A DNA stretch of 64,000 bases, taken from an uncultured Candidatus Saccharibacteria bacterium (GTDB taxonomy: Bacteria > Patescibacteriota > Doudnabacteria > UBA920). The DNA is taken from NCBI GenBank assembly GCA_964453265.1, contig CAYVNU010000002.1, forward strand, positions 40,619 through 104,618. Reading direction: 5' to 3'. Below, in pieces: positions 1 to 64,000 of this stretch. The notes below the pieces were generated by a model that was not told the origin of the DNA, searched no databases, and worked only from the letters and a program-made list of their open reading frames with translations. Numbering within the stretch: position 1 is the first letter of the stretch; every line of letters starts with the position of its first letter. The position numbers and the translations under genes are program-made.

Positions 1-166
1 CCATAAGCGTGTACAAAATAGTCCAAACTGGTCCAAAAACCCAGTTAGGTGGGCTAAAAAAAGGTTTTATAAGTCCTTTATACCAGGTTTGAATTGAATT
101 TCTGGTAAACAGCGCTCCAAAAATACCTGCCGCTTGGCACAAAACAATAAAAATAGCGTAAATCAT
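1..166 (-). CDS. TspO/MBR family protein (N-terminal part; the gene runs off the window start)
   Basis: The minus-strand translation from the ATG at 164-166 reads MIYAIFIVLCQAAGIFGALFTRNSIQTWYKGLIKPFFSPPNWVFGPVWTILYTLM. This carries the TspO signature L.KP..PP.W.F..VW..LY. Confidence 0.55.
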   Translation of the reverse strand, partial: MIYAIFIVLCQAAGIFGALFTRNSIQTWYKGLIKPFFSPPNWVFGPVWTILYTLM

Positions 167-183
167 AATAGTATAGTATTAAA

Positions 184-918
184 TTAAAAATCTTTTAGTA
201 TTTTCTCCAAAAAAGCATTCGCCCAGTTTTCATAACCTAAATCGCTTGGATGAAAATGGTCAGCCGCGTAGGTTTTTTTAAGGTCAGGATAGTTTTCCCA
301 GCCAAAGTCGTGAATATTTATTATTTTTAGCCTACCTGCTTCCAAACTTAAAATTTGTTTATTAATTTTACTGCTGCGGTATTCTAAAAACTTTCTGTAA
401 AACCAGGGCAGAATATCCGCATCGTCAAAGTGAGGAATATTAGTAATATAAATTTTGGCAGTAGTCTCTTCGGTCAATCTTTTTATTATTGTGCGGTAGT
501 TATTTAAAATATTATTAGAGCTTACTAAATGTGTAGCATCGTTTCCGCTAATTGATATTAAAACTATATCCGGCTTAAAAGCAATAATTTGCTCAAGCTG
601 ATGTTTTATTACATCACTAGTCTTATAACCTTTAACCGCAATATTTTTATATTCAATTGTATTTTTCGCAGACAAAGTTTGTGCGACTCTAAAAGCAAAA
701 GTTTTTTCGGTTTTACTTGCGCCCAAACCTAACCCCGCGCTGTCCCCTGCGACAATATACCGTAAATTCCGTCCTTGTCCAAAAGTCTTGTCAGATTGGT
801 CTATGGCAGGCAGGTTTGGTATTTGAACATATTTAATAGCAAATAAAACCAGTTCATAAGAAATGTAAAAAGCGATTAAATAAATTAATGTTTTTATCAT
901 ATTACTTAAGTATACCAA
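184..918 (-). CDS. SGNH/GDSL family hydrolase (lipase/acylesterase-like)
   Basis: Contains GDS block I (VAGDSAGLG), GxND block III (ISGNDATH) and DxxH block V (DHFHPSDLGY). Has an N-terminal TM/signal segment. Confidence 0.75.
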   Translation of the reverse strand: MVYLSNMIKTLIYLIAFYISYELVLFAIKYVQIPNLPAIDQSDKTFGQGRNLRYIVAGDSAGLGLGASKTEKTFAFRVAQTLSAKNTIEYKNIAVKGYKTSDVIKHQLEQIIAFKPDIVLISISGNDATHLVSSNNILNNYRTIIKRLTEETTAKIYITNIPHFDDADILPWFYRKFLEYRSSKINKQILSLEAGRLKIINIHDFGWENYPDLKKTYAADHFHPSDLGYENWANAFLEKILKDF

Positions 919-939
919 ATTTTAACCACTCCACCTACG

Positions 940-986
940 CCCCTCCTTCGCTAAAGCTTCGGCGGGCAAAGCAAGGCTTCGGCGGA
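940..986. repeat. Dispersed GC-rich repeat, copy R1 (cctccttcgctaaagcttcggcgg...)
   Basis: Shares cctccttcg(c/t)taaagcttcggcgg with copy R4, and gcttcggcgg (reverse-complemented) with copy R5. Confidence 0.45.
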
Positions 987-1020
987 TTATTCGCTATAAT
1001 TATTAAAATAATGAGAATAA

Positions 1021-1055
1021 AAAATCCCGCCCCCTTTACGGGGACGGGGTTTTTA
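1021..1055 (-). terminator. Rho-independent terminator downstream of the cold-shock gene
   Basis: GC-rich hairpin cccgccccctttacggggacggg, flanked by an A-run on one side and a T-run on the other. Confidence 0.5.
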
Positions 1056-1064
1056 AAAGCAAAA

Positions 1065-1262
1065 CTATGCTCTTTGTACGTTAACTGCGTTAGGACCCTT
1101 AGGAGATTCTTCAACCTCAAAAGATACGGTGTCGCCTTCGTTAAGTTCTTCGAAAGTTACACCGACTAAGGACTTACTGTGAAAAAATAAGTCTTTGTCT
1201 TGTCCAGCTACAGTAATAAAACCAAAACCTTTATCGGTTTTCTTTTTGATTACACCAGTCAT
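1065..1262 (-). CDS. cspA: Cold-shock protein (CspA family, S1-like cold-shock domain)
   Basis: 65 aa containing KGFGFI and the FFH motif, which are RNP1/RNP2-like. Confidence 0.9.
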   Translation of the reverse strand: MTGVIKKKTDKGFGFITVAGQDKDLFFHSKSLVGVTFEELNEGDTVSFEVEESPKGPNAVNVQRA

Positions 1263-1319
1263 GGAAGTTTAAATTTAGTTATTTAAGTGCAAAATTTGCA
1301 CCGCCTGTTAAGGCAAAGT

Positions 1320-1395
1320 GTGTACCCCGTTAGAAGTCCGGTGTCTTTAAGACACCGACAGACGCCTTTTGGGCGTCTTACTTCTAACCGGGTGA
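1320..1395 (-). promoter_or_regulatory. Structured leader upstream of csp: a three-way junction with a long closing stem and two internal hairpins
   Basis: Closing stem ccgttagaagt / acttctaacgg. It encloses hairpins cggtgtctttaagacaccg and gacgccttttgggcgtc. The element lies 65-130 nt upstream of the csp ATG. Confidence 0.3.
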
Positions 1396-1495
1396 ATATG
1401 TTAGTGAAATTCGACTAGATTTGTGACATAAATGTTTGCCCACTAAGTATGACACATTACTGGGGTTTTGTATAGGGGCAAATATTTAGTAAAAT

Positions 1496-2062
1496 TTACA
1501 GAATTTCTTTTAACAGCTCGCTAATTCCGCTCTTTTTCTCGGCTGAAACCGGCATGACTTTAACTTTACCGGCCTGTTCTTGAATGTTCTTTAGTTGTTT
1601 TTGCAGTTGTGAACTTTTTATTTTATCTATTTTATTTGCAGCTATTATTACGTTTTTATTTTCCTGATTAAGACTGTATAGCATTTGCATGTCTGTATTA
1701 GTTAAACCAATTTCAGCATCTATAATCATTACTACTTTTTTTTGTTCGTAAATTGGGTTAAATAAATACCAATGAATTAAATTTTGAAGTTTTTCCTGTG
1801 TTTCCTTGGAAGCTTTGGCAAAACCATACCCCGGCAAATCGACAAAATACAACTCCTTGTTTATCAAAAAAATATTAATTTCCTGGGTTCTGCCGGGAAA
1901 CGAACTAGTTTTTGCTAAGTTTTTGTTGCCTGTCAGCACATTAATCAAACTAGATTTACCGGCGTTAGATCTTCCTATAAAAGCAATTTGAGGTTTTGTA
2001 TCGTTTAAAATTTCATCGTCTTCAACAACACCCTTTATAAATTGAGCGGATTTTATATTCAT
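1496..2062 (-). CDS. engB: Ribosome biogenesis GTPase EngB/YihA (YsxC)
   Basis: G1 motif GRSNAGKSS, G3 motif DLPGYG and G4 motif NKID. Confidence 0.85.
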   Translation of the reverse strand: MNIKSAQFIKGVVEDDEILNDTKPQIAFIGRSNAGKSSLINVLTGNKNLAKTSSFPGRTQEINIFLINKELYFVDLPGYGFAKASKETQEKLQNLIHWYLFNPIYEQKKVVMIIDAEIGLTNTDMQMLYSLNQENKNVIIAANKIDKIKSSQLQKQLKNIQEQAGKVKVMPVSAEKKSGISELLKEIL

Positions 2063-2107
2063 AGTTTAAAGTATAACAAATTCTAGGCATTTTGCCGATT
2101 AAATGTT

Positions 2108-2133
2108 AAAGGCTCAACATAGGTTGAGCCTTT
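2108..2133 (-). terminator. Terminator hairpin
   Basis: aaaggctcaac-ata-ggttgagccttt, a perfect 11-bp stem. Confidence 0.45.
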
Positions 2134-2159
2134 AACTATAACTTAATCTATTTAAACAA

Positions 2160-2879
2160 TTACGGGCAAGCAAGAGCCGCTCGGCATTCAGCTTTTACGT
2201 TACCGGATAAATTTTCGCATGCCAAACACTGTACGCTTTTATTTGCCGAAGGACTCGAGGCTTCGGAAGGCGCAGTAGTTTGAGTACTGCCGGAAGTTTT
2301 AACCTGTGTATTTGATTTATAGGTATTCATAATGGCAGTATAATCTGTAAATTTTATATTGCTCGGTATTAAAAATACGCTTGAATCTTCACTCCAATCT
2401 GAACACTTGTATTCATGTTTAGCATTTATATCAAATGCTGCCATAGTATTCTGGTCAGGCAATTTTTGATTGTTGGCATTTTGCTCTAGTGACATTTTAA
2501 ATGCCATTTGATTACTGCCTTCTACCCAAATATATTGGTTTGTGCCGTCATTTATTATGTGGGTAGTTTGACTTTTTCCATTTACATTTGAATTCACATC
2601 GGCGCGCATTTTACCGCCACCAACATATACTTGTGTTTGGCTGCTGGTATTTTCATTATGATATACAACTTCGCATTTTTGACTCCCCTTTAAAGCAAGC
2701 TCTTTTAAAGATAGATTGGAGTTCGTCATACTGCCTTTAATGTCTAAAGAATATTCCTTTGCTTCTTTATGTTTGAAATACCAGCCTAACCCGGCTAAAA
2801 TAACCACAATTAAAATCGCAATTACAATATTTTTTCCTCTGCCGCTTGCCGGCTTTGGCATTTGTTCGTTTGTTTCCAT
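2160..2879 (-). CDS. Hypothetical membrane-anchored secreted protein with a Cys-rich C-terminus
   Basis: N-terminal TM helix, a Ser/Thr/Asn-rich body, and four Cys in the last 25 aa. Confidence 0.55.
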   Translation of the reverse strand: METNEQMPKPASGRGKNIVIAILIVVILAGLGWYFKHKEAKEYSLDIKGSMTNSNLSLKELALKGSQKCEVVYHNENTSSQTQVYVGGGKMRADVNSNVNGKSQTTHIINDGTNQYIWVEGSNQMAFKMSLEQNANNQKLPDQNTMAAFDINAKHEYKCSDWSEDSSVFLIPSNIKFTDYTAIMNTYKSNTQVKTSGSTQTTAPSEASSPSANKSVQCLACENLSGNVKAECRAALACP

Positions 2880-3060
2880 AATATTATTTTAATAATTGAT
2901 TTATTAAAAATAGCAAAATAATTAATTTTAGACAATGAAAGCTTCTAAATAAAAAAGGGCAGCGGGGTTACTGCCCAAAAATTCCGCATTGCAGTCCGCC
3001 TTCTAAGGTTCGCCTGCAATGGAGTTCTGGGTGCAAACTGCACACCAAGTAGTTGGTGCG

Positions 3061-3249
3061 TCAGCCAGGCACCCAAATTAAAATTCCCCTGTATATTTCT
3101 AACTCCTCGCATACCGGGCACCCATCGCCCGGTTTATACCCATATGGTATTTCGCCGGACGGAACCGGCTTGCCATATGTTGCAAAAAGAACATCCTCCT
3201 CTTCAAGCCACTGCTGGAAAACCAGCAGGGTGGCTTCATTATGAGTCAT
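3061..3249 (-). CDS. Hypothetical small protein (62 aa)
   Basis: The ORF sits in a local GC-rich patch and a plus-strand ORF overlaps it. It has a CPVC pair. This is a weak call. Confidence 0.3.
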   Translation of the reverse strand: MTHNEATLLVFQQWLEEEDVLFATYGKPVPSGEIPYGYKPGDGCPVCEELEIYRGILIWVPG

Positions 3250-3287
3250 TTAGATATGTTAGCATATTTTATGAAATGTTTTAAAAT

Positions 3288-3318
3288 AAAAAAAACGCCA
3301 CTTTTGTAGGCGTTTTTT
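3288..3318 (-). terminator. Terminator hairpin
   Basis: aaaacgccacttttgtaggcgtttt, flanked by A and T runs. Confidence 0.5.
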
Positions 3319-3319
3319 A

Positions 3320-3646
3320 CTAGTTTAACTCAGGTTTTTTTGTGTATCCTGAAACAAGACCTATTCTTCTTAAAGTCCAACTGGTAATGAGCTCGGTTAA
3401 GCCTTTGCCTGCAGCTGAATTTTGCAAAGCTTTTTCAACATCTGCAAGGAAACTTTCAGGGTCTAATACGTGTAATTCAGCCAGTAAGCTTTGAGCGGCA
3501 TCACCGTGTATTAACAAAAAGCCAAATGAACTATCGGAATCTGTGTCCATATTTTCCCGAACACATTCAAGGAACAAATCTTCTAATTCTTCCAACAACC
3601 TCATTTTCTTCATTTCTTTTGGCTCTTCGCCATATTCTCCACTCAT
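3320..3646 (-). CDS. Hypothetical acidic protein (108 aa)
   Basis: The ORF has a coherent frame. No motif was recognised. Confidence 0.5.
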   Translation of the reverse strand: MSGEYGEEPKEMKKMRLLEELEDLFLECVRENMDTDSDSSFGFLLIHGDAAQSLLAELHVLDPESFLADVEKALQNSAAGKGLTELITSWTLRRIGLVSGYTKKPELN

Positions 3647-3681
3647 AATTGTTTTAAATTTATTTACACATTATTCCAAGT

Positions 3682-3873
3682 TTACTTGTTTTTAAAAGTT
3701 TTATTTAACCAAAACAATACAAGTAAGAATATAATTAATACCAATGCGCGTATTGGATGTAATTTAAGTTCAGACCAAAGCATGGAAATTATTAAACTTA
3801 AAAAGCTCCAAAAAAACTGCCAGGCATTAATTACTACATTTTTGATTAATTCCCAAAAATTTATTTTCGGCAT
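3682..3873 (-). CDS. Hypothetical small membrane protein (63 aa, two TM segments)
   Basis: Hydrophobic segments. An antisense ORF overlaps it. Confidence 0.4.
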   Translation of the reverse strand: MPKINFWELIKNVVINAWQFFWSFLSLIISMLWSELKLHPIRALVLIIFLLVLFWLNKTFKNK

Positions 3874-3957
3874 ATTAAATCTTCATCTTTAATCCTTTAT
3901 TCATATAAGTTAGTTAACTTTAAACTAACGGGTCATGTCCCCATTTTTCATTTTAAA

Positions 3958-4731
3958 TTATAAAAAAAATACTTCGATGAAGACAAACATTACCAGAGAA
4001 GAAATAATAATTGAAGATAAGGACCAGCGCAGTAACCATGGTTTCATTGGTTGATGACTCAGTTCGGTTTTAATTAGCTCGTATATGGTTTTAAGACCGT
4101 CACTATTTTTACTATCTGAAATTAATACAATATGCCTATATTTTCTATAACTATAGATTTGATTTGCTAAGCCTTTGAGTTTTGGATCTAATCTGGAAAC
4201 CTCTCTTTCAAAATCTTCAAAACTAACTTTATCGTCACTAGCTTTATTTTCAAGCGACTTTTGAATTAGCATACTATCCACTGGGTTTGAGTCTAATATT
4301 TTATTTTCTGAGGCAACTATCTCATTATACTGTTCTATTTTCTGATGTAAAATAGAAATTTTTTTTATGAGTTTATCGGAAATTAAGCTGATTCCTCCTA
4401 TACCGCCACGCATTCTTTTTGTAAGTTCTTTCGTTGCATCGCTAGGCACGGGCTTCCACTGATAAATTGGTAAATAAGACTTTTTATCATGGAAGCCTTG
4501 TTCTGAGTACTCACCTTCAACCCATTCTGCTATTTCATCCCGTAAATTCTTAAGCAAACTTAAGATGGAGTCAAATTCTTTCTTCACTGGATATTGGTAA
4601 GCCAAAAAAGCAAGAATTATTGCCGAGTAGGTCAGCACGTCGCCACTTTTAATGGGTATTGCCACCAATAGGTCTCTTAGCAGCTTTAATAGATGACCTA
4701 AGTAATTAATAATGAAATTAATGTGAGACAT
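3958..4731 (-). CDS. Hypothetical membrane protein (TM at both ends, coiled-coil middle)
   Basis: 257-aa ORF with N- and C-terminal hydrophobic helices. Confidence 0.55.
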   Translation of the reverse strand: MSHINFIINYLGHLLKLLRDLLVAIPIKSGDVLTYSAIILAFLAYQYPVKKEFDSILSLLKNLRDEIAEWVEGEYSEQGFHDKKSYLPIYQWKPVPSDATKELTKRMRGGIGGISLISDKLIKKISILHQKIEQYNEIVASENKILDSNPVDSMLIQKSLENKASDDKVSFEDFEREVSRLDPKLKGLANQIYSYRKYRHIVLISDSKNSDGLKTIYELIKTELSHQPMKPWLLRWSLSSIIISSLVMFVFIEVFFL

Positions 4732-4795
4732 ACTATTTCTTTAATACCGCCAAAAACGCTTCTTGCCCGTTCGACAGACTCAGGGCAGTCGGCTT

Positions 4796-6622
4796 TTACT
4801 TCTTAAGAACAGCTAGGAAAGCTTCTTGGGGGATTTCGACGCGGCCGATTTGCTTCATACGTTTTTTACCCTTTTTTTGCTTGTTTAGGAGCTTCATTTT
4901 TCTAGTTACGTCACCGCCGTATAGGTAGCCGGTTACGTCTTTACGTAGGGCTGAAATAGTTTCGCGGGCTATTATTTTGCCGCCAATGGCTGCTTGAATT
5001 GCTATTTCAAATTGGTGTTTTGGAATTAACTGCTTTAATTTATCTACTAATTCTTTACCATCGTTAGCTGCGGTAGACCTATGCATTATGGCAGAAAGCG
5101 CAGCAACGGGTTCGCCGGCTACTAAAACGTCTACTTTAACCAAGTCCCCAATTCTTTCTTCTATAAATTCATAATTAAGAGATGCATAACCGGAAGAGAC
5201 TGATTTTAGTTTATCGTAAAAGTCTATAATAATATTGGAAAGTGGCATTTCAAAAGACATGTCTACACGACTAGAGCCAATGTATTTTATGTCTTTGCTT
5301 ACAGCGCGACGCTGGTTGGCAATTTCCATTATAGGACCTATATATTCACTGGGGGTTAAAATATTTACAGTCATCCACGGTTCCCAAATATTTTTTATAA
5401 CGCTGGGGTCGGGCATTTCGGCGGGGTTATGAATATAAAATTCTTTAGCATCGGTTTTTTCTATACGGTACGCAACACTTGGCGCAGTTAAAATTAAATC
5501 AAGATTGTATTCACGGGTCAAACGCTCCTGCACAATATCCATATGAAGAAGACCTAAAAATCCCGTGCGGAAACCAAAGCCAATAGAAGGGATGTTTATA
5601 GGTTCGAATTCTAAAGCCGCATCGGAAAGTTTTAATTTACCCATACCTTCTCTTAAAACCGGGTAATCGTCGCCGGAGACCGGAAAAATTGTCGCGTAAA
5701 CCATGGGCTTTACATGTTTATATCCTGGTAAAGCCTTTGCCTGCGATTTATCTTCAATCAAAGTTATTGTGTCACCTACTCTGGCCTTACTAACATCACG
5801 AAGCCCCGTAACAATATACCCCACTTCACCAACCAAAATTTTATCAGAACGTTCCATTTTTGGTTTAAAGTAGCCTATTTCCAATGTCTCACTTTCTGTA
5901 TCACTACCAATCATATAAATTTTTTTCCTTGGAAAAAGTTCGCCGTCAAAAACGCGAACGTAAGCTACTACGCCGCGGTGAATGTCGTATATAGAGTCAA
6001 AAATCAAAGCTGTAACCGGCTTTTTAGGGTCGCCTTTAGGAGCCGGCACTCTTTTTATAACTTCTTTTATAATATTTTCTACGCCTTCACCGGTTTTACC
6101 GCTAGCATACAAAATTTCTTCGTCTGTAAAACCAAAAGCTGATTTTAATTCTTCGGCAGTTTTTTTACGGTCAGAGTTTGGCAAATCTATTTTATTTACT
6201 ACTGGGATAATGGTTAAGTCATGTTCCAAAGCCAAATAAACATTTGCCAAAGTTTGCGCCTCAATACCCTGTGTGCTGTCTACGACTAAAATAGCGCCTT
6301 CACAACAAGCGAGTGAGCGTGATACTTCGTAAGTGAAGTCTACGTGGCCCGGGGTATCAATAAGGTTTAATATATAAGATTTATGATTTAAAATTTCAGG
6401 CACATCACCTAAATTATCATCCAGTTCATAATCCATGCGAACCGGTTGTAATTTGATGGTAATACCTCTTTCGCGTTCTAAATCCATTTGATCCAACAGC
6501 TGGGCTTTCATTTCTCGCATTTGCACAGTTTTAGTAATTTCCAAAAGCCTGTCCGCGAGAGTGCTTTTCCCGTGATCTATATGAGCTATTATACAAAAGT
6601 TACGAATATTTTCTTGAGACAT
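4796..6622 (-). CDS. lepA: Elongation factor 4 (LepA)
   Basis: G1 motif AHIDHGKST, G3 motif DTPGHVDF, G4 motif NKID, and full-length similarity to EF4. Confidence 0.95.
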   Translation of the reverse strand: MSQENIRNFCIIAHIDHGKSTLADRLLEITKTVQMREMKAQLLDQMDLERERGITIKLQPVRMDYELDDNLGDVPEILNHKSYILNLIDTPGHVDFTYEVSRSLACCEGAILVVDSTQGIEAQTLANVYLALEHDLTIIPVVNKIDLPNSDRKKTAEELKSAFGFTDEEILYASGKTGEGVENIIKEVIKRVPAPKGDPKKPVTALIFDSIYDIHRGVVAYVRVFDGELFPRKKIYMIGSDTESETLEIGYFKPKMERSDKILVGEVGYIVTGLRDVSKARVGDTITLIEDKSQAKALPGYKHVKPMVYATIFPVSGDDYPVLREGMGKLKLSDAALEFEPINIPSIGFGFRTGFLGLLHMDIVQERLTREYNLDLILTAPSVAYRIEKTDAKEFYIHNPAEMPDPSVIKNIWEPWMTVNILTPSEYIGPIMEIANQRRAVSKDIKYIGSSRVDMSFEMPLSNIIIDFYDKLKSVSSGYASLNYEFIEERIGDLVKVDVLVAGEPVAALSAIMHRSTAANDGKELVDKLKQLIPKHQFEIAIQAAIGGKIIARETISALRKDVTGYLYGGDVTRKMKLLNKQKKGKKRMKQIGRVEIPQEAFLAVLKK

Positions 6623-6692
6623 TTAATTTAGAAAACTTAGACAAATATTTTATGATATTTAGCAATTTATTTAGACTAACAAATAACCATTC

Positions 6693-6732
6693 TCTCCTCC
6701 GTCATTGCGAGTATAGCCAAAACAATCTATAT
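6693..6732. repeat. Dispersed GC-rich repeat, copy R2 (ctcctccgtcattgcgag...caatctatat)
   Basis: Shares cgtcattgcgag and caatctatat with R5, and ctcctcc(g/t)tc with R4. Confidence 0.45.
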
Positions 6733-6819
6733 TTTTCCCGAATCTCCAAGCCCTTAGCTGAATTTTAATAATCTCCTCACATTAGTTCGTTTAGAAGCTA
6801 TATTCTACCAAAACTAAAG

Positions 6820-8433
6820 CTATTTGTCATATATTAAGCCCAAGGTTTTTTTAAGAAATTTTAAAACACTTTCCGCATTTTTGAGCTTTAATATTATGGC
6901 AAAAATGAAAAATCCCGCAAAGCCAAACAGACTGGCAGTACTAAATTGAATTAAAATACCTATACCAGTTTTAGTATTTAAAAATGGAGCAGATAGATAT
7001 AGAAAAATGTAACCTAAAAGACCACCAACTATACTTGAAAGCAATAGTTTTGCCAAAAAATCTGACAAATTTTTGTCAAAAACCCAATCAGACTTATTTG
7101 GTGAATAATCTTGTAACATGCTTTGTCTCAATAAAACAAACAAAATTCCTGCGTTTAGTATACTTGCAATTACAAAAGCTACGGCAATTCCAATGACTCC
7201 CAATTTAGGCGCCAGATACCATGCAAAAAAAATATTAAGAGCCATACAAATTAAACCAATAATAACCGGTGTTTTAGTATTTTGTCGTGCATAAAACGCT
7301 CTGGACAAAAGAGGTAAAATTGATTGACTAAATAAACCAAAACAAAAAACACCTAAAGTCTGAAAAGTTAAAATGGTATCTTCCCAATTAAAATTGCCGG
7401 CGCCATAGACAAGTCTAACAATATAAGCCCTAAAAATTAAAATAAAAATTGAAATAGGAATTACAAAAAATAAAATTTGCATAAGACTGTTGTAAAAATT
7501 TTCAGCATACTCTCTAAAATTATTTTTCGCATAACTTTCAGACATGCTGGGGAAAATTGCCATGGCAGTTGAAACACCAAAAATCCCTGTTGGTACTGCC
7601 TGTAAATTGTTAGCCAAATTTAAAATCGCAATAGAACCAGAGTTCAAATATGAGCCCACAATCGACCCTATTAACAAACTTAGTTGTGAAGTATCTACGC
7701 CAAATATTCTTGGGAAAAAAAGTTTTCCAATTTTTTTAACTGCGGGATCTCGCAAATCTAACTCAAAAGAAAATTTATAGCCTGTCGCCGCGTTTTCAAT
7801 AATTTGCGCAAATAAATGTAAAAAAGCGCCGAGTATTACTCCAAAACCTAAACCGTTTAAACCGTATTTGGGAAATAAAACTAAAATTCCAAAAACAATT
7901 CCTCCATTATAGAGAATTGGAGCAAGACTGGAAACTAAAAATCTTTTTTTCGCGTTGAGCATGCTGCCAAAAAAATTCGATAAAGTAAAAATTATTGGCG
8001 AAAGCAAAAATATTTTAGTAAGACTAATAGTGTCTGTTAATTTCTGACCGTTAAATCCCGGAACCATTAACTTAGTAAGCCAATGTGCGTTAAAATAGAG
8101 CGCAATACAAATTACAGACATCGACAAAAACGAAAAGCTTAAAATTGTATTAGCAATTTTATCCGCTCTGTTTTTATCTTTATTTAGCCACTCTGTAAAA
8201 ACGGGGATAAAAGCTGCTGAAAGAGTGCCTAGAATAAGTAAATTAAAAATAAAGTCCGGAAGTCTAAAAGCAGCATAATAGCTGTCTAACGTATCACCTG
8301 CGCCAAAGCGGCTGGCCAATAGCCTGTCTCTTAACAAACCCACAAACCTAGAAACTAACGCGAAAAAACCGACTATAAAGGCGGCTTTAGTTAGAGAAAA
8401 ATTAGATTCCCAGTTTCTTATTTTATTTATCAT
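6820..8433 (-). CDS. murJ: Lipid II flippase MurJ (MviN)
   Basis: The N-terminus RFVGLLRDRLLASRFGAGDTLDSYYAAFRLPD is typical of MurJ. The protein is 537 aa and polytopic. Confidence 0.9.
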   Translation of the reverse strand: MINKIRNWESNFSLTKAAFIVGFFALVSRFVGLLRDRLLASRFGAGDTLDSYYAAFRLPDFIFNLLILGTLSAAFIPVFTEWLNKDKNRADKIANTILSFSFLSMSVICIALYFNAHWLTKLMVPGFNGQKLTDTISLTKIFLLSPIIFTLSNFFGSMLNAKKRFLVSSLAPILYNGGIVFGILVLFPKYGLNGLGFGVILGAFLHLFAQIIENAATGYKFSFELDLRDPAVKKIGKLFFPRIFGVDTSQLSLLIGSIVGSYLNSGSIAILNLANNLQAVPTGIFGVSTAMAIFPSMSESYAKNNFREYAENFYNSLMQILFFVIPISIFILIFRAYIVRLVYGAGNFNWEDTILTFQTLGVFCFGLFSQSILPLLSRAFYARQNTKTPVIIGLICMALNIFFAWYLAPKLGVIGIAVAFVIASILNAGILFVLLRQSMLQDYSPNKSDWVFDKNLSDFLAKLLLSSIVGGLLGYIFLYLSAPFLNTKTGIGILIQFSTASLFGFAGFFIFAIILKLKNAESVLKFLKKTLGLIYDK

Positions 8434-10613
8434 CTTTTGTAAATTACAGCCCCAAACAACTGATCTTTGTCTAATAGTATATCAACAGAGTCTGCGTTTG
8501 TCTGCAGGTTGCTAAAACTGAAGTTTTGCCATACCAAAGATCTGCCTGGAAAAGAAAGTGTCCAATTAAAATTTTGAACTTTTGTACCTGGTTGTTTTTG
8601 AAGCATTAATACATATCTGTCTATTTCGGAGTCTGAAAAATTATAAGGCAAAATATACTTTAACTTAACAACTTTCGTCTCCCCACCTTGAACATTTAGC
8701 CAGTTGCCAAAAAAAGTTTTTCCCGCTTCTTGGCCAATAAGCGTTCCGCTTATAACATCTTTAACTGAATTTTTTTCCCACTCATAAACATCTGGGTCAG
8801 TTTTGTATTCATACTTTTTTTGATTTTCTAAAACTTTATTGTCAAAACCGGAATTAAAAACTAGTCTACTACCCAACGGTACTAAAATACGAATAAAACT
8901 TGAATTAAAAGTATTATAACTTTTAGGCATGCTATTGCTTCGAGAGATTTCTAATTCTTCAATTATTTGCCCGTCTTTTTGTATACTTGTATTTAGTTTT
9001 ACTTTTTGATCTATATATAAATCAGTCTTTGTTCCGCCTAGGTTCGAGGTTGAAATTTGTAAATAATCGCGATCCGATGACAAAACTTTTCCGGCCCAAT
9101 TAAAGTCTTCAAATGTTTTTTGAATACTCGGGATTCTGGAGTAGGCTAATATATTTTTAGAATTTAAATTTCTTTGCAAAGCTTCAAATACTGTTAACCA
9201 GTTTTCTGGTGATAAATTTTCTAGTTTTTGAAAAATAAGCGGTATGCAATCCGCTAAAACTTGTTTTGGTTGACCTGGGGTTATTGCTCCATATCCAACT
9301 GAGGAAGCAAGCTGTATTTGCTCAAAAAAATTATCAGAATCTAAAATTAAGTTATACTTTGGCAGCTCAATTGGCCCGGTAATTTTTAACAAATCTTGCA
9401 CAAAGTCAGGAGTTAAAGCAACTATTACATCGGGGGTTTCACCACCTTCTTTTTCATAAAAACCACTCATTAACTTAGCGGATTGAGGGAAATTTACAAA
9501 CCAATTACTATCTCTTAAAAACCATTGAGAATTAACATTTAATATTGGAGTAGGCGGAGAAATTTTTTCAGAAAGTTGTCCGTCCAAATCATATATACTG
9601 CTAACGTGGAGAGTATCTATTTTTCCGTTTTTCAAAATTAAGCTCCCAAATGTCCCCAAAAATCCGCCCGAAGTTCTAAGTTCATTGTTATTTTGAAAAA
9701 TCAATAAAATATTTTTTCTATCGGCATGTAACGCGTATAAAATCTTAAACATTTTTTCAAAACTTTCAAACGTTTGTTTTACAGCATGCAATTTTGTTTG
9801 TGCCGAAAAGAATTGTTCGGCATAGCTCTTAGGTAAATTATTTGGGTTAACTTCATTTGAAATTTCAACTGCTTGATTTATATTTTGACTAATGTTATTT
9901 ACGGAAGCATTCAAATTTTCCCAGGTTCTTTGATCCAAACCCTCTATGCCTAAGCTACTAAATTTTAAATTTTTTAAAGTATCATAAAAGCTAACAAACT
10001 CTTTACCACTTGTTGAAATTAAAGAAGCTATCTGGAGTAAGTTCCCAGCATCATGGGTTTGTGGTAATAAGTTAGTAACTTTTGAAAAGTCGGTAGCAGC
10101 TTGTTTTAATTTCTCTTGCCCGTTTTGAAAACTTTTATATGCCATGAGAAAGCTATTATTTGCGCTTTCAAAATCCTGATTTTGAATGGAGTTCTTAGCC
10201 GACTCTAAATACTTGGCTCCTTGTATTGATGTTTGAATTATCTCATCTTTTTTTTCTAGACCTACTGCAATAAATTTACCAGAAAATATTACAAAAATAC
10301 TGAAAATGGAAAATATTGCAAAGATTAAAAGGGTGTAAGCGCTTGAGGTTTTCAAAAAAGTTTTATACCGAATAGAAAAATAATAAAGTGTTTTTTTCCA
10401 CTCATTAGAGAAACTTTTGGAAAAATTCAAATATATAACATAGCAAAGTTTTTTAATTTTAAGGCATAAACCATAAACGAACTTACTAAAAGCTAGAAAG
10501 AATTTTAATACAAACAAACCAATATAATAAAAAAATAGAAAAACCCTGCTGGTTTTTGAAGCAGTTAATTTAATGGACTGATATTTGTGAATATGGAGTT
10601 TGAATTTTGCCAT
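8430..10613 (-). CDS. Large membrane-anchored protein, probably a DUF4012-family envelope protein
   Basis: N-terminal TM helices, a TSGGFLGTFG motif and a 727-aa extracytoplasmic body. Sits within the mur/fts cluster. The family assignment is from memory. Confidence 0.5.
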   Translation of the reverse strand: MAKFKLHIHKYQSIKLTASKTSRVFLFFYYIGLFVLKFFLAFSKFVYGLCLKIKKLCYVIYLNFSKSFSNEWKKTLYYFSIRYKTFLKTSSAYTLLIFAIFSIFSIFVIFSGKFIAVGLEKKDEIIQTSIQGAKYLESAKNSIQNQDFESANNSFLMAYKSFQNGQEKLKQAATDFSKVTNLLPQTHDAGNLLQIASLISTSGKEFVSFYDTLKNLKFSSLGIEGLDQRTWENLNASVNNISQNINQAVEISNEVNPNNLPKSYAEQFFSAQTKLHAVKQTFESFEKMFKILYALHADRKNILLIFQNNNELRTSGGFLGTFGSLILKNGKIDTLHVSSIYDLDGQLSEKISPPTPILNVNSQWFLRDSNWFVNFPQSAKLMSGFYEKEGGETPDVIVALTPDFVQDLLKITGPIELPKYNLILDSDNFFEQIQLASSVGYGAITPGQPKQVLADCIPLIFQKLENLSPENWLTVFEALQRNLNSKNILAYSRIPSIQKTFEDFNWAGKVLSSDRDYLQISTSNLGGTKTDLYIDQKVKLNTSIQKDGQIIEELEISRSNSMPKSYNTFNSSFIRILVPLGSRLVFNSGFDNKVLENQKKYEYKTDPDVYEWEKNSVKDVISGTLIGQEAGKTFFGNWLNVQGGETKVVKLKYILPYNFSDSEIDRYVLMLQKQPGTKVQNFNWTLSFPGRSLVWQNFSFSNLQTNADSVDILLDKDQLFGAVIYKR

Positions 10614-11728
10614 TATACCGATTGTTTATGGATATTTAACAAAATGCCCATCGCGGAAAGATTTACTATCATTGCACTACCCCCGTAACTAAAAAAGGGT
10701 AGCGGTATGCCAGTTAAGGGAACCAGATTGACCATTGCCGCAATATTTATCGCAACCTGAAAACCAATCCAAGCTGTTATGCCAAAAGCAAGCATTTTAC
10801 CAAAAGTATCTCTAGCATTTTTTGCAATTTTAAAACCTTGAAAAACTAAATATACAAATAAAATAATCACCAATAGAATTCTGAAAAACCCAAGCTCTTC
10901 CGCAGTAACAGCAAAAATTGAGTCCCCCATTACTTCAGGCAAATAATTATGTTTTTGCCTGGAAAGCCCGTAACCATAACCCCAAAACCCCCCTGAGCCA
11001 ATTGCAAGTAGCGCCTGATTAATATGATAGCTAATACCTTTTGGGTCTATACTAGGGTCTAAAAACGATGTCAGCCGCCTAGCTCTATATGGCGCAAAGT
11101 GAATAAAGGAATACAACGACAGCACTCCCACAACAGCTGTCCAAAAAAAGTATTTTAAATTTATCCCTGCAACATAAATCATACTCGCTGCAACTGAAAC
11201 CAAAACTAACATTGTCCCCAAATCAGGCTGCCATAGAATCAAAGCCGCGTACAGAGCAGTTATGGTTAATGTCGGCAATATTCCGAAATAAAAATTATTT
11301 AAATCTTGTTTTTGCCGACCAGCCCATGAAGCTATATAAACAACTACCGCTAATTTTGCTAACTCCGAAGGTTGAAAAAAAATCGGCCCAATATGTATCC
11401 ACCTTGTCGCGCCTCCTGCGCTAAACCCGAGGCCTGGAATTTTCACTGCAACTAAAAGCAAGATTGAACCATATATTAAAACTTTTAAATATTTTTCGAA
11501 TATATGGTAATCAACCTTTGATGCTAAGAACATACCAATTAGTCCTAAACCAACTCCATACATAAGTTGATGCACTACGTAATATGTTGTATTGCCAAAA
11601 TTTTTATAAGAATCAACAGTTGAAGCAGAATATAAGGCAATTAAACCAAAGGCAAGCAAAAACCCAACAACAATAAGTAGCTGCAGGTTTATTGAATTTT
11701 TACTTAAGTTTTTTGTTTGATGACGCAT
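10613..11728 (-). CDS. ftsW: SEDS-family peptidoglycan polymerase FtsW/RodA
   Basis: 371-aa 10-TM protein located between murD and the DUF4012-like protein. The C-terminal stretch PLPFFSYGGSA is characteristic of SEDS proteins. Confidence 0.85.
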   Translation of the reverse strand: MRHQTKNLSKNSINLQLLIVVGFLLAFGLIALYSASTVDSYKNFGNTTYYVVHQLMYGVGLGLIGMFLASKVDYHIFEKYLKVLIYGSILLLVAVKIPGLGFSAGGATRWIHIGPIFFQPSELAKLAVVVYIASWAGRQKQDLNNFYFGILPTLTITALYAALILWQPDLGTMLVLVSVAASMIYVAGINLKYFFWTAVVGVLSLYSFIHFAPYRARRLTSFLDPSIDPKGISYHINQALLAIGSGGFWGYGYGLSRQKHNYLPEVMGDSIFAVTAEELGFFRILLVIILFVYLVFQGFKIAKNARDTFGKMLAFGITAWIGFQVAINIAAMVNLVPLTGIPLPFFSYGGSAMIVNLSAMGILLNIHKQSV

Positions 11729-13104
11729 TAATAACTATATACAAAATTTTTAAATTGTTGTCCCCTATCCTGGTAATTTTTAAACATGTCAAAACTCACA
11801 CATGCAGGACTAAGCAGCACAATATCACCGCTTATTGCCACGGATTTGATTTGCTCAAAAATTTCAACCATATTTTTCGCGCCCAAAATATATTTAAGCT
11901 TAGGATTATTTATAGCTTGTTTTAATCTTTCTGCCTCAACTCCAATTAAAATAACGGCTTTAATTTTATTGGAGTTAGAAATAACTTTTCCCAGTTCATC
12001 AAAATTACTTTTTTTGCTTGCGCCGCCGAGTATTAAAATTATAGGCTCATTAAATGAATTTATAGCGGCAATTGTTGTCTCGGGAGTTGTAGAAAATGAA
12101 TCATCATAAAATGAAATGCCATTTTTTTTTGCAACTAGCTCTAAACGGTGCTCTAAGCCTTTAAAATTATCAATTACAGATTGTATTAAATTAAAATTCT
12201 TCACTCCAGATGCCAAACTAGCAGCAATTGCTGCTTCAATATTTTCCAGATTATGAACACCTTTTAGTTGGTAGTGAGTTGTTGGGAGTGAGTAGTCTGC
12301 ACCAAGCAGATCCTTAACTTGGATTTCGTCCTTTTTTAAGTAAATACCGCTTGTTAATTCTTTCTGGCGGCTAAAATATATTTTTTTTCCAGTACCCTGT
12401 TCTCCAATGAAAACCGATGACGGAAAATCTGCGTTTACAATAGCGAAGTCTTCAGAACCCTGGTATTTAACAATTGCTGTTTTAGCTTCTATGTATTCAT
12501 CTTGATCTGCGTGGTAGTCCAAATGTTCCGAGGTTGTCATTAAAACTACCCCAATGTGAGGACTTTTTCTTAGGTCTTGGAGTTGAAAACTAGAAAGTTC
12601 ATAGACGACCAAATCATCAGGTTTCAGGCTATCAAGAAATTCAAGAGACTGGATTTTACCAATGTTTCCAGTTAAAAAAATTTCAGATTTAAGATTTAAG
12701 ATTTTTGTTTGATTAGAAAGAATTTCATAAATTAGAGTCGATGTTGTACCCTTGCCTTTTGTGCCGGTAACGCCAATAATTTTGCAGGGACAATTATCGA
12801 AAAAAAAATTCGTCTGCGAAGTAATTAGACCTTTAAAATTTTTTAATTGTGTTAATTTTATACCGGGGCTTCTAAACGCAACATCAAAACCTGTTAACTC
12901 TAAAAATGCGTCCGGTCCAAAAATAAAATTTAAACCGAGAGATTTAATTTCTATTTGTTCTAATTCATTCCACTCTTGCCAAGGCCTTTGATCAAACAGC
13001 ACGGGTTTTACTCCGTGCTTAATTAAATATTTTGTAACTGCACGGCCTTCAGTGCCATATCCCAAAACAGCAACAAGATTTTTTTTTAAATCATGAATTT
13101 TCAT
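11728..13104 (-). CDS. murD: UDP-N-acetylmuramoylalanine--D-glutamate ligase MurD
   Basis: N-terminal VLGYGTEGRA Rossmann motif, P-loop GVTGTKGKGTT, and the Mur ligase middle and C-terminal domains. Confidence 0.9.
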   Translation of the reverse strand: MKIHDLKKNLVAVLGYGTEGRAVTKYLIKHGVKPVLFDQRPWQEWNELEQIEIKSLGLNFIFGPDAFLELTGFDVAFRSPGIKLTQLKNFKGLITSQTNFFFDNCPCKIIGVTGTKGKGTTSTLIYEILSNQTKILNLKSEIFLTGNIGKIQSLEFLDSLKPDDLVVYELSSFQLQDLRKSPHIGVVLMTTSEHLDYHADQDEYIEAKTAIVKYQGSEDFAIVNADFPSSVFIGEQGTGKKIYFSRQKELTSGIYLKKDEIQVKDLLGADYSLPTTHYQLKGVHNLENIEAAIAASLASGVKNFNLIQSVIDNFKGLEHRLELVAKKNGISFYDDSFSTTPETTIAAINSFNEPIILILGGASKKSNFDELGKVISNSNKIKAVILIGVEAERLKQAINNPKLKYILGAKNMVEIFEQIKSVAISGDIVLLSPACVSFDMFKNYQDRGQQFKNFVYSY

Positions 13105-13106
13105 GT

Positions 13107-14672
13107 CTAACTCTTTTTTAATACATAACCAGGTTTTCTGCTCGTAAAAATTTTGTTATTTACCACCGCTTGCCCGTTTACAAACACGTAATCAAAGCCC
13201 GTACTAAACTGATTTGGGTTTAAATAAGTACTTTTGCTTGAAAGTTCGCTTGGAGTAAAAATAACTAAATCTGCAAAATTGCCAACTGCTATTTTACCTC
13301 TACTTTTTAGTCCAATTTTATTTGCAGGCCCTAAAGTTAATTTATTAATTGCACTCTCTAAAGAAATTGCTTTTTTTTCTATTACAGTTTGCAGGAATTT
13401 AGCACTAGTTCCAAAGCACCTTGGATGCACAAGCCGACTTTGGTTTTTTTCAGGGAAACCAGCTCCATCGGTAGCTATGAAAGAAAGTGGATGAAAAAGC
13501 AGTTTTTCCACTGAAGCAATATCTAAATTTTCTTCAAAAACCAAAATTTCACTTCCCCCATTTTCTAAAATATGTAGTAAGGCCTGCTCACTAGACATTT
13601 CTAAATTTTTTGCGACTTGTCCTATTGTTTTACCTGTAAAATTTAGTTTATTGGTTGTCGAAGCAATCATTAAATTACTGAATTTCACCCCGCTATTATT
13701 TAAGTAACTAAGTATTTTATTTTTCTGAATCGGATCTGAAAAATGCCTCAACATAACGGCCCTACCACCTTCAATTGCCCACTTAGGTAAATATGAATAC
13801 AGGACCTGCCATATTGACTCATAAGGATAAGCATCAAAATGAACATTTAGTCCTTGGTGAAAAGCGGTATCAATTTCAGCAATAACATCAGCCAACTTAT
13901 TCCAATTTTGCTCATTACGTATTTTTAAATGTGAAATTTTTAAATTTAAATTTCCTGCTTTGGCAATATCCAAGGCTTCTGAGACAGCTTCAACAACTTC
14001 CGCTCCTTCGCTACGTAAGTGAATAGAAAAAAGACCCTCGTATTCTTTAACTATTTTTGCAAGTTCAAAAAGCTCCAGTTCACTAATTATAATTTCATGT
14101 GCGTAAGAAAGACCGCTTGAAAAGCCAAATGCGCCAGCATTCAAACTTTCACGCAATGCTTTTTTTAGAACTTCTAGTTCATCTTTTTGTAAAGAACGAA
14201 TTTCATCACCAACAACTCCGCGTCTTAAAGTTGAATACCCAACAAGACTCGCAATATTGCATCCAAACTGCATTTTTCCGAGCTGTTCTAAATACTCCCC
14301 GAAAGACTGCCAATTAATATTAGCCCCTTCTAAGTTATGCCATTTCTGAATTGAAAGTAAGGCATTTTTTGAAAGTAGTGGCGCCAAACTAGCCCCACAG
14401 TTACCAATTAAGATTGAAGTAAATCCCTGAGTAACCATACTATCTAGAGAAGGGTTATCAAAAATTTGCCAATAACTATCGCTATGGTTTTGAATATCAA
14501 TAAACCCGGGAGTCAAAACTTTCCCCGAAGCATCAATGGTTGAAATGGCATTGCCGGAAATTTTTTCTGAAATATTTACAATCCTGTCACCCTCAACCGC
14601 AACATCTAAAATTTGCCCTGACTTGCCACTCCCATCAATAACATTTGCATTTTTTATAATTAAGCTATACAT
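13107..14672 (-). CDS. Amidohydrolase-family protein (N-acyl-D-amino-acid deacylase / D-aminoacylase-like)
   Basis: An N-terminal composite-domain beta-sandwich followed by the metal-binding PGFIDIQNHSD motif. 521 aa. Confidence 0.7.
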   Translation of the reverse strand: MYSLIIKNANVIDGSGKSGQILDVAVEGDRIVNISEKISGNAISTIDASGKVLTPGFIDIQNHSDSYWQIFDNPSLDSMVTQGFTSILIGNCGASLAPLLSKNALLSIQKWHNLEGANINWQSFGEYLEQLGKMQFGCNIASLVGYSTLRRGVVGDEIRSLQKDELEVLKKALRESLNAGAFGFSSGLSYAHEIIISELELFELAKIVKEYEGLFSIHLRSEGAEVVEAVSEALDIAKAGNLNLKISHLKIRNEQNWNKLADVIAEIDTAFHQGLNVHFDAYPYESIWQVLYSYLPKWAIEGGRAVMLRHFSDPIQKNKILSYLNNSGVKFSNLMIASTTNKLNFTGKTIGQVAKNLEMSSEQALLHILENGGSEILVFEENLDIASVEKLLFHPLSFIATDGAGFPEKNQSRLVHPRCFGTSAKFLQTVIEKKAISLESAINKLTLGPANKIGLKSRGKIAVGNFADLVIFTPSELSSKSTYLNPNQFSTGFDYVFVNGQAVVNNKIFTSRKPGYVLKKS

Positions 14673-15714
14673 AATTTTGACTTAAGAAATAAATAATAAT
14701 ACCAAAAATACCCATCACTGCTGAAATTATCCAAAAGCGCATAGTAACTTTTGCCTCGGGCCAACCCAGTGCCTGAAAATGATGATGAATAGGCGCTGAC
14801 AAGAAAACCTTTTTTTGAAATACTTTTTTTGAAAAAATTTGCAGGATTGTAGAAAAGGCTTCCAAAACAAAAACAAAACCAATAATTGGTAAAAGTAAAA
14901 CTGAGTTAGTTAAAAAAGCTACGACAGCTAAAAGCACTCCCAAGCCCATTGATCCGGTATCTCCCATAATAAACCTAGCCGGATAAACATTAAACCACAA
15001 AAATGCCAGTAATGCTCCGGCAATTACGCCAATAAAAGCTGCTAAATCATGTTTGTTTTGAAAAAATGCAATTAAACCGTAAGAAAAAAATGAGATCATT
15101 AGAATACCGCCCGCAAGTCCATCTAAACCATCAGTTTGATTAACAGAAAAACTTGTGGCAATAACCACTAAAATAAAAAAAGGAATGAAGATCCAGCCTA
15201 AATGTAAGTTTCCATAAAAAGGAATGTTCAGATAATCAAAACCCAGTTTAAAATAAAACCACCACGCACCAATAACTGCAACTAAAATATATAGCCAAAT
15301 TTTAAACCTAAATCTTAAGCCTCTGCCATTATGTCCGAGTCTTCGAACATCAAGCCAATCATCAACAGCTCCGACTAAGGAAGAACCGATTAAAGCGCCA
15401 AAAGGCAAAAGCGTTTCTTTTCTGGAAAAGAAATTTAAGAATTTTAGGCTTTGAAAATGAAGAATTTCTGAAAAAAGCCAAAAAAATCCTAAAAGAACAG
15501 TTAGTGTCCCCCAAACCAAAACTCCGCCCATAGTTGGCGTACCGGCTTTTGAACTATGTAGTTTCGAAAAAATGGGCGTGCTGCCATCATTTCTAATTTG
15601 TTTACCTAATTTATGGTTATATAAAAACTGCGTCAATAAAGGTGTGAAAAAAAGCGCGGCTCCAAAACCGAGCGTGGTTAAAATAAAAATCTTAATTAAA
15701 GCGAGATTCTCCAT
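14665..15714 (-). CDS. mraY: Phospho-N-acetylmuramoyl-pentapeptide transferase MraY
   Basis: Polytopic 349-aa protein with the conserved motifs DD..D, NQTDGLDGLA and MGDTGS. Confidence 0.9.
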   Translation of the reverse strand: MENLALIKIFILTTLGFGAALFFTPLLTQFLYNHKLGKQIRNDGSTPIFSKLHSSKAGTPTMGGVLVWGTLTVLLGFFWLFSEILHFQSLKFLNFFSRKETLLPFGALIGSSLVGAVDDWLDVRRLGHNGRGLRFRFKIWLYILVAVIGAWWFYFKLGFDYLNIPFYGNLHLGWIFIPFFILVVIATSFSVNQTDGLDGLAGGILMISFFSYGLIAFFQNKHDLAAFIGVIAGALLAFLWFNVYPARFIMGDTGSMGLGVLLAVVAFLTNSVLLLPIIGFVFVLEAFSTILQIFSKKVFQKKVFLSAPIHHHFQALGWPEAKVTMRFWIISAVMGIFGIIIYFLSQNYV

Positions 15715-15770
15715 TTATTACTAAATTTTCTTAAGAAAAGTTTAATTAATTATACCATACTTCTTAGGTA

Positions 15771-16739
15771 TTACAAAGTCACTTTATCTTTTAAATACTT
15801 AAGTAAAATGTCTTCTAAAATTAGCACGTCGTTTTCCCTATCCTTGCTACCCAAAACTAAAATAATATAACTCCCGGACTTAGTATTTACTCTTATTGCC
15901 ATAGACCCAAGACTATTTTCGGTATAACCGGTCTTTATTGCTTCAATTTCAGGATGGCTAGAAATTAACTTATTTGTTGACTCAATTTTAAAGGCTTTTT
16001 TTAAAGATACGTCTTTAAAACCGTAATTTTTATAGCGGCTTATATTTTTAAAGGCACCTAATTGCTGAGTTGCTAAAATAATTTTTTTCAAATCATCGGC
16101 GGTCGAGAAATTTCTATCGCTATCAAAACCCATAGGATTACTGAAATTACTATTCTGCATTCCTAAATTTTTTGCTTCCGAATTCATTAATTCAACAAAA
16201 TTATGTCCAGTAACACGAGCAGTTTCATTTGCCAAGGCTTTTGCTGCATCATTAGCCGAACCAATTAGCATGGCATTAAATAGATCCAAAGAACTCACTT
16301 CATCATTGACCCTGAGCCCAAGAATTGGGGCAACATCAACAAAATCTTCGTAATTTATTTTCAGACTAGAATTTAAATCCAAATTCCTATACGCTACATA
16401 TGCTGTTAAAAGCTTGGTCAAACTTGCTATCCCTAGTTTTATATTAATTTCGCTTGTTAATAAATTTTGACCGGAATTTTCGTTATAAATCAAATAACTT
16501 TTTGCTGAAACATTTTTTAGCTCCGAACTGTTTTGGTCTATAAACTCGGGTCTAAGAGGCAGAATAAATGTTGGAGTAGTAGAAGTTGACTGTCCTAAAA
16601 CCATGGGTTTCGACAAAATAATAACCTGCTTTGGTCTGTATAATCCTAGGCTTAGCTGAGAAGAAAAATACCAACCACAAAATACAGAAAAAAACAGTAT
16701 AAAAAGACTAAAAAATATTTTTGTTTTTGTATTTAACAC
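15771..16739 (-). CDS. dacA: Serine-type D-Ala-D-Ala carboxypeptidase (PBP5/DacA family)
   Basis: SxxK motif (ASLTK), SxN motif (SAN) and KTG motif (KTGYT). Has an N-terminal signal/TM segment. Confidence 0.8.
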   Translation of the reverse strand: MLNTKTKIFFSLFILFFSVFCGWYFSSQLSLGLYRPKQVIILSKPMVLGQSTSTTPTFILPLRPEFIDQNSSELKNVSAKSYLIYNENSGQNLLTSEINIKLGIASLTKLLTAYVAYRNLDLNSSLKINYEDFVDVAPILGLRVNDEVSSLDLFNAMLIGSANDAAKALANETARVTGHNFVELMNSEAKNLGMQNSNFSNPMGFDSDRNFSTADDLKKIILATQQLGAFKNISRYKNYGFKDVSLKKAFKIESTNKLISSHPEIEAIKTGYTENSLGSMAIRVNTKSGSYIILVLGSKDRENDVLILEDILLKYLKDKVTL

Positions 16740-16798
16740 TTTTATTAAAATGGCTTAATTTTCAGCTTGTGTCCTTAATTATATAGGTCAAATAACGG

Positions 16799-16827
16799 TT
16801 GACAAAGCTTCGGGTTGTGGATAATAT
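16799..16827 (+). promoter_or_regulatory. Sigma-70-type promoter for trxA
   Basis: TTGACA at 16799-16804, a 17-bp spacer, then TAATAT at 16822-16827. The trxA ATG is at 16855. Confidence 0.5.
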
Positions 16828-16854
16828 AACTAAGCATAATTAACAAAAAAATAT

Positions 16855-17175
16855 ATGTCCTCAATCAAAATTGACGAAGTAAATTTTAAAACTGAAGTAT
16901 TAGATGAAACTTTACCTGTTTTAGTCGATTTTTGGGCTGTTTGGTGCGGACCCTGTAAAATAATTGGCCCAATAATAGAAGAACTTTCTTCTGAATACGC
17001 TGGAAAAATGAAATTTGGCAAAGTAAATGTAGACGAAAATAACTCACTTGCTTCCCAATTTGGCGTTATGAGCATACCAACCCTTAAAATCTTTAAAAAT
17101 GGCAAAGTTGTCGGCGAAATGATCGGAGCAGCACCTAAACAGGTTTTAGAAGACGAAATTAAGAAGCATATTTAA
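16855..17175 (+). CDS. trxA: Thioredoxin
   Basis: The WCGPC active site (WAVWCGPCK) and a length of 106 aa. Confidence 0.9.
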   Translation: MSSIKIDEVNFKTEVLDETLPVLVDFWAVWCGPCKIIGPIIEELSSEYAGKMKFGKVNVDENNSLASQFGVMSIPTLKIFKNGKVVGEMIGAAPKQVLEDEIKKHI

Positions 17176-17252
17176 TTAAATACTTGGATCAATCGAGAAA
17201 GTTTAAAACTTTTGAGACTGGTAACTAAATTGGTTGGTGTTAAAGTACAATT

Positions 17253-17280
17253 AAGCCTTGAATAAAGGCTTTTTTGTTTG
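17253..17280 (+). terminator. Rho-independent terminator of trxA
   Basis: aagccttgaataaaggctt followed by tttttg. Confidence 0.6.
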
Positions 17281-17339
17281 TTTTTCATTAACCAATTTCG
17301 TGTATGAAATCAGTATGTAAATATTGAAATAAGAACCAT

Positions 17340-17692
17340 CCAGATCCGCCAAAGTCCCGACTGGTCGGGACGACGGTGGAAGAGTCGCTGGCGCTCTGAG
17401 TGGCTAAACTGATTAATTACCAACCTAAAAGGTTACCAGTCGCAAACTTTTTTACCAATATACTCTAATAACCTCCTCCCCGGGTTCCGATAACTCCACC
17501 CGGGGTTTCCAACACGGCGCCCGCGATGATTATCAATCGCTAAGAGCTTACCTGCTGGCGGGCGTAACTTGCTTTCCAAAACGGGGATGGTTTTGGAAAG
17601 AACAGAGCCGTTCATCCCCGGACGGCGGTGAAGATCTGTTTTAAGCTTATGGCTTCAATGCTGGCCGCCTGTCCGGGGTTTTCTGGCAGACT
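17340..17692 (+). ncRNA. GC-rich structured region and candidate ncRNA; class unresolved (tmRNA, SRP RNA and 6S-like RNA not excluded)
   Basis: A roughly 350-nt island of about 50% GC sits in an AT-rich genome. It contains nested hairpins: gtcccgac/gtcgggac, ccccgggt/acccgggg, ctttccaaaac/gttttggaaag and cggggatg/catccccg. A strong terminator hairpin follows. The only ORF in the region is a spurious antisense one. Confidence 0.3.
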
Positions 17693-17728
17693 AAAAAGAG
17701 CCTGTAATTACAGGCTCTTTTGTATTTT
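17693..17728. terminator. Bidirectional terminator hairpin
   Basis: aaaaa-gagcctgtaattacaggctc-ttttgtatttt. Confidence 0.55.
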
Positions 17729-17773
17729 ATTAGCAACCAATTTATGCACCAGTCACCAGTCTCGTACATTTTC

Positions 17774-19555
17774 TCAAACGATTTTATGAACCTGACCTGG
17801 CTTTATTACTGTTTTAGTGTTTACAGGATTTATGATTTTATTTATATTGTCAGCATCGTGGATATCTGCATTTTTTTGGTTTCCAATACTTTTATTAAGA
17901 TCTCCTAACTGACGCTGTTTTTTTTCTCTTTCTAAATTAGCTATTGTATTCCAGATTGGATTTTCTTTTTTTCCTTCAGTTTTTTTTGTATTATTTTTTT
18001 TCTCAGAAAATTTAGGATTTTGATGAATTTTTGTTTTAAAATCTTTTTTTGATTTAACAACTTCTTCGTGGGGCTTACTCGAAAAAGTTTGTGTTATAGG
18101 TTTTACAGCTATTTCCCGACTGCTTGTATCAGGAGTTTTTACCAAAGGTTTTTCAGGCAAGGCTGTAATTTGTTCTATGTTATTCAAATTTAAATCAGTA
18201 TTTTCATTTTCCAAATCCTCAGAGCTATCTTTTAAAATAGCTGTCTCCTCATGAAATTCCGCACCCATCCAACGAGAAATTTTTTCTTCTACATCTAAAA
18301 CAGGGTTAGTATACCTCTCTCTGGAAACTTTTATAACTTTGTCAAAATTACCGGAATAATATTCGGGGTTTGGAGATAAGGTAATGGCAGAAAACGGTTC
18401 ACTAGCAACGCCATTTATCATTAATTTTAAAATAATTTGATATTTAGGCAGGTTTACCATGTCGTTTGGCGTAAAAATCGGTTCAAATTCAGTTTCTAAA
18501 AACTCCGCGTCAGCAGCACCAATCCTAAACAACACAATTGTTCCCACGTTTCCAAAAATAGCGTCTCTAACTTTTGTACTACGATCTTGTTCTAACTGAG
18601 CAATGTACTGATGCCCGACAATCAAATTTAAGCGGTATTTTCTGGCTTCACTTAAAATTGTCGCGAAACTTTCAGTGGCAAAATTTTGAAATTCATCAAC
18701 GTACAAATAAAAATCTTTTCTTTCGTGCTCAGGAATGTCTGTTCTTGACATGGCTGCAAGTTGAAGTTTTGTTACCACCATTGCCCCCAAAAGGGCGCTG
18801 TTGTCTTCGCCTACTTTACCTTTAGACAAATCCATAATTAAGATTTTGCGCTTATCCATTATTTCGCGCAAATCTATTGTGCTTTTCGGCTGGCCAACAA
18901 TATTTCTAATAATGCCGCTAGATAAAAATTGTCCTACTTTATTTTGAATAGGGGCAATAGCTTCTGTTCTATACTTCTCATTATAATTAGCAAATTCATC
19001 GACCCAGAAAGCCTTAACCATAGGGTCTTTAATATTATCAACAATTTTCTTTCTATACTTTTTATCAACATACATTCTGGTAATACCTAAAAGAGTATTG
19101 CCAGGGCTATCTAGCAAAGCCAAAATTGTATTATTTAAAATATATTCCATTCTCGCTGACCATAAGTTTGCCCAAATTTTAGTAAATACACCCATAAGCC
19201 CGCTAGCTACCAAATGTTTATATTTAGCGTCAACAGCCTCTAAAATATTAAATGCTACGGGAAATTCCAAATCAGCTGGGTTAAAATATATTACGTCATT
19301 AACACGGTTAGATGGGATGGAATTTAATATTCTTTGAACTGAGTCTCCGTGCGGGTCTAAAAACGCCACACCATTGCCGTTACGGATATCCTGAATGACC
19401 ATATTTTCCATTAATGTGGTTTTACCCATTCCCGTTTTACCAATTAAGTACATGTGCCTTCTTCGATCATCGGTTTTAATACCAAAAGCCACATCTTTAT
19501 TTCGGAAGTTGGTTTTAGCAAAAACAGTAATTTTGTTTTCTTGATTATTTTCCAT
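17774..19555 (-). CDS. AAA-like ATPase of the TraD/VirD4 coupling-protein (AAA_10/TraG-D_C) family
   Basis: N-terminal Walker A (LIGKTGMGKTT) followed by FLDPHGD, a Walker B (LYVDEFQNF), and a Lys/Asn-rich tail of about 130 aa. Confidence 0.65.
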   Translation of the reverse strand: MENNQENKITVFAKTNFRNKDVAFGIKTDDRRRHMYLIGKTGMGKTTLMENMVIQDIRNGNGVAFLDPHGDSVQRILNSIPSNRVNDVIYFNPADLEFPVAFNILEAVDAKYKHLVASGLMGVFTKIWANLWSARMEYILNNTILALLDSPGNTLLGITRMYVDKKYRKKIVDNIKDPMVKAFWVDEFANYNEKYRTEAIAPIQNKVGQFLSSGIIRNIVGQPKSTIDLREIMDKRKILIMDLSKGKVGEDNSALLGAMVVTKLQLAAMSRTDIPEHERKDFYLYVDEFQNFATESFATILSEARKYRLNLIVGHQYIAQLEQDRSTKVRDAIFGNVGTIVLFRIGAADAEFLETEFEPIFTPNDMVNLPKYQIILKLMINGVASEPFSAITLSPNPEYYSGNFDKVIKVSRERYTNPVLDVEEKISRWMGAEFHEETAILKDSSEDLENENTDLNLNNIEQITALPEKPLVKTPDTSSREIAVKPITQTFSSKPHEEVVKSKKDFKTKIHQNPKFSEKKNNTKKTEGKKENPIWNTIANLEREKKQRQLGDLNKSIGNQKNADIHDADNINKIINPVNTKTVIKPGQVHKIV

Positions 19556-19559
19556 AAAT

Positions 19560-20897
19560 TTAATATTCTGCTATTGGTAAATTAGGAGGGGCTTGCGACC
19601 TGCGACTATTAGTTTTCTCTATTGCTGTAGGTACTGTTGTAGTCTTAGTTGTTATTGGGAAATGATACAAAGTCGCAATCTCTTCAACATTTAATACATA
19701 CATAGGTGAGCCGATATGAATCTCCCTATTTTTAAACCCTTTGAGTATATACTTTTTTTTCTTATTTAGAATTTTTTGCAAATAAAGTTGTTCTAAAGTT
19801 TTAGAAAATTTATACTCTGCACTAGTCCAAGTATTGCCGTCGGGCTTTAATTTATTTGTCATACTAGAACCAAGAGGTCTGTATGAGCCAATTATTAAAC
19901 TTTTTTTATTTGCATCAAATTTATCTTTATGAGCAATGTATAAAAAACGGATTTTGGTTTTGTAGCCGGGTTTACTAATCTTCCTTTCAATGAGACTAAC
20001 GCGATCTTTCTCAGCTTCCGTCATACTCATCCAATTATTTTTGGGTTTATTTTCTTCAGCTCCGTGATCATGACCGTGACCTCCACCCAATATTGAATTT
20101 TTTAAATCAAATTGAGAAAATTTAGAAACCGGAGCCATTAAAGCACCGCTATACGAAACCTCGTGAGCACGCTCTTCGCCGATCAAATCTTTAATTTTAT
20201 CCTCCCCTTTTGGCTTCCATTCTTCGTCTGCCAGAGGCTGAATAATAATTTGTGTTGCAAAAAGTTCGTGTGGATTCATTTTTCCCATACCTTCAAAAAA
20301 GTTTGAAAGCGGATCAATAACCGTTTCTTCTGCTGCAGGATGTTCAAAATCTTTATACGTTTTTAAAGGTATAACTTCCGATTCAACTAACTTCCATTCA
20401 GTTCCCCAAATTTCAAAATCGCCCGGATTTTCTGGATCAAAAGAAAAATTCTCCAAGTAATCATTGCATTCTGTAATTTCAGCCTGTTGATACTGCGAAT
20501 AAAAAGCAGCTTCTACTAACTCTTTTGTCTTTTTTGGCACCCTTAGTATAAATGAAACTTTACCACCCAAACTAACAATTTCCAAACTATACCAAAGCTG
20601 AATTTGTCCTTCTACATATTTATCAGGAAAAGTTTTGGCTGAATGCAAAGCATGCATTTGTGTAAAAATACTCTCCACTGCTAAAGTACTGACTAAGTTT
20701 TCTTTCGGAACTTTAATGCTTAAAAAAATCCATTCCTGACTGTGCACGAACTGATGTTGAATTTCATGCAAATAGGTTTTCCAAAGCAAATAAATAGCAG
20801 CCAAAGCAAAAATTACCCAGCCGCCATTTATAAAAAAGATTCCGAAAATTTTAAATATTTCCAAAAACTGCGGGGTTATATTAGAAAATATTTGCAT
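19560..20897 (-). CDS. Hypothetical membrane protein, operonic with the TraD/VirD4-like ATPase
   Basis: N-terminal TM pair and a 445-aa body. Only 5 nt separate it from the ATPase gene. Confidence 0.6.
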   Translation of the reverse strand: MQIFSNITPQFLEIFKIFGIFFINGGWVIFALAAIYLLWKTYLHEIQHQFVHSQEWIFLSIKVPKENLVSTLAVESIFTQMHALHSAKTFPDKYVEGQIQLWYSLEIVSLGGKVSFILRVPKKTKELVEAAFYSQYQQAEITECNDYLENFSFDPENPGDFEIWGTEWKLVESEVIPLKTYKDFEHPAAEETVIDPLSNFFEGMGKMNPHELFATQIIIQPLADEEWKPKGEDKIKDLIGEERAHEVSYSGALMAPVSKFSQFDLKNSILGGGHGHDHGAEENKPKNNWMSMTEAEKDRVSLIERKISKPGYKTKIRFLYIAHKDKFDANKKSLIIGSYRPLGSSMTNKLKPDGNTWTSAEYKFSKTLEQLYLQKILNKKKKYILKGFKNREIHIGSPMYVLNVEEIATLYHFPITTKTTTVPTAIEKTNSRRSQAPPNLPIAEY

Positions 20898-20918
20898 TTT
20901 GTTTTAGTTTAAATAACT

Positions 20919-22058
20919 TTAGGCTGCGATTTCGTAAAGATTTTTTCCAACTTTTTTGAATTGTTTTTTGTCTGATAGACCGACTAAAATTGTATTTTTC
21001 TTTACTACACGTCTTTTTAAAACTTCTTCTACAATTTTCTCTTTTGGAAGTGGTTGTTTTAATTCTAATAGGATTTCACGGATAACATCCGATACAACGC
21101 CAGACTTATAACCCCATTCTGACAACGCGTAAATTCCCCTTCCAATTAAAATAAAGCGCCTGTCTTTTATTAATTCGTTGTGCACTGTTTCTTTATAAGC
21201 TGTTCTTGAATCAAAACCAGCTTTATTTATCATTTCTGTAATTACCGAGTAATGCTCAGGCTTTTTATGGAACTTCATAACCAAATAAGCTTTATCACCT
21301 ACATCTTTTGGCTTAATTTCCTTCCAAAAATTCATTCCCCAAAGCCCAAAAACATTCTTTTCTATTTCTATCGCTAGATCCAAAAAATTGAGTATGATTT
21401 TATCATTTAAATCCTGTTGATTTGCAATATAAAACTCAGTTTTTTTAAAATTTTCTAAAAATTCATGGGCAGCCATAGGAACACTAGAGGTAATAAAAAT
21501 TTGTTTGGTATGCTCAGTAAATTTATGTACCACATCATCCTTAAACAAGGTATGTACCCAAGATTTTTTGTAGTTTTGATGAATAAAATTTTCTATCTCA
21601 TCTATTAAACTTAGCAAAAAAACTACTGCGTTTTTTTCTGTTTCAGTTTTTAAATTTAAGTAAAGAAATAAATTTTCTTCAGCTATAATTTTTCCGTGTT
21701 CTAAAATAACATTTATTAAAAATTCTTTTGTTTGCAAAAATGCTTTATTGCTTGAAGAAGTTTTTCTAAGCTGCTTAATAATGTCTTTTTCAATTTGCCT
21801 AACTCTCTCCCTAGTTAAACCCTGTTCCTGACCAATAGAAGCTAGGGTTTTTGCCTGGTTACCAAGCAAACCGTAGCGATGAATAAGGATTTTTTTATCT
21901 CTTTCCTTCAGCATTGCCAAAATTTCCTCAACCACCCTATTTGGTTCAAAGGTGTTTAAAGATTCTTGCTGCTTTGTTGTAATTATTGTGTCTAAAATTC
22001 CCATTTCAGTAAAATAAATTATCGGATTTAGTATAGCATAAACTTGTTTACTTGTCAA
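20919..22058 (-). CDS. Sigma-70 region-4 (HTH) domain protein with a long C-terminal domain of unknown function
   Basis: Residues about 45-100 (DKKILIHRYGL...LTRERVRQIEKDIIKQLRK) match sigma-70 regions 4.1/4.2. No region 2 is present. Uses a TTG start. Confidence 0.6.
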   Translation of the reverse strand: MTSKQVYAILNPIIYFTEMGILDTIITTKQQESLNTFEPNRVVEEILAMLKERDKKILIHRYGLLGNQAKTLASIGQEQGLTRERVRQIEKDIIKQLRKTSSSNKAFLQTKEFLINVILEHGKIIAEENLFLYLNLKTETEKNAVVFLLSLIDEIENFIHQNYKKSWVHTLFKDDVVHKFTEHTKQIFITSSVPMAAHEFLENFKKTEFYIANQQDLNDKIILNFLDLAIEIEKNVFGLWGMNFWKEIKPKDVGDKAYLVMKFHKKPEHYSVITEMINKAGFDSRTAYKETVHNELIKDRRFILIGRGIYALSEWGYKSGVVSDVIREILLELKQPLPKEKIVEEVLKRRVVKKNTILVGLSDKKQFKKVGKNLYEIAA

Positions 22059-22074
22059 TTACAATGATTAAATT

Positions 22075-22102
22075 AAAAACCCTCTTAAATAAGAGGGTTT
22101 TT
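22075..22102 (-). terminator. Terminator hairpin downstream of secF
   Basis: aaaaaccctcttaaataagagggttttt. Confidence 0.5.
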
Positions 22103-22118
22103 AAAAAAAAGATTACAC

Positions 22119-23006
22119 TTATTTCGTTTTCCACTTTTGCCAAACAACTAGTACCGGACTTGCTATAAAAATTGAGGAATAGGTTCCGACAATAACACCA
22201 ACAAACAAGGCCAAAACGAAATATCTAATTGTCTCACCCCCGAATAATAAAAGCGATAATAACACAAACAGCACTGTTAAGCTCGTGTTTAATGAACGGA
22301 CTATAGTTTGTGCAATACTATGATTAACAACATAATCTATAGACTGTCCTGGATAAATTTTTAAATTTTCTCGAATTCTGTCAAACACAACAATTGTGTC
22401 ATGTACCGAAAAACCAAGCACGGTTAACATGGCAGTAACGAACAAACTGTCTACTTCAACACCCTTATAATGCCCTAATATTGAGAATAAACCTAAAACA
22501 AACAACAAGTCGTGAAGCAAAGCAATAATAGCAGACCAGCCAAATCTCCAAGAAGTTACGGGCTTAGCTACTTTTCTAAAAGCATAACCAATATAAGCAA
22601 CAATACCAAACGAAACTAAAAGTAACTGATAAATAGCATTCTTTTTTAATTCTTTGCCAATAATTGGGCCAATAGAATCTAATTTTGTCTCACTAAACTC
22701 CCCTGCTGACTTAGAAATATTTAAAAGCATCTGGTCATGTCTTTCTTTTTCCAGACTTTCAGTCTTTATAATCAATTGATTGTTTTCGGCTGATTGAAGC
22801 TGAAAATTACCAATACCGCTCTTTGTCACGGCTTCCTGAACTTTATTTAATTCAAAAGCATTTTTAAACTGAATTTCTGTTAATGTCCCGCCTTTAAAAT
22901 CAATACCCAGCTTCAAACCATAAAAAGACAGGGAAAAAATTCCAAAAATTAAAATTAAAGCTGAAATTGTAAACCAAAACTTGTAATATTTTAAGGTATT
23001 AAACAT
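22119..23006 (-). CDS. secF: Protein translocase subunit SecF
   Basis: 295-aa six-TM protein with the SecD/SecF signature, placed immediately after secD. Confidence 0.9.
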   Translation of the reverse strand: MFNTLKYYKFWFTISALILIFGIFSLSFYGLKLGIDFKGGTLTEIQFKNAFELNKVQEAVTKSGIGNFQLQSAENNQLIIKTESLEKERHDQMLLNISKSAGEFSETKLDSIGPIIGKELKKNAIYQLLLVSFGIVAYIGYAFRKVAKPVTSWRFGWSAIIALLHDLLFVLGLFSILGHYKGVEVDSLFVTAMLTVLGFSVHDTIVVFDRIRENLKIYPGQSIDYVVNHSIAQTIVRSLNTSLTVLFVLLSLLLFGGETIRYFVLALFVGVIVGTYSSIFIASPVLVVWQKWKTK

Positions 23007-23038
23007 AAAGTTTAGAATTTTATAAGGTTGAAGTTAAT

Positions 23039-24520
23039 TTAATTATTATTGCTTTTCTTTTTAGAGACTCCAAATAACCACGGGTGGCTTAAAATGTTGT
23101 TACCGACAAAAAGTTTTAAAAATGTTCTGGTAACAGAAATAGCAGTAAACATTGAAATTAAAATACCAATCCCTAGTGTGACTGCAAACCCCTTGATTGA
23201 CGGAGTGCCAAAAATATAAAGTATGGCGGTTGTAATTAAGCTAGACATATTTGAATCTCTTATAGACAGCCAGGCTCTAGCAAAACCATCATCCACTGCT
23301 TTATGAATTTCTTTTCCAACCCTAATTTCTTCTTTAACTCTTTCAAAGATTAAAATATTCGCGTCAACAGCCATACCAATAGATAAAATAAAACCGGCAA
23401 TACCAGCCAAAGTTAAAGTCACCGGCGACAAGCCATTTAATAGCATTAAAATAATGTAACTTATTAAAGCAGCTGCGCCAAACCATGCATTTACAGTTAA
23501 TCCTAAGAAAAAGAAAGCTCCCACCAAAACCAAAGCTGTAAATGATAAACCTATTTTGAAAACGGCAAAAGAAACCAAAGCGTATATTATTAAAGCCAAA
23601 ACTGCCAATAAACCAGGGAAACGGTAATACATAATCATAAATAATGCTATAAGCAATACACCAATTAAACCCGCTACCACAGACTTATGAACAGATTCCT
23701 TACCCAAAGTCGCGCCAACATTTTGTTGGGAAATTAATTTAATTGGCACTGGTAGTGCACCGCTATTAAGTCTGGTAGCTAAATCTTTAGCCTGCTGGGT
23801 AGTAAAGTTACCTGTTATTATTGCTACTCCGTCGGTAATAGCATTTTGAACAGTGGGTGTGCTAATTGGCTGGCCGTCTAAAATAATTGCTACAGGCTTG
23901 CCGACATTAGCAGAAGTTATTTCCCCGAATAATTTTTTTCCTTCATTGTTAAATTCCAAACGAACTACAACTTGATTATCCAAACTCCTGCCTTGCTGAA
24001 AATCCACCGAAGCTCTGGAAAGCTGTTTACCGGAAAGACCGGTAGACTGCCATTGACCTAATGGATCTAAAGTAATCTGTCCGTTTGTGTCGGGTTTAAC
24101 CTCCGTCGGTTTTGGATTTACGACCATAAATTCCAGATACGGGGTTTGGCCGATTTGCTTAATGGCTTCGTTTACATCTTTGATACCAGGAAGCTCAACA
24201 ATAATTCTATCTGTGCCTGCAACCTGAACTAACGGCTCAGAAACACCAAAGCTGTTTACTCTTCTTTCTATAGTGTCCCTGATTGAATTTAAAGCATCAG
24301 CTCTGTCTTCCGGCTTTATGTCTTTAAAATCTGCTTGGTAAACCAAGTGGCTACCGCCCTGCAAATCTAAACCTAAATGCACCTTAAATTCTTGTTTATA
24401 AGGAATTTTAATTTTATTTAAATCTATTTTACTGCCCTTTGGATGATCTATATACAGAGCAGCTGCGGCCATTAAAACTATAAAAAATAACGAGCTAAAG
24501 AGTTTAAATTTTGGATGCAT
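23039..24520 (-). CDS. secD: Protein translocase subunit SecD
   Basis: 493 aa with a periplasmic domain and a C-terminal six-TM block containing GLDLQGG. Confidence 0.9.
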   Translation of the reverse strand: MHPKFKLFSSLFFIVLMAAAALYIDHPKGSKIDLNKIKIPYKQEFKVHLGLDLQGGSHLVYQADFKDIKPEDRADALNSIRDTIERRVNSFGVSEPLVQVAGTDRIIVELPGIKDVNEAIKQIGQTPYLEFMVVNPKPTEVKPDTNGQITLDPLGQWQSTGLSGKQLSRASVDFQQGRSLDNQVVVRLEFNNEGKKLFGEITSANVGKPVAIILDGQPISTPTVQNAITDGVAIITGNFTTQQAKDLATRLNSGALPVPIKLISQQNVGATLGKESVHKSVVAGLIGVLLIALFMIMYYRFPGLLAVLALIIYALVSFAVFKIGLSFTALVLVGAFFFLGLTVNAWFGAAALISYIILMLLNGLSPVTLTLAGIAGFILSIGMAVDANILIFERVKEEIRVGKEIHKAVDDGFARAWLSIRDSNMSSLITTAILYIFGTPSIKGFAVTLGIGILISMFTAISVTRTFLKLFVGNNILSHPWLFGVSKKKSNNN

Positions 24521-24598
24521 ATTTGATTATATCTTTTAATTCAAATAAATCTGGCTTTCGCTATTATAGCAAAATCGCGATTTTTGGCAATGCCGAGG

Positions 24599-25279
24599 TT
24601 AATTTATATAAATATACCCCATCATTGCCTTAACTTTTTTAGGCTTATCACGTCTAAACGAAAAATATTTATCTTTGCTGCAATATGTACAAATATTTGA
24701 AGATTTAATATTTCTTTTTGAGACTCCGGCTAAAATAATTCGATTTTTTATAATTTTAGGCAAATCAACATAATATTTAAAGTTTTGTTTTACGAGTGCT
24801 TGTTTGTAACTACAAAATTTACTTAAAACATCCTTCTTTACTTCAAAATGACATTTTTGAATGCCGGGGCCAACATAAACTTTTAAGGTTTTAAAAGGTT
24901 TTAAGTATTTTAAACAATTTGGCAAAAGTCTATTAATACTCCCCCTCCAACCACAATGCGCAATACCAATAATTTTTGATGATGTGTTATAAAAATAAAT
25001 TGGAAAACAGTCAGCAAAACTTAAAGTTAAAACAATATTTTTTTTAGAAGTCAATAAAGCATCATAGTCTTTATAAACAACATCTTTATTTATACTTGAA
25101 ATAAATTTAGCTCTGGAAGTATGCTTTTGAATTGAGGAAATTATTGGAATTTTTGCAGAAATTTGTTTAGCTATAAATTTTTTGCGGTTAATTAAAGCAC
25201 TTAAATCTGTTTTTTCAATTTTCATTTGACCATCCGTGCTGTCTGAAAAACCAAATTTAACTTTTTTATTAAAGCGCAT
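24599..25279 (-). CDS. pgeF: YfiH/PgeF-family protein (DUF152 purine-nucleoside phosphorylase / laccase-domain protein)
   Basis: Contains ADCFPIYFY, IAHCGWRG and the CTYC C-terminal motif. Confidence 0.75.
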   Translation of the reverse strand: MRFNKKVKFGFSDSTDGQMKIEKTDLSALINRKKFIAKQISAKIPIISSIQKHTSRAKFISSINKDVVYKDYDALLTSKKNIVLTLSFADCFPIYFYNTSSKIIGIAHCGWRGSINRLLPNCLKYLKPFKTLKVYVGPGIQKCHFEVKKDVLSKFCSYKQALVKQNFKYYVDLPKIIKNRIILAGVSKRNIKSSNICTYCSKDKYFSFRRDKPKKVKAMMGYIYIN

Positions 25280-27809
25280 TTAAAAACTCCTGTAATATTT
25301 TTCCGTCTCGTCTTAGCCAATCGGCATTGGAACGAATTTTTTCTAAAGTTTGCTTTAAAGATCTGGCAGCACCAGGAGCTTTATGAATTTTAAAAAACTT
25401 TTCAATTTTTTTAGCGTCTTTCTCTGAATAAAAATTATCCATAGCGCCAATTAATCTCGAAATCATACTTAGGCCTGAAGAATATTTTTCCGTTAATTTT
25501 TTCCAATTTTCAAAAATGAAATCAAGCGCTAAACTTGCACCATCGGGATTTTTTAAAACTCCGACTAAAATAAACGGTGCATCCTGGTCGCGAACTTTAG
25601 AGCTCATGGCAAATTTCAAAGTTTTTAAAAGCAGTTTTTTGTTACTAAATTGGGTCAAGGCTCTACCAATCCTATCTTTTTCGGACTGCAAGGATTCTTT
25701 TTCGTACATATTTATAAATTGTGCGTGTTCTTTCTGGGCACCGTCTTTAGCAACCGCATAATACAAAACTGCTTTTAAATTAACATCTACTGTTTTGCCG
25801 GCAAATAAACTTTTTGCTTTTTGGATTGTTTTTTTATGCCCCCATTTTACAGCCTGCTGCAAAACCAAGGTTCTTAAAAAAACCGCCGAACTTTCTTCTT
25901 TACTTTTTGCCTTAAAACTTGTCTGTTCTAAAATTTTTGAAAAAACTACTAAGGCAAAGTTCTTGTATTTTTCCGAATTCTCTATTTGCCTGGCAATGCC
26001 CCCAATTAAAGAAAGACCGAATGCCATAATTAGCCAAACGTTATAATCATTTTCAGTTTGATAATTTTTTACAAAGTCCAGTGCTTCTTTTGCATCCATA
26101 TGTCCTGACTCGGCCAAAGAAAACACATCACGTAAAACACCTAACCTGTCAGAAGCGCCAAGCTGTTTTGTTTTAACCGCTTTGCCTGTTTCCCTTAACA
26201 TTTGAGTCGGATACTTGGTTCTAAATAAACCTGTTTCCCCGGAATTAAATTTTAACCATGTTTTATTTTTCTTTGGCAAAACCATTTCAGCTTGCGTAAA
26301 CAAAAACTTCTCATGTGATTTTTTACCAAAACTTATATTTAAAGGTATTTGCCACACATTTTTATCTTGATTACTTTTGCCAAAAAGCGCGCTGGAATAA
26401 AATCTACTTTGGCTAATTAATAAATTTTTGGGTTTTTCTGTAATTTTAATAAGCGGATAGCCGGGCTTTAGCGTCCAATTTTTCATGATTTCTAAAACCG
26501 GTTTTTTTGAGACTTTTTCAAAAGCCTGCCATAAATGCACAGTGGAAGTATTTTTATAGGAGTGAGTTTTTAAATAATATCTAAGCCCGTCTCTAAAATT
26601 TTTCGCACCTAAATACTCAGCGAGCATACGGATTACCACCGAACCTTTGGCATAACTGACAGCGTCAAAAATTTCGCTAATTTCTTCCGGATGATTTACA
26701 TTAACTTCAATCGGATGGGTATTTGAAAGAGCGTCCAGCTCCATAGCGGAATTAAATCTTTCCGCAACATATTGCTGCCAAATTTTCCAGTTTGGGAAAA
26801 GAGCGTCAACGCATAAGTACTCCATGTAAGAGGCAAAACCTTCATTAAGCCACAAATGCGTCCACCATTCCATGGTTACTAAATTACCAAACCATTGATG
26901 CGCGATTTCATGGGCAATAACAATGGCAACCCACTGTTTATTTGTTAACGAAGATTTTTCTTCATCTATTAAAAGCGCGGATTCCCTATAAGTAATTGCG
27001 CCCCAGTTTTCCATAGCAGCACTGCTAAAATCCGGAATCGCTATCATGTCGAGCACAGGCAATGGATAATTTATGGCGAAATATTTTTCATAAAATTCTA
27101 ATGCCTTTACTGCGGTCATAAGGGCAAATTTTGCCTGATGTTTTTTGCCGCGCGTGGTAAAAACCCGTACCTTCACCCCCCTTTTAGTTTTTGCTTCAAT
27201 AAACTCAAAATCACCTACAATAAAAGCCAACAAATAAGTAGACATTTTAGGCGTAGGCTCAAACTTGACCAGCTTATAGCCTGGCGAATGTTCAATAATT
27301 TGCGACTCAACAGTATTTGAAATAGCTGTTAAACCTTCAGGCACAGCAATACTTACGTCAAAAACCGCTTTTTGAGCCGGTTCATCGAAGCAAGGAAAGG
27401 CTCTGCGGGCATCTGTTGCTTCAAATTGGGTTGTAGCAAGGTGTTTTTCCTTGCCCTCGTGCACATAACGGCTCCTATAAAAACCCCTCATTTTATCGTT
27501 TAAAACGCCTTGAAAATTTAAGCTTAAAGCACCTTTGCCTTTTGGCAATTTACCCTTGAATTTGATTGTAACTGTTTCAGTCTTTTCATTGTAAACCAAG
27601 TCTTTTGCTTTATAAACGGCATTTTTTATTTTATAAAAAGGCTCAGTAATTTTTAATTCTTTTGAGTGTAAAGTCAACTCCGCTGTCGGTTTATTTAAAA
27701 CCAGTTCAATTGATTCTTGCCCTAAAAAAGTAAAGCCGTTTAAATTCGGCTTTAAAAATATTGTATAGTTTTCCGGCTTTACATGCGCCGACAATCTTGT
27801 ATGCTTCAT
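25269..27809 (-). CDS. pepN: Aminopeptidase N (M1 zinc metallopeptidase)
   Basis: GAMEN-like AMENWG, the HEIAHQWFGN zincin motif, LNEGFASY, and a length of 846 aa. Confidence 0.9.
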   Translation of the reverse strand: MKHTRLSAHVKPENYTIFLKPNLNGFTFLGQESIELVLNKPTAELTLHSKELKITEPFYKIKNAVYKAKDLVYNEKTETVTIKFKGKLPKGKGALSLNFQGVLNDKMRGFYRSRYVHEGKEKHLATTQFEATDARRAFPCFDEPAQKAVFDVSIAVPEGLTAISNTVESQIIEHSPGYKLVKFEPTPKMSTYLLAFIVGDFEFIEAKTKRGVKVRVFTTRGKKHQAKFALMTAVKALEFYEKYFAINYPLPVLDMIAIPDFSSAAMENWGAITYRESALLIDEEKSSLTNKQWVAIVIAHEIAHQWFGNLVTMEWWTHLWLNEGFASYMEYLCVDALFPNWKIWQQYVAERFNSAMELDALSNTHPIEVNVNHPEEISEIFDAVSYAKGSVVIRMLAEYLGAKNFRDGLRYYLKTHSYKNTSTVHLWQAFEKVSKKPVLEIMKNWTLKPGYPLIKITEKPKNLLISQSRFYSSALFGKSNQDKNVWQIPLNISFGKKSHEKFLFTQAEMVLPKKNKTWLKFNSGETGLFRTKYPTQMLRETGKAVKTKQLGASDRLGVLRDVFSLAESGHMDAKEALDFVKNYQTENDYNVWLIMAFGLSLIGGIARQIENSEKYKNFALVVFSKILEQTSFKAKSKEESSAVFLRTLVLQQAVKWGHKKTIQKAKSLFAGKTVDVNLKAVLYYAVAKDGAQKEHAQFINMYEKESLQSEKDRIGRALTQFSNKKLLLKTLKFAMSSKVRDQDAPFILVGVLKNPDGASLALDFIFENWKKLTEKYSSGLSMISRLIGAMDNFYSEKDAKKIEKFFKIHKAPGAARSLKQTLEKIRSNADWLRRDGKILQEFLNAL

Positions 27810-28387
27810 TGATTTTTTAATAAATAATTTTTTAATTTAGTAGCCGCAATTACTCGGGGATTAAAACTATATAATCTATTTTCCTTTAATTCAGCCGAAG
27901 TTTTAAGGCTGCCCTTTGGCTGCAAAATCGGATCAAAACCAAAGCCGCCTCTACCTTTTGGCTTTACTATTTTGCCGGACATAGCTCCGGTAAAATATTT
28001 AATCTGGTTGTTTTCTTTCGCGTACGCAATAGTTATTTTATATTTAGCTCCGGGTTTTTTTGCTTGAGCAGTTAAATTAACAATATCCAAATTACTCATG
28101 GCCTGCAAAAACCACTTTATGAGTGTGCCGGGAAATTTATAATTAAACGCTTCTAAATTTAGGTTGCCGTCTTCAATAATAAACTCGCCTTTATGATGCT
28201 TAAAAGCTTCCTTTAGCTTATGCTCAATAACTTTTCTCGGATCCAGCTCCTGAATTTCCACCAAGTCGATTTCTAGCTGCTCAACCGGAATCGGAGAAAG
28301 AAGCTTTTGCATTTCTTTAAATTTATTTTTATTGCCGGTTATAAACTTTAACATGGGCTTAATTGTTTTGGTATTTAATTTCGTCAA
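27806..28387 (-). CDS. rdgB: Non-canonical purine NTP pyrophosphatase (RdgB/Ham1 ITPase)
   Basis: FITGNKNKFKEM at the N-terminus and the GFGFDPI motif. Confidence 0.8.
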   Translation of the reverse strand: MTKLNTKTIKPMLKFITGNKNKFKEMQKLLSPIPVEQLEIDLVEIQELDPRKVIEHKLKEAFKHHKGEFIIEDGNLNLEAFNYKFPGTLIKWFLQAMSNLDIVNLTAQAKKPGAKYKITIAYAKENNQIKYFTGAMSGKIVKPKGRGGFGFDPILQPKGSLKTSAELKENRLYSFNPRVIAATKLKNYLLKNQ

Positions 28388-28949
28388 AAGTATATTTGCT
28401 CATGGTGCTAACTTTTAGGCCGTAATACTTTTCAATTAAATTGCCGGCATTTTCATAAATCGCATCCGCCCAGTTTAAACCCAAAAGCTCAGCAGTATTT
28501 TTTAATGCATGTTCAGACGGACCTTCTATTTCCAAATAGGTAGGAACTTGCGGCCAAGTATCTATATCTACAATTACATTGTCTTTTTTAAACGAATGTC
28601 GCTTTTTTTCCTGGGTTCTGAAATCTGTTAAATTTATTGCTTTTAAAAAATCCCTGGCAGCTTCTAAGCTGGAAACATAAAATTCAATTTCCGCAGCTTC
28701 AACAGTTTTTACGTCTTGCCTATGATTTTTATAAGTTAAAAGTATGCCGGCTTTTGTTTTCCTCAGCCTAACATAGGTTGTTTGAATTTTCCGGTTTTTT
28801 ACCCACTCAAGCGCTTTGTCGTAAAAAACTATTTCCGTAAAAAAGTCTTCACTCAAATCTTCAAAACCATTTTTCAAAAGACGGGTTTTTATTTCATCAA
28901 CATTAATTTCTTTAAATCTAATTTCAATTTCTTTATTTTGGTTGTTCAT
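28359..28949 (-). CDS. CYTH-domain protein (triphosphate tunnel metalloenzyme; CyaB / ThTPase-like)
   Basis: EIEIRF, VRLRK and EIEF. These are the ExExK...RxR...ExE motifs of CYTH. Confidence 0.7.
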   Translation of the reverse strand: MNNQNKEIEIRFKEINVDEIKTRLLKNGFEDLSEDFFTEIVFYDKALEWVKNRKIQTTYVRLRKTKAGILLTYKNHRQDVKTVEAAEIEFYVSSLEAARDFLKAINLTDFRTQEKKRHSFKKDNVIVDIDTWPQVPTYLEIEGPSEHALKNTAELLGLNWADAIYENAGNLIEKYYGLKVSTMSKYTFDEIKYQNN

Positions 28950-29754
28950 TGGTTGGTTTTTTAAATCTTACTTCAGCAAGTTTCTTTGGGTCTATTTTAA
29001 ACTTTTCTTTATACATATCCGCGTCAGTGCCATTAAAAAGCTCTGAATCTTTAAAACCTAAAAGCTTAATTACTTTATTTCTAACGCTATTATCCGCACA
29101 CTCAACTTCCAGCCAGTTTGGAACATTTATAAAAGGACTAGTGTCATATTTAACCTTTACATGCTGATCTTGAAAATCAAATTCGTAATTTGTCCGTTTT
29201 TTTTCCCGCACAGTTTCAAGATTATAGCCAAAAGTTTTTAGAATATTTACCAACTTATCTTTTTGAGTTATCCTAGCCTCTATTTCATCTCTTTCTTTAT
29301 GGGATTTTTTCTTTGTAATTTCACCTTTAACTGAAAAAATTACAGCATCTCCATCTATTCTTAATCTAACTGTTTTTGTTGAATCGTAATATTTTGATGA
29401 AATATACAAAAAATCTTCTGAGCTATAATAGCCCATTTGATTTTCAATTTTTACACCTAAAAAATCAAGTGCTGATTTTAGCTTATCAGATTCTTCTTTA
29501 TTCTCAGCAATCCTTTCAAAATCTACCTGGGAAAAACTTTCCCCTCCGGTATGCATTTGTCCATCATGAGCAAATTTTGCGTCAGACAAAAGCCTGTCTT
29601 TTTCTCCTATTACTTGAGCTTTAAAAAGCTTAACTAAGTCTTGCTCTAACCTTTCCCTATCAATTCCGCCATTAGGAATAACCTTAACTTCTCGTGCAGA
29701 AGTCGGTTTATGAAAAAATTCCACCATCCTGCTGCCTACTTCCCTTATGCCCAT
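28933..29754 (-). CDS. Second CYTH-domain protein with an N-terminal extension of about 110 aa
   Basis: TVRLRIDGDAVIFSVKGE, EIEARI, YEFDF and WLEVE in the C-terminal 160 aa. Overlaps the downstream CYTH gene by 17 nt. Confidence 0.55.
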   Translation of the reverse strand: MGIREVGSRMVEFFHKPTSAREVKVIPNGGIDRERLEQDLVKLFKAQVIGEKDRLLSDAKFAHDGQMHTGGESFSQVDFERIAENKEESDKLKSALDFLGVKIENQMGYYSSEDFLYISSKYYDSTKTVRLRIDGDAVIFSVKGEITKKKSHKERDEIEARITQKDKLVNILKTFGYNLETVREKKRTNYEFDFQDQHVKVKYDTSPFINVPNWLEVECADNSVRNKVIKLLGFKDSELFNGTDADMYKEKFKIDPKKLAEVRFKKPTNEQPK

Positions 29755-29762
29755 AATTAAAA

Positions 29763-30032
29763 TTATTTTTGTTCTTCTGGTTTTGCTGCCTTTGCCTTTT
29801 CTAATTCATCTATAGCTTCATTGATTTTTTTGCTGTAATCCTGCACTTCCTGGCGTTTAGTGGTTAAATATTCAGCAATGGTTTTCGGGTCTGCCTTAGT
29901 CATTAAAGCTAAAATCGCAATAAATGCTGAATTCGTAACTAAATTTCTGTCCATTGCTTGCATGTGACTGGCTATTTCGTATAAAGCCATTTCGGTTTTA
30001 GTCGGTTGTTTTTGCTTAAAATCATTTGCCAT
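29763..30032 (-). CDS. Hypothetical small helical protein (89 aa)
   Basis: ORF lying between the HD hydrolase and the CYTH genes. Confidence 0.45.
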   Translation of the reverse strand: MANDFKQKQPTKTEMALYEIASHMQAMDRNLVTNSAFIAILALMTKADPKTIAEYLTTKRQEVQDYSKKINEAIDELEKAKAAKPEEQK

Positions 30033-30109
30033 AAAGTTATGGTGCCTTTCGTATTAATTTAATACCTTCCACTCCGTAAATAAAAAATTATTTAATAAAT
30101 TTTGATTAA

Positions 30110-30721
30110 TTATTTTTTCCAACTTCTGTCTTTTGCTTTTCTGTCTACAAACCAGGCGTCTTTGGCGTTAAACCACCAGCCATCCGGATGAGTTTTGGCC
30201 AAAACTTTCCCCAATTCTTTACCGGTTTTAGTCTTAAGCCGTTTTTGCGCTATTACAATCCACTGTTTTGCTTTGCTGTTGCCTTTAATCTCCTCTTCTC
30301 TTAACGTAGACATCCATTCTAATTGGTCGGCATCTTTTACTAATTTCGCCTCTAAACTAATTTTTAATTGCTCTTCTTTAAATAAAGCTAAAATTTCCTC
30401 ACCAAAAGGCAAATTCTTTGCAATATCTTTTACTGCTTCGTCTTCCGCCAAACGGCCATACCTTTGGTGCACATAATTATGATCTGAGGTTCTACCTTCG
30501 CCAATATCATGGAAAAGTGCCATTAGCACTGTCTTACCTACGTTAGCTTTTTTCTCCATTTTTGCCAACACATAGGCAATCATAGCTGTATGAAATAAAT
30601 GTTCAGCTACAGACTGACTGCCACTGCCTAAAAACCATAAACCAGACCTGGGAGTCTTACTGTGAATTCCGGTTTCATAAACAAAACCGGCCAGCTGTTT
30701 GTAAATATTAGTTTTTTTCAT
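30110..30721 (-). CDS. HD-domain phosphohydrolase (YfbR-like 5'-deoxynucleotidase)
   Basis: HLFHTAMIA, LFHDIGE and DADQLE. This is the H...HD...D arrangement of an HD domain. Confidence 0.7.
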   Translation of the reverse strand: MKKTNIYKQLAGFVYETGIHSKTPRSGLWFLGSGSQSVAEHLFHTAMIAYVLAKMEKKANVGKTVLMALFHDIGEGRTSDHNYVHQRYGRLAEDEAVKDIAKNLPFGEEILALFKEEQLKISLEAKLVKDADQLEWMSTLREEEIKGNSKAKQWIVIAQKRLKTKTGKELGKVLAKTHPDGWWFNAKDAWFVDRKAKDRSWKK

Positions 30722-30730
30722 AAAAATATT

Positions 30731-33490
30731 TTATGATTTTTTATGATACGGCGCGTTTACCATTCCGCACTTTTTATACTTATACACTTTGCCGGTTTCG
30801 GGGTTAATTGCTCCGCAAGGGCAAGGGTCGTTGCGGCCTACATTTTCTGTTTTTACGCCTTCGGATGAATTATAATTTGAAGATAATAAGGGACTTTCAG
30901 TTTTATTGGTAACTAAATTGCTCGGAACAGAAGTTTGCTGATTTGCTGATAAATTGGGCTGAACATTAATATGAAAAATGGTATAAACCATTTGCTTGTT
31001 CATTTCTTTTATTAAGTTTTGAAACATAATAAAACCCTCTTTTTTGTACTCAACCAACGGGTCTCTTTGACCATAGCCTCTTAAGCGCACAGAGTCCCTT
31101 AAATGATCCATGGTATCTAAATGCTCCATCCATAAAGTATCCATAGCCTGCAAAGCTACAAAACGCATGGCTCCGTCAAACACTTCCTCTCCCATTTCTT
31201 TTTCTTTTTCCTCAAAAAGTTTTACCGCTTTTTGGCTCAGCGCGTCAACAACGGCAAATTCTTTATTTGCAGCGTTTTGAGCTGCGGTTTTTATTTCATT
31301 TGCCAAAGCTGTGTCAACAGGAATAATTGCGCCAATTGTTTTAATTAAGCTATCCCAATCTTCTTTAGTATTACCGTTTTCATCGAGAGTGTTTAAATTT
31401 TGAGTTGCTAGTTCCGAAAATTCATTCTTTATTAACTCCAAAAACTCTTCTTTCAATGTTTTACTATCTTCCAGTTTTTCCTTTGGATAGCCGGGCAAAA
31501 AACGCCTGCGGATTTTGTAAATTATATTGCGCTGATGGTTTAATACGTCATCAAATTCCAAAACGTGCTTGCGAGTGTCAAAGTTAAGGCCTTCAATTTT
31601 CTTTTGCGCAGATTCAATCGAGCGAGAGACCATTTTGGCCTCTATTGGCTGCTCGTCGGGAAGACCCAAAGAAGTCATAAGACTTTTCATCCGCTCACCA
31701 CCAAAAAGACGCATAAGGTCATCTTCCATGGAAACAAAGAACTGCGAAGAACCCGGGTCGCCTTGGCGTCCGGATCTACCTCTTAATTGATTGTCAATTC
31801 TGCGAGATTCATGGCGCTCCGTGCCTAAAATATGCAACCCACCGGCCTTTTTGACCGCTTCTGCCTCTTCAGGGTTAACCGGATTACCACCAAGCAAAAT
31901 GTCCACACCACGGCCGGCAATATTTGTAGCTAAAGTTACTGAACCAAAACGCCCGGCCTGAGAAATAATATGCGCTTCACGTTCATGATTTTTGGCATTT
32001 AAAATTTCAAATTGCACACCTTCCTTTTTTAAAACTTCCGCCAACATTTCATTTTTCGCAATACTAACAGTACCGATTAACACCGGTTGGCCTTTTTTAT
32101 TTCTCTCTTTAACTTCTTGAGCAATGGACTTAAATTTTGCTTCTTCAGTTTTATAAACTACATCGGGCAAATCTTGCCTAACCATAGTTCTGTTAGTCGG
32201 AATCTGTTCAATAGTCAGCCTATAAATTTTAAAGAATTCCTCTTCTTCAGTTTTCGCCGTGCCGGTCATGCCGGATAAAAACCAATACAGTCTAAACAAA
32301 TTCTGAAAAGTAATAGTGGCTAAGGTTTTACTTTCTTGTTGAATTTTTACATTTTCTTTCGCCTCAATTGCCTGATGAAGTCCTTCGCTATATCTACGGC
32401 CAAACATAAGCCTGCCAGTAAATTCGTCGACAATAATAATTTCTCCTTCACGGACAACATAATCACGGTCAACTTTAAACAAAGTTCTTGCTCTTAAAGC
32501 CTGCTCAATATGATGAATGGTAGTTACGCCTTTACTGGTGTCGTAAATATTCGGAACTTTTAAAATGCCTTCTATTTTATTTATACCCGCATCGGTTAAA
32601 CTGGCGGCTTTATGTTTTTCGTCTACTGTGTAGTCTAGTTTTTCATCTAAACGGTCGATAATTTTAGCGTATTCATAATATTTACTGGTCGGCTCAGTGT
32701 CGGGCGTACTAATAATTAAAGGCGTCCTGGCTTCATCTATTAAAATTGAGTCAACTTCGTCGACAATTGCAAAAAATAAATCACGCTGAGTCATTTGGCT
32801 AAAATGCTGAACCATGTTGTCGCGCAAATAATCAAAACCAAATTCATTGTTAGTTCCGTAAGTTATATCGGCCGCGTAAGCTTCTTTTCTGGTAATAGGT
32901 CTCATGTGCTTAACGTCTAAAACAAGTCCTTGAGTTTCGCCTTCCAACTTTTTTACTTCTTCGTCTTCCGGCTTATATTCCGGGTCATACAAAAAACTCG
33001 CTTCATGCTGAATGGAGGCAACGCTTAAGCCTAAAAATTTAAACAAAGGACCAATTAAAGAAGCTTGCCAGCGGGCTAAATAATCGTTAACGGTAACTAA
33101 ATGTGCGCCCTTGCCTGCAAGTGCATATAAAACCAAAGGCAAAGTAGCGGTTAAAGTCTTGCCTTCACCGGTTTTCATTTCTGAAATTTTGTTGTCTGAA
33201 AGCGCGAGTCCGCCGACAATTTGCACGTCGTAATGAGTTTGCCCCAAAGTTCTTTTACTAGCTTCTCTTACCAATGCAAAAACTCTGGTTCTTACTTCCA
33301 GAATTTTTTCTTTTATTTCTTCTTTGGTCTGCAGCTTAGAAAATTCCTGCTTAAAATTTGCTATTTCAGCCTGGATTTGTTCTTGAGTTAAACCCGCGAT
33401 TTCTTCTTTAAAACTATTAACTTCTAAAAGTTCGGTTTTATAGCTATCCAATGCGCTTTTTTCACCGAATAATTTGTTTAAAAATGACAT
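30731..33490 (-). CDS. secA: Preprotein translocase ATPase SecA
   Basis: 919 aa with DEAD motor motifs (MKTGEGKT, DEVDSILIDEARTPLIIS) and a C-terminal Cys-rich tail (CPCG...C). Confidence 0.95.
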   Translation of the reverse strand: MSFLNKLFGEKSALDSYKTELLEVNSFKEEIAGLTQEQIQAEIANFKQEFSKLQTKEEIKEKILEVRTRVFALVREASKRTLGQTHYDVQIVGGLALSDNKISEMKTGEGKTLTATLPLVLYALAGKGAHLVTVNDYLARWQASLIGPLFKFLGLSVASIQHEASFLYDPEYKPEDEEVKKLEGETQGLVLDVKHMRPITRKEAYAADITYGTNNEFGFDYLRDNMVQHFSQMTQRDLFFAIVDEVDSILIDEARTPLIISTPDTEPTSKYYEYAKIIDRLDEKLDYTVDEKHKAASLTDAGINKIEGILKVPNIYDTSKGVTTIHHIEQALRARTLFKVDRDYVVREGEIIIVDEFTGRLMFGRRYSEGLHQAIEAKENVKIQQESKTLATITFQNLFRLYWFLSGMTGTAKTEEEEFFKIYRLTIEQIPTNRTMVRQDLPDVVYKTEEAKFKSIAQEVKERNKKGQPVLIGTVSIAKNEMLAEVLKKEGVQFEILNAKNHEREAHIISQAGRFGSVTLATNIAGRGVDILLGGNPVNPEEAEAVKKAGGLHILGTERHESRRIDNQLRGRSGRQGDPGSSQFFVSMEDDLMRLFGGERMKSLMTSLGLPDEQPIEAKMVSRSIESAQKKIEGLNFDTRKHVLEFDDVLNHQRNIIYKIRRRFLPGYPKEKLEDSKTLKEEFLELIKNEFSELATQNLNTLDENGNTKEDWDSLIKTIGAIIPVDTALANEIKTAAQNAANKEFAVVDALSQKAVKLFEEKEKEMGEEVFDGAMRFVALQAMDTLWMEHLDTMDHLRDSVRLRGYGQRDPLVEYKKEGFIMFQNLIKEMNKQMVYTIFHINVQPNLSANQQTSVPSNLVTNKTESPLLSSNYNSSEGVKTENVGRNDPCPCGAINPETGKVYKYKKCGMVNAPYHKKS

Positions 33491-33580
33491 AAATATAGCT
33501 GTTTATTACCTAAAGAGTATATCATTATTACCGGCATTTGAAAACCCTTAAATTTAAGCTTGTTACTAATAATACTACAA

Positions 33581-33619
33581 GGCCGGCCATCATGATTTTG
33601 ATGGCCGGCTGGGTTTTTT
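33581..33619 (+). terminator. Strong terminator-like hairpin
   Basis: ggccggccatca-tgattt-tgatggccggc followed by tgggtttttt. Confidence 0.5.
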
Positions 33620-34079
33620 CCCGAAAAGTTTTTCAAACTTTTCGGGGCTCATCTCCTCAACCTTTCTGCCGGACATCCCGGCAAAAAATGAAGAGATTTC
33701 ATAGCACACCCTCAAGGTGTGCTCGGAGCTCCACTCAAACGAGTGGAGCTGATATGTTTTTCCCATACCGCCTCCTCGCAGGCAAGCCCAGCGCGCTTGT
33801 AATTCCCGCTATGTGATTTTGCGCTGGCGATTAGTTACAAAAATAACCAATCGCCAATTCAAATTTAGAGTCCTTTTGCACTAGCGTACTAGCCTGCCCG
33901 CCGACTCGTCCGACAAAGTCCGCCTCAGGCGGACGAAGTTGGAAGCTTTAGTGAAGGAGGGTACGGTGATACACGGAAATATTTAAGGGAAACCTCTTCT
34001 TAATCAACTATTTAAATAACTAACTAAGAAAGGGTGGCAGGTTTTTTAGGCCTGCCAAAATTGTTGATTTCAAAACTCA
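33620..34079. other. GC-rich hairpin-dense non-coding block
   Basis: Six or more perfect or near-perfect hairpins, for example cccgaaaagt/acttttcggg, agcacacc/ggtgtgct, gctccactc/gagtggagc, gtccgcc/ggcggac and ggcagg/cctgcc. The only ORF (33538..33816 +) looks spurious. Confidence 0.3.
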
Positions 34080-34526
34080 CTACTTCTCAAAAATTTTTTT
34101 CTGCAGGGAATTTATTAGACAAAAACGACTCTTTTGATTCTTGGACGTAATGATTTCCCCTTTACGCTCAGCCTTATAGAAGGCCTTTAAAACACCCAGT
34201 AGTTGTTTTGTCCAAAGCATTTTTTTGTACCCCTGAACTACAAAGGCTTCTAATTCCCTAGAGTATCTATTTTGAGAGGCAATTTCTGCCAGTAAATCTT
34301 CTTGAGTAATTTTTGCCATCAACAGCTCTCTAGCCTCTCGTTTTCGATCATTGGTTTCTATGACAACATATGTTTTCCCAGTCAAACTGCTCAGAGTTTT
34401 GAGCAATACAGCAATCTTTTGTTCCCGACGAGTAACAACTGAGTTATGGACAACTCCTTTTTGTTGAAAAACCATTGAACCCTCTTTCCTTGCAAGCGAG
34501 TACCCTAGCGCTCTTACCGCCTGCAT
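34080..34526 (-). CDS. Hypothetical protein (148 aa), an orphan ORF embedded in the GC-rich block
   Basis: ORF only. No recognisable motif. Flanked by the ttttgcgctgg direct repeats. Confidence 0.4.
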   Translation of the reverse strand: MQAVRALGYSLARKEGSMVFQQKGVVHNSVVTRREQKIAVLLKTLSSLTGKTYVVIETNDRKREARELLMAKITQEDLLAEIASQNRYSRELEAFVVQGYKKMLWTKQLLGVLKAFYKAERKGEIITSKNQKSRFCLINSLQKKIFEK

Positions 34527-34617
34527 TGTAGTTTTGCGCTGGTGACCAGGCTGTCATTCCAAACGTGGTGAGAAATCCCTTATAATTTAACGTTCGATCA
34601 TTGTTAGATAATCAAAA

Positions 34618-34682
34618 GTTAAGGGATCCCTCCGCTCCTCGCCAATTTTATTTCATTAAAATTGGCTCGTCGGTCGGGATGA
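34618..34682. repeat. Dispersed GC-rich repeat, copy R3 (gttaagggatccctccgctcctcgcc...cgggatg)
   Basis: Shares the 15-mer ttaagggatccctcc and the terminal cgggatg with R4. Confidence 0.45.
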
Positions 34683-34859
34683 CAAAACTCATCAAAACAA
34701 AACCACCTTCCGCAAAGAAAGGTGGTTAGGAAAGTTTTGTAACAATGCTAAACCCCAGACTTTGCGAAAGAAGGCAAAGTCCACCAAGCTGATACTGTAT
34801 ATTTTATAACTGCTTTACTCATAAAAATATGATAAACCATCGACTGGCCTATGTCAATA

Positions 34860-34873
34860 GCGTACTAGTACGC
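34860..34873. promoter_or_regulatory. Perfect 14-bp palindrome gcgtactagtacgc, a TrpR-family operator-like CTAG site upstream of yerC
   Basis: Perfect palindrome located 105 bp upstream of the TrpR-like gene. A related CTAG-n4-CTAG site (ctagcgtactag) lies at 33881-33892. Confidence 0.4.
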
Positions 34874-34977
34874 TGAAACACATAAATAATTAAGTTTATT
34901 TGAATTATCCACATCTTTATTTACAAAATCTTTTACTAATGTTACCGTACAAGTAACTCTACTAATAACAAATATTT

Positions 34978-35268
34978 ATGAAATACAAGCATGAGTACGG
35001 TGTAGAATTAGAAAAGTTAATAGAAAAAATAGGTCAAACCAAAGACAATAAACTAATGCGTGAGTTTTTGTTTGATTTACTCTCCCCTGCTGAGTACCGA
35101 GAAGTGGCTGTTAGATGGCAAATTGTCAAAATGCTTAACAAAAACATTCCACACCGGGAAATATCTAAAACACTAAAAGTTGGTTTAGCTACAATAAACC
35201 GAGGCGCGAGAGAATTGGTCAATAAAAAAGGCGGCTTTAAAACTGTATTAAATAAATTTTTTAAATAA
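34978..35268 (+). CDS. yerC: TrpR-like DNA-binding protein (YerC/YecD family)
   Basis: 96 aa. The stretch REVAVRWQIVKML...ISKTLKVGLATINRGAREL matches the TrpR/YerC helix-turn-helix. Confidence 0.75.
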   Translation: MKYKHEYGVELEKLIEKIGQTKDNKLMREFLFDLLSPAEYREVAVRWQIVKMLNKNIPHREISKTLKVGLATINRGARELVNKKGGFKTVLNKFFK

Positions 35269-35324
35269 GCTGTAAAAAATCTTATCAAAAATTAAACCCT
35301 GTTTTATACAGGGTTTAACTTATT

Positions 35325-35642
35325 TTATATTTTCTGTCTGCGTCTTCTAAGGCTAACTTGCTTGTCTTTCTCTTTAGCCAATTGTTCTTTTATTTTAGGC
35401 AAAACTAAGTCTAAAGCTGCGTAAAAATCTATACCTAAACTATCTGCGTAATAACCCGCCGGCTGAATATCTATTTCCGCCCTGTGTACCATGCCTTTGT
35501 TATGTTTTTTTAAAACTTCCAGCTCTACTCGAATTTTGTGTTCAGGTTTAATAAACTTAGAAATTGATTCTAGCTTATTTTCAATAACTTCCCTTATTGC
35601 CGGGGTAATGGTGGTGTTAGTTGCTTTGATGTTTATATTCAT
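35325..35642 (-). CDS. hpf: Ribosome hibernation promoting factor (HPF/RaiA family)
   Basis: MNINIKATN...ITPAIREVIENKL...VELEV. The true start is probably the internal Met at 35642; the ORF track extends to 35666. Confidence 0.8.
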   Translation of the reverse strand: MNINIKATNTTITPAIREVIENKLESISKFIKPEHKIRVELEVLKKHNKGMVHRAEIDIQPAGYYADSLGIDFYAALDLVLPKIKEQLAKEKDKQVSLRRRRQKI

Positions 35643-35742
35643 AGAATGATTGACATAATTGAACAAGAATGACCATAAATGACATGATTAAATCTTGCTT
35701 AATCCTTAATTCTTTTAAATCTTGCTTTATACAGCTATTATA

Positions 35743-36957
35743 TCACACTAATTCTTTTAAATCAGAGTCAGAAAAACCTATTAATTCCGGCTCAATGTGG
35801 ATATTTATCCCGAGCTTTTCTAGGGCGGTTTTTTTAACTTGCTTAGCCAGATTTAAGACATCGCTTGCGGTAGCTTTGCCGGTTTGGTTAATTATAACCA
35901 AAGGTTGATTTTTATTAATAGCCGCCCCACCGAAAGCAAAATCTTTCAATCCGCAAATATCAAGCAAAAATGCAGTTGGTACTTTTACGCTATTGGCGTC
36001 AGTAAATTTTTTCTGTTCAAGTTTTTCAGCAGTTTCTTGGCCAAATTCTTTTTGCAACCTATTTTTTAAAATTAAAAATTCTTCTTGATTTAAAATTAAA
36101 TTTTTAAAAAATGAGCCGGCGTTACCTTTTTTAGCTTCTGTGGGAAACGGAAATTTTTTATTTCTTATTTCTATAATTGCCTGACGAATTTCTAACAGGC
36201 TTGGCTTTATATTGGCAAATTTTTGAGCTAAATCTCGGTAATTTAAAATCGGCAGAGGGTTTTTTGAAAGTTTAAAGACAATTTCAAAAATAATATACCT
36301 GCCTTTTTCAGTGCTATTAAATATGCTCTTTCGATACGAAAATCCGCAATCTGTTTTATTTAGACTTAATATTTGATGGGTTTGTTTGTCAAAAACCGTT
36401 ACAGATTCTATGAGATTTTTAGCTTCCTGTCCGTAAGCCCCGACATTTTGCACGGCAATAGCACCTGTGCTCCCGGGAATATGCGATAAATTTTCCATTC
36501 CCCACCAATTATTTTTTACCGCAAAATCAACCACACTGTCCCAATTTTCACCTGAAGCCACTTTAAGAAAAATAAAATTTTTATCCGATCCGAGTCCGCC
36601 AATTGGCGGAGAGGAATCGATTTTTTGTACATGCTGATTTATATTAAGGGATCCCTCCTCCTTCGTTAAAGCTTCGGCGGACAAGTCGGCCGCACTCGGG
36701 ATGGTTAAAACATGAAAACTTTCGATTACTTCAATCCCCTTATTTACAACCCTAATAACCAACCCGCTAAATCCACTGTCAGCTATTAATAAATTACTAC
36801 CCCCGCCCAAAATAAACACGGGTAAGTTTTTTGCTTGAGCAAATTCAAAAGCCGTTAAAGCATCAAACTGGTCTTTAACCTCGCAAAAATATTTGGCCGG
36901 CCCGCCTATTTTAAAAGTGGTGTAAGGTGCTAATTGTATATTTTCTAAAACTTTCAT
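35743..36957 (-). CDS. murB: UDP-N-acetylenolpyruvoylglucosamine reductase MurB, carrying an in-frame repeat-derived insertion
   Basis: N-terminal FAD-binding motifs (YTTFKIGGPAKYF, ILGGGSNLL). The 404-aa length exceeds typical MurB, and the dispersed GC-rich repeat at 36645-36705 lies in-frame inside it. Confidence 0.85.
   Translation of the reverse strand: MKVLENIQLAPYTTFKIGGPAKYFCEVKDQFDALTAFEFAQAKNLPVFILGGGSNLLIADSGFSGLVIRVVNKGIEVIESFHVLTIPSAADLSAEALTKEEGSLNINQHVQKIDSSPPIGGLGSDKNFIFLKVASGENWDSVVDFAVKNNWWGMENLSHIPGSTGAIAVQNVGAYGQEAKNLIESVTVFDKQTHQILSLNKTDCGFSYRKSIFNSTEKGRYIIFEIVFKLSKNPLPILNYRDLAQKFANIKPSLLEIRQAIIEIRNKKFPFPTEAKKGNAGSFFKNLILNQEEFLILKNRLQKEFGQETAEKLEQKKFTDANSVKVPTAFLLDICGLKDFAFGGAAINKNQPLVIINQTGKATASDVLNLAKQVKKTALEKLGINIHIEPELIGFSDSDLKELV
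36645..36705. repeat. Dispersed GC-rich repeat, copy R4, in-frame inside murB
   Basis: ttaagggatccctcctccttcgttaaagcttcggcggacaagtcggccgcactcgggatgg. In the murB frame it encodes TIPSAADLSAEALTKEEGSLN. Confidence 0.5.
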
Positions 36958-36997
36958 TATATGGTAGAATCTTTAAATAAATATTTAATATAATTTT

Positions 36998-37390
36998 ATG
37001 CCAAACAACCAACAAGATATAAACCAGCAAGTAGCCGAAGCGCGAGAACATTTTAACGCCGGGCTAAACTTTACTAACCAAGGTAATTATACTGAGTCTG
37101 TTAAAGAATATGAACAGGCCGCTAAAATTTTCCCTTATTTCTACGAAGCTCTGGATAATGCCGGTTTTGACAGAATGGAACTGGGAGATATTGAGGGAGC
37201 AAAAAAGAATTTTGAAGACTCGTTACAGATTGAAGCTAATAACTATACTGCGTTATGTAAGCTAGGAGAATGCCTCTTAAAACTTGGTAATAAAGAAGAA
37301 GCTAAAACTTACTTTATGAAAGCGGCAGCAGCAGCCTCTAACCCTGGTGATGCAGAATATGCCGAACTTTCTGCAGCTCAATGCGACTAA
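36998..37390 (+). CDS. Tetratricopeptide-repeat protein
   Basis: 130 aa with three TPR-like units (AxxxxxxGNYxxA patterns). Confidence 0.7.
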   Translation: MPNNQQDINQQVAEAREHFNAGLNFTNQGNYTESVKEYEQAAKIFPYFYEALDNAGFDRMELGDIEGAKKNFEDSLQIEANNYTALCKLGECLLKLGNKEEAKTYFMKAAAAASNPGDAEYAELSAAQCD

Positions 37391-37409
37391 ATTACTCAAC
37401 TTCCATCAA

Positions 37410-37520
37410 TTCATAAGACAAACGATTAAAATCCCCCACTGCCATAACGACTACCACGTCCCCTTCCTTGGTTTTTTTAAAATATCCAAGGATTCTTTTT
37501 TATTGCCAACAAGATGCATA
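37410..37520 (-). pseudogene. Remnant copy of the murC 3' end (last ~40 codons plus stop), roughly 85% identical to 38876-38983
   Basis: The minus-strand translation is LVGNKKESLDILKKTKEGDVVVVMAVGDFNRLSYELMEVE*. The murC C-terminus is ...LVHNKQEALDILKKEAKEGDVVVVMAVGDFNRLSYELNENL*. The copy is not in frame with the upstream ORF. Confidence 0.6.
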
Positions 37521-37536
37521 TTTCTTTAATTTGCAT

Positions 37537-37980
37537 TTATGCTGGGAAGTTTATAAAAATTACTTTAGGCCTTATCCCTAAAACCCTAGCTATCATTAAA
37601 CGTGTATTTCCAGCTACTTTGTGATACCTTCCATTCATCTTAAAAATAATTGGGGCTGCCATGGGAACTCCTTTCTTCATATCAGCCAATTTATTCTCCC
37701 AGCTTCTCTTATTCAACGCAGCAATTTCTTCAAGCTTTTCAACTTCACCCTCTGAAAGATCTTGGAAAGAATCTGTATTTTCTAGGACAGACCATATTTC
37801 ATCCGATAAAGTTTCGAGCTGCGCATTGTCAAACTGATTTTTAAAGGCCCACATTATTTGCTTGTATAATTCTTTATCACCTCGTGAAAACTCTTTAGCT
37901 GTACGATCAATTTCACCAAACTCATATTCTAGATTTGGCTTCTCCCATTGTTCGGGCTTTTGTTTTTCAAATTCTCTCAT
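37537..37980 (-). CDS. Hypothetical protein with a C-terminal ParB/Srx-like motif
   Basis: 147 aa. The C-terminal RYHKVAGNTRLMIARVLGIRPKVIFI resembles the ParB N-terminal domain pattern (Y.iiaGerRlrAa..lG...pviv). This is a weak call. Confidence 0.45.
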   Translation of the reverse strand: MREFEKQKPEQWEKPNLEYEFGEIDRTAKEFSRGDKELYKQIMWAFKNQFDNAQLETLSDEIWSVLENTDSFQDLSEGEVEKLEEIAALNKRSWENKLADMKKGVPMAAPIIFKMNGRYHKVAGNTRLMIARVLGIRPKVIFINFPA

Positions 37981-38028
37981 ATCAGCACTTTCGTTAATTT
38001 GTATCCAAATCTCTTTAAATTCACTACT

Positions 38029-38856
38029 TTAATTGCCATATAATTTAATAGCCTCATTAAGACCAAAAGCCATTTTCGTTAGTTTACCCATTTCTAAAGC
38101 TGAATCTTTCAATTTTTTTGGATTTGACTCAACTCTATCCCAAATACTACTTTTGGCGGGAAATATGTTATAAATTCTCTTAGAGTCAAACGAATTTAAA
38201 ATTGTCTTTGCACACTCATACTGTTCAAATTCATTATACACAATTAAAATATCTGTGGCTGCGGTTTTTAAAACATGCGTAACATGTTCAATGGTTTGAG
38301 AGTCCCTGGCAATAGGGTCTTTAAATTTTTCTGTACCTATCTTAACATACCCAGGAGCAAAAAATGGCGCGGAAGCTGCTGCTTTAAAAAGTTTTACATA
38401 GTCTATTTCTTTAAAATTGTGAACTTCTAAATATTCGTCTAGATTTTTTGTTAAATTATTTAAACGCAAATATAGTTTAGTTGACTGATCTAGTATATTA
38501 CTTACATTCACATTTTTTTGCTTTTGCAAAACACTAATTAAATAATCTGAATCAATTAACTTCCAAAATCTAAAAGGATTAAAAAACTTTTTTGAACATA
38601 AATCCTCATAATACACACTAACATTTTTTAAACCATCACCGGACAAAAAACTTGAAGCATTAAAGAACCCTGATGAAATTGTATATATAGAGTCAAAAGC
38701 TTGCCCAAAGCCCATTTCAAGCAAAGCTGCCATAGCTCCTGCGCTTCTAACCCCACTCATAAATCCGCCAAAATTTACTAAGGCAATCGTTAGACCATCT
38801 TTAGTAGGAACTTTTTTATTTTTTCTTGCAAAAATATGTCCGAGTACTGGGTGCAT
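38029..38856 (-). CDS. Patatin-like phospholipase paralogue; the active-site motifs are partly degenerate
   Basis: The glycine-rich LVNFGGFMSGVRSAG stretch sits where the oxyanion motif falls. TISSG replaces GxSxG. No clear DGG motif is present. Confidence 0.55.
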   Translation of the reverse strand: MHPVLGHIFARKNKKVPTKDGLTIALVNFGGFMSGVRSAGAMAALLEMGFGQAFDSIYTISSGFFNASSFLSGDGLKNVSVYYEDLCSKKFFNPFRFWKLIDSDYLISVLQKQKNVNVSNILDQSTKLYLRLNNLTKNLDEYLEVHNFKEIDYVKLFKAAASAPFFAPGYVKIGTEKFKDPIARDSQTIEHVTHVLKTAATDILIVYNEFEQYECAKTILNSFDSKRIYNIFPAKSSIWDRVESNPKKLKDSALEMGKLTKMAFGLNEAIKLYGN

Positions 38857-40347
38857 TTATAAATTTTCGTTTAGTTCATAACTTAGTCTGTTAAAGTCCC
38901 CCACTGCCATAACAACCACCACATCCCCTTCCTTGGCTTCTTTTTTTAAAATATCCAAGGCTTCTTGTTTGTTATGAACAAGTCGAACTTGATTTTTGTT
39001 ACTTGATTCTTGTTTCTTAATTTCTTTAATTACATCGGAAGAAGATATAGTGGCTTCTGATATTTTCTCGCGCGCGGGATAGATTTCGGAAATTAAAATT
39101 TCATCGGCAGCATCAAAAGCTTTAACTAAGTCAGGCAAAGTGGCTTTTGTCCGACTAAATGTATGCGGCTCAAAAACGGCCCACAACTTAGGTGTTAGGT
39201 TAGAGCTGTTAGGTTTTAGATTAGAAAAATACTTAAGACGAGCTGCTTCTAGTGTTTCGCGCACAGCGGTTGGGTGGTGAGCGTAATCGTCTATAATAGT
39301 CACGCCATTTTTTACACCCACAACTTCAAAGCGCCTCTTAAGGCCGGTAAAACTAATTAAGTCCAATAAAAACTGCTGCGGCTGAAAACCCAGTGCTCTG
39401 AGTGTAGCCACAGAAGCCAAAACATTGTAAACATTCAATTTTCCGGGCAGCTGGATTTTATACTCTTCAGTTTGACCAAGCAGCTGAGCGTTTAAATTTT
39501 TTGAAAATTTATTTATTACTTCAAAGTTTGTATATTGCCCGTATTGAATATTTTCAACTTTAAAATCAGCGTTATTATCTACTCCAAAACTTACTGAGGA
39601 CAGATTAGATTCGTGAACCAATCTAACTAAATTAGAATTATCCGCGTTGTAAACAATCAATCCATCTTCAGGCATTGCCGCAATTAACTGTCTAAATTCA
39701 TCTTCAAGCTCCTCTAAACTAGAAAAAATATCCGGGTGGTCGTATTCCAAGTTTGTTAGAACCAAAATGTCGGGTTTATAAAAATGAAATTTCGGGGTCG
39801 GATCGTCAAACTGTTCTTTGTATTCATCGCCCTCAAAAACAAAATAATTACCGTCGCCGGAATAAAAGTTTAAATTATAATTTTTTAAAACACCACCGGC
39901 CATAAAAGAACTATTATCCAAATTCTTCAGCAAATGACCAAGTAATGCTGTTGTTGTGGATTTCCCGTGAGTACCGGCAACAACAATTCTCAATTTGTCT
40001 TTACTTAAAAAATACAAATATTCAGCCAGGCCACAGCGAGTCAAATTGTTTTTTAAAATATAATCAACTTCCGGGTTTGTAAAACTTTCACCAGCAGATA
40101 TAACATACAAATCCGCGTGAGAGTTTTTAACCTGCTCTGAATCATAACCAACAAAATATTTTATTTGGTTTTTATCTAAAACATCTTTTGCCGGAGAATA
40201 AACACTTTTACTGTCGCTACCTAAAACTTCAAAACCCGCTTCTGAGGCTAAGTTAGCCGCTGCAGACATAGCAATACCGCCTATGCCCACAAAATATATT
40301 TTGGCGCCGGGAACAAGAATATTTTCTAAATCTAAGTTTGTATCCAT
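38857..40347 (-). CDS. murC: UDP-N-acetylmuramate--L-alanine ligase MurC (an Mpl-type ligase is not excluded)
   Basis: FVGIGGIAMS N-terminus, the P-loop VAGTHGKSTTT, and NLEYDHPDIF. Confidence 0.85.
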   Translation of the reverse strand: MDTNLDLENILVPGAKIYFVGIGGIAMSAAANLASEAGFEVLGSDSKSVYSPAKDVLDKNQIKYFVGYDSEQVKNSHADLYVISAGESFTNPEVDYILKNNLTRCGLAEYLYFLSKDKLRIVVAGTHGKSTTTALLGHLLKNLDNSSFMAGGVLKNYNLNFYSGDGNYFVFEGDEYKEQFDDPTPKFHFYKPDILVLTNLEYDHPDIFSSLEELEDEFRQLIAAMPEDGLIVYNADNSNLVRLVHESNLSSVSFGVDNNADFKVENIQYGQYTNFEVINKFSKNLNAQLLGQTEEYKIQLPGKLNVYNVLASVATLRALGFQPQQFLLDLISFTGLKRRFEVVGVKNGVTIIDDYAHHPTAVRETLEAARLKYFSNLKPNSSNLTPKLWAVFEPHTFSRTKATLPDLVKAFDAADEILISEIYPAREKISEATISSSDVIKEIKKQESSNKNQVRLVHNKQEALDILKKEAKEGDVVVVMAVGDFNRLSYELNENL

Positions 40348-40349
40348 AA

Positions 40350-41270
40350 TTATTTTTTCTCCTTTAACAAACTTTTAATTTTTGGCAAATAATTAAGCGC
40401 GTTCTGCCTGCCTAAATTATAATAATACAGCATAGCTTCTTCTGAAAGTTCTGTTCTGTTTAATTTAGGAATAATCGGGGTAATTAGTAAATCACATTTT
40501 TCTTTCGGTTTTAAAGCTGCTTTGTTAGCTAAGATAGCTAAATCCATACTCTTACCTAAAACCGTAAAAATATTTGGCGCGTGATGCGTCTGCTGATCAT
40601 CCTCGTTAGAAAATACCCCGTTTAGTAATTCACCAATTTGGTCAAAAAATAATATTTTTTTAAAAAAATTCAGGGTTTTTCTGAAATTAATCTGCCCCTC
40701 CGTAAAAATATGCTTAGTTCCTCTCATATTAATTCCAACCGTAACATCGGGCTGAAATTTTTTTAAAGACGAAACGGGAACCTGAGAAAGCAATCCTCCA
40801 TCTACTAAAATTTTATTTCCCCACATGACCGGTTCAAATATGCCGGGCAGAGTACAGGAAACAATTGCGGCTTTGGCAATATCTCCCATGCACATATCAA
40901 CCAAATTACCCGACTCAATATCAACTCCCACGAAAGACATAATTGGCCTAACTTCTTCGAAGTTTTTACCTTGGGTTAAATTTCTTAATTGTTCTTCCGC
41001 CGGATCTAGACTGTAGAGCCCTCCATGGCCAACGCTTTTCCCAATAAATTGCTTTATATTATTCTTATTTATTTTTAAAGTAATTTCTTTGAGTTTTTCT
41101 AAAGCCCCACAAGCATAAGCAGCTGCGGCCAAAGAACCCCCGGACATAGCCGTAATATAATCTACCCGCACACCAGCTTCCTTTAAAACCTCCAAAAAAC
41201 CAATATAAAAAGTAGTGCGATTACCGCTTCCGCTTAATGCCAAACCTAAAGTTAATTTCTGCTCATCCAT
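40350..41270 (-). CDS. Patatin-like phospholipase
   Basis: GSGNRT oxyanion motif, AMSGGS nucleophile elbow and the VDGG Asp motif. Confidence 0.8.
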   Translation of the reverse strand: MDEQKLTLGLALSGSGNRTTFYIGFLEVLKEAGVRVDYITAMSGGSLAAAAYACGALEKLKEITLKINKNNIKQFIGKSVGHGGLYSLDPAEEQLRNLTQGKNFEEVRPIMSFVGVDIESGNLVDMCMGDIAKAAIVSCTLPGIFEPVMWGNKILVDGGLLSQVPVSSLKKFQPDVTVGINMRGTKHIFTEGQINFRKTLNFFKKILFFDQIGELLNGVFSNEDDQQTHHAPNIFTVLGKSMDLAILANKAALKPKEKCDLLITPIIPKLNRTELSEEAMLYYYNLGRQNALNYLPKIKSLLKEKK

Positions 41271-42358
41271 TAGTCTGCTAATTTAATAATAATATTTGCG
41301 ATTTTTTCATCGGAATTTTTTGGCATAATTTTCTTTATATTTTTTGCTAAATCATTTTGCAAATTCTGATTAAATAAAATTTTACGGAGAATAACCGGAA
41401 AATTATTTTCATTTAAGTTTTTTTGGGAAATAACCAAAGCGGCATTTTCTTTCATTAAAGCCACGGCATTATACTCTTGATGCGAGTTGGGCATAGGAAC
41501 TATTATACTGATTTTCCCCAAATTTGACAATTCGGTTAAAGTTGAAAGTCCGGCCCTGCAAACTACAAAATCCGCAGCTGCGTAAGCTTCGCCCATATTG
41601 GCAATAAATGAAAAAGCCTTATAACGCTCTTTTTGAGCTTCCTTAACACTCTTACCATAGCCTTCTAAGTGCAAAATTTGAACGAACTGAGTTAACTGTT
41701 TTTTGCATTTTATTATAAGTGAGTTTAAAAATTCTGAACCTGTTCCGCCGCCTAAAACCAGTAAGGTTGGAAAGTTTTTTTCAAACCCGAAATTTTCAAG
41801 CGCCTGATTCTTTGAAAAATTTAAAAGTTTTTTTCTAAAAGGATTGCCGGTTAAAACTGTTTTTTGTTCATAACTTTTATAAAAAAAGCCGAAACCGGAA
41901 TTAAAATCTTTCAAAGATTCTTCGAATGTTACCGTGATTTTATTTGCCGGTATTTGGCATAATTTATTAGCCAAACTAGGGACAATGTCTTGTTGGTGAA
42001 TAACGCAAGGTATTTTAAAAAACCATGCGGCCCATATAACCGGCACCTGTACAAAACTGCCTGTCCCAAATACACACCTCGGCTTAAATTCTTTTAAAAT
42101 ACTAATTGCTTGAAAAAAACCTACCAATATAAAAAAAGGACTAAAAAAATTCTTAACACTAAAATATCGGCGAAATTTTCCAGCTGAAATTGCAACAAAA
42201 TTTATATTTGCTTCTTCAGCCATTTTTCTTTCTGGCCCATTTTTTGTTCCAACAAAAAGAAAAATTGAACCGGGTTTCTTTTCTTTTATACTATCGGCGA
42301 CTGACAATAGAGGACTAACACTCCCCCCACTCCCGCCACCTACCAATAAAATTTTCAT
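41270..42358 (-). CDS. murG: Undecaprenyldiphospho-muramoylpentapeptide beta-N-acetylglucosaminyltransferase MurG
   Basis: N-terminal GGSGG glycine-rich loop (LVGGGSGGSV) and a GT28 fold; 362 aa. Confidence 0.85.
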   Translation of the reverse strand: MKILLVGGGSGGSVSPLLSVADSIKEKKPGSIFLFVGTKNGPERKMAEEANINFVAISAGKFRRYFSVKNFFSPFFILVGFFQAISILKEFKPRCVFGTGSFVQVPVIWAAWFFKIPCVIHQQDIVPSLANKLCQIPANKITVTFEESLKDFNSGFGFFYKSYEQKTVLTGNPFRKKLLNFSKNQALENFGFEKNFPTLLVLGGGTGSEFLNSLIIKCKKQLTQFVQILHLEGYGKSVKEAQKERYKAFSFIANMGEAYAAADFVVCRAGLSTLTELSNLGKISIIVPMPNSHQEYNAVALMKENAALVISQKNLNENNFPVILRKILFNQNLQNDLAKNIKKIMPKNSDEKIANIIIKLAD

Positions 42359-43494
42359 TTATTCAGCAATGTTATTTGGTTATAAATTTCTATAGTCTTT
42401 TTGGCGCAACTCTGCCAGCTAAACATCTCGGAGCGTTTTAAACTTTTTTTTGAAAGTTCTTCATAGTATTGCTTGTCATTTGCCAATAAAAATAATTTTT
42501 CCGCTATGTCAGTTGTATCTAAAGGATTAAAATACACAGCGGAATTATCATAAACTTCATTAAAAGTTTTTATGTTGGATACCGCCAAAGGCAATCCGAA
42601 TTTCATTGCTTCAACACCGGGCAAACCAAAACCTTCATGCAAAGACGAGGATACAAAAGCAAAGGCTCCTTTATATAATGCGGGCAAATCCTCGTCTTCC
42701 ACAAAATCTGTAAATACTACGCGGTTATTATTTTTTATGTCTAATGCTTTATGTTTTATTTCCGGATAATGTTTATCTACCGGTCCGGCTATTACCAAAT
42801 CCATATCTAACTTATATTTTTCTAAAAATTCATTAAATCCTCTAGTTAAACTTACTATATTTTTTTTTCGTTCAAGGACACCCACAAACAAAAAGTAAGG
42901 CTTACTTAACAAATATTTCTCTTTAACTTCATCAAGTTTTTCAGACTCTACTTCTGGATTTAAAGACGAACCCTCATAAACAACTTCAACTTTTCTTGCT
43001 TGAACCTGTAGAAAGTTAATAATATCATTTTTTGAATTTTGAGAAACAGTTATTACGGCCCTGGCTTTTTTTGCAGCGGTTTCTATGACTTTTTTATAGG
43101 CTAAAAAGTGCAATAAATGGCTTTTTTTATTCCCACTAATTTTATGATGTACCATGTCATGAATTGTAACCACGTAAGGTTTTTTATAGAAAACAGGTAA
43201 GTTAAAATTCATAAAATGAATTAAATCTAAATTTAACTTATTTAGCTGTTTTAAAAATGCTGTTTGTTCGCTAAATGAATAATGTCTACTACTTGTCTGC
43301 ACAAATACAATATTTGGCGTTGAATTTAATAATTCAGCCAACCTTTCTTGTGCTATATTATTTTGATTAAAAATCACATAATACTCGTGCTCCGAATTCA
43401 AACTAAAAATATTCTTTACCAACTGCAAAGAATAACGGCCAATACCGCTTTGAATTTCACTAACCATTCTTAAATCAAGTCCAATTCGTGCCAC
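42355..43494 (-). CDS. Glycosyltransferase family 4 (GT-B, retaining)
   Basis: C-terminal E-x7-E region (EGFGLPGVEAM). Confidence 0.8.
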   Translation of the reverse strand: MARIGLDLRMVSEIQSGIGRYSLQLVKNIFSLNSEHEYYVIFNQNNIAQERLAELLNSTPNIVFVQTSSRHYSFSEQTAFLKQLNKLNLDLIHFMNFNLPVFYKKPYVVTIHDMVHHKISGNKKSHLLHFLAYKKVIETAAKKARAVITVSQNSKNDIINFLQVQARKVEVVYEGSSLNPEVESEKLDEVKEKYLLSKPYFLFVGVLERKKNIVSLTRGFNEFLEKYKLDMDLVIAGPVDKHYPEIKHKALDIKNNNRVVFTDFVEDEDLPALYKGAFAFVSSSLHEGFGLPGVEAMKFGLPLAVSNIKTFNEVYDNSAVYFNPLDTTDIAEKLFLLANDKQYYEELSKKSLKRSEMFSWQSCAKKTIEIYNQITLLNK

Positions 43495-43498
43495 TTTT

Positions 43499-44614
43499 TT
43501 ATGAATTAATATTATTAATAATATCTTTAGCTGTTTGCTGCCAAGTCAATTTTTCCGCAACTTTAGCTGCATTTTTTGTTAATTCTAGGCAAAGCCCCTT
43601 ATTACTCAACATAAGCGAAATTGAATCGCTAATTTCGTTTATATTATACGGATTAACAAGCATCCCGCCATTTTCAATTATTTCCGGTAGTGAAGTAACG
43701 TTACTAACTAAAACAGGAGTGCCACATGCCGCAGCTTCCATAGGCTGAAAACCAAAACCTTCATAATAAGAAGGGTAAGCCAATATTTGAGCCAACTTAA
43801 TAATAGCAGGTTTATCATTTTGAGGAACATACCCTAAATATTTTATTTTGTGTTTTTTAGGGCTGGCGTTAATAGCATTAAATACCTCGGAATACTTCCA
43901 GCCTTTCCTGCCGGCAATTACTAATGAACAAGGCAATTTAAGATTTTCAAACGCTTTAATTAAACTTAATAAATTTTTTCTGGGCTCTATTGTGTTCAAA
44001 AATAAAATATAATTACCAGGTAAGCCGTATTTATTTCGTGTTTGCCTTAATTTTTCCGAAGAAATTTCTGAATTAAATAATTTTTTATCAATACCCGGAT
44101 AAACTACCTGAATTTTATTTGGGTCTAGCGAAAAAACTTTAATTAAATCTGATTTTGTATATTCTGAGACGGCAAAAATTTTATCAGCTCTCGCGAACGC
44201 ATTTTTATAGTTTAAAAATTTATGCCACAATTGCCTTTTTAGGTCGTAAAATTCCGGCGTAATAACCGGAGACAAGTCATGTACTGTTAAAAACAGTTTG
44301 GCTTTTTTGGAAATATTGAATTGATTTAAATTAGGCATATACAATACATCAAAGTCGCCAATTAATTTTTCCAAGGTCAAAAGTTTTAATTTAAAAAGCA
44401 AATTTAAAAGTTTATTTGGCCAACGAGTTATTTTAATTTTTGCATTTATGTAATGAAACTCGGGCAACTCTGTCTTATAAAATGAATTAAAAAACAGCGT
44501 ATAGGAATTATTCCTATCTTGTTTTAACATATTGTCCAGCAGGTTTAAGGTATAATTCTCCACGCCCGAAACGCTGCCGGAAGATAAACTTCTTAAATCA
44601 ATCGCGATTTTCAT
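43499..44614 (-). CDS. Glycosyltransferase family 4
   Basis: EGFGFQPMEAAACGTPV motif. Confidence 0.8.
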   Translation of the reverse strand: MKIAIDLRSLSSGSVSGVENYTLNLLDNMLKQDRNNSYTLFFNSFYKTELPEFHYINAKIKITRWPNKLLNLLFKLKLLTLEKLIGDFDVLYMPNLNQFNISKKAKLFLTVHDLSPVITPEFYDLKRQLWHKFLNYKNAFARADKIFAVSEYTKSDLIKVFSLDPNKIQVVYPGIDKKLFNSEISSEKLRQTRNKYGLPGNYILFLNTIEPRKNLLSLIKAFENLKLPCSLVIAGRKGWKYSEVFNAINASPKKHKIKYLGYVPQNDKPAIIKLAQILAYPSYYEGFGFQPMEAAACGTPVLVSNVTSLPEIIENGGMLVNPYNINEISDSISLMLSNKGLCLELTKNAAKVAEKLTWQQTAKDIINNINS

Positions 44615-45677
44615 ATTTAATACTATCTCTAATAGAATTTTTAAACTTTTCCTTGCTAAATTTTACAGATTGTTGCTTTAAACCATTCAAACTAAATTTT
44701 TCCACTTCCCAGTTTAAAATAAGCTTTTTAATTTTTTCTTTGTCATAATTTTCAAACAACTCCCCAGTTACGCCGGGTACAACTGTTTCTAAAGCTCCGC
44801 CTTTGGCGTAAGCTAAAGTGGCCGTTCCGCAAGCAGCCGCCTCTAGCGGCATAAGGCCAAAATCTTCAACCTGGGGGTAAATAAAGCCTAAGGCTCCACT
44901 ATATTCGTCCCTGAGCTTAGCATCATCCACCGCTCCTAAAAATAGAATATTTGGCTTTGCAATTCCTCTTAAATACTCCGCTTGCCTGCCGGTGCCAACC
45001 ACATGAAGTAGCAAGCCAAGTTCATTAAATATTTCCACTATAAGTTCGTTATTTTTATGCGGCTGAAGTCGTCCGGCAATTAAAAAGTAATCCTGTTTTT
45101 CTACGGTTTTCTGCCAAAAATTAACATCGACACCCGGGTACACTACCGTACTAGTACACTGATAAACAGATAAAATGCGTTTTTGGACTTCTATTGAATT
45201 AGCAATAAATTGTGTAACGCGCTTTGACCCCGCCAAATCCCACTTGCGCATTTTACTAAGAAGATATTTTACAAATGGTCTTAATAAAAAAGGCACTTCT
45301 TGCTTTACGTAATTTTTATCTATCCACAAAAATCTGGGCGGCGTGTGACAATAGCAAATATGTTTAACGGTTTTAGGAACACGAATATTTTTTACAAACC
45401 CAGAACTGGACGAAATAACAACATCAAAGCCGCTAAAATCTAATTGGTCAACAGCCCAAGGTATCCAGGGCAAAAGGTATTGAAACTTGCCCAAGGCTAA
45501 ATACAAAGTCTGCAGCGGCGAAGTTCGAATGTCCCAAGTCTTATATTTTTCCTTAAACTTTGGATCAAAAACCAAAGTAAAAACAGGCGCGCCTGGAAAA
45601 AGTTCGTGGAGATGTTCAACCACGCGCTCCGCTCCTCCCATTTGAGTAAAACTGTCATGGACAATAGCAATTTTCAT
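44598..45677 (-). CDS. Glycosyltransferase family 4
   Basis: FGLMPLEAAACGT motif. Overlaps the downstream GT gene by 17 nt. Confidence 0.8.
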   Translation of the reverse strand: MKIAIVHDSFTQMGGAERVVEHLHELFPGAPVFTLVFDPKFKEKYKTWDIRTSPLQTLYLALGKFQYLLPWIPWAVDQLDFSGFDVVISSSSGFVKNIRVPKTVKHICYCHTPPRFLWIDKNYVKQEVPFLLRPFVKYLLSKMRKWDLAGSKRVTQFIANSIEVQKRILSVYQCTSTVVYPGVDVNFWQKTVEKQDYFLIAGRLQPHKNNELIVEIFNELGLLLHVVGTGRQAEYLRGIAKPNILFLGAVDDAKLRDEYSGALGFIYPQVEDFGLMPLEAAACGTATLAYAKGGALETVVPGVTGELFENYDKEKIKKLILNWEVEKFSLNGLKQQSVKFSKEKFKNSIRDSIKYENRD

Positions 45678-45681
45678 AGAT

Positions 45682-45773
45682 TTACGAAATACGAAATATT
45701 ACGAACTTACGAATCGCAAGTTTGAGCGACGAATTAATATTCGTACGTTCGTACTGATTCGTACTTCGTAAAT
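45682..45773. promoter_or_regulatory. 92-bp inverted array: four TACGAA repeats, a 13-bp centre, then four TTCGTA repeats with the same 2/4/2 spacing
   Basis: ttacgaaatacgaaatattacgaacttacgaatcg...cgaattaatattcgtacgttcgtactgattcgtacttcgtaa. Fills the whole gap between the sugar transferase stop and the GT4 start. Confidence 0.5.
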
Positions 45774-45774
45774 T

Positions 45775-47226
45775 CTAATAATCTTCCCTAGCCCGGTTAC
45801 CAAACACTAAAAGCCAAAAACTTTTTGCAAGAATTTTTATATCTAAACCCAAAGACCAATTTTCAATGTAGTAAGTATTAAGCCTAATTTCTTCTTCAAA
45901 CGGCAAGTCAGGAAAATTAACCTGCGCCATTTGCGACATTCCAAATATTCCAGGCTTTATACTAAACATTCTTCTATAGCGGTTTCTGTAGCGCTCAACC
46001 TCGTCTAAAACATGCGCCCTTGGGCCAACCATGCTCATATTGCCAATTAACACATTCCAAAACTGCGGGATTTCGTCTAGCTTAGTTTTTCGTAAAAAAC
46101 GGCCGACCGGAGTTACGCGCGGGTCATGTTTGATTTTTAAAAACGGGCCGTCTTTGCCGCCGCGATCATTTTTTTGCCAAAGTTCTTTTCGCACCTTTTC
46201 CGCCTGCTCCCCACCGTAACCTTCACCCACGGAAAGATGCTGATACATAGTTCTGAATTTATAAAATTTAAAGTCTTTCCCCCTGCCCCCTCGCATAGCA
46301 GAATAAATAACTTTGCCTTTGCTATCTAACTTAATGGCAATAGTAATTATTAAAAACAAAGGACTGGTTAAAACTAAACAAACTAAAGAGGCTAAAATAT
46401 CTAACAGTCTTTTAGCTACTCTGCCCCAACCGTCCAGCGGAGTATTTTTTAACCCAATAACCGGCACACCCTGAAGACTAGAGAGTTCAACAATATTTCG
46501 CTGTGCTTCAAATAAATTTGGGACAAAGCTAAACTGAAGCCCTTTGTTTCTTGCAAACTGTACTAAATCTAAATTTGCTTCGTCGTCTAGAGCAGGATTG
46601 GCTTGCAAAATTTCGTCAATTTTATTTTCAGAATACAATAGTTCAAGCTTATTTAATAAACTACTGTCATAATTTAATTCAGCAACCACAGCATAGCCAT
46701 GCTTTTTATTTTTATAAATTCTTTCAAGTATTGAAGTTTCCATAGCTTCCCCTCTTATTACAGCCAGCCTATGAAGCCCGATCCCCTGTTGAAAAAAATA
46801 TTCCTGAAAAAGCTTAAGCGTAACTCGGCCAAAAAATAAAAAAATAATTCCCAAACCCCAAGCAGCTAAAATAATAAACCGGGAGGGAAAAATATCTAAA
46901 AAGAAGTTTTTGTTGAAAAAGAAAAGTAAAATTATAATTAATAAACTCAGTGAAATAGCCGTAATAATTTTGCCCAGCTCCATAGCAAGACTGCGAGTAC
47001 TTCTTAAATTATAAAGCCCAAATAATGCTAAAATTATTAATAAAACCGGAATAGTTTTAAGACTTAAAAGAAAAAAGTCGTGAAATTGTAGTTTAAAGGC
47101 AAGCGGAATTTTAGCCACCACACCTGAGCTAATTCGCAAATAAAAAGACGCTACTCCTGCAAGTAAGAGCATGGCGGCATCGGTAGGAATTGCCGCAATA
47201 TTAAAAAGTAATTCACTTCGTTTCAT
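45775..47226 (-). CDS. Polyprenyl-phosphate hexose-1-phosphate transferase (WbaP/CpsE-type bacterial sugar transferase)
   Basis: N-terminal TM block, a central domain, and the C-terminal catalytic domain KFRTM...DEIPQF.NVL.G.MS.VGPR. Confidence 0.85.
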
Positions 47227-47375
47227 CCCGTTATAAATTTAGGATTAAATATTAAAAATCACCTTACTTTGACCCTTAAAACACACCCGTTAGATAATAA
47301 CTTCTAGCGGGATAAATCCTCTGTATTATACTGAATTTCCTTGACAAAAACAAGTTTTTTTGGTACCCTAAATGG

Positions 47376-47768
47376 GTTCTTAACAAACCGAATAATCGCT
47401 TTCCCGATTCATATCGGGAGGGAGGAAAGTCCGAACACTTATTTGATAGCCTCTTAAGAGTTATCAAAATTGGTAACGGGTAACGCCCGTATGGAGCAAC
47501 CCGCCGTCGCGTAAAGCTATGGCGAGCCAAGCCACGAGATGCGAACAGAAACGATTAAATCCGAAAGGGTTTAATATCCCCAAAGGGTAACCTTGGGATG
47601 TTCCGGTAGTAACACCGGAGTGAAACGGCTAAATTCTTACCTGAGTGCAAGGCCAAATTTGGTAGGCTGCTTGATCCCGGCAGTAATGTCTGGGGCAGAT
47701 AGATGATTATTTTTTCCGCCGTAAGGCGGGATGTTAAACAGAATTCGGCTTATGAGTTTGTTAAGAGC
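47376..47768 (+). ncRNA. rnpB: RNase P RNA, bacterial type A
   Basis: Contains the conserved blocks GGGAGGGAGGAAAGTCCGAACAC, GGGTAACGCCCGT...CAACCCGCCG, ACAGAAACG, GGAGTGAAACGG and GAGTGCAAGGCCAAATTTGGTAGGCTGCTTGATCCCGG...ACAGAATTCGGCTTATGAG. P1 pairs cttaacaaac with gtttgttaag. A TTGACA -35 hexamer lies at 47341. Confidence 0.85.
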
Positions 47769-47775
47769 ATAAAAA

Positions 47776-47807
47776 ATCCACTCCGATTTACGGAGTGGAT
47801 TTTTTTC
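47776..47807. terminator. Bidirectional terminator after rnpB
   Basis: atccactccg-attta-cggagtggat followed by ttttttt. Confidence 0.6.
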
Positions 47808-47849
47808 TGTAGGCATCTGTTGTGTATTTTCCTTTGTAATTCTGTAGTT

Positions 47850-48620
47850 TTATTTGACCTCGAACACCACACTCATTTGCGCTGTTATATCCTGACTGCC
47901 AGGTTCAACATTTGGAGAGACGGACTTGGCGCTGTCTAAAGCCATTCCACCACCCATACCTGCTCCTGCATACATCGGAACTGGATAGTCAAAATTTCCG
48001 CTTTCAGAAACACTAACAACTTTTCCTAAAGTTATACCTGCCGTTTTAGCAAGTTCTTGAGCTTTTGCTTTGGCTTTTTCAATTGCCTGCTGTCTTGCTT
48101 GCTGTCTTAAATTGTCAGGATCCTCAAAACTTAAAGCTACACCAGAAACTTCGTTTGCTCCATTATTTGTAGCGCCACTTAAAATTTTTCCCAAATTGTC
48201 ACTTGATTTGTCCACGCCTTTAACTTTTATACTTATAGTCTGCCTTGCTTCATAACCATTTATTTCATTTTTACCGTTGGTGTAGTCATACCTCGGATAT
48301 ACATTAAACTGGGAGGTTGAAATATCATCTTTTGTTATGCCTTGAGCTTTTATAAAGTCAATAATCTTATTGACCTTTTTACTATTTTGTTCTTGAACAT
48401 CAGCTGCATTAACCCCTTGCGAAACCACACCTAAAGTAACAGTAGCCAAGTCCGGCGTTGCCGAAACCTTGCCTTCAGCAGAAACTGTCATAACATTTTT
48501 AGGATTTTTATTACTGTACGTGTCACTAATTTCTTTACTTTTGCCCACGACTGACAAAGCAACAAAGGCTATTAAAAGGCCGCCTAAACCTACAACTAAC
48601 CATTTTGGTAATATTGGCAT
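47850..48620 (-). CDS. SIMPL-domain (DUF541) secreted protein
   Basis: N-terminal TM/signal segment, the SIMPL pattern (VSAEGKVSATPDLATVTLGV...) and a length of 256 aa. Confidence 0.8.
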   Translation of the reverse strand: MPILPKWLVVGLGGLLIAFVALSVVGKSKEISDTYSNKNPKNVMTVSAEGKVSATPDLATVTLGVVSQGVNAADVQEQNSKKVNKIIDFIKAQGITKDDISTSQFNVYPRYDYTNGKNEINGYEARQTISIKVKGVDKSSDNLGKILSGATNNGANEVSGVALSFEDPDNLRQQARQQAIEKAKAKAQELAKTAGITLGKVVSVSESGNFDYPVPMYAGAGMGGGMALDSAKSVSPNVEPGSQDITAQMSVVFEVK

Positions 48621-48730
48621 ATATTTTTCTTAATTAAGAATTATTTCTTACTAATCTTAATTATTTAGTTTAATGATATATATTCATTATACGATATATT
48701 TACAAAAAAGTAACAGTGGATAACAAAAAA

Positions 48731-49090
48731 TCATCTTTGTAAAAAGATGATTTTTAACACTATAAAAACTAACACTTGACCCATTTGAAACTTCATAGAG
48801 GGTTCTTTCGTCCTGAATAAACCCTTTAAATTTATTTCTATTTTTTTGTTGTTAACAATAAATTTCTGCTGCCAAATAAACTGTTTTACGAAGTCTGTCT
48901 TTACATTTTCTGCTGTCGCATTCATTACTCTCTGATGTTCGTCCTTGCATCTCTCTTTACTAACCGCGACGTAGTATTTATTTGCAATGCCTGTGCAACT
49001 AACAATATTACTGAAATAATTCTGTGACAAGGAATTGGATGGGGATATGTCTTTAAATATTTTTATTAAACTAAATATTCTTATATACAT
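48731..49090 (-). CDS. Hypothetical protein (119 aa); weak call
   Basis: ORF overlapping the upstream Schlafen-like gene by 20 nt. No motif recognised. Confidence 0.3.
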   Translation of the reverse strand: MYIRIFSLIKIFKDISPSNSLSQNYFSNIVSCTGIANKYYVAVSKERCKDEHQRVMNATAENVKTDFVKQFIWQQKFIVNNKKIEINLKGLFRTKEPSMKFQMGQVLVFIVLKIIFLQR

Positions 49091-50456
49091 CCGGATTTAT
49101 TTTCCAACCTCTTGTTTTAGTTTTTGTTCCTGGTAATAACATGATCTTATTTGCATCACTCAAACGTTTAAAAACTTTTCTCATTAAATAATCACTTTTT
49201 ATATGAGTTATTTCTCTAGCTTTGGAAGTTTGAATACTTGGATTTTTCTGAAGATATTGAAAAATAATATCTTCAGGAGAAGCTAATAGTTCATGTTTAA
49301 TAATTACTAAAACACCGTTTTCTAATTCTGTTATTACAGGTGATTTTAAACCTAGTTCTTCCATCTTTACAAAAGCAGTATTTAAACCCTCTCCTACGTC
49401 TTTATTTGGTGGGTTTGGAAATTTATTTAATATCCTCACAATAACACCGTTCCGAGCAAAACGCTGGTCTAATATATTTTTAGGAGTTATATTAGCTGGT
49501 AATCTACCTGGACTCTGAACCTCAACACGGTCATCAAAAATACGAATATGTATGTCATCCTTTATACTATAATCTCTATGCAAAACCGCATTGGCTAAGA
49601 TCTCATGAAGAGTTTCCTGAGGATATTTAATAGATTCGAATTTATCTCCATCAAATTTTGGTATTTGCTCAGTTATCTCAGTTGTTATTCTTACAGCTTC
49701 TTTTATTTGAGAATAAAGACAACCTTCGACTGTTAAAGGATCTTCCGCTAATAAATCCCTGTGACCTTCAAGTTCACGAGTTTTATATCTATAAATTTTA
49801 ATACCACAATGCTTAGAAAGAACAGCTTGCGGTTCGTCAGCAAAAATCAAAGTTCCTGCAACGCTAGGTTTAACATCTCTCAAAAGATTTTGCTTTTTTA
49901 ACCAACGCTCTGCTGTTGTAGTTGGCACCACTAATTTTATAAAATTTTCTGTAACTTCAGATTTCGTAATGACCTCTTTTGAAATATCCAATAGCTCGGT
50001 TTCAAATGAAGCAATACCTTTAGCCATTTCTAAATGTCGTACTTTATCAGGATCGGTTAAGGCTATACTTTGAGCACCCCTTCTCAAGTAAGGAATCCCG
50101 TTTGAAGCTTTAATTATGTGTTGCGCCTTTCCAATTTGAATATGCAGCACAATTCCAGAATATTTAGTACATTCCCAAAATTCATACTGAAAATTTGTGC
50201 CTAATGGAAAAAGTCCTTCAAAAACCTGCAAGTGCGCATTTGCTGCTTCAGTGTTTATAAAACCCACCCAATCTCTTTCTTTATCAGTTATCCCAATATA
50301 AAGATCGCCTCCATCCGCATTTGCAAAAGCTGATATATGGTTACTTAAAACACTGGGCTTAACTTCTACGGATTTCAAGTCAGTGAAGTGATTTTCTTCA
50401 ATCATTCGAATTTCATCCGCTTGTTCATCGGTGATTTTTGTTAGTGAAATTGGCAT
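49071..50456 (-). CDS. AlbA_2 (Schlafen-like 'putative DNA-binding domain', divergent AAA_4) protein with a C-terminal HATPase_c_4-like region
   Basis: FANADGGDLYIGI motif in the N-terminal domain. The 461-aa architecture is typical of RecG-like putative transcriptional regulators. Confidence 0.7.
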   Translation of the reverse strand: MPISLTKITDEQADEIRMIEENHFTDLKSVEVKPSVLSNHISAFANADGGDLYIGITDKERDWVGFINTEAANAHLQVFEGLFPLGTNFQYEFWECTKYSGIVLHIQIGKAQHIIKASNGIPYLRRGAQSIALTDPDKVRHLEMAKGIASFETELLDISKEVITKSEVTENFIKLVVPTTTAERWLKKQNLLRDVKPSVAGTLIFADEPQAVLSKHCGIKIYRYKTRELEGHRDLLAEDPLTVEGCLYSQIKEAVRITTEITEQIPKFDGDKFESIKYPQETLHEILANAVLHRDYSIKDDIHIRIFDDRVEVQSPGRLPANITPKNILDQRFARNGVIVRILNKFPNPPNKDVGEGLNTAFVKMEELGLKSPVITELENGVLVIIKHELLASPEDIIFQYLQKNPSIQTSKAREITHIKSDYLMRKVFKRLSDANKIMLLPGTKTKTRGWKINPDVYKNI

Positions 50457-50564
50457 ATCTAATATATATCAATTTAATCATAAAATGTCAATTTATTTTT
50501 TTACAAAAAAAATTTTATCCATTTAACAATTAAAGCTCTTGTCAAAAATATTACTTAAAATACA

Positions 50565-50592
50565 AAAGACCCCCGCAAAGGAGGTCTTTTTT
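50565..50592 (-). terminator. Terminator of the ribosomal-protein operon
   Basis: aaaagacccccgcaaaggaggtctttttt. Confidence 0.5.
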
Positions 50593-50627
50593 CTATAAAT
50601 ATTGTTGTAAGGTTTCTTCGAAATCTC

Positions 50628-51188
50628 TTAACGCTTCGCCCATTGTGGGCTTCTGCGGGCTCTTTTTAAGCCTGGTTTCTTTCTTTCTTTCTTTCTGTCG
50701 TCTCTGGTTAAGAGGCCATTTTTCTTTAAAACTCTTCTAACTTCTTCGGACATTTTGCCTAAAGCGGTTGAAATACCATGACTCAAAGCTCCGGCCTGGG
50801 AATGTTGCCCACCGCCATTTATATGCGCTGTAAAATAATAATCACCCTTAAGACCCGTTAATTCCAATGGCTTTAAAATTTCATGCTGATGGTATGTATA
50901 ACCAAAGTACTTATTAAAAGCTACCTTGTTAACAATATTTTCTTCTTGCCCGGAAAATAGCCTAACGTTTGCCACAGCGGTTTTTCTTCTGCCAGTAGCA
51001 AAAACATACCTGCCTTTAGCTACAACCGGTTTTTCAGAAACTTTATGATGAACCGGATGCTCTACTACTTCCTGTTTTGCTTCCAAAACTGGTTCATGGA
51101 CCAAAGCTTTCTTTTTTACCGAAACTGCTCTAGGCTTTTTAGGAGCCTTGCTTGTTGCTGATTTAGTTGTAGATTCTTTTGTAACCAT
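50628..51188 (-). CDS. rpsI: 30S ribosomal protein S9 with a Lys-rich N-terminal extension of about 55 aa
   Basis: C-terminal GGGQHSQAGALSHGISTAL...RRSPQWAKR. Confidence 0.9.
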   Translation of the reverse strand: MVTKESTTKSATSKAPKKPRAVSVKKKALVHEPVLEAKQEVVEHPVHHKVSEKPVVAKGRYVFATGRRKTAVANVRLFSGQEENIVNKVAFNKYFGYTYHQHEILKPLELTGLKGDYYFTAHINGGGQHSQAGALSHGISTALGKMSEEVRRVLKKNGLLTRDDRKKERKKPGLKRARRSPQWAKR

Positions 51189-51201
51189 AAATACTAATTA
51201 T

Positions 51202-51651
51202 TTAAATTTTCTTATCTATCTTAAAAGTATGATCTTGATTATTAACCAATTTCAATCTGGATATTAAAGTTTTTCTGAACTTAACTTCATCAAGCATGCT
51301 GTAAACGGCTCTTCGCAAAACTTGTTCCGGATGCTTTTCTAGCTCAGTCTTTAACGTTGTAGTTTTAAGTCCGCCTAAATAGCCAGAATGCCTATAATAC
51401 TGTTTTTGAGAAACTTTACGGCCGGTAAATTTTAAATTATTGCAATTTAGGGCAACTACAAAATCACCCATATCCATATGAGGAGTAAAATCTCTTTTAC
51501 CTTTTCCTCTAAGTAAATTTGCGATTTGAGTAGCAACTCTGCCTAAAGACTGTTTAGAAGCGTCAACTTCAAACCATTTTCTTACAACTGTTTTTGGTAA
51601 TGTAATACTTTGCGATTTCATATCTTTACAAATACTTATATTCTTTGACAA
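51202..51651 (-). CDS. rplM: 50S ribosomal protein L13
   Basis: WFEVDASKQSLGRVATQIANLLRGKGK. Confidence 0.9.
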   Translation of the reverse strand: MSKNISICKDMKSQSITLPKTVVRKWFEVDASKQSLGRVATQIANLLRGKGKRDFTPHMDMGDFVVALNCNNLKFTGRKVSQKQYYRHSGYLGGLKTTTLKTELEKHPEQVLRRAVYSMLDEVKFRKTLISRLKLVNNQDHTFKIDKKI

Positions 51652-51659
51652 ATAAATAA

Positions 51660-52004
51660 TTAATCAACTAATTCCAAAATTGCTTTTGATTTTCCAGCCT
51701 TTGGGTCATTTAATTTAATTAAACGGGTATAACCACCTTTTCTATCTTTAAATTTTGGTCCTAAAACTTCAATTGCTTTTTTCGCAGCCATGGCTGTTAA
51801 ACCGGAAATAAGCTGTCTTCTTACATGTAAAGAATTTTCTTTGGCTTTGGTAATTAGTTTTTCAGCATAAGATTTAGCTCCTCTGGCGTTTGCATAGCTG
51901 GTCTCAATTTTTTCATACAAAAACAGAGAAGAGGCCAAAGCTCTTAAAAGCTTTCTTCTGTGATCCATCCCTTTTCCTAATTTTTTCTTCTTTAAATGAC
52001 GCAT
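51660..52004 (-). CDS. rplQ: 50S ribosomal protein L17
   Basis: MRHLKKKKLGKGMDHRRKLLRAL. Confidence 0.9.
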   Translation of the reverse strand: MRHLKKKKLGKGMDHRRKLLRALASSLFLYEKIETSYANARGAKSYAEKLITKAKENSLHVRRQLISGLTAMAAKKAIEVLGPKFKDRKGGYTRLIKLNDPKAGKSKAILELVD

Positions 52005-52021
52005 AAAATAACAATATTATA

Positions 52022-52954
52022 TTATCTGCCTAAAAATTCAATAATTTCTTTAATGGTTTTATCACCCAAACCCTGCAAACCACCAATATCCTCGTTTGAC
52101 ATTGCCTGCAAAGCAGCCAAGGTAACAATTCCATTCTTAGTTAAAGCGTTTTTTGCTCGCGTGGATAAAGTTGTATCATCAATTTCATTCTGCTGGTTGA
52201 TTTTAGGTTCAGAAACTTCAGTTGACTGAGTTTCTGGCAGAATTTGTTCAGATACAATTGGAGCTATAGCTGCTCCGCCAAATACCATACTAAAATGATC
52301 AACTAAAATATGTGCTGCAATTTCAGAAGCCTCGCTGCCGCTTAAACTGCCGTCAGTTTCCATAACTATTTCGAGTTTATCAAAATTAGTTAGTTGACCA
52401 ACACGGACATTTGATACTTCGTAATGCACTGAACGGATTGGAGTGAATATTGCATCAACAGCTATCATGCCAACTTCTAATTTCAAATTTTCTCTGGACT
52501 CTACCGGACCATATCCCCTGCCTTGCTCTACCATAAGTTCAGCTTCAAATTCAGCATTTTTATTATCTAAAGTAGCAATATGAAGTTCTGGATTTATTAT
52601 TGAAACCTGGTCAGTGGCCTTTATATCTGCAGCTGTTACAGCGCGTTCGCCCTTAACTTTAATAGAAAGCCTAACCGGTTCACTACTAAAACTCTTAATT
52701 CTAAGCTGTTTTAAATTTAAAATTATTTGTATTACATCTTCCTTTACATTAGGCACAGTAGAAAATTCGTGGTCAACAAACTTAATTTTAACTCCGGTCA
52801 CAGCTGCTCCGGGCATTGAAGACAATAATACTCTTCTTAGAGCATTACCAATAGTAACACCGTAGCCTGGATAAAGAGGCTCGAGTATTATATTGTATTT
52901 ATTTTTTCCTAAATCTTGCACTTTTGCCTGGTTAGGCAATGGTATGGCTTCCAT
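52022..52954 (-). CDS. rpoA: DNA-directed RNA polymerase subunit alpha
   Basis: GYGVTIGNALRRVLLSSMPGAAVT in the N-terminal domain, and a C-terminal domain with HhH motifs. The likely start is the internal Met at 52954; the ORF track extends to 52996. Confidence 0.9.
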   Translation of the reverse strand: MEAIPLPNQAKVQDLGKNKYNIILEPLYPGYGVTIGNALRRVLLSSMPGAAVTGVKIKFVDHEFSTVPNVKEDVIQIILNLKQLRIKSFSSEPVRLSIKVKGERAVTAADIKATDQVSIINPELHIATLDNKNAEFEAELMVEQGRGYGPVESRENLKLEVGMIAVDAIFTPIRSVHYEVSNVRVGQLTNFDKLEIVMETDGSLSGSEASEIAAHILVDHFSMVFGGAAIAPIVSEQILPETQSTEVSEPKINQQNEIDDTTLSTRAKNALTKNGIVTLAALQAMSNEDIGGLQGLGDKTIKEIIEFLGR

Positions 52955-53044
52955 ATTTTCTCCAAAACTTATAACAGATAATAAATAGATAACCAATAAC
53001 TCCCTCTGTGGTCATCGGTTATAAGTAATTAGTTATTAGTTTAT

Positions 53045-53653
53045 TTAGGTGCGGCTATAATGTTCAACAATCAATTGAGTGTTGATTAAATTTTTCATAT
53101 CTTCTGCTTCAGGTGAACTTAATATTTTACCGGATAGCTTGGCAGGATTAAGTTCGAGCCATTCAAGAGTTTTAAAAGTTTTTACTTTTTCTTTAAGTTT
53201 TTCAGCCAACTTGCTTTTTAACTTAACTTCTCTTACTGCAACTAAATCACCGACTTTAGCAGAATAAGAAGGAATATCAACTTTTTTTGAGTTAACTTCA
53301 AAAAAACCATGACTAACCATTTGTCTAGCCTGAGCTCTAGTCTCCGCAAATCCTAAGCGAAAAACTAAATTATCTAAACGTAATTCAAGCATTTTTAACA
53401 AATTATCACCTGTAACACCCGGTTGTTTTAAAGCTTTTTGAAAATAGTTTGAAAATTGTTTTTCTAAAATACCGTAAGCAAATTTAGCTTTTTGCTTTTC
53501 TTTTAATTGAGTTCCGTATTCAGAAAGCCTAGCTCTATTTTTTCCATGTTGTCCGGGGGCAAACGCGCGCTTTTGTAATACCTTTGCCTCTTTCGGGGTA
53601 AAAGCTAGTCCAAGTCTACGGGCTTTTTTTGCTTTGGGTCCTGTGTATCTCAT
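53045..53653 (-). CDS. rpsD: 30S ribosomal protein S4
   Basis: MRYTGPKAKKARRLG... and an S4 RNA-binding domain. Confidence 0.9.
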   Translation of the reverse strand: MRYTGPKAKKARRLGLAFTPKEAKVLQKRAFAPGQHGKNRARLSEYGTQLKEKQKAKFAYGILEKQFSNYFQKALKQPGVTGDNLLKMLELRLDNLVFRLGFAETRAQARQMVSHGFFEVNSKKVDIPSYSAKVGDLVAVREVKLKSKLAEKLKEKVKTFKTLEWLELNPAKLSGKILSSPEAEDMKNLINTQLIVEHYSRT

Positions 53654-53754
53654 AATAAATTAATCAGGTTATAAACTTCTTAATGTTTATCAAGTGTTTT
53701 AAATTGCTTATTTAAACTTGCAACTTTACACACTTGATGAACTTATACTACAAA

Positions 53755-54216
53755 TTAAACGCGTCGTGGTTTCTTTGGTCTTACTCCACCGTGTGGAGTT
53801 GGTGTCTGGTCTTTAATACTTAAAACTGAAAGTCCAGATCCTTGTAAGGCTCTAATAGCAGATTCTCTTCCTGATCCAATACCTTTTATAAAAACATCAA
53901 CTTCATTTAATCCGCGTTCTTTTAGCTTAGCTAAAACATCTTCCATAACTCTCTGGCCGGCGTATGGTGTAGATTTCTTTGAACCTTTAAAACCAATTTT
54001 CCCGGCACTACCCCAAATTAAAACATTGCCGGTTAAATCGGTGACTGAAATAATAGTATTATTATAAGTTGAATTAACGAAAATTTTACCTTTTGTAACT
54101 TTAGCCTTGGACTTCTTTTTCTTTGAGGATTTAATTTTAGCAACAGCAGCTAAAACAGCAGAAGTTTCTTCGGCAGGTTTTTCAGTTATTTCGCTATTTT
54201 GTAATTCGTCTGGCAT
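53755..54216 (-). CDS. rpsK: 30S ribosomal protein S11 with an N-terminal extension
   Basis: IFVNSTYNNTIISVTD...PHGGVRPKKPRRV. Confidence 0.9.
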   Translation of the reverse strand: MPDELQNSEITEKPAEETSAVLAAVAKIKSSKKKKSKAKVTKGKIFVNSTYNNTIISVTDLTGNVLIWGSAGKIGFKGSKKSTPYAGQRVMEDVLAKLKERGLNEVDVFIKGIGSGRESAIRALQGSGLSVLSIKDQTPTPHGGVRPKKPRRV

Positions 54217-54242
54217 GAATTAAATTAAATTAATTATTGCTA

Positions 54243-54632
54243 TTAGGTCTTTTCAGATGCATTTTTTCTACCGCTTCCAGCAGTCTTTCTAACATTACCT
54301 CTTCTGGTTCTAGAATTAGTTTTAGTTCTCTGACCTCTGACCGGTAAACCTTTTATATGCCTAATGCCTCTATAACTCTGAATTTCCTTCATTCTTTTAA
54401 TATTAAGTAGAACCTGCTGTCTCAATTCACCTTCTACTTTAAAACTTTTTTCAATAAATTCTCGGATTTTATTTAACTCAGCTTCAGACAAATCTTTAGT
54501 GCGCTTATTTGGGTCAATGTTCGTAGCTGCCAAAATTTTCTTTGACAAGGTTAAGCCTACGCCATAAATATAAGGCAATGCCGCTTCAATTCTCTTTTCA
54601 TTTGGAATATTAATACCTGCGATACGAGCCAT
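54243..54632 (-). CDS. rpsM: 30S ribosomal protein S13
   Basis: [26 protein letters not shown]. Confidence 0.9.
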
Positions 54633-54725
54633 GTTATATTTGATAATTTATAATTAATAACTAATAACTTAAAAACCTTAAGGCTTAGAAATTACCAATT
54701 AATAATTATTAATTGGGTTTAAAAA

Positions 54726-54839
54726 CTAGCCTTGTCGCTGTTTATGCTTTGGGTTTTCACAAATAACATAAATACGGCCAAATCGCTTAACGACTTTGCA
54801 TTTTTTACACATTACTTTTACGCTTGCTCTAACTTTCAT
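54726..54839 (-). CDS. rpmJ: 50S ribosomal protein L36
   Basis: The minus-strand translation is [37 protein letters not shown]. At 37 aa it is absent from the ORF track. Confidence 0.85.
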
Positions 54840-54858
54840 AAATATAGATAGAAATTAT

Positions 54859-55116
54859 TTATCTCATTCTTCTAGTTATTCTGCCTTTAGACAAGTCATA
54901 GGGGGTCATTTCGATTATAACCCTATCTCCTGGCAATACTCGTATCATATTAACTCTCATTTTTCCGGCTAAATGCCCAATAACAACATGTCCTGAGTCT
55001 AATTGCACACGAAAAACAGCATTAGGCAAACTCTCTATTACTTTGCCCTCGAGTTCAATTACATCTTTTTTTGTTCCTGAGTTTGACTTACCTAAGTCTT
55101 GATTGCTGATTGGAAT
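54859..55116 (-). CDS. infA: Translation initiation factor IF-1, with no AUG/GUG/UUG start in frame; ATT at 55116 or ATC at 55110 is the proposed start
   Basis: The translation ...[70 protein letters not shown] aligns with IF-1. The frame is open back to a TAA at 55123-55125, and the only potential start codons are ATT and ATC. Confidence 0.7.
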
Positions 55117-55233
55117 AAACTTTTAACTTAAATATTTAGCTAATTCTATCACAAATACGTAAATTGTCAACTAATTAAATAAAAAAAATCTGGCTTATAA
55201 ATAAGCTTATTTTTCATTTTCATTATAACTACC

Positions 55234-56874
55234 TCACTTATTCACTTTTTTTTCTACCAAAATTTCAATTCTTTGACTTATTAATGGAAGATTTTTTTGC
55301 CAAGTTGGAGCCAAAGTAATTTCTATTGCGTCAATTTCTGCTTTTGACTTTAAAACTTCACTTGCCTGGTTTTGACTTTTCCCTTTTATTTGATTTGCAA
55401 AACTATCCGGATTTATGTTGTAAAAAGCAAAACCTTCAAAATGCGCCTGAATTGTTGCTGATTCTGAAGCTAAATCTATTGTTTTTAACTTAAATGATAG
55501 TTGAGAATCATCAAAATTAATTGTTTTGTTACCCAAAATAGTTTGTTTTATTCTGGAATTAATTAAGTTTTCCATTTCAAGAGATTTAAAAGCAAGTGCG
55601 TTTACAGTTGCGCTTAAATTTGCATTAAAGCTAGGACTCTCAACCCCTGCAAGTTTATCGGGCACAAATATAATATTATCAAGAACATATGCTTTATCAA
55701 CAATAGCTAAATTTTGAGACTTAAGTTCGTCGTAAAATTTTGACAAGAGCATTTCGCCAAGTTGCTGCCTTGCATAGGACAAATCTTGCTCAGAAATAAC
55801 AGACAAATATCTAGAATTACCGCCCGAAATTGGGGTTTGTGTTTTTGCATATAAAAGCAAAGGCCTGCTACCAAAAATTTGATTACTTATTTCTATTCTA
55901 GTACCAGCCGGAATATTATAACTCTCACCACCCTGTTCCGAAATTATTTCGTAGGTCTCTGAGAGACTAATTTCATCTACTTCCTTTGTCTGAGCATTTT
56001 TATAAACTGTTGGTTTTATTGCAGTCGCGTCTTTTACCAATAAGTAATTACGATTACCTAAAGAAAAACTAGTTGTACTAGCTTTTAAATTTATAGGCAG
56101 CTTTGTAAAGTTATAAATTCTAACTAAGCCCGAGGATTTACTCCCCACTTCTCGCTTTCCTTGAGTAGAAAATTTACCAGAAACCTCGACTTTACTGGAA
56201 ATCTTATTAGCCGGCAAAAGCAATCTATTTACGTCAGGTACTTGATTTTGTGTTGATATGGCGACTTCAATGTCTCTAGTTACTGGCTCAGCTTTCGCAT
56301 AAAGTACAATTTTAGCTTTCGGAAGAACTAAAAAAACCAAGACCAAAACGAAAGCCAAACATACTGCCAATAAACTATAAATAATTTTTTGATTAAAGTT
56401 TACTTTTTTACTCGCTTTATAAACTTCTTCTGCTTCTTTAGGAAAAATTACATCGTTAACTTCGACTTGTGGCAATGTCTGGCTAATTTGAGTTTGAACT
56501 GTTTTTACTTTATTAACCGGAGCGGGTTTGGAAATATTTTGTTGTTTATCTGCTTCATGAATAATTTGAGGCAGTGTAACATTTTTTTTAACAACATCAG
56601 AAAATCCGCCTGATTTTTTTACTTGTGGTAAAAATTTCAAACTAAACCCGGCTTCTCTGGCATACATTTGCCCCCGTTCATCCATGGTTAAAATAAAAAC
56701 TTCTCTGCCTAACAAATCAGTCTGTTTTTTTAACAACCTTAAGTTAATGCTGTCGTTAAATAAAAAACATCTTTTTGGACAAACCAAAACCAAGCTAGAA
56801 TTTTTTTCTTTTTTTATTCTAGCTATGACTTTAGGGACATCATCTTCAAGATTAATGTAGATGGAAGGGATCAT
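55234..56874 (-). CDS. Hypothetical single-pass membrane protein (546 aa)
   Basis: A cytoplasmic N-domain of about 150 aa, one TM helix (IIYSLLAVCLAFVLVLVFLVL), and a large C-terminal extracytoplasmic domain. Confidence 0.6.
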   Translation of the reverse strand: MIPSIYINLEDDVPKVIARIKKEKNSSLVLVCPKRCFLFNDSINLRLLKKQTDLLGREVFILTMDERGQMYAREAGFSLKFLPQVKKSGGFSDVVKKNVTLPQIIHEADKQQNISKPAPVNKVKTVQTQISQTLPQVEVNDVIFPKEAEEVYKASKKVNFNQKIIYSLLAVCLAFVLVLVFLVLPKAKIVLYAKAEPVTRDIEVAISTQNQVPDVNRLLLPANKISSKVEVSGKFSTQGKREVGSKSSGLVRIYNFTKLPINLKASTTSFSLGNRNYLLVKDATAIKPTVYKNAQTKEVDEISLSETYEIISEQGGESYNIPAGTRIEISNQIFGSRPLLLYAKTQTPISGGNSRYLSVISEQDLSYARQQLGEMLLSKFYDELKSQNLAIVDKAYVLDNIIFVPDKLAGVESPSFNANLSATVNALAFKSLEMENLINSRIKQTILGNKTINFDDSQLSFKLKTIDLASESATIQAHFEGFAFYNINPDSFANQIKGKSQNQASEVLKSKAEIDAIEITLAPTWQKNLPLISQRIEILVEKKVNK

Positions 56875-57020
56875 AAGGTAATAGTATTGGAAAAGTTAAT
56901 GTGAATCAAGGGTTGCAAATTAACCTAATTATTTTAATTGACCTAATTTCCAAATAAATCCCAATGGCTAAAAGCAACACTAGTAATTAGAAATTTTCAA
57001 TCTCGATAAAACCACTAAAT

Positions 57021-58190
57021 CTACAACAACCCTTTATACTGCAGTCTTTTTGTAAAGCTTATTTTTTTACTATTTTCCACTTCCGGCTGATCAAATGGGT
57101 CAACATTTCTAAGAAGTGATGAGTAAACCGCAAACAGCTGCCAAAACGCGTTAAAGGCTCCAATTTCTTCGGCTGAAAAACTAGTTAGCAATAAATGAAC
57201 CGCTGGGATTGACCGTATTCTAGAGTCCTCTATATTTGCCTCGGCCTCAGCTAACAAAGCAGCTTCTAAGGGAATTTTGTCTATATCATGTAAGTGATGA
57301 TTTTTAAGCTGTACGCTTTGAATTTGTGTTGGGTAACTATTTGTAGTTGGGTGAGTAAAATTGTCTACTGTTACAAAAAAACCGGCAATATTTTTTTGTC
57401 CACCATAGTAACGCTGCATAGTATGATGTTGCACTTCCGGTCCCTCATGCGCAAAATAACTTTGGCCTTTGCCATTTTTTCCAAAACTTTCATGGCACAG
57501 TTGGACAATACCGTAGCTAGACGGAAACAAAAAATGAGAATAAAAAAGTATTAAAACATCGGCAACGCCTTTTTGTTCAAGTTGGTTAAATACTGAAGCG
57601 GCCTTCCAAGCTAAGTTGTCTTTTTCATATTGTTTATAAAAAAACTGTCCCCCGTGCCACAAAGCCTCCACATCAATTCCGGCAATTGCGGCGCCGAGCA
57701 AATTAACTTCCGTCAAGCCAGTGTACCTACCGCCAATAGCCGGGTGTTCTAAAACTTGCCATTTCATTTTTTCGGCTATTGTTCGAAGCGGACTTTTTTT
57801 ACCAGTAACCACTAACATTGGGTATTCAGAAAAAGGCATAGTTTCTTCCAGCTGCGTAGTGTTTTCACCGGACTTACTAATAGATATAACTAGAGTATCG
57901 ACAACGGAAAGTTCTTGTTTAAGTTCAAAAATATAGTCAGGGTCAACAGTATTTAAAAAGTAGACATTTTTTTTCGCCTGATATTTTAGAGCGTTGTAAA
58001 TTCCATACAAAGGATTAATACTGCCCCCGTGAGCAATAATTAGTATATTTTGGTATTTTTGATTTTCTTCTGCTAACTTTTTTAACAACTCAAAATCCGG
58101 TTTGTAATTTACAAACAAAGGTTTTTCTTTAGGCAATATTTTCGCGCTAAACTCTTCAGGTTTAGGGCAATTGTAGAATTCGAGATTCAT
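57021..58190 (-). CDS. pgi: Glucose-6-phosphate isomerase (SIS-domain, bifunctional PGI/PMI-like)
   Basis: SKSGENTTQ (the SKSGNT(T/A)E SIS signature) and a length of 389 aa. Confidence 0.75.
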   Translation of the reverse strand: MNLEFYNCPKPEEFSAKILPKEKPLFVNYKPDFELLKKLAEENQKYQNILIIAHGGSINPLYGIYNALKYQAKKNVYFLNTVDPDYIFELKQELSVVDTLVISISKSGENTTQLEETMPFSEYPMLVVTGKKSPLRTIAEKMKWQVLEHPAIGGRYTGLTEVNLLGAAIAGIDVEALWHGGQFFYKQYEKDNLAWKAASVFNQLEQKGVADVLILFYSHFLFPSSYGIVQLCHESFGKNGKGQSYFAHEGPEVQHHTMQRYYGGQKNIAGFFVTVDNFTHPTTNSYPTQIQSVQLKNHHLHDIDKIPLEAALLAEAEANIEDSRIRSIPAVHLLLTSFSAEEIGAFNAFWQLFAVYSSLLRNVDPFDQPEVENSKKISFTKRLQYKGLL

Positions 58191-58203
58191 TTGTTTTTTT
58201 ATT

Positions 58204-58225
58204 CCTCTCCTTTTTAAAGGAGAGG
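58204..58225. other. SD-containing hairpin cctctccttttt/aaaggagagg between the DUF559 stop and the pgi start
   Basis: Perfect 9-bp stem that includes AAGGAGAGG. Confidence 0.4.
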
Positions 58226-58235
58226 TTAGGTGAGG

Positions 58236-58612
58236 TTATTTTGAAAATTCTTCTGATATTAATTTTTTCATAATTACTTGTAAAACCCCGTCAATATTTT
58301 CCATAACGTCTTTATTTGTAAATCGCAAAACTTTAAAATTTAATTCTTCAATATAACCCTGTCTCTGTTTATCTTTAACTACAACTTCTGAGCCTACATA
58401 ATGACTATCACCATCAACTTCTATAACTAATTTTTTTCAGTGCAACAAAAGTCTACAGAATAAGGTCCGATGCCGTATTGGCGACGAAATTTAAAACCTA
58501 ACAATTGGCGATTTCTTAGTTTTGACCAAAGAAGCCTTTCCGTAACAGGTTCGTCTTTTCTTAGTTTTCTTCTTATTTCTAAAGTGTCGGTAGGGTTATA
58601 AATATAAGCCAT
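58236..58612 (-). pseudogene. DUF559 (Vsr-like PD-(D/E)xK endonuclease domain) gene disrupted by a 1-nt frameshift in an A7/T7 homopolymer near 58430
   Basis: Frame 1 reads MAYIYNPTDTLEIRRKLRKDEPVTERLLWSKLRNRQLLGFKFRRQYGIGPYSVDFCCTEKN*. Adding one A gives ...TEKKLVIEVDGDSHYVGSEVVVKDKQRQGYIEELNFKVLRFTNKDVMENIDGVLQVIMKKLISEEFSK*, which is the canonical DUF559 VIE(V/L)DG core. Confidence 0.75.
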
Positions 58613-58665
58613 AATAACCTCCCTTAATCCCTCCTTTAAAAGGAGGGAAATAGACCCAGAACTAA

Positions 58666-60594
58666 CTACTTAATCACCGCTTTTATTCTGCGCACACCAG
58701 CGCTACTAGCTTCTTCTTTTTGTATTTTAAAAGTGCCAATCACTCCGGTATGTTCAACGTGTGGGCCGCCGCAAAATTCTCTTGAAACAACCTCGCCTGA
58801 TGATTCATCATAAACCGTATAAATAGACACAGTATCTGCATACTTTTCGCCGAACACGCCAATAGCGCCTAGACTTCTTGCTTCTTCTAAGCTCATAGTT
58901 TCGCGCTTTACTTTCAAATCACTAGCTATCCAGTCGTTAACTAAAGCTTCCACTGCGGCAATTTCTTCCGGGGTCATTTTTTTGTCATGAGTAAAATCAA
59001 ACCTAGTTCTTTCTTCTGTTATATTACTCCCCTTTTGCCACACGTTGTCACCTAAAACCTGACGCAGCGCTGCATTCATAAGGTGAGTTGCTGTATGAAG
59101 GCGCACGATTTTGTCTGAATGTGATGCCAAACCGCCTTTAAATTGCCCAGCACTAGCTGTGCGTGATAGCTCCTGATGTTTTTTAAATTCTGTTTCAAAT
59201 TCTTTATGATCAATTTTTTGCCCCATACTTTCGGCTAACTCTTTGGTTAATTCCCAAGGGAAGCCATATGTTTGATACAAATCAAAAGCATCTTTACCCG
59301 ATATTCGGGTCATTTGCCTGCCTACCGGCAAGGCAGAGACATTATTCGCAGATTCAGATCCCGACATTAGTTTTTCAAACTCTTTCAAGCCCTTGTCTAA
59401 AGTTGTTTCAAATTTTTTTTGCTCTTCTAGAATTACAGCGAAAATTTGTTCGGAATTTTCTACAAGTTCCGGGTAAGACTGGGCGTAAATAGCAATAACT
59501 TTACCAACCAAAGCTTCTAGCCAATGTCCTTGAAAATTAAGTAGCTTGGCCATAACCATTGTCCTTCTAAGCAGTCTTCGCAAAAAATACCCACGGTCTT
59601 TGTTAGAAGGCGCAACACCGTCGCTCACCATAAAAGTACCTGCTCTTATGTGGTCAGCTATAATTCTAACTTTTTTTACTTCATCACCCGAAAGTATTTC
59701 ATTACCTCTGCCTAAAGACTCGTACATTACGTCAAACAAAGGTTTAAAAACATCTGTATCAAAAACCGCCTGCTGTCCAACTGCAGCCGCCAAAATTCTT
59801 TCAAGCCCTCCACCAAAATCCACATTTTGTTGTTTTAACTTTTCAAACCCATTTTCAGTTTTAACGTATTCCATAAATACGTTATTGCCAATTTCCACAA
59901 ACCTACCACAGTCGCAATTAACATGACAAACGCTATTTTTAAATTCCGATTTTTCATGAATTTGCAAATGCGCCCCGTAGTCCCAAAACATTTCACTGTC
60001 CGGGCCACCGGGTTCGCCTACCGGCATATTTTTTGTAACACCCGCTCTTGACCACCAATTTTTTTCTTCAGGATAATAAAAAATCCTACCGCCCTGCATT
60101 CCATCACGCTCAGGAAAATCAATGATGCGCGAATCAATCCCTTTTGCTTCAAACAAGCCCTGCCAAATTTTGGCTGACTCATCATCTCGCGGGATTTTTA
60201 TGTCTTCTTTTCCCCTAAAAACAGTAACGTACAAATTTTTTGGATCAAGCCCCACTTCTTTGGTTAAGAACTCAAACATCCAGGGAATTTGTTCTTTTTT
60301 AAAGTAGTCACCTAAAGACCAATTGCCGAGCATTTCAAAAAACGTGATATGACGATTATCGCCAACTTCTTCTATATCTTGAGAACGAAAGCATTTTTGT
60401 GAATCTACAATTCTTGTACCTTTGGGGTGCTCCGCGCCAAGTAAGTAAGGTACCATAGGCTGCATTCCACTTCCCGTAAAAAGTGTTGTTGCATCATTCT
60501 CCGGCACCAAAGATGCCGAAGGGATAATGGTGTGTCCTTTGGATTTAAAAAATTCAAGATATTTAGAACGTAGTTCTTGTGCGGTAATTTTCAT
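58666..60594 (-). CDS. alaS: Alanine--tRNA ligase, short form lacking the C-terminal C-Ala domain
   Basis: Class II core (FTGSGMQP, HxxxH editing motif HTATHLMNAALRQVLG). 642 aa, against about 870 in canonical AlaRS. Confidence 0.9.
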   Translation of the reverse strand: MKITAQELRSKYLEFFKSKGHTIIPSASLVPENDATTLFTGSGMQPMVPYLLGAEHPKGTRIVDSQKCFRSQDIEEVGDNRHITFFEMLGNWSLGDYFKKEQIPWMFEFLTKEVGLDPKNLYVTVFRGKEDIKIPRDDESAKIWQGLFEAKGIDSRIIDFPERDGMQGGRIFYYPEEKNWWSRAGVTKNMPVGEPGGPDSEMFWDYGAHLQIHEKSEFKNSVCHVNCDCGRFVEIGNNVFMEYVKTENGFEKLKQQNVDFGGGLERILAAAVGQQAVFDTDVFKPLFDVMYESLGRGNEILSGDEVKKVRIIADHIRAGTFMVSDGVAPSNKDRGYFLRRLLRRTMVMAKLLNFQGHWLEALVGKVIAIYAQSYPELVENSEQIFAVILEEQKKFETTLDKGLKEFEKLMSGSESANNVSALPVGRQMTRISGKDAFDLYQTYGFPWELTKELAESMGQKIDHKEFETEFKKHQELSRTASAGQFKGGLASHSDKIVRLHTATHLMNAALRQVLGDNVWQKGSNITEERTRFDFTHDKKMTPEEIAAVEALVNDWIASDLKVKRETMSLEEARSLGAIGVFGEKYADTVSIYTVYDESSGEVVSREFCGGPHVEHTGVIGTFKIQKEEASSAGVRRIKAVIK

Positions 60595-60670
60595 ATGAGT
60601 AAGTAGTGGGTAGCGAATAGTAGGTAGCCAAACTTGTATGGCTAGATTACTACTTACTACCTACTATTAG

Positions 60671-61918
60671 CTATCTAACTATTTCTTCTAACGCTTTTTC
60701 CATTTGAGCGTCTTTGTTATTTTTAGCGTCTTCTTCTGTAATGGAAACTTTTACATCCGGTTCAAGTCCGTCTTTATTTAAATTCTTACCGTTTGGAGTT
60801 ATCCATTTGGCAATAGTTACTTTAACCGCGCTACCGTCTCTTAAATCTACCAATTCTTGCACACTGCCTTTACCAAAAGATTTTTCTCCGACTAATTTTG
60901 CAATTTTATAATCATGCAAAGCTCCGGATAAAATTTCCGCTGCCGAAGCACTGCCGCCGTTTATTAAAACTACAGTTGGCATATTCGCAAAACGGCTGGC
61001 TCCTTCTGCTTTGTAAACGGTGTTTTCGCCCGTGCTTTTTGCTTCAGTTACTACAGTCGTGCCACTCTTAAGCCAGTTAGAAGCCACAGCCACAGCAGTT
61101 TGCAAATAACCGCCCGGGTCATTGCGCAAATCTAAAACCAAACCTTCCGCGTTGTGGTTTAAAGCCTCGGTAACTGCCTGGTTAAAAAGCCCTTCTGTGT
61201 CATCGCCGAACTTAGACAGTGTAATAACCGCAATATTTTTTTTCTTACCATCTTTTTCAACAGTCTTAAATTCCCACTTTACACTTTTAACTTTTATAAC
61301 ATCTCGGATAATTTTTACATCAAAAGGCTTGTCTTTACCTTTTCTATAAATAGTCAAATTAACCGGAGTGCCTTTTTGACCGCGAATTTTTCCCACGGTT
61401 TCTTCCACTGACCAATTCTCGGTAGATTGCCCATCTACTTTAACAATAATGTCCTGAGCTTTTAACCCGGCTTTTTGCGCCGGACTTTCATCTAATGGAG
61501 CCACAATCACAATTAAACCGTCTTTTTTAGAAATTTCAGCGCCAATACCGTCAAAGCTGCCTTTTAAATCGGTTTTAAAGCTTTGCAAAGCTTTAGGTTC
61601 AAAAAAATCCGTGTAAGGGTCACCGGTAGATGCTACTGCGCCGCGAATCGCCCCGTATAAAACTTTTTGAGGGTTAACTGGCTTATCTATATATTTGGTG
61701 TCTAAAATATTTATGGCATCCCATAGTAAATTGTAGTCAACAACTTTAGGCTGATCTTGCTTGCTAATTACCTTAAAAGTTTTTGGTTCAAAAACCAAAC
61801 CTTTTTTCCCGGCTGCAAAACCCACTCTGTAGCTAATAGCCAATAAAGCAATAAAAAGTACAGCTATTCCGATTTTTTTCTGATTTTTCTTTGCAATTTC
61901 CTGATAATTTGTTTCCAT
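60671..61918 (-). CDS. ctpA: Carboxyl-terminal processing protease (S41 family, CtpA-like)
   Basis: N-terminal TM helix, a PDZ domain, and the S41 catalytic region GGSASAAEILSGAL. Confidence 0.85.
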   Translation of the reverse strand: METNYQEIAKKNQKKIGIAVLFIALLAISYRVGFAAGKKGLVFEPKTFKVISKQDQPKVVDYNLLWDAINILDTKYIDKPVNPQKVLYGAIRGAVASTGDPYTDFFEPKALQSFKTDLKGSFDGIGAEISKKDGLIVIVAPLDESPAQKAGLKAQDIIVKVDGQSTENWSVEETVGKIRGQKGTPVNLTIYRKGKDKPFDVKIIRDVIKVKSVKWEFKTVEKDGKKKNIAVITLSKFGDDTEGLFNQAVTEALNHNAEGLVLDLRNDPGGYLQTAVAVASNWLKSGTTVVTEAKSTGENTVYKAEGASRFANMPTVVLINGGSASAAEILSGALHDYKIAKLVGEKSFGKGSVQELVDLRDGSAVKVTIAKWITPNGKNLNKDGLEPDVKVSITEEDAKNNKDAQMEKALEEIVR

Positions 61919-61997
61919 ATTAAAAAATAGTTTATGAGGTAATATTTAATAATTTGAGCTTAGATTTTATTTAAACAAAAATAACTAGTATTTCAAT

Positions 61998-62036
61998 CGT
62001 CATTGCGAGAAGTGCATCCGCCGAAGCAATCTATAT
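61998..62036. repeat. Dispersed GC-rich repeat, copy R5 (cgtcattgcgagaagtgcatccgccgaagcaatctatat)
   Basis: Shares both end motifs with R2 and contains ccgccgaagc, the reverse complement of the R1/R4 core. Confidence 0.45.
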
Positions 62037-62151
62037 AGTTATCAGATTGCCCCATCATGTATACCCTATCTAAGACTAATAGTGATAATATAATCGCCAG
62101 AAGTTTGATAATTAAGTAAATTATACCAGGTTTTTTTAGCAATACCAAATT

Positions 62152-63111
62152 TTAAACCTGTTTGCTCACTACCGGATTTTTTTTAAAAAAGTTTATAACT
62201 ACCAATAAAAACAGCCTAAAATATATCCCCAAAAACACCAACCAGTTTAAAACAAACAAATATTTCTGGGCGTAATGTTTTTTATAAAAAATCCACATAG
62301 CCTCATGAAACCACTTTAAGGCTTTAAAAGGCGTCTTGCGCGACGAAGAACCTTTGTAGTGTGTGATAGATGTCTTTGGATAATACCAAACCTTGTACCC
62401 CGCCTCTTTAACACGCCAGCATAAATCTAAGTCCTCGCCGTACATAAAAAAGTCCTCGTCAAACAACCATGATCTCGTCTCCTTTACATTTTGCATTTTG
62501 AATTCTGAATTCCTCATTAACATAAACGCTCCCATGCAAGCATCAATTTCCTGAGACGCATTTTCGTCTGTGTCTAGCATATTATAATTAGCATTCGATA
62601 TTTTAAGTAGACGTAATAAACTATTCCAAGGGTTTGGAAATCTACGACGACAAGCTAAATCTAATTTGCCGTTCGGCAGCATTACTTTACAAGTACTAAT
62701 TCCAATTTCCCCGTGCTCTTCCATAAACTCATGCATAGTTTTAAGCGTATCTTTTTCAAGTTTAGTGTCCGGGTTTAAAATAAGTAAATACTTTCCTTTA
62801 GCTTCTTTGATTCCTAAATTATTTCCACAAGCAAAACCGTTATTTGAATTAAAAATCACTTTACAAAGTTCACGGCCGTGAACTTTGTAAAGTTCGGTTA
62901 TATAATCTTTTAACCATTTTTCTGTACCGTCGGTTGAACCATTATCAACTATAATTATTTCAGTTTTGTAGCGTGCTGATTTATCGGTCTCCTGATTGCC
63001 CATAAATGGGCGCGCTACAATATCAATTCCCTCACTCCCAAAAACACTCGGCAAAAGCCGCTCTAAGTCGTTTTTGGAATTATATGAAAGAATAATTATT
63101 GAAATATCCAT
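62152..63111 (-). CDS. Glycosyltransferase family 2
   Basis: ILSYNSKNDL...VDNGSTDGT N-terminal GT-A motifs, and a C-terminal TM helix. Confidence 0.8.
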   Translation of the reverse strand: MDISIIILSYNSKNDLERLLPSVFGSEGIDIVARPFMGNQETDKSARYKTEIIIVDNGSTDGTEKWLKDYITELYKVHGRELCKVIFNSNNGFACGNNLGIKEAKGKYLLILNPDTKLEKDTLKTMHEFMEEHGEIGISTCKVMLPNGKLDLACRRRFPNPWNSLLRLLKISNANYNMLDTDENASQEIDACMGAFMLMRNSEFKMQNVKETRSWLFDEDFFMYGEDLDLCWRVKEAGYKVWYYPKTSITHYKGSSSRKTPFKALKWFHEAMWIFYKKHYAQKYLFVLNWLVFLGIYFRLFLLVVINFFKKNPVVSKQV

Positions 63112-63115
63112 ATAA

Positions 63116-63838
63116 CTATTTTTTTAATAAAATTACTTGCCTGGAAAATTCCCCCCAATTCTTTTCTGTTTGAGTTGGTTTCCATACGCTCTGCAGTTCA
63201 AGACTTTTATCTCTTTTAAAACCCGCTTTTAAAGCCTCCTTAATCAAAAGTGTTTTAGATAAAAGAAAGAATGGCGGCGATACATTAACACCAGGTTTTG
63301 TGGTTCTTATATATTTAACCTGATCTTTATACTCTTTCATGCTTGAAACTAAATATTTATGCCAACCCCCATCTTCCCAACACGCAAAAAAAGGATAATT
63401 AAATCTTCCTTCCTCTGAGCATTTAGACGTAATAAGAATTTTACCATCAGGCTTTAAAACCCTAAAAGTTTCCAAAAATAACCCCTGTTTATTTGGCATA
63501 TGCTCAATCGCGTCTTTCAAATGGATAAAATCAAAACTTAAGTCATTATAAGGAAGCCTAGTGTAGTCGCCCAAAATAAAATTTCTATCAGTTTTAGGAT
63601 TTGCCAAATAAGCATCCGGTGAAATATCAAGTTCAAATACTTTTGCTTTTAACTTTTTCCTCATGTACTCAGCTTCGTTGCCTTTTCCGCTTGAAACATC
63701 TAAAACATTAGATTTTTCTTGTATTCCCAAAACATCCAAAACATTTTTTTCATAGCTATCAGAAGCTTCGGCGTCAGTATACGAATAACCTTTTTCTCCT
63801 TGTAAATAGTATAAAGTGGGATCCTTTTCTTTTAACAT
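63116..63838 (-). CDS. Class I SAM-dependent methyltransferase
   Basis: VLDVSSGKGNEA motif I and a Rossmann-like layout. Confidence 0.7.
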   Translation of the reverse strand: MLKEKDPTLYYLQGEKGYSYTDAEASDSYEKNVLDVLGIQEKSNVLDVSSGKGNEAEYMRKKLKAKVFELDISPDAYLANPKTDRNFILGDYTRLPYNDLSFDFIHLKDAIEHMPNKQGLFLETFRVLKPDGKILITSKCSEEGRFNYPFFACWEDGGWHKYLVSSMKEYKDQVKYIRTTKPGVNVSPPFFLLSKTLLIKEALKAGFKRDKSLELQSVWKPTQTEKNWGEFSRQVILLKK

Positions 63839-64000
63839 ATATCATTTAAAATACGTTGTTAAATAACATGGCCTGTAATTTTTACAATAACTAATAAACT
63901 ATTGACTTATATAAGTTATATATATATACTTTTTTCTGGTTTACAACCAGAAAGAGGCGAAAAAAGTATGATTTTGACTTGTACGGGATTGGACGCCAGT

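What the first reader, a model, noticed from the sequence alone, without database searches (positions are those of the whole stretch)
37410..38990. The murC 3' end is duplicated as a direct repeat bracketing a 1.4-kb two-gene insert (patatin-like plus ParB-like small protein)
The last roughly 110 bp of murC, including the stop codon (38876-38983), recur at about 85% identity at 37410-37514. This second copy lies just downstream of an unrelated ORF and is out of frame with it. It encodes ...KEGDVVVVMAVGDFNRLSYEL..*. This arrangement looks like the att-site duplication an integrative element leaves when it targets a gene's 3' end and carries a replacement copy of that end. The bracketed cargo is a patatin-like phospholipase paralogue with degenerate catalytic motifs, plus a 147-aa protein with a ParB/Srx-like C-terminal motif. 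Patatin-like effectors paired with a small partner occur in several anti-phage and toxin systems. No integrase is present, so mobility may be ancient or may have happened by another mechanism.
Basis: seen in the sequence. Interest (0 to 1): 0.65.

Follow-up and report, generated by a model that had tools for sequence, protein, structure and literature searches.

The report
Recombination scar stacking genes after murC
The duplicated murC end is real, but it is best read as a scar of recombination between diverged versions of a variable gene slot between murC and murB in a Doudnabacteria-like (CPR) genome, not the footprint of a mobile defence element.

Summary
The repeat is confirmed. The last ~126 nt of murC (38857-38982) recur at 37392-37513/17 at ~82-85% identity, with a 4-nt frameshifting deletion (blastn E=1e-24). 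There is no other copy in the window or in 13 related lineages.

In the last 63 nt, all 13 differences are synonymous. The two copies therefore diverged inside separate working murC genes and were later joined by recombination.

Two further scars were missed. Nineteen nt right after the p147 stop are the start of murB. A decayed ~34-nt murC end sits in the pat2-p147 spacer.

Relatives share murG-(patatin1)-murC-[slot]-murB. The slot is empty in 6, holds p147 alone in 2 and pat2 plus other genes in 3. One has a PIF1 helicase and one an orphan ORF.

pat2 and p147 never co-occur elsewhere, and they diverge about as much as the flanking core genes. No integrase, tRNA or PADLOC hit was found.

Best reading: illegitimate or unequal recombination between slot haplotypes (HFIR-like) stacked three modules: pat2, p147 and a reverse-strand TPR gene. 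Which side was the incoming DNA is unresolved.

This is an ordinary mechanism in a neat new instance.

The parts
38857..40347 (-). murC (UDP-N-acetylmuramate-L-alanine ligase), intact, 496 aa. Its last ~126 nt (38857-38982) are the proximal repeat copy.
   Evidence: Pfam Mur_ligase, Mur_ligase_M and Mur_ligase_C. It is 63-75% identical to MurC of Doudnabacteria-like MAGs.
38029..38856 (-). pat2: patatin-like hydrolase, 275 aa, variant motifs (TxSxG, DP). Its ATG abuts the murC stop codon.
   Evidence: Pfam PF01734 E=9e-8. Ser61 is nearly invariant and Asp180 invariant across the family. Orthologues at 52-64% identity occupy the same position right after murC in L088, L091 and L094.
37988..38021 (-). 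Older, decayed vestige of a murC 3' end inside the 48-nt pat2-p147 spacer. In the murC frame it reads NLKRFGYKLTK, against a MurC consensus of xFNRLxYELxE.
   Evidence: 27 of 34 nt match the L083 murC end that lies just upstream of p147. Local score is 20 against 7.7+-1.5 for shuffles, with 0 of 2000 shuffles reaching it. By my reading of the alignment, 6 of the 7 differences are nonsynonymous, which indicates neutral decay.
37537..37980 (-). p147: small ParB/Srx-fold protein with invariant LENTDS and H..GNTRLM motifs.
37518..37536 (-). Vestige of the murB 5' end (ATGCAAATTAAAGAAATAT, MQIKEI) directly after the p147 stop codon. It ends at the illegitimate junction with the murC remnant.
   Evidence: The TAA-ATG adjacency is the same as at the p147-murB boundary of L083 and L180. 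It matches 19 of the first 20 nt of L180 murB (ATGCAAATTAAAGAAAATAT).
37392..37517 (-). Displaced murC 3' remnant (distal repeat copy), a pseudogene fragment with a 4-nt deletion. When the frame is restored it encodes HLVGNKKESLDILKK..KEGDVVVVMAVGDFNRLSYELMEVE*.
   Evidence: An independent ENA assembly, L179, reproduces it at 99.2% identity, including the junction up to 37526.
36998..37390 (+). TPR gene, 130 aa, convergent with the remnant (stop codons 1 nt apart). No ORF of 180 aa or more lies on the + strand in this window.
   Evidence: Pfam TPR_2 E=1.5e-16. The word-indexed search of 5.8 billion proteins found no homologue at E<=1e-8 other than itself. It is absent from all related loci.
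35743..36957 (-). murB, intact, 404 aa. It is the downstream boundary of the variable slot and is now separated from the operon by the reverse-strand TPR gene.
   Evidence: Pfam MurB_C and FAD_binding_4. In six relatives it follows murC within about 5-20 nt.
40350..41270 (-). pat1: canonical RssA-like patatin between murG and murC. It is context, not part of the scar.
   Evidence: Pfam Patatin E=5.5e-26 and NCBIfam RssA E=9e-27. It is present in 11 of 12 relatives whose contigs cover that position. It shows no BLASTP similarity to pat2.

Best explanation
**What it is.** The direct repeat is a scar of illegitimate or unequal recombination between diverged haplotypes of one chromosomal locus. 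That locus is the variable slot between murC and murB in the cell-wall operon of a Doudnabacteria-like CPR bacterium.

**Inferred parents.**
- P1: murC-pat2-[old murC vestige]-p147-murB.
- P2: murC-TPR(reverse)-murB.

**The event.** P1 at murB +19 was joined to P2 about 125 nt before the murC stop. A homologous exchange in a flanking core gene completed the event. This could have been homology-facilitated illegitimate recombination. It could also have been Campbell-type integration of a circularised fragment.

**The result.** Both cargo sets were stacked in tandem. One intact murC and one intact murB were kept. A murB-5'/murC-3' fusion fragment was left between the modules, and it has since taken a 4-nt frameshift.

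**An earlier event.** An older join of the same type placed pat2 upstream of an L083-like murC-end/p147 module. It left the decayed vestige in the pat2-p147 spacer.

**Shown versus inferred.**
- Shown: the three scars, their homologies, the substitution pattern and the slot polymorphism in relatives.
- Inferred: the recombination mechanism and the order of events.
- Unresolved: whether pat2-p147 or the TPR gene was the incoming DNA.

**Cargo (secondary).** pat2 is probably an active Ser-Asp acyl hydrolase. p147 is a ParB/Srx-fold protein that probably binds a nucleotide. Both are inferred from sequence and a predicted fold only.
For: **1. The copies are xenologous.**
- They are 81.9% identical over 35 codons, with dS 0.76 and dN 0.11.
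- The last 21 codons carry 13 nt differences and no amino-acid change.
- A binomial test against neutral drift gives P=0.002.
- The functional end is closer to L003 (87%) and L180 (84%) than to the remnant (82%). The remnant is an outlier to all three.

**2. The junction is murB(+19)|murC(-125).** The 19 nt after the p147 stop match murB starts in L083, L180, L094 and L007. They match L180 at 19 of 20 nt, in the same TAA-ATG arrangement.

**3. A second, older murC-end vestige precedes p147.** It scores z~7-8 above shuffles (0 of 2000 reach it), and its changes are mostly nonsynonymous.

**4. The slot is polymorphic across 13 related lineages.**
- Empty: L004-L007, L099, L100.
- p147 only: L083-85, L180.
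- pat2 plus an SDR, a third patatin or a DUF3800 protein: L088, L091, L094.
- PIF1 helicase: L008. Orphan ORF: L003.
- Sources.

**5. Cargo diverges like the core genes.** pat2 is 63.7% identical to L088 and p147 is 74% identical to L083. MurC is 71-75% identical to the same relatives.

**6. Only this genome carries scars**.

**7. No mobility or defence signal.** No integrase, tRNA or defence hit was found.

**8. The junction is reproduced** in an independent assembly of a 99.2%-identical strain.

**9. A published analogue exists.** Sequential displacement through HFIR that leaves orphaned 3' ends is described for T6SS effector-immunity and Rhs loci (PMC5361080). HFIR itself is described in PMC3240628.
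Against: - Neither parental haplotype has been observed. No sampled genome has murC-TPR-murB or murC-pat2-vestige-p147-murB.
- The TPR gene has no detectable homologue at all.
- The direction of transfer could not be polarised. Synonymous similarity to L003 is raised at both the murC 3' end and the murB 5' region.
- Microhomology at the junction cannot be assessed without the parents.
- The second vestige rests on only 34 nt.
- A trans-acting recombinase encoded outside the 64-kb window cannot be excluded.
- Competence or transformation in this organism is unknown.
Confidence: 0.7

Rival explanations
1. One reading: site-specific integration of a small integrative element. The element (pat2 plus p147) carried a replacement murC 3' end and targeted the murC 3' end as attB, as e14 does at icd. 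The integrase has since been lost or acts in trans.
For: - Direct repeats of the target gene's 3' end bracket 1.47 kb.
- The replacement copy keeps murC intact, and the differences are synonymous, as expected for an element-borne surrogate end.
- Integrative elements typically target conserved genes and preserve their function (PMC7192596 abstract).
- The repeat contains an exact 20-nt run (CCTTGGATATTTTAAAAAAA).
Against: - No integrase lies in the insert or among the ORFs tested across 24.6-53.7 kb, and the window has no tRNA.
- The boundary of homology shares only CTTGTT and has no long identical core.
- The distal end of the 'element' is a murB start fragment, which means it is chromosomal DNA from the same locus.
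- pat2 and p147 are separated by another murC vestige. Elsewhere they occur separately, in the same slot and without repeats.
- Cargo divergence tracks that of the core genes.
Confidence: 0.1
2. A purely intragenomic origin. The murC end, or a whole murC, was tandemly duplicated within this lineage. Divergence, partial deletion and unrelated gene insertions followed.
For: A junction that joins a downstream point (murB +19) to an upstream point (murC -125) has the topology of a tandem-duplication joint.
Against: - After an in-genome duplication the non-functional copy should drift neutrally, giving about 79% nonsynonymous changes. Instead, 13 of 13 differences in the conserved part are synonymous.
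- The functional copy is closer to the L003 and L180 orthologues than to the remnant.
- The two 'duplicated' units carry different cargo: pat2-p147 in one and the TPR gene in the other.
- No relative has two murC genes.
Confidence: 0.07
3. A metagenome-assembly chimera that joined two co-occurring strains at the conserved murC end.
For: - The source is a MAG.
- The repeat is a conserved coding stretch that strains could share.
- The independent ENA contigs have only ~2.5x coverage.
Against: - The novel junction (murB vestige | murC remnant) has no shared k-mer that could mislead an assembler.
- The identical layout appears in the 13.5-kb Logan contig L001 (100% identical).
- ENA contig L179, from a 99.2%-identical variant, spans TPR, the remnant and the junction up to 37526.
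- The remnant has its own 4-nt deletion and a distinct C-terminal sequence.
Confidence: 0.03
4. The slot is a dedicated cassette-capture site, functionally like an integron. New modules are repeatedly recruited through the murC 3' end by an unidentified mechanism, and the array is selected for its cargo.
For: - Three modules each follow a full or partial murC end.
- Slot content is highly diverse across 13 lineages.
- Synonymous similarity to L003 is raised on both flanks of the slot.
Against: - Only this genome shows scars. The multi-gene slots in L088, L091 and L094 have none.
- No recombinase is associated with the slot.
- Ordinary homologous exchange in conserved flanks, with rare illegitimate events, explains the data.
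Confidence: 0.08

Closest known systems
Sequential or C-terminal displacement at T6SS effector-immunity and Rhs loci, via homology-facilitated illegitimate recombination (Kirchberger et al. 2017, PMC5361080; Jackson et al. 2009, cited there)
   Same: - A conserved upstream anchor gene stays intact while an older 3' end is pushed downstream and orphaned.
- Successive events build an array of modules.
- No integrase is involved.
- Related strains carry alternative alleles at the same locus.
   Different: - Here the displaced 3' ends belong to an essential housekeeping gene (murC) and encode the same sequence, not alternative toxin tips.
- There are no immunity genes, so no selective logic for keeping orphans is evident.
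- A fragment of the downstream core gene (murB) is trapped as well.
- The organism is a CPR bacterium.
Homology-facilitated illegitimate recombination during natural transformation or conjugation (de Vries & Wackernagel 2002 and Prudhomme et al. 2002, as cited in PMC5361080; PMC3240628)
   Same: There is one homologous anchor in a conserved gene and one illegitimate joint. Foreign DNA is captured next to the anchor. Donor and recipient are diverged relatives.
   Different: - The mechanism is inferred only from the end product.
- Donor, recipient, microhomology and competence are all unknown.
- Campbell-type integration of a circularised fragment would give the same product.
Integrative elements that insert in the 3' end of a protein-coding gene and supply a surrogate end, such as e14 or phage 21 at icd in E. 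coli (from my own knowledge; general principle in PMC7192596)
   Same: The target gene's 3' end is duplicated directly. The functional copy is kept intact. The copies differ mainly at synonymous sites.
   Different: - There is no integrase or excisionase.
- There is no identical core at the homology boundary.
- The 'cargo' genes are resident alleles of the locus in relatives.
- The insert ends in a murB fragment.
Patatin-like phospholipases (PF01734, RssA-like) and ParB/Srx-fold proteins, as the cargo families
   Same: - pat2 passes the Pfam Patatin threshold and keeps the Ser and Asp positions.
- The p147 model matches sulfiredoxin, ParB-N, PadC, KorB, SerK and SbnI, and it carries a GxxR-type motif, GNTR.
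   Different: - pat2 has TxSxG and DP where the canonical motifs are GxSxG and DG.
- p147 has no Pfam ParBc hit. It lacks the Srx catalytic Cys motif and any DNA-binding HTH. It has a CPR-specific N-terminal half with an invariant LENTDS motif.

Membership tests
Integrative genetic element with att duplication at a gene's 3' end | A site-specific recombinase (tyrosine or serine integrase) encoded in or next to the element | tested here: not met
   The insert encodes only pat2 and p147. The genes called across 33.9-47.4 kb and ten further ORFs across 24.6-53.7 kb are all housekeeping or unrelated.
Integrative genetic element with att duplication at a gene's 3' end | attL and attR share an identical core at the crossover, located at the edge of the homology | tested here: not met
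   At the 5' edge of homology only CTTGTT is shared, followed by a divergent stretch. The longest exact runs (20 and 17 nt) are internal. Decay after an old event cannot be excluded.
Integrative genetic element with att duplication at a gene's 3' end | The cargo travels as one unit and the site is empty in relatives | tested here: not met
   pat2 without p147 occurs in L088, L091 and L094. p147 without pat2 occurs in L083-85 and L180. Both sit in the same slot without repeats. Empty slots are murC-murB, never murC-TPR.
Integrative genetic element with att duplication at a gene's 3' end | The target gene is kept functional by a surrogate 3' end | tested here: met
   murC is an intact 496-aa ORF with all three Mur ligase domains, and the displaced end is frameshifted.
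HFIR / displacement-type recombination scar | An intact anchor gene followed downstream by orphaned fragment(s) of the same gene's 3' end | tested here: met
   The remnant lies at 37392-37517 and the older vestige at 37988-38021.
HFIR / displacement-type recombination scar | The orphan fragment diverged as an orthologue in another lineage, not by local drift | tested here: met
   dS is 0.76 against dN 0.11. All 13 differences in the last 63 nt are synonymous. The remnant lies outside the cluster of the functional copy, L003 and L180.
HFIR / displacement-type recombination scar | An illegitimate joint between non-homologous sequences, usually with microhomology | tested here: inconclusive
   The joint murB(+19)|murC(-125) is visible at 37517/37518. 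Microhomology cannot be scored without the parental sequences.
HFIR / displacement-type recombination scar | Alternative alleles of the same locus exist in related genomes | tested here: met
   At least seven different slot states occur in 13 lineages.
HFIR / displacement-type recombination scar | A DNA uptake or transfer route (competence, conjugation) in the organism | not tested
   No search for com or pil genes was made, and only 64 kb of the genome is available.
Patatin-like phospholipase (PF01734), for pat2 | Pfam model above the gathering score, a nucleophile Ser in GxSxG and a catalytic Asp in DG[AG] | tested here: inconclusive
   The Pfam score is 33 bits against a 27.7 cut-off. Ser61 is nearly invariant but sits in TISSG. 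Asp180 is invariant but sits in DP. The distant members P0033 and P0032 keep the DG form, and P0033 also has the canonical GxSxG (GGSAGA). Activity was not tested.
ParB/Srx fold, for p147 | The ParB-N/Srx core fold with a GxxR nucleotide-binding motif | tested here: met
Known anti-phage defence system | Match to PADLOC models or a recurrent pairing of the two genes | tested here: not met
   PADLOC gives only E=0.03-0.05 noise hits and PHROGs gives none. The two genes are never paired in other genomes.

The most novel reading that the evidence does not exclude
The murC|murB junction of Doudnabacteria may be a genuine gene-capture hotspot. Modules would be recruited repeatedly through the conserved murC 3' end, working like an integrase-independent cassette array. 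The recurrent patatin paralogues and the ParB/Srx-fold protein would then have a specific, still unknown role coupled to lipid-linked peptidoglycan synthesis in these lipid-scavenging, ultra-small bacteria.
Probability: 0.1. Interest if true: 0.6.

Novelty: new member of a known kind. Interest (0 to 1): 0.3.

Why it matters
- The locus is a clean, datable record of gene flow between diverged CPR lineages. Two nested recombination scars sit in an essential cell-wall operon.
- The scars show that accessory genes in these tiny genomes can be gained by recombination in conserved core-gene flanks, without mobile-element machinery.
- The case is also a caution. A gene-end duplication that brackets 'cargo' need not be an att site.
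- The biological novelty is modest, because the mechanism is known from Rhs and T6SS loci and from transformation studies.
- Two side observations may be more useful to CPR specialists than the repeat itself. Up to three patatin paralogues are embedded in the Doudnabacteria mur operon. An uncharacterised ParB/Srx-fold family recurs near cell-wall genes.

Tried and rejected
- **Paralogy test.** I tested whether pat2 is a recent paralogue of the upstream patatin pat1, which would imply a tandem duplication of patatin-murC. BLASTP finds no similarity.
- **Family libraries.** PADLOC, PHROGs and NCBIfam gave nothing for pat2 or p147.
- **Other murC-end copies.** tblastn found none in relatives. Shuffle-calibrated local alignment of every slot spacer in L003, L008, L088 and L094 stayed at z<=3.6, which is noise given about 480 tests.
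- **TPR homologues.** I searched for them to locate a P2-like haplotype. None exists at E<=1e-8.
- **Metagenome scan with MurC.** It added only two Doudnabacteria-like loci, both with empty slots.
- **Polarising donor and recipient.** Sliding-window synonymous identity to L003, L083 and L088 is raised on both flanks, so the result is inconclusive.
- **Composition.** The GC profile shows no foreign-looking block.
- **Promoter and terminator scan.** Counts are not above shuffles.
- **My own error.** My first in-frame comparison of the second vestige was mis-registered by one base. The correct register comes from the ungapped alignment.


Full report
**1. Observation**

The repeat is real. The repeat finder reports two abutting direct-repeat blocks. 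They are 37401-37478 / 38866-38943 (78 nt, 78%) and 37472-37513 / 38941-38982 (42 nt, 86%). Their spacings differ by 4 nt.

MAFFT shows a single homology tract that runs from CTTGTT to the stop codon. The distal copy has one 4-nt gap, next to an A7 run. blastn gives 84.8% over 92 nt with E=1.3e-24, and the window holds no other copy.

On the minus strand the distal copy encodes HLVGNKKESLDILKK. After the frameshift it encodes KEGDVVVVMAVGDFNRLSYELMEVE*. MurC itself ends RLVHNKQEALDILKKEAKEGDVVVVMAVGDFNRLSYELNENL*. The remnant's stop codon (37392-37394) is 1 nt from the stop of the convergent TPR gene.

**2. Gene content and organism**

All genes below are on the minus strand unless marked.

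| Feature | Coordinates | Evidence |
|---|---|---|
| GT4 glycosyltransferases, murG | murG 41270-42358 | |
| pat1, RssA-like patatin | 40350-41270 | |
| murC | 38857-40347 | |
| pat2, weak but significant Patatin hit | 38029-38856 | |
| p147, no Pfam hit | 37537-37980 | |
| murC remnant | 37392-37517 | |
| TPR gene (+ strand) | 36998-37390 | |
| murB | 35743-36957 | |
| hpf, trpR | downstream | |

The closest MurC relatives (63-75% identity) are MAGs labelled Candidatus Doudnabacteria or Saccharibacteria, which are CPR bacteria.

**3. What relatives have at this locus**

Thirteen related lineages share GT4-GT4-murG-(pat1)-murC-[slot]-murB-hpf.

| Slot content | Lineages |
|---|---|
| Empty (murB starts about 5-20 nt after murC) | L004, L005, L006, L007, L099, L100 |
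| p147 only | L083-85, L180 |
| pat2 + SDR | L088 |
| pat2 + third patatin | L091-93 |
| pat2 + third patatin + DUF3800 protein | L094-95 |
| 647-aa PIF1 helicase | L008 |
| Orphan 107-aa ORF | L003 |

- In the p147-only lineages, the p147 start abuts or overlaps the murC stop. Its stop is followed directly by the murB ATG.
- Wherever pat2 is present, it starts at the murC stop, as in the window.
- pat2 and p147 co-occur only in the window.
- The TPR gene occurs nowhere else. The word-indexed search of 5.8 billion proteins found no homologue at E<=1e-8.
- pat2 is 63.7% identical to L088 and 52% to L091 and L094. p147 is 74% identical to L083.
- These values parallel pat1 (67.5% to L088, 48-51% to L091 and L094) and MurC (71-75% to the closest relatives, 66-67% to L091 and L094).
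- Both genes therefore look like long-standing alleles of this slot rather than recent foreign cargo.

**4. The two copies are orthologous ends from different lineages**

- Over 35 comparable codons the copies are 81.9% identical, with dS 0.76 and dN 0.11.
- The last 21 codons carry 13 nucleotide differences and no amino-acid change.
- If the fragment had drifted after a local duplication, about 79% of changes should be nonsynonymous. A binomial test gives P=0.002.
- The functional end is nearer to L003 (87%) and L180 (84%) than to the remnant (82%). The remnant is 80% identical to L003 and 74% to L180.
- The remnant therefore spent nearly all of its divergence inside a working murC in another lineage. 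It has decayed little since the join: one 4-nt deletion.

**5. Two further scars**

*(a) A murB 5' vestige.* Directly after the p147 stop codon comes ATGCAAATTAAAGAAATAT (37518-37536, MQIKEI). It matches the murB start in L180 at 19 of 20 nt (ATGCAAATTAAAGAAAATAT). It also matches L083, L094, L088 and L007, in the same TAA-ATG arrangement as the p147-murB boundary of L083 and L180. Homology then switches abruptly to murC about 125 nt before its stop. The novel joint is therefore murB(+19)|murC(-125).

*(b) An older murC 3' vestige.* The 48-nt pat2-p147 spacer contains AATTTAAAGAGATTTGGATACAAATTAACGAAAG (37988-38021).
- 27 of 34 nt match the L083 murC end that lies just upstream of p147.
- The local score is 20 against 7.7+-1.5 for shuffles, and 0 of 2000 shuffles reach it.
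- In the murC frame it reads NLKRFGYKLTK, against NFNRLGYELME in L083.
- By my reading of that alignment, 6 of the 7 differences are nonsynonymous, which fits neutral decay.
- This scar is therefore older than the 125-nt remnant.

No such vestiges are detectable in the slots of L003, L008, L088 or L094. tblastn also finds none in any relative.

**6. Reality of the junction**

The 13.5-kb Logan contig L001 is 100% identical across the whole region. An independent ENA assembly contig, L179, is 99.2% identical, so it comes from a slightly different strain or from low-coverage data. It spans trpR, hpf, murB, TPR, the remnant and the joint up to 37526. An assembly chimera is unlikely.

**7. Mechanism**

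The layout, in operon direction, is:

murC | pat2 | old murC-end vestige | p147 | murB start (19 nt) | murC end (125 nt) | TPR (reverse) | murB

This is what results from stacking three alleles of the slot by two successive unequal or illegitimate recombination events between diverged haplotypes.

- *Event 1 (older).* A murC-pat2 haplotype was joined to an L083-like haplotype at murC(-45), giving murC-pat2-vestige-p147-murB.
- *Event 2 (recent).* That haplotype was joined at murB(+19) to murC(-125) of a murC-TPR-murB haplotype.

Each event needs one illegitimate joint and one homologous exchange in a conserved flank. That is the definition of homology-facilitated illegitimate recombination (PMC3240628). 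Campbell-type integration of a circularised fragment would give the same product. Both outcomes keep one intact murC and one intact murB, which selection would demand.

The closest described phenomenon is sequential displacement at T6SS effector-immunity and Rhs loci. There, orphaned 3' ends accumulate downstream of a conserved anchor without any integrase (PMC5361080).

I could not decide whether pat2-p147 or the TPR gene was the incoming DNA. Synonymous similarity to L003 is raised on both flanks. No ORF of 180 aa or more lies on the + strand in the window, which hints that the reverse-strand TPR gene is the odd one out. That is weak evidence.

**8. Why not an integrative element or a defence cassette**

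- No integrase or recombinase lies in the insert, in the genes called across 33.9-47.4 kb, or among ten further ORFs across 24.6-53.7 kb.
- The window has no tRNA.
- There is no identical core at the homology boundary.
- The 'element' ends in a murB fragment.
- The two genes are separate modules.
- PADLOC and PHROGs give no credible hits.
- The resemblance to e14 at icd (own knowledge; principle in PMC7192596) covers only two points. One is the preservation of the target gene. The other is the synonymous divergence of the duplicated end.

**9. The cargo**

*pat2.* The family keeps a nearly invariant Ser in T-I-S-S-G and an invariant Asp in D-P. The canonical motifs are GxSxG and DG. The distant members P0033 and P0032 keep the DG form, and P0033 also has the canonical GxSxG (GGSAGA). 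The motifs are therefore variant but conserved, not degenerate. An active Ser-Asp hydrolase is the likeliest reading, but this is an inference.

*p147.*
- AlphaFold2 with 20 homologues gives mean pLDDT 90.5.
- A profile search of PDB sequences weakly hits H. pylori ParB (E=0.038), aligning GNTRL with GERRL.
- The invariant motifs are LENTDS and H-x-[VI]-[AS]-GNTRLM.
- Homologues in other CPR genomes sit in unrelated housekeeping contexts. One lies next to a VanY-like M15 peptidase and an Asp/Glu racemase.
- The likeliest reading is a nucleotide-binding or small-molecule-phosphorylating role, but this is speculation from a predicted fold.

**10. Verdict**

A replacement or duplicate murC end did arrive by recombination. 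It did not arrive through a mobile two-gene defence element.
- The feature is a new instance of a known kind of recombination scar.
- It is informative about gene flow in CPR genomes but not surprising in mechanism.
- Interest is 0.3.

Noticed in passing
window 40350-41270; L004-L008, L083, L088, L091, L094, L099, L100: A canonical RssA-like patatin (pat1) lies between murG and murC in 11 of 12 related lineages whose contigs cover that position. It is absent in L003. Some lineages carry up to three patatin paralogues inside the mur operon. Patatin genes embedded in a peptidoglycan-synthesis operon are unusual, and I have no explanation.
   Followed up: partly
L008 7459-9402; L003 7425-7748; L088 8879-9565; L094 9960-10511: The murC|murB slot holds unrelated genes in different lineages: a 647-aa PIF1-family helicase, an orphan 107-aa ORF, a short-chain dehydrogenase and a DUF3800 protein. 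It behaves as a general insertion hotspot in Doudnabacteria-like genomes.
   Followed up: partly
window 35743-36957 (murB); L003 7870-9048: MurB here is 404 aa and the L003 MurB ORF is 393 aa as listed from its TTG start (about 392 aa from the ATG at 7870 that I use as the murB start). Other relatives have 351-369 aa. An extra segment of about 40-50 aa splits the FAD_binding_4 domain into two Pfam stretches.
   Followed up: no
L097 1483-3439; L087 5110-8827; L086; L096: The p147 (ParB/Srx-fold) family is found in several CPR groups, always as a small stand-alone gene. In L097 it lies between a VanY-like M15 peptidase and an Asp/Glu racemase. In L087 it lies downstream of mreB and holB. Together with the murC|murB position, this hints at a link to the cell envelope.
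   Followed up: partly
window 1-64000: All 44 ORFs of 180 aa or more are on the minus strand. The small TPR gene (36998-37390) and trpR (34978-35268) are rare plus-strand genes. ARAGORN found no tRNA gene in the 64 kb.
   Followed up: no
window 38857-39000 and 36560-36957, compared with L003: Identical-codon frequency among conserved residues between this genome and L003 is highest on the two flanks of the slot. It is about 75% in the last 40-50 murC codons and mostly 67-86% across the first ~130 murB codons (one 40-codon window falls to 53%). In GT4, murG and the 5' part of murC it is mostly 30-60%. This may reflect recurrent recombination in the flanks.
   Followed up: partly
window 49071-50456: A 461-aa protein has Schlafen AlbA_2 and HATPase_c_4 domains. 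This architecture is often seen in putative regulators or abortive-infection-like proteins. Here it sits among ribosomal-protein and rpoA genes.
   Followed up: no
L179 (ENA ERZ4216102 NODE_40985) versus window 34396-37526: The independent assembly differs by 9 mismatches and one 16-nt indel. Its gene calls split murB into 251-aa and 109-aa ORFs. This is either a strain with a disrupted murB or a low-coverage (2.5x) assembly error.
   Followed up: no

What the first reader, a model, noticed from the sequence alone, without database searches (positions are those of the whole stretch)
45682..45773. A 92-bp inverted array of four TACGAA repeats per arm fills the gap between the sugar-transferase and glycosyltransferase genes
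The left arm is TTACGAA-at-ACGAA-atat-TACGAA-ct-TACGAA. The right arm is its mirror, TTCGTA-c-G-TTCGTA-ctga-TTCGTA-c-TTCGTA, with the same 2/4/2 spacer lengths, around a 13-bp centre. It occupies the entire intergenic space inside what looks like one polysaccharide operon. It could form a very long imperfect RNA hairpin, acting as an attenuator or processing site, or it could be an iterated operator for a repeat-binding regulator. Nothing like it occurs elsewhere in the window.
Basis: seen in the sequence. Interest (0 to 1): 0.55.

Follow-up and report, generated by a model that had tools for sequence, protein, structure and literature searches.

The report
Dispersed TACGAA palindrome filling an intercistronic gap
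The 92-bp inverted TACGAA array is real and is one copy of a dispersed family of hairpin-forming repeat elements that sit between the stop and start codons of neighbouring genes in candidate-phyla-radiation bacteria, with arms kept almost unchanged while silent sites in the flanking genes have diverged by about half.

Summary
Two 35-nt arms (45680-45714 and 45739-45773) each carry four exact TACGAA hexamers. They fill the 97-nt gap between a sugar-transferase gene and a GT4 gene, both on the minus strand. The predicted RNA fold is about -40 kcal/mol (z -7 to -9). Three details were wrong: spacers are 1/4/2, the centre is 24-26 nt, and a second hairpin of the same build lies at 60595-60670.

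It is not specific to this operon. A covariance model built only from TACGAA palindromes in other genomes finds this element at E=1e-10. Those copies lie between unrelated gene pairs such as uvrB-uvrA and rpsH-rplF. They share the irregular 7/10/8 spacing, and some genomes hold several copies. In 22 of 24 arrays the TACGAA arm comes first.

The arms are strongly conserved: 94/97 identical against a relative whose four-fold sites are 55% identical. A second lineage repeats this. Relatives with 89-93% identical flanking proteins carry unrelated repeat hairpins at the same junction.

Best reading: a REPIN/MITE-like palindromic element. Once transcribed it forms a long stem with no U-tract, flush with the stop and start codons, in a genome with almost no Shine-Dalgarno sites. 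Its effect on expression is inferred. An operon-specific operator is not supported.

The parts
45739..45773 (-). 5' arm in the mRNA sense (right arm on the + strand): UACGAA-G-UACGAA-UCAG-UACGAA-CG-UACGAA, starting 2 nt after the upstream stop codon
45715..45738 (-). Central 24 nt between the arms. It contains a degenerate fifth unit (ACGAA at 45729-45733 on the + strand) and a predicted inner 5-bp stem with an 8-nt loop. Only 1 change against L002.
45680..45714 (-). 3' arm in the mRNA sense (left arm on the + strand): UUCGUA-AG-UUCGUA-AUAU-UUCGUA-U-UUCGUA, ending 3 nt before the GT4 AUG
45679..45774 (.). Whole element as matched end to end by covariance model R1, which was trained only on copies from other loci (66.9 bits, E=1.3e-10; both strands score alike)
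45775..47226 (-). Upstream gene: polyprenyl-phosphate sugar transferase (PF02397 plus CoA_binding_3). Its TAG stop (45775-45777) pairs into the base of the stem.
44598..45677 (-). Downstream gene: GT4 glycosyltransferase, ATG at 45675-45677, no Shine-Dalgarno motif upstream

Best explanation
The element is one copy of a dispersed, REPIN/MITE-like palindromic repeat family of Patescibacteria. Each arm is four TACGAA hexamers at fixed 7/10/8 spacing. The arms face each other as 5'-TACGAA...TTCGTA-3' around a variable centre. Copies occupy the few-nucleotide gaps between the stop and start codons of co-transcribed genes. Shown: family membership; occurrence at unrelated gene junctions and in several copies per genome elsewhere; an empty versus filled orthologous site; very strong conservation of the arms; a strong orientation bias; a very stable predicted hairpin without terminator features. 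Inferred: the arms are kept by a trans-acting factor that reads the hexamer array on folded or duplex DNA, for example the enzyme that copies the element, or by selection on the transcript. Also inferred: once transcribed within the operon mRNA, the roughly 33-bp stem does not terminate transcription. It could act as a barrier to 3' exonucleases or as a double-strand RNase substrate. It buries positions -3 to about -97 upstream of the GT4 start in a genome that has essentially no Shine-Dalgarno sites. GT4 translation would then depend on ribosomes terminating at the sugar-transferase stop codon, 2 nt from the stem base, which is held next to the AUG.
For: Family membership: model R1 was built from 9 elements of other loci, excluding the window and L002. 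It hits window 45679-45774 full-length at 66.9 bits, E=1.3e-10, and this is the only hit in the window. Unrelated contexts: TACGAA palindromes lie between uvrB-uvrA (L183), rpsH-rplF (L205), bPH-gap (L140), hyp-pyk (L116) and hyp-TrwB-like (L170). None of these sits at a sugar-transferase/GT4 junction. Copy number: L205 has three copies in 14 kb with near-identical arms and unrelated loops. L170 has two full palindromes plus a weak third model hit. L155 has one palindrome plus two single-orientation arrays. Empty versus filled site: L170 is syntenic with the window, and its 129-nt filled gap corresponds to the 4-nt gap at window 19556-19559. Architecture: 7/10/8 | 8/10/7 spacing recurs in the window, L002, L205 (three copies) and L155, and 8/11/8 in L170. 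TACGAA-first orientation holds in 22 arrays against 2 (p=3.6e-5). Conservation: window versus L002 gives 94/97 identical in the IGR against 153/279 identical four-fold sites (Fisher p=7e-17), and divergence resumes at the stop and start codons. Replicate: L170 versus L212 gives 77 arm nucleotides identical where four-fold identity is 0.73 (p about 2e-11), while the loop is replaced. Lineage range: Doudnabacteria and a Nealsonbacteria-like genome. RNA consequences: fold -42.3 kcal/mol; no U-tract or terminator consensus; canonical terminator elsewhere; almost no SD motifs upstream of 53 ORFs.
Against: Only one TACGAA copy was found in about 74 kb of the source genome, so multi-copy status is unproven for this genome. 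No target-site duplication was seen (inspection of flanks). No transposase appeared among the 38 window ORFs scanned. A single arm is not itself a palindrome, unlike a REP unit. The window copy lacks the terminal CTAC/GTAG seen in L205, L155 and L170. The loop is also conserved against L002 (1 change in 24), which arm recognition alone does not explain. There is no transcribed-strand signature: sense and antisense fold equally well across 26 such hairpins, 13 against 13. This test is weak, because an inverted repeat gives nearly the same hairpin from both strands. Relatives at 89-93% protein identity have unrelated repeat hairpins at the same junction. Simple vertical conservation does not predict that.
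Confidence: 0.55

Rival explanations
1. An operon-specific cis-regulatory RNA hairpin (processing, stability or attenuation site) that evolved in place to set the ratio of the initiating sugar transferase to the downstream glycosyltransferases.
For: The fold is very stable. The element is strongly conserved against L002, loop included. The orthologous junction is enriched for such hairpins. Twelve junction IGRs of 66 nt or more, from 33 Doudnabacteria-type loci plus the window and the partial locus L041, fold with z -3.5 to -8.6. A strict repeat detector flags 6/33 junctions against 5/138 other co-directional junctions (p=0.0075). TACGAA units recur at this junction in L009, L013 and L014.
Against: The same element family, with the same irregular spacing, sits in ribosomal, DNA-repair and glycolysis gene junctions of other genomes. 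There is no U-tract and no alternative-structure logic. No Rfam family matches. L003 and L004 hold unrelated hairpins, and many relatives have 0-34-nt gaps at the junction.
Confidence: 0.15
2. A neutral by-product of replication slippage plus intrastrand template switching: short tandem units multiply and are mirrored onto the other arm, with no function and no mobility.
For: The second window hairpin (60595-60670) differs from its 94%-identical relative by rearrangement of whole units in one arm. Many different units occur at the same junction and within one genome. Inverted short-tandem-repeat arrays of many units are common in unrelated metagenome contigs. Inverted heptamer pairs are reported in Xanthomonas (PMC4692102).
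Against: The arms are 97-100% identical where neutral sites are 55-73% identical. The same irregular 7/10/8 spacing and the NTGA spacer recur in different genomes and junctions. All mismatches avoid the cores. The orientation bias is 22:2.
Confidence: 0.15
3. An iterated DNA operator bound by a transcription regulator that controls the polysaccharide operon.
For: The hexamer cores are perfect, the spacers are variable and the spacing is fixed.
Against: The array lies between a stop and a start codon with no promoter-like site. No regulator gene is among the neighbours. The spacing of 7/10/8 is not in helical phase. The same array occurs in unrelated operons. Close relatives use other units at this junction.
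Confidence: 0.05
4. An intrinsic (Rho-independent) transcription terminator separating two transcription units.
For: It is a long stable stem directly after a stop codon.
Against: The stem is AU-rich and is followed by AAAUCUAUG, with no U-tract, and the start codon of the next gene follows after 3 nt. Canonical GC-rich, U-tailed terminators exist in this genome and in relatives.
Confidence: 0.03

Closest known systems
REP / REPIN elements (repetitive extragenic palindromes; inverted REP doublets mobilised by RAYT transposases)
   Same: Both are dispersed, hairpin-forming and intergenic, mostly between co-directional genes and just downstream of stop codons. Both form inverted doublets with a more variable spacer. 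Both occur in several families per genome and are long-lived and conserved. Several relatives end in CTAC...GTAG, like GTAG-tagged REPs (PMC3733652).
   Different: A single arm is not a palindrome here. The arms are arrays of four hexamers with fixed irregular spacing. The stems are AT-rich. The window copy lacks the GTAG tag. No RAYT was seen. Copy number in this genome appears low.
Inverted pairs of tandem heptamer repeats in Xanthomonas (GGGAATC) and cyanobacterial short tandem repeats
   Same: Short tandem units sit in convergent inverted pairs in intergenic regions, able to form stem-loops, and the repeat type is conserved between species (PMC4692102). The higher-GC TACGAA arrays in the metagenome scan are perfect heptamers of this type.
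   Different: In the window the units are hexamers separated by non-repeating spacers (7/10/8), not head-to-tail heptamers. There is no G-quadruplex potential. Different loci of one genome use different units.
MITEs (miniature inverted-repeat transposable elements)
   Same: Both are about 100 bp, made almost entirely of two terminal inverted repeats, with dispersed non-coding copies and filled versus empty orthologous sites.
   Different: No target-site duplication was recognised, and no parent insertion sequence with the same ends is known.
Intercistronic RNase III processing hairpins (for example phage T7 early mRNA sites)
   Same: Both are long imperfect double-stranded stems with internal loops between cistrons of one transcript.
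   Different: This is a functional analogy only. No cleavage data exist here, and the sequence family occurs in both orientations and many operons.

Membership tests
REP/REPIN | The unit (one REP) is itself a short imperfect palindrome of 20-40 nt | tested here: not met
   Single arms fold no better than shuffles (z -0.5 to -1.7, or no structure at all)
REP/REPIN | Two units in inverted orientation with a short, more variable spacer | tested here: met
   35-nt arms with a 24-nt centre. The arms are conserved but the loops unrelated among the L205 copies and between L170 and L212.
REP/REPIN | Conserved terminal GTAG (or CGTC) tag | tested here: not met
   The window copy ends ...TTCGTAAAT (GTAA). 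The copies in L205, L155, L170, L140 and L096 end ...TTCGTAG(G).
REP/REPIN | Many dispersed copies within one genome | tested here: inconclusive
   One copy in 64 kb plus 10 kb of the source genome. Three copies in 14 kb in L205; two full palindromes plus a weak third model hit in L170. The whole genome was not available.
REP/REPIN | Cognate RAYT (Y1/HUH) transposase in the genome | not testable with these tools
   None among the 38 window ORFs scanned against Pfam.
MITE | Terminal inverted repeats | tested here: met
MITE | Target-site duplication flanking each copy | tested here: inconclusive
   No shared direct repeat was seen at the flanks of the three L205 copies, the L170 copies or the window copy. 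The empty and filled sites are too diverged to align.
MITE | Autonomous element with matching ends | not tested
Intrinsic terminator | G+C-rich stem followed by a U-tract | tested here: not met
   The stem is AU-rich and the tail is AAAUCUAUG. The consensus scan finds no terminator spanning the element; its only hit there, a small internal stem at 45722-45704, is one of 2 in the scanned region against 3.8 expected from shuffles.
Inverted tandem short-repeat pairs (Xanthomonas type) | Head-to-tail short units in convergent inverted pairs in intergenic DNA | tested here: inconclusive
   The convergent inverted pair is met. Perfect head-to-tail repetition is not met in the window (7/10/8 with non-repeating spacers), but it is met in the higher-GC TACGAA arrays (7/7/7).
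Integron attC site | R''/R' core sites (RYYYAAC ... GTTRRRY) and an integron integrase nearby | tested here: not met
   No such cores in the sequence. No integrase among the scanned neighbours.
Known RNA families (Rfam 15) | Match at or near a family's gathering score | tested here: not met
   No gathering-level hit at the element. The permissive scan gives only generic long-hairpin miRNA models at 15-18 bits against gathering scores of 48-119.

The most novel reading that the evidence does not exclude
TACGAA palindromes, and the sister families with other units, could be the cis sites of an undescribed trans-acting system of Patescibacteria. In this reading a protein reads four hexamers at fixed 7/10/8 spacing on a folded-back strand and keeps the arms unchanged while silent sites drift by 27-45%. 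By holding a stop codon and the next start codon together at the stem base, it would govern termination-reinitiation (a shunt-like hand-over of ribosomes) in operons of organisms that lack Shine-Dalgarno initiation.
Probability: 0.12. Interest if true: 0.8.

Novelty: new variant of a known kind. Interest (0 to 1): 0.5.

Why it matters
Patescibacteria have tiny, tightly packed genomes with little room for non-coding DNA. Yet roughly 100-nt palindromes fill stop-to-start gaps in core operons for ribosomal proteins, DNA repair, glycolysis and cell-envelope synthesis. Their arms are conserved more strongly than the flanking coding DNA. That points to an active maintenance mechanism or a function, neither of which is described for this group as far as the searched literature shows. 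Because the organisms lack Shine-Dalgarno sites, a stable stem abutting a start codon should strongly shape translation of the downstream gene. These elements are therefore candidate determinants of expression ratios within operons. They could also serve as markers for strain typing and for tracing genome dynamics in uncultured lineages. The pattern of arms either unchanged or replaced by an unrelated repeat hairpin is unexplained.

Tried and rejected
1. Genome-wide TACGAA signal in the window. Outside the element the hexamer occurs at chance frequency. Three copies at 29932-30048 lie in a probable small ORF, not a regulatory array.
2. Transcribed-strand test. Sense and antisense MFE and G-U counts over 26 co-directional hairpins show no bias. 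I later realised the test has little power for inverted repeats.
3. Recombination breakpoint at the junction. The flanking genes remain orthologous on both sides in L003 (93% and 85%), so replacement of the hairpin is not a cassette swap at this point.
4. Dispersed copies of the other hairpin types. blastn-short within the held loci found none, but the held data were selected for TACGAA, so this is uninformative.
5. Extending the source genome. One flank gave 10 kb with no further copy; the other flank protein was not on record.
6. Testing the second window hairpin for the same conservation. It is not conserved in the same way; its 3' arm is rearranged.
7. Rejected on sequence or scan evidence: attC site, CRISPR, riboswitch or attenuator, DNA-uptake sequence, promoter.
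8. Literature searches for a described equivalent in Patescibacteria found none. The closest papers are on REPs and on Xanthomonas heptamer pairs.

Full report
THE OBSERVATION

The window is about 35% G+C, and nearly all genes are on the minus strand. At 45680-45714 and 45739-45773 there are two 35-nt arms, 86% complementary, separated by 24 nt.

Each arm holds four exact copies of TACGAA (TTCGTA on the + strand in the right arm). Their starts are at 45683/45690/45700/45708 and 45740/45748/45758/45765. This gives start-to-start spacings of 7/10/8, mirrored by 8/10/7.

These are 8 of the 30 TACGAA copies in the window. The window total is what chance predicts (28.8), so the excess is purely local.

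The element fills the 97-nt gap between two minus-strand genes. Upstream is a PF02397 sugar transferase (45775-47226), whose TAG stop adjoins the element. Downstream is a GT4 glycosyltransferase (44598-45677), whose ATG follows it.

The minus-strand RNA folds at -42.3 kcal/mol (z -7.3) and the plus strand at -36.6 (z -5.4). The IGR alone gives z -8.6 and is the most structured IGR in the window.

All five non-Watson-Crick positions in the arms fall in the spacers, none in the cores (p=1.2e-4).

The claim of uniqueness also fails for the architecture. At 60595-60670, between an S41 peptidase gene and alaS, there is another stop-to-start hairpin built from inverted short repeats of a different unit.

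WHO CARRIES IT

The flanking sugar transferase identifies the organism as Candidatus Doudnabacteria or a close relative, within the Patescibacteria.

ORTHOLOGOUS JUNCTIONS

I collected the same junction from close relatives and from species-representative genomes.
- L001 is identical to the window.
- L002 (95% protein identity) has the same element with three substitutions.
- L003 (93%) and L004 (86%) have hairpins of unrelated sequence, again built from short repeats (GCTGAT/GCTTAC and ATGACAAAA). Both are significant folds.

Across 33 Doudnabacteria-type loci plus the window and the partial locus L041:
- Twelve junctions have IGRs of 66-111 nt, and all of these fold with z -3.5 to -8.6.
- Their units differ by species: GATATT, GCTAGTT, ACAGAT, GCGGAT, TTAGGT, CGCTGAA.
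- TACGAA recurs in L009 and L013, and as a direct-only array in L014.
- Junctions of 50 nt or less have no structure.

With a strict repeat detector the junction is enriched, 6/33 against 5/138 other co-directional junctions (p=0.0075).

The same architecture also occurs at other junctions of these genomes, such as rplQ-rplM and rplM-rpsI, with yet other units, even within one genome. The class is therefore general and the unit is not tied to the junction.

THE TACGAA TYPE IS A DISPERSED FAMILY

About a quarter have the inverted partner array nearby.

None is at a sugar-transferase/GT4 junction. The low-GC examples lie between uvrB-uvrA, rpsH-rplF, a bPH-domain gene and gap, a hypothetical gene and pyk, and a hypothetical gene and a TrwB-like gene. 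Most sit flush between a stop and a start codon.

Copy number in other genomes:
- L205 has three copies in 14 kb of a ribosomal-protein operon, with near-identical arms and unrelated loops.
- L170 has two full palindromes, plus a weak third hit to the covariance model.
- L155 has one palindrome plus two single-orientation arrays.

L170 is syntenic with the window (TrwB-like protein 64% identical). Its filled 129-nt gap corresponds to a 4-nt gap in the window, TAA-ATTT-ATG at 19556-19559. L170's protein clusters with proteins named Nealsonbacteria/Parcubacteria, so the family spans at least two Patescibacteria lineages.

The irregular 7/10/8 | 8/10/7 spacing recurs in the window, L002, the three L205 copies and L155. 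L170 uses 8/11/8. Higher-GC contigs carry regular 7/7/7 heptamers.

In 22 arrays (18 loci) the TACGAA arm precedes the TTCGTA arm, against 2 with the opposite order (p=3.6e-5).

As a leave-out test I built a covariance model from nine elements of other loci. It finds the window element full-length at 66.9 bits, E=1.3e-10. This is the only hit in the window, and both strands score alike.

CONSERVATION

Between the window and L002:
- Four-fold degenerate sites of the two flanking genes are 55% identical (153/279).
- Whole-gene nucleotide identity is 86% and 83%.
- The 97-nt IGR is 94/97 identical (Fisher p=7e-17).
- Divergence resumes right at the stop and start codons.
- The centre is also conserved, with 1 change in 24.

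An independent replicate comes from L170 versus L212 (95% protein identity, four-fold identity 0.73):
- 77 arm nucleotides have no change (p about 2e-11).
- The loop is replaced.
- A 71-nt GC-rich double hairpin is nested inside one arm.

L210, at 89% protein identity, has a different repeat hairpin (TAGATT units) at that junction. This mirrors L003 and L004 in the window's clade. The pattern is that arms are either unchanged or replaced wholesale.

The second window hairpin behaves differently. Against a relative with 94% nucleotide identity in the upstream S41 peptidase gene, one arm has whole units rearranged.

WHAT IT IS NOT

- Not a canonical terminator. There is no U-tract, and the consensus scan finds no terminator spanning the element, only a small internal stem (45722-45704) in a region with fewer such sites than shuffles give. 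A typical GC-rich, U-tailed terminator exists at 22059-22118 and in relatives.
- No promoter consensus.
- No Rfam family.
- No attC cores, and no regulator or transposase among the 38 window ORFs scanned.
- A single arm is not palindromic, so it is not a classical REP unit.
- No further TACGAA copy in about 74 kb of this genome.

HOW IT MOST LIKELY WORKS

Shown: it belongs to a dispersed palindromic family whose arms are under strong constraint and whose polarity is fixed.

Inferred: the arms are maintained because something reads them. That could be the machinery that copies such elements, as with REPINs and their RAYT transposases, or a selective requirement of the transcript.

Inferred: because the element is inside an operon, it will be transcribed and will form a stem of about 33 bp.

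The genome has almost no Shine-Dalgarno motifs; upstream regions are A/U-rich. A stem ending 3 nt before the AUG and starting 2 nt after the previous stop should therefore block independent initiation. It would make translation of the GT4 gene depend on ribosomes terminating at the stem base. It could also serve as an exonuclease barrier or a double-strand RNase site.

The sense/antisense comparison shows no strand preference (13 against 13). This test has little power, because an inverted repeat gives nearly the same hairpin from either strand.

COMPARISON WITH KNOWN SYSTEMS

The closest known kinds are listed below, followed by how this element differs from them.
- REP/REPIN elements: GTAG-tagged palindromes, mostly between co-directional genes, often as inverted dimers (PMC3733652).
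- Convergent inverted pairs of tandem heptamers in Xanthomonas (PMC4692102).
- MITEs.

This element differs in three ways. Its arms are hexamer arrays with fixed irregular spacing rather than small palindromes. No transposase or target duplication has been seen. Different loci of one genome use different units. I therefore file it as a new variant of a known kind.

I found no description of such elements in Patescibacteria in the searchable literature. That search does not cover subscription journals.

VERDICT

The feature is real and statistically robust. The operon-specific regulator reading is not supported. The conserved-or-replaced evolution of the arms and the stop-to-start placement in a genome without Shine-Dalgarno sites deserve follow-up.

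Noticed in passing
window 60595-60670: A second stop-to-start hairpin built from inverted short repeats (UAGUAGG/UAGUAAG... | ...CUACC/CUACU) lies between an S41 peptidase gene (60671-61918) and alaS (58666-60594). In a relative with 94% nucleotide identity in the S41 gene, the 3' arm has whole units rearranged while the 5' arm and loop differ by 2 substitutions.
   Followed up: yes
window 47227-47849: The 623-nt non-coding stretch upstream of the sugar-transferase gene is 84% identical to L002 over 620 aligned nt, although four-fold sites are only 55% identical. It contains an 84-aa ORF (47276-47530) with no Pfam match. Its content (promoter, small protein or RNA) is unexplained.
   Followed up: partly
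window, all 53 ORFs of 100 aa or more on the minus strand: Almost no Shine-Dalgarno-like motif occurs within 30 nt upstream of start codons. The leaders are A/U-rich instead.
   Followed up: partly
L212 1080-1150: A 71-nt GC-rich double hairpin (CCCCAG...CUGGGG, -42.8 kcal/mol) is nested inside the 3' arm of a TACGAA palindrome that is otherwise identical to its L170 ortholog. This suggests a second kind of small insertion element that targets these palindromes. No other copy was found in the held loci.
   Followed up: partly
L093, L095, L114, L136, L149, L175, L185 (metagenome loci): Contigs of 40-69% G+C picked up by the TACGAA scan also carry inverted arrays of other 6-7-nt tandem units (for example CCAGGTT|AACCTGG, TGAAACA|TGTTTCA, AATTGTT|AACAATT). 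Hairpins made of inverted short tandem repeats with several units per genome are therefore widespread beyond Patescibacteria.
   Followed up: no
window 2063-2159: A strong non-repeat hairpin (-32.8 kcal/mol, z -6.3) lies in the 97-nt gap between an unannotated ORF (2160-2879) and a GTPase gene (1496-2062). It has no U-tract directly after it.
   Followed up: no
window 54600-54697 (minus strand): Rfam Alpha_RBS (alpha-operon ribosome-binding-site leader) hit just above its gathering score (39.2 against 38 bits), upstream of the ribosomal-protein and rpoA gene block.
   Followed up: no
window 29755-30109: This gap between ORFs probably encodes a small protein of about 89 aa (MANDFKQKQ...). Three TACGAA copies there lie within that reading frame and are unrelated to the palindrome.
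   Followed up: partly
L003 772-827; L011 82-155 and 560-641: The rplQ-rplM and rplM-rpsI junctions of two Doudnabacteria genomes carry repeat hairpins (units TACAGA, TATTTC, ATTAAC). The window's rplM-rpsI gap is only 13 nt. This looks like another recurrently occupied junction.
   Followed up: partly
window 45678-45774 (minus strand): Read in frame past the sugar-transferase TAG, the element is open for 30 codons and ends at a UAA 4 nt before the GT4 AUG. The L013 element is likewise open in frame. This is probably a by-product of the unit sequence and was not tested.
   Followed up: no
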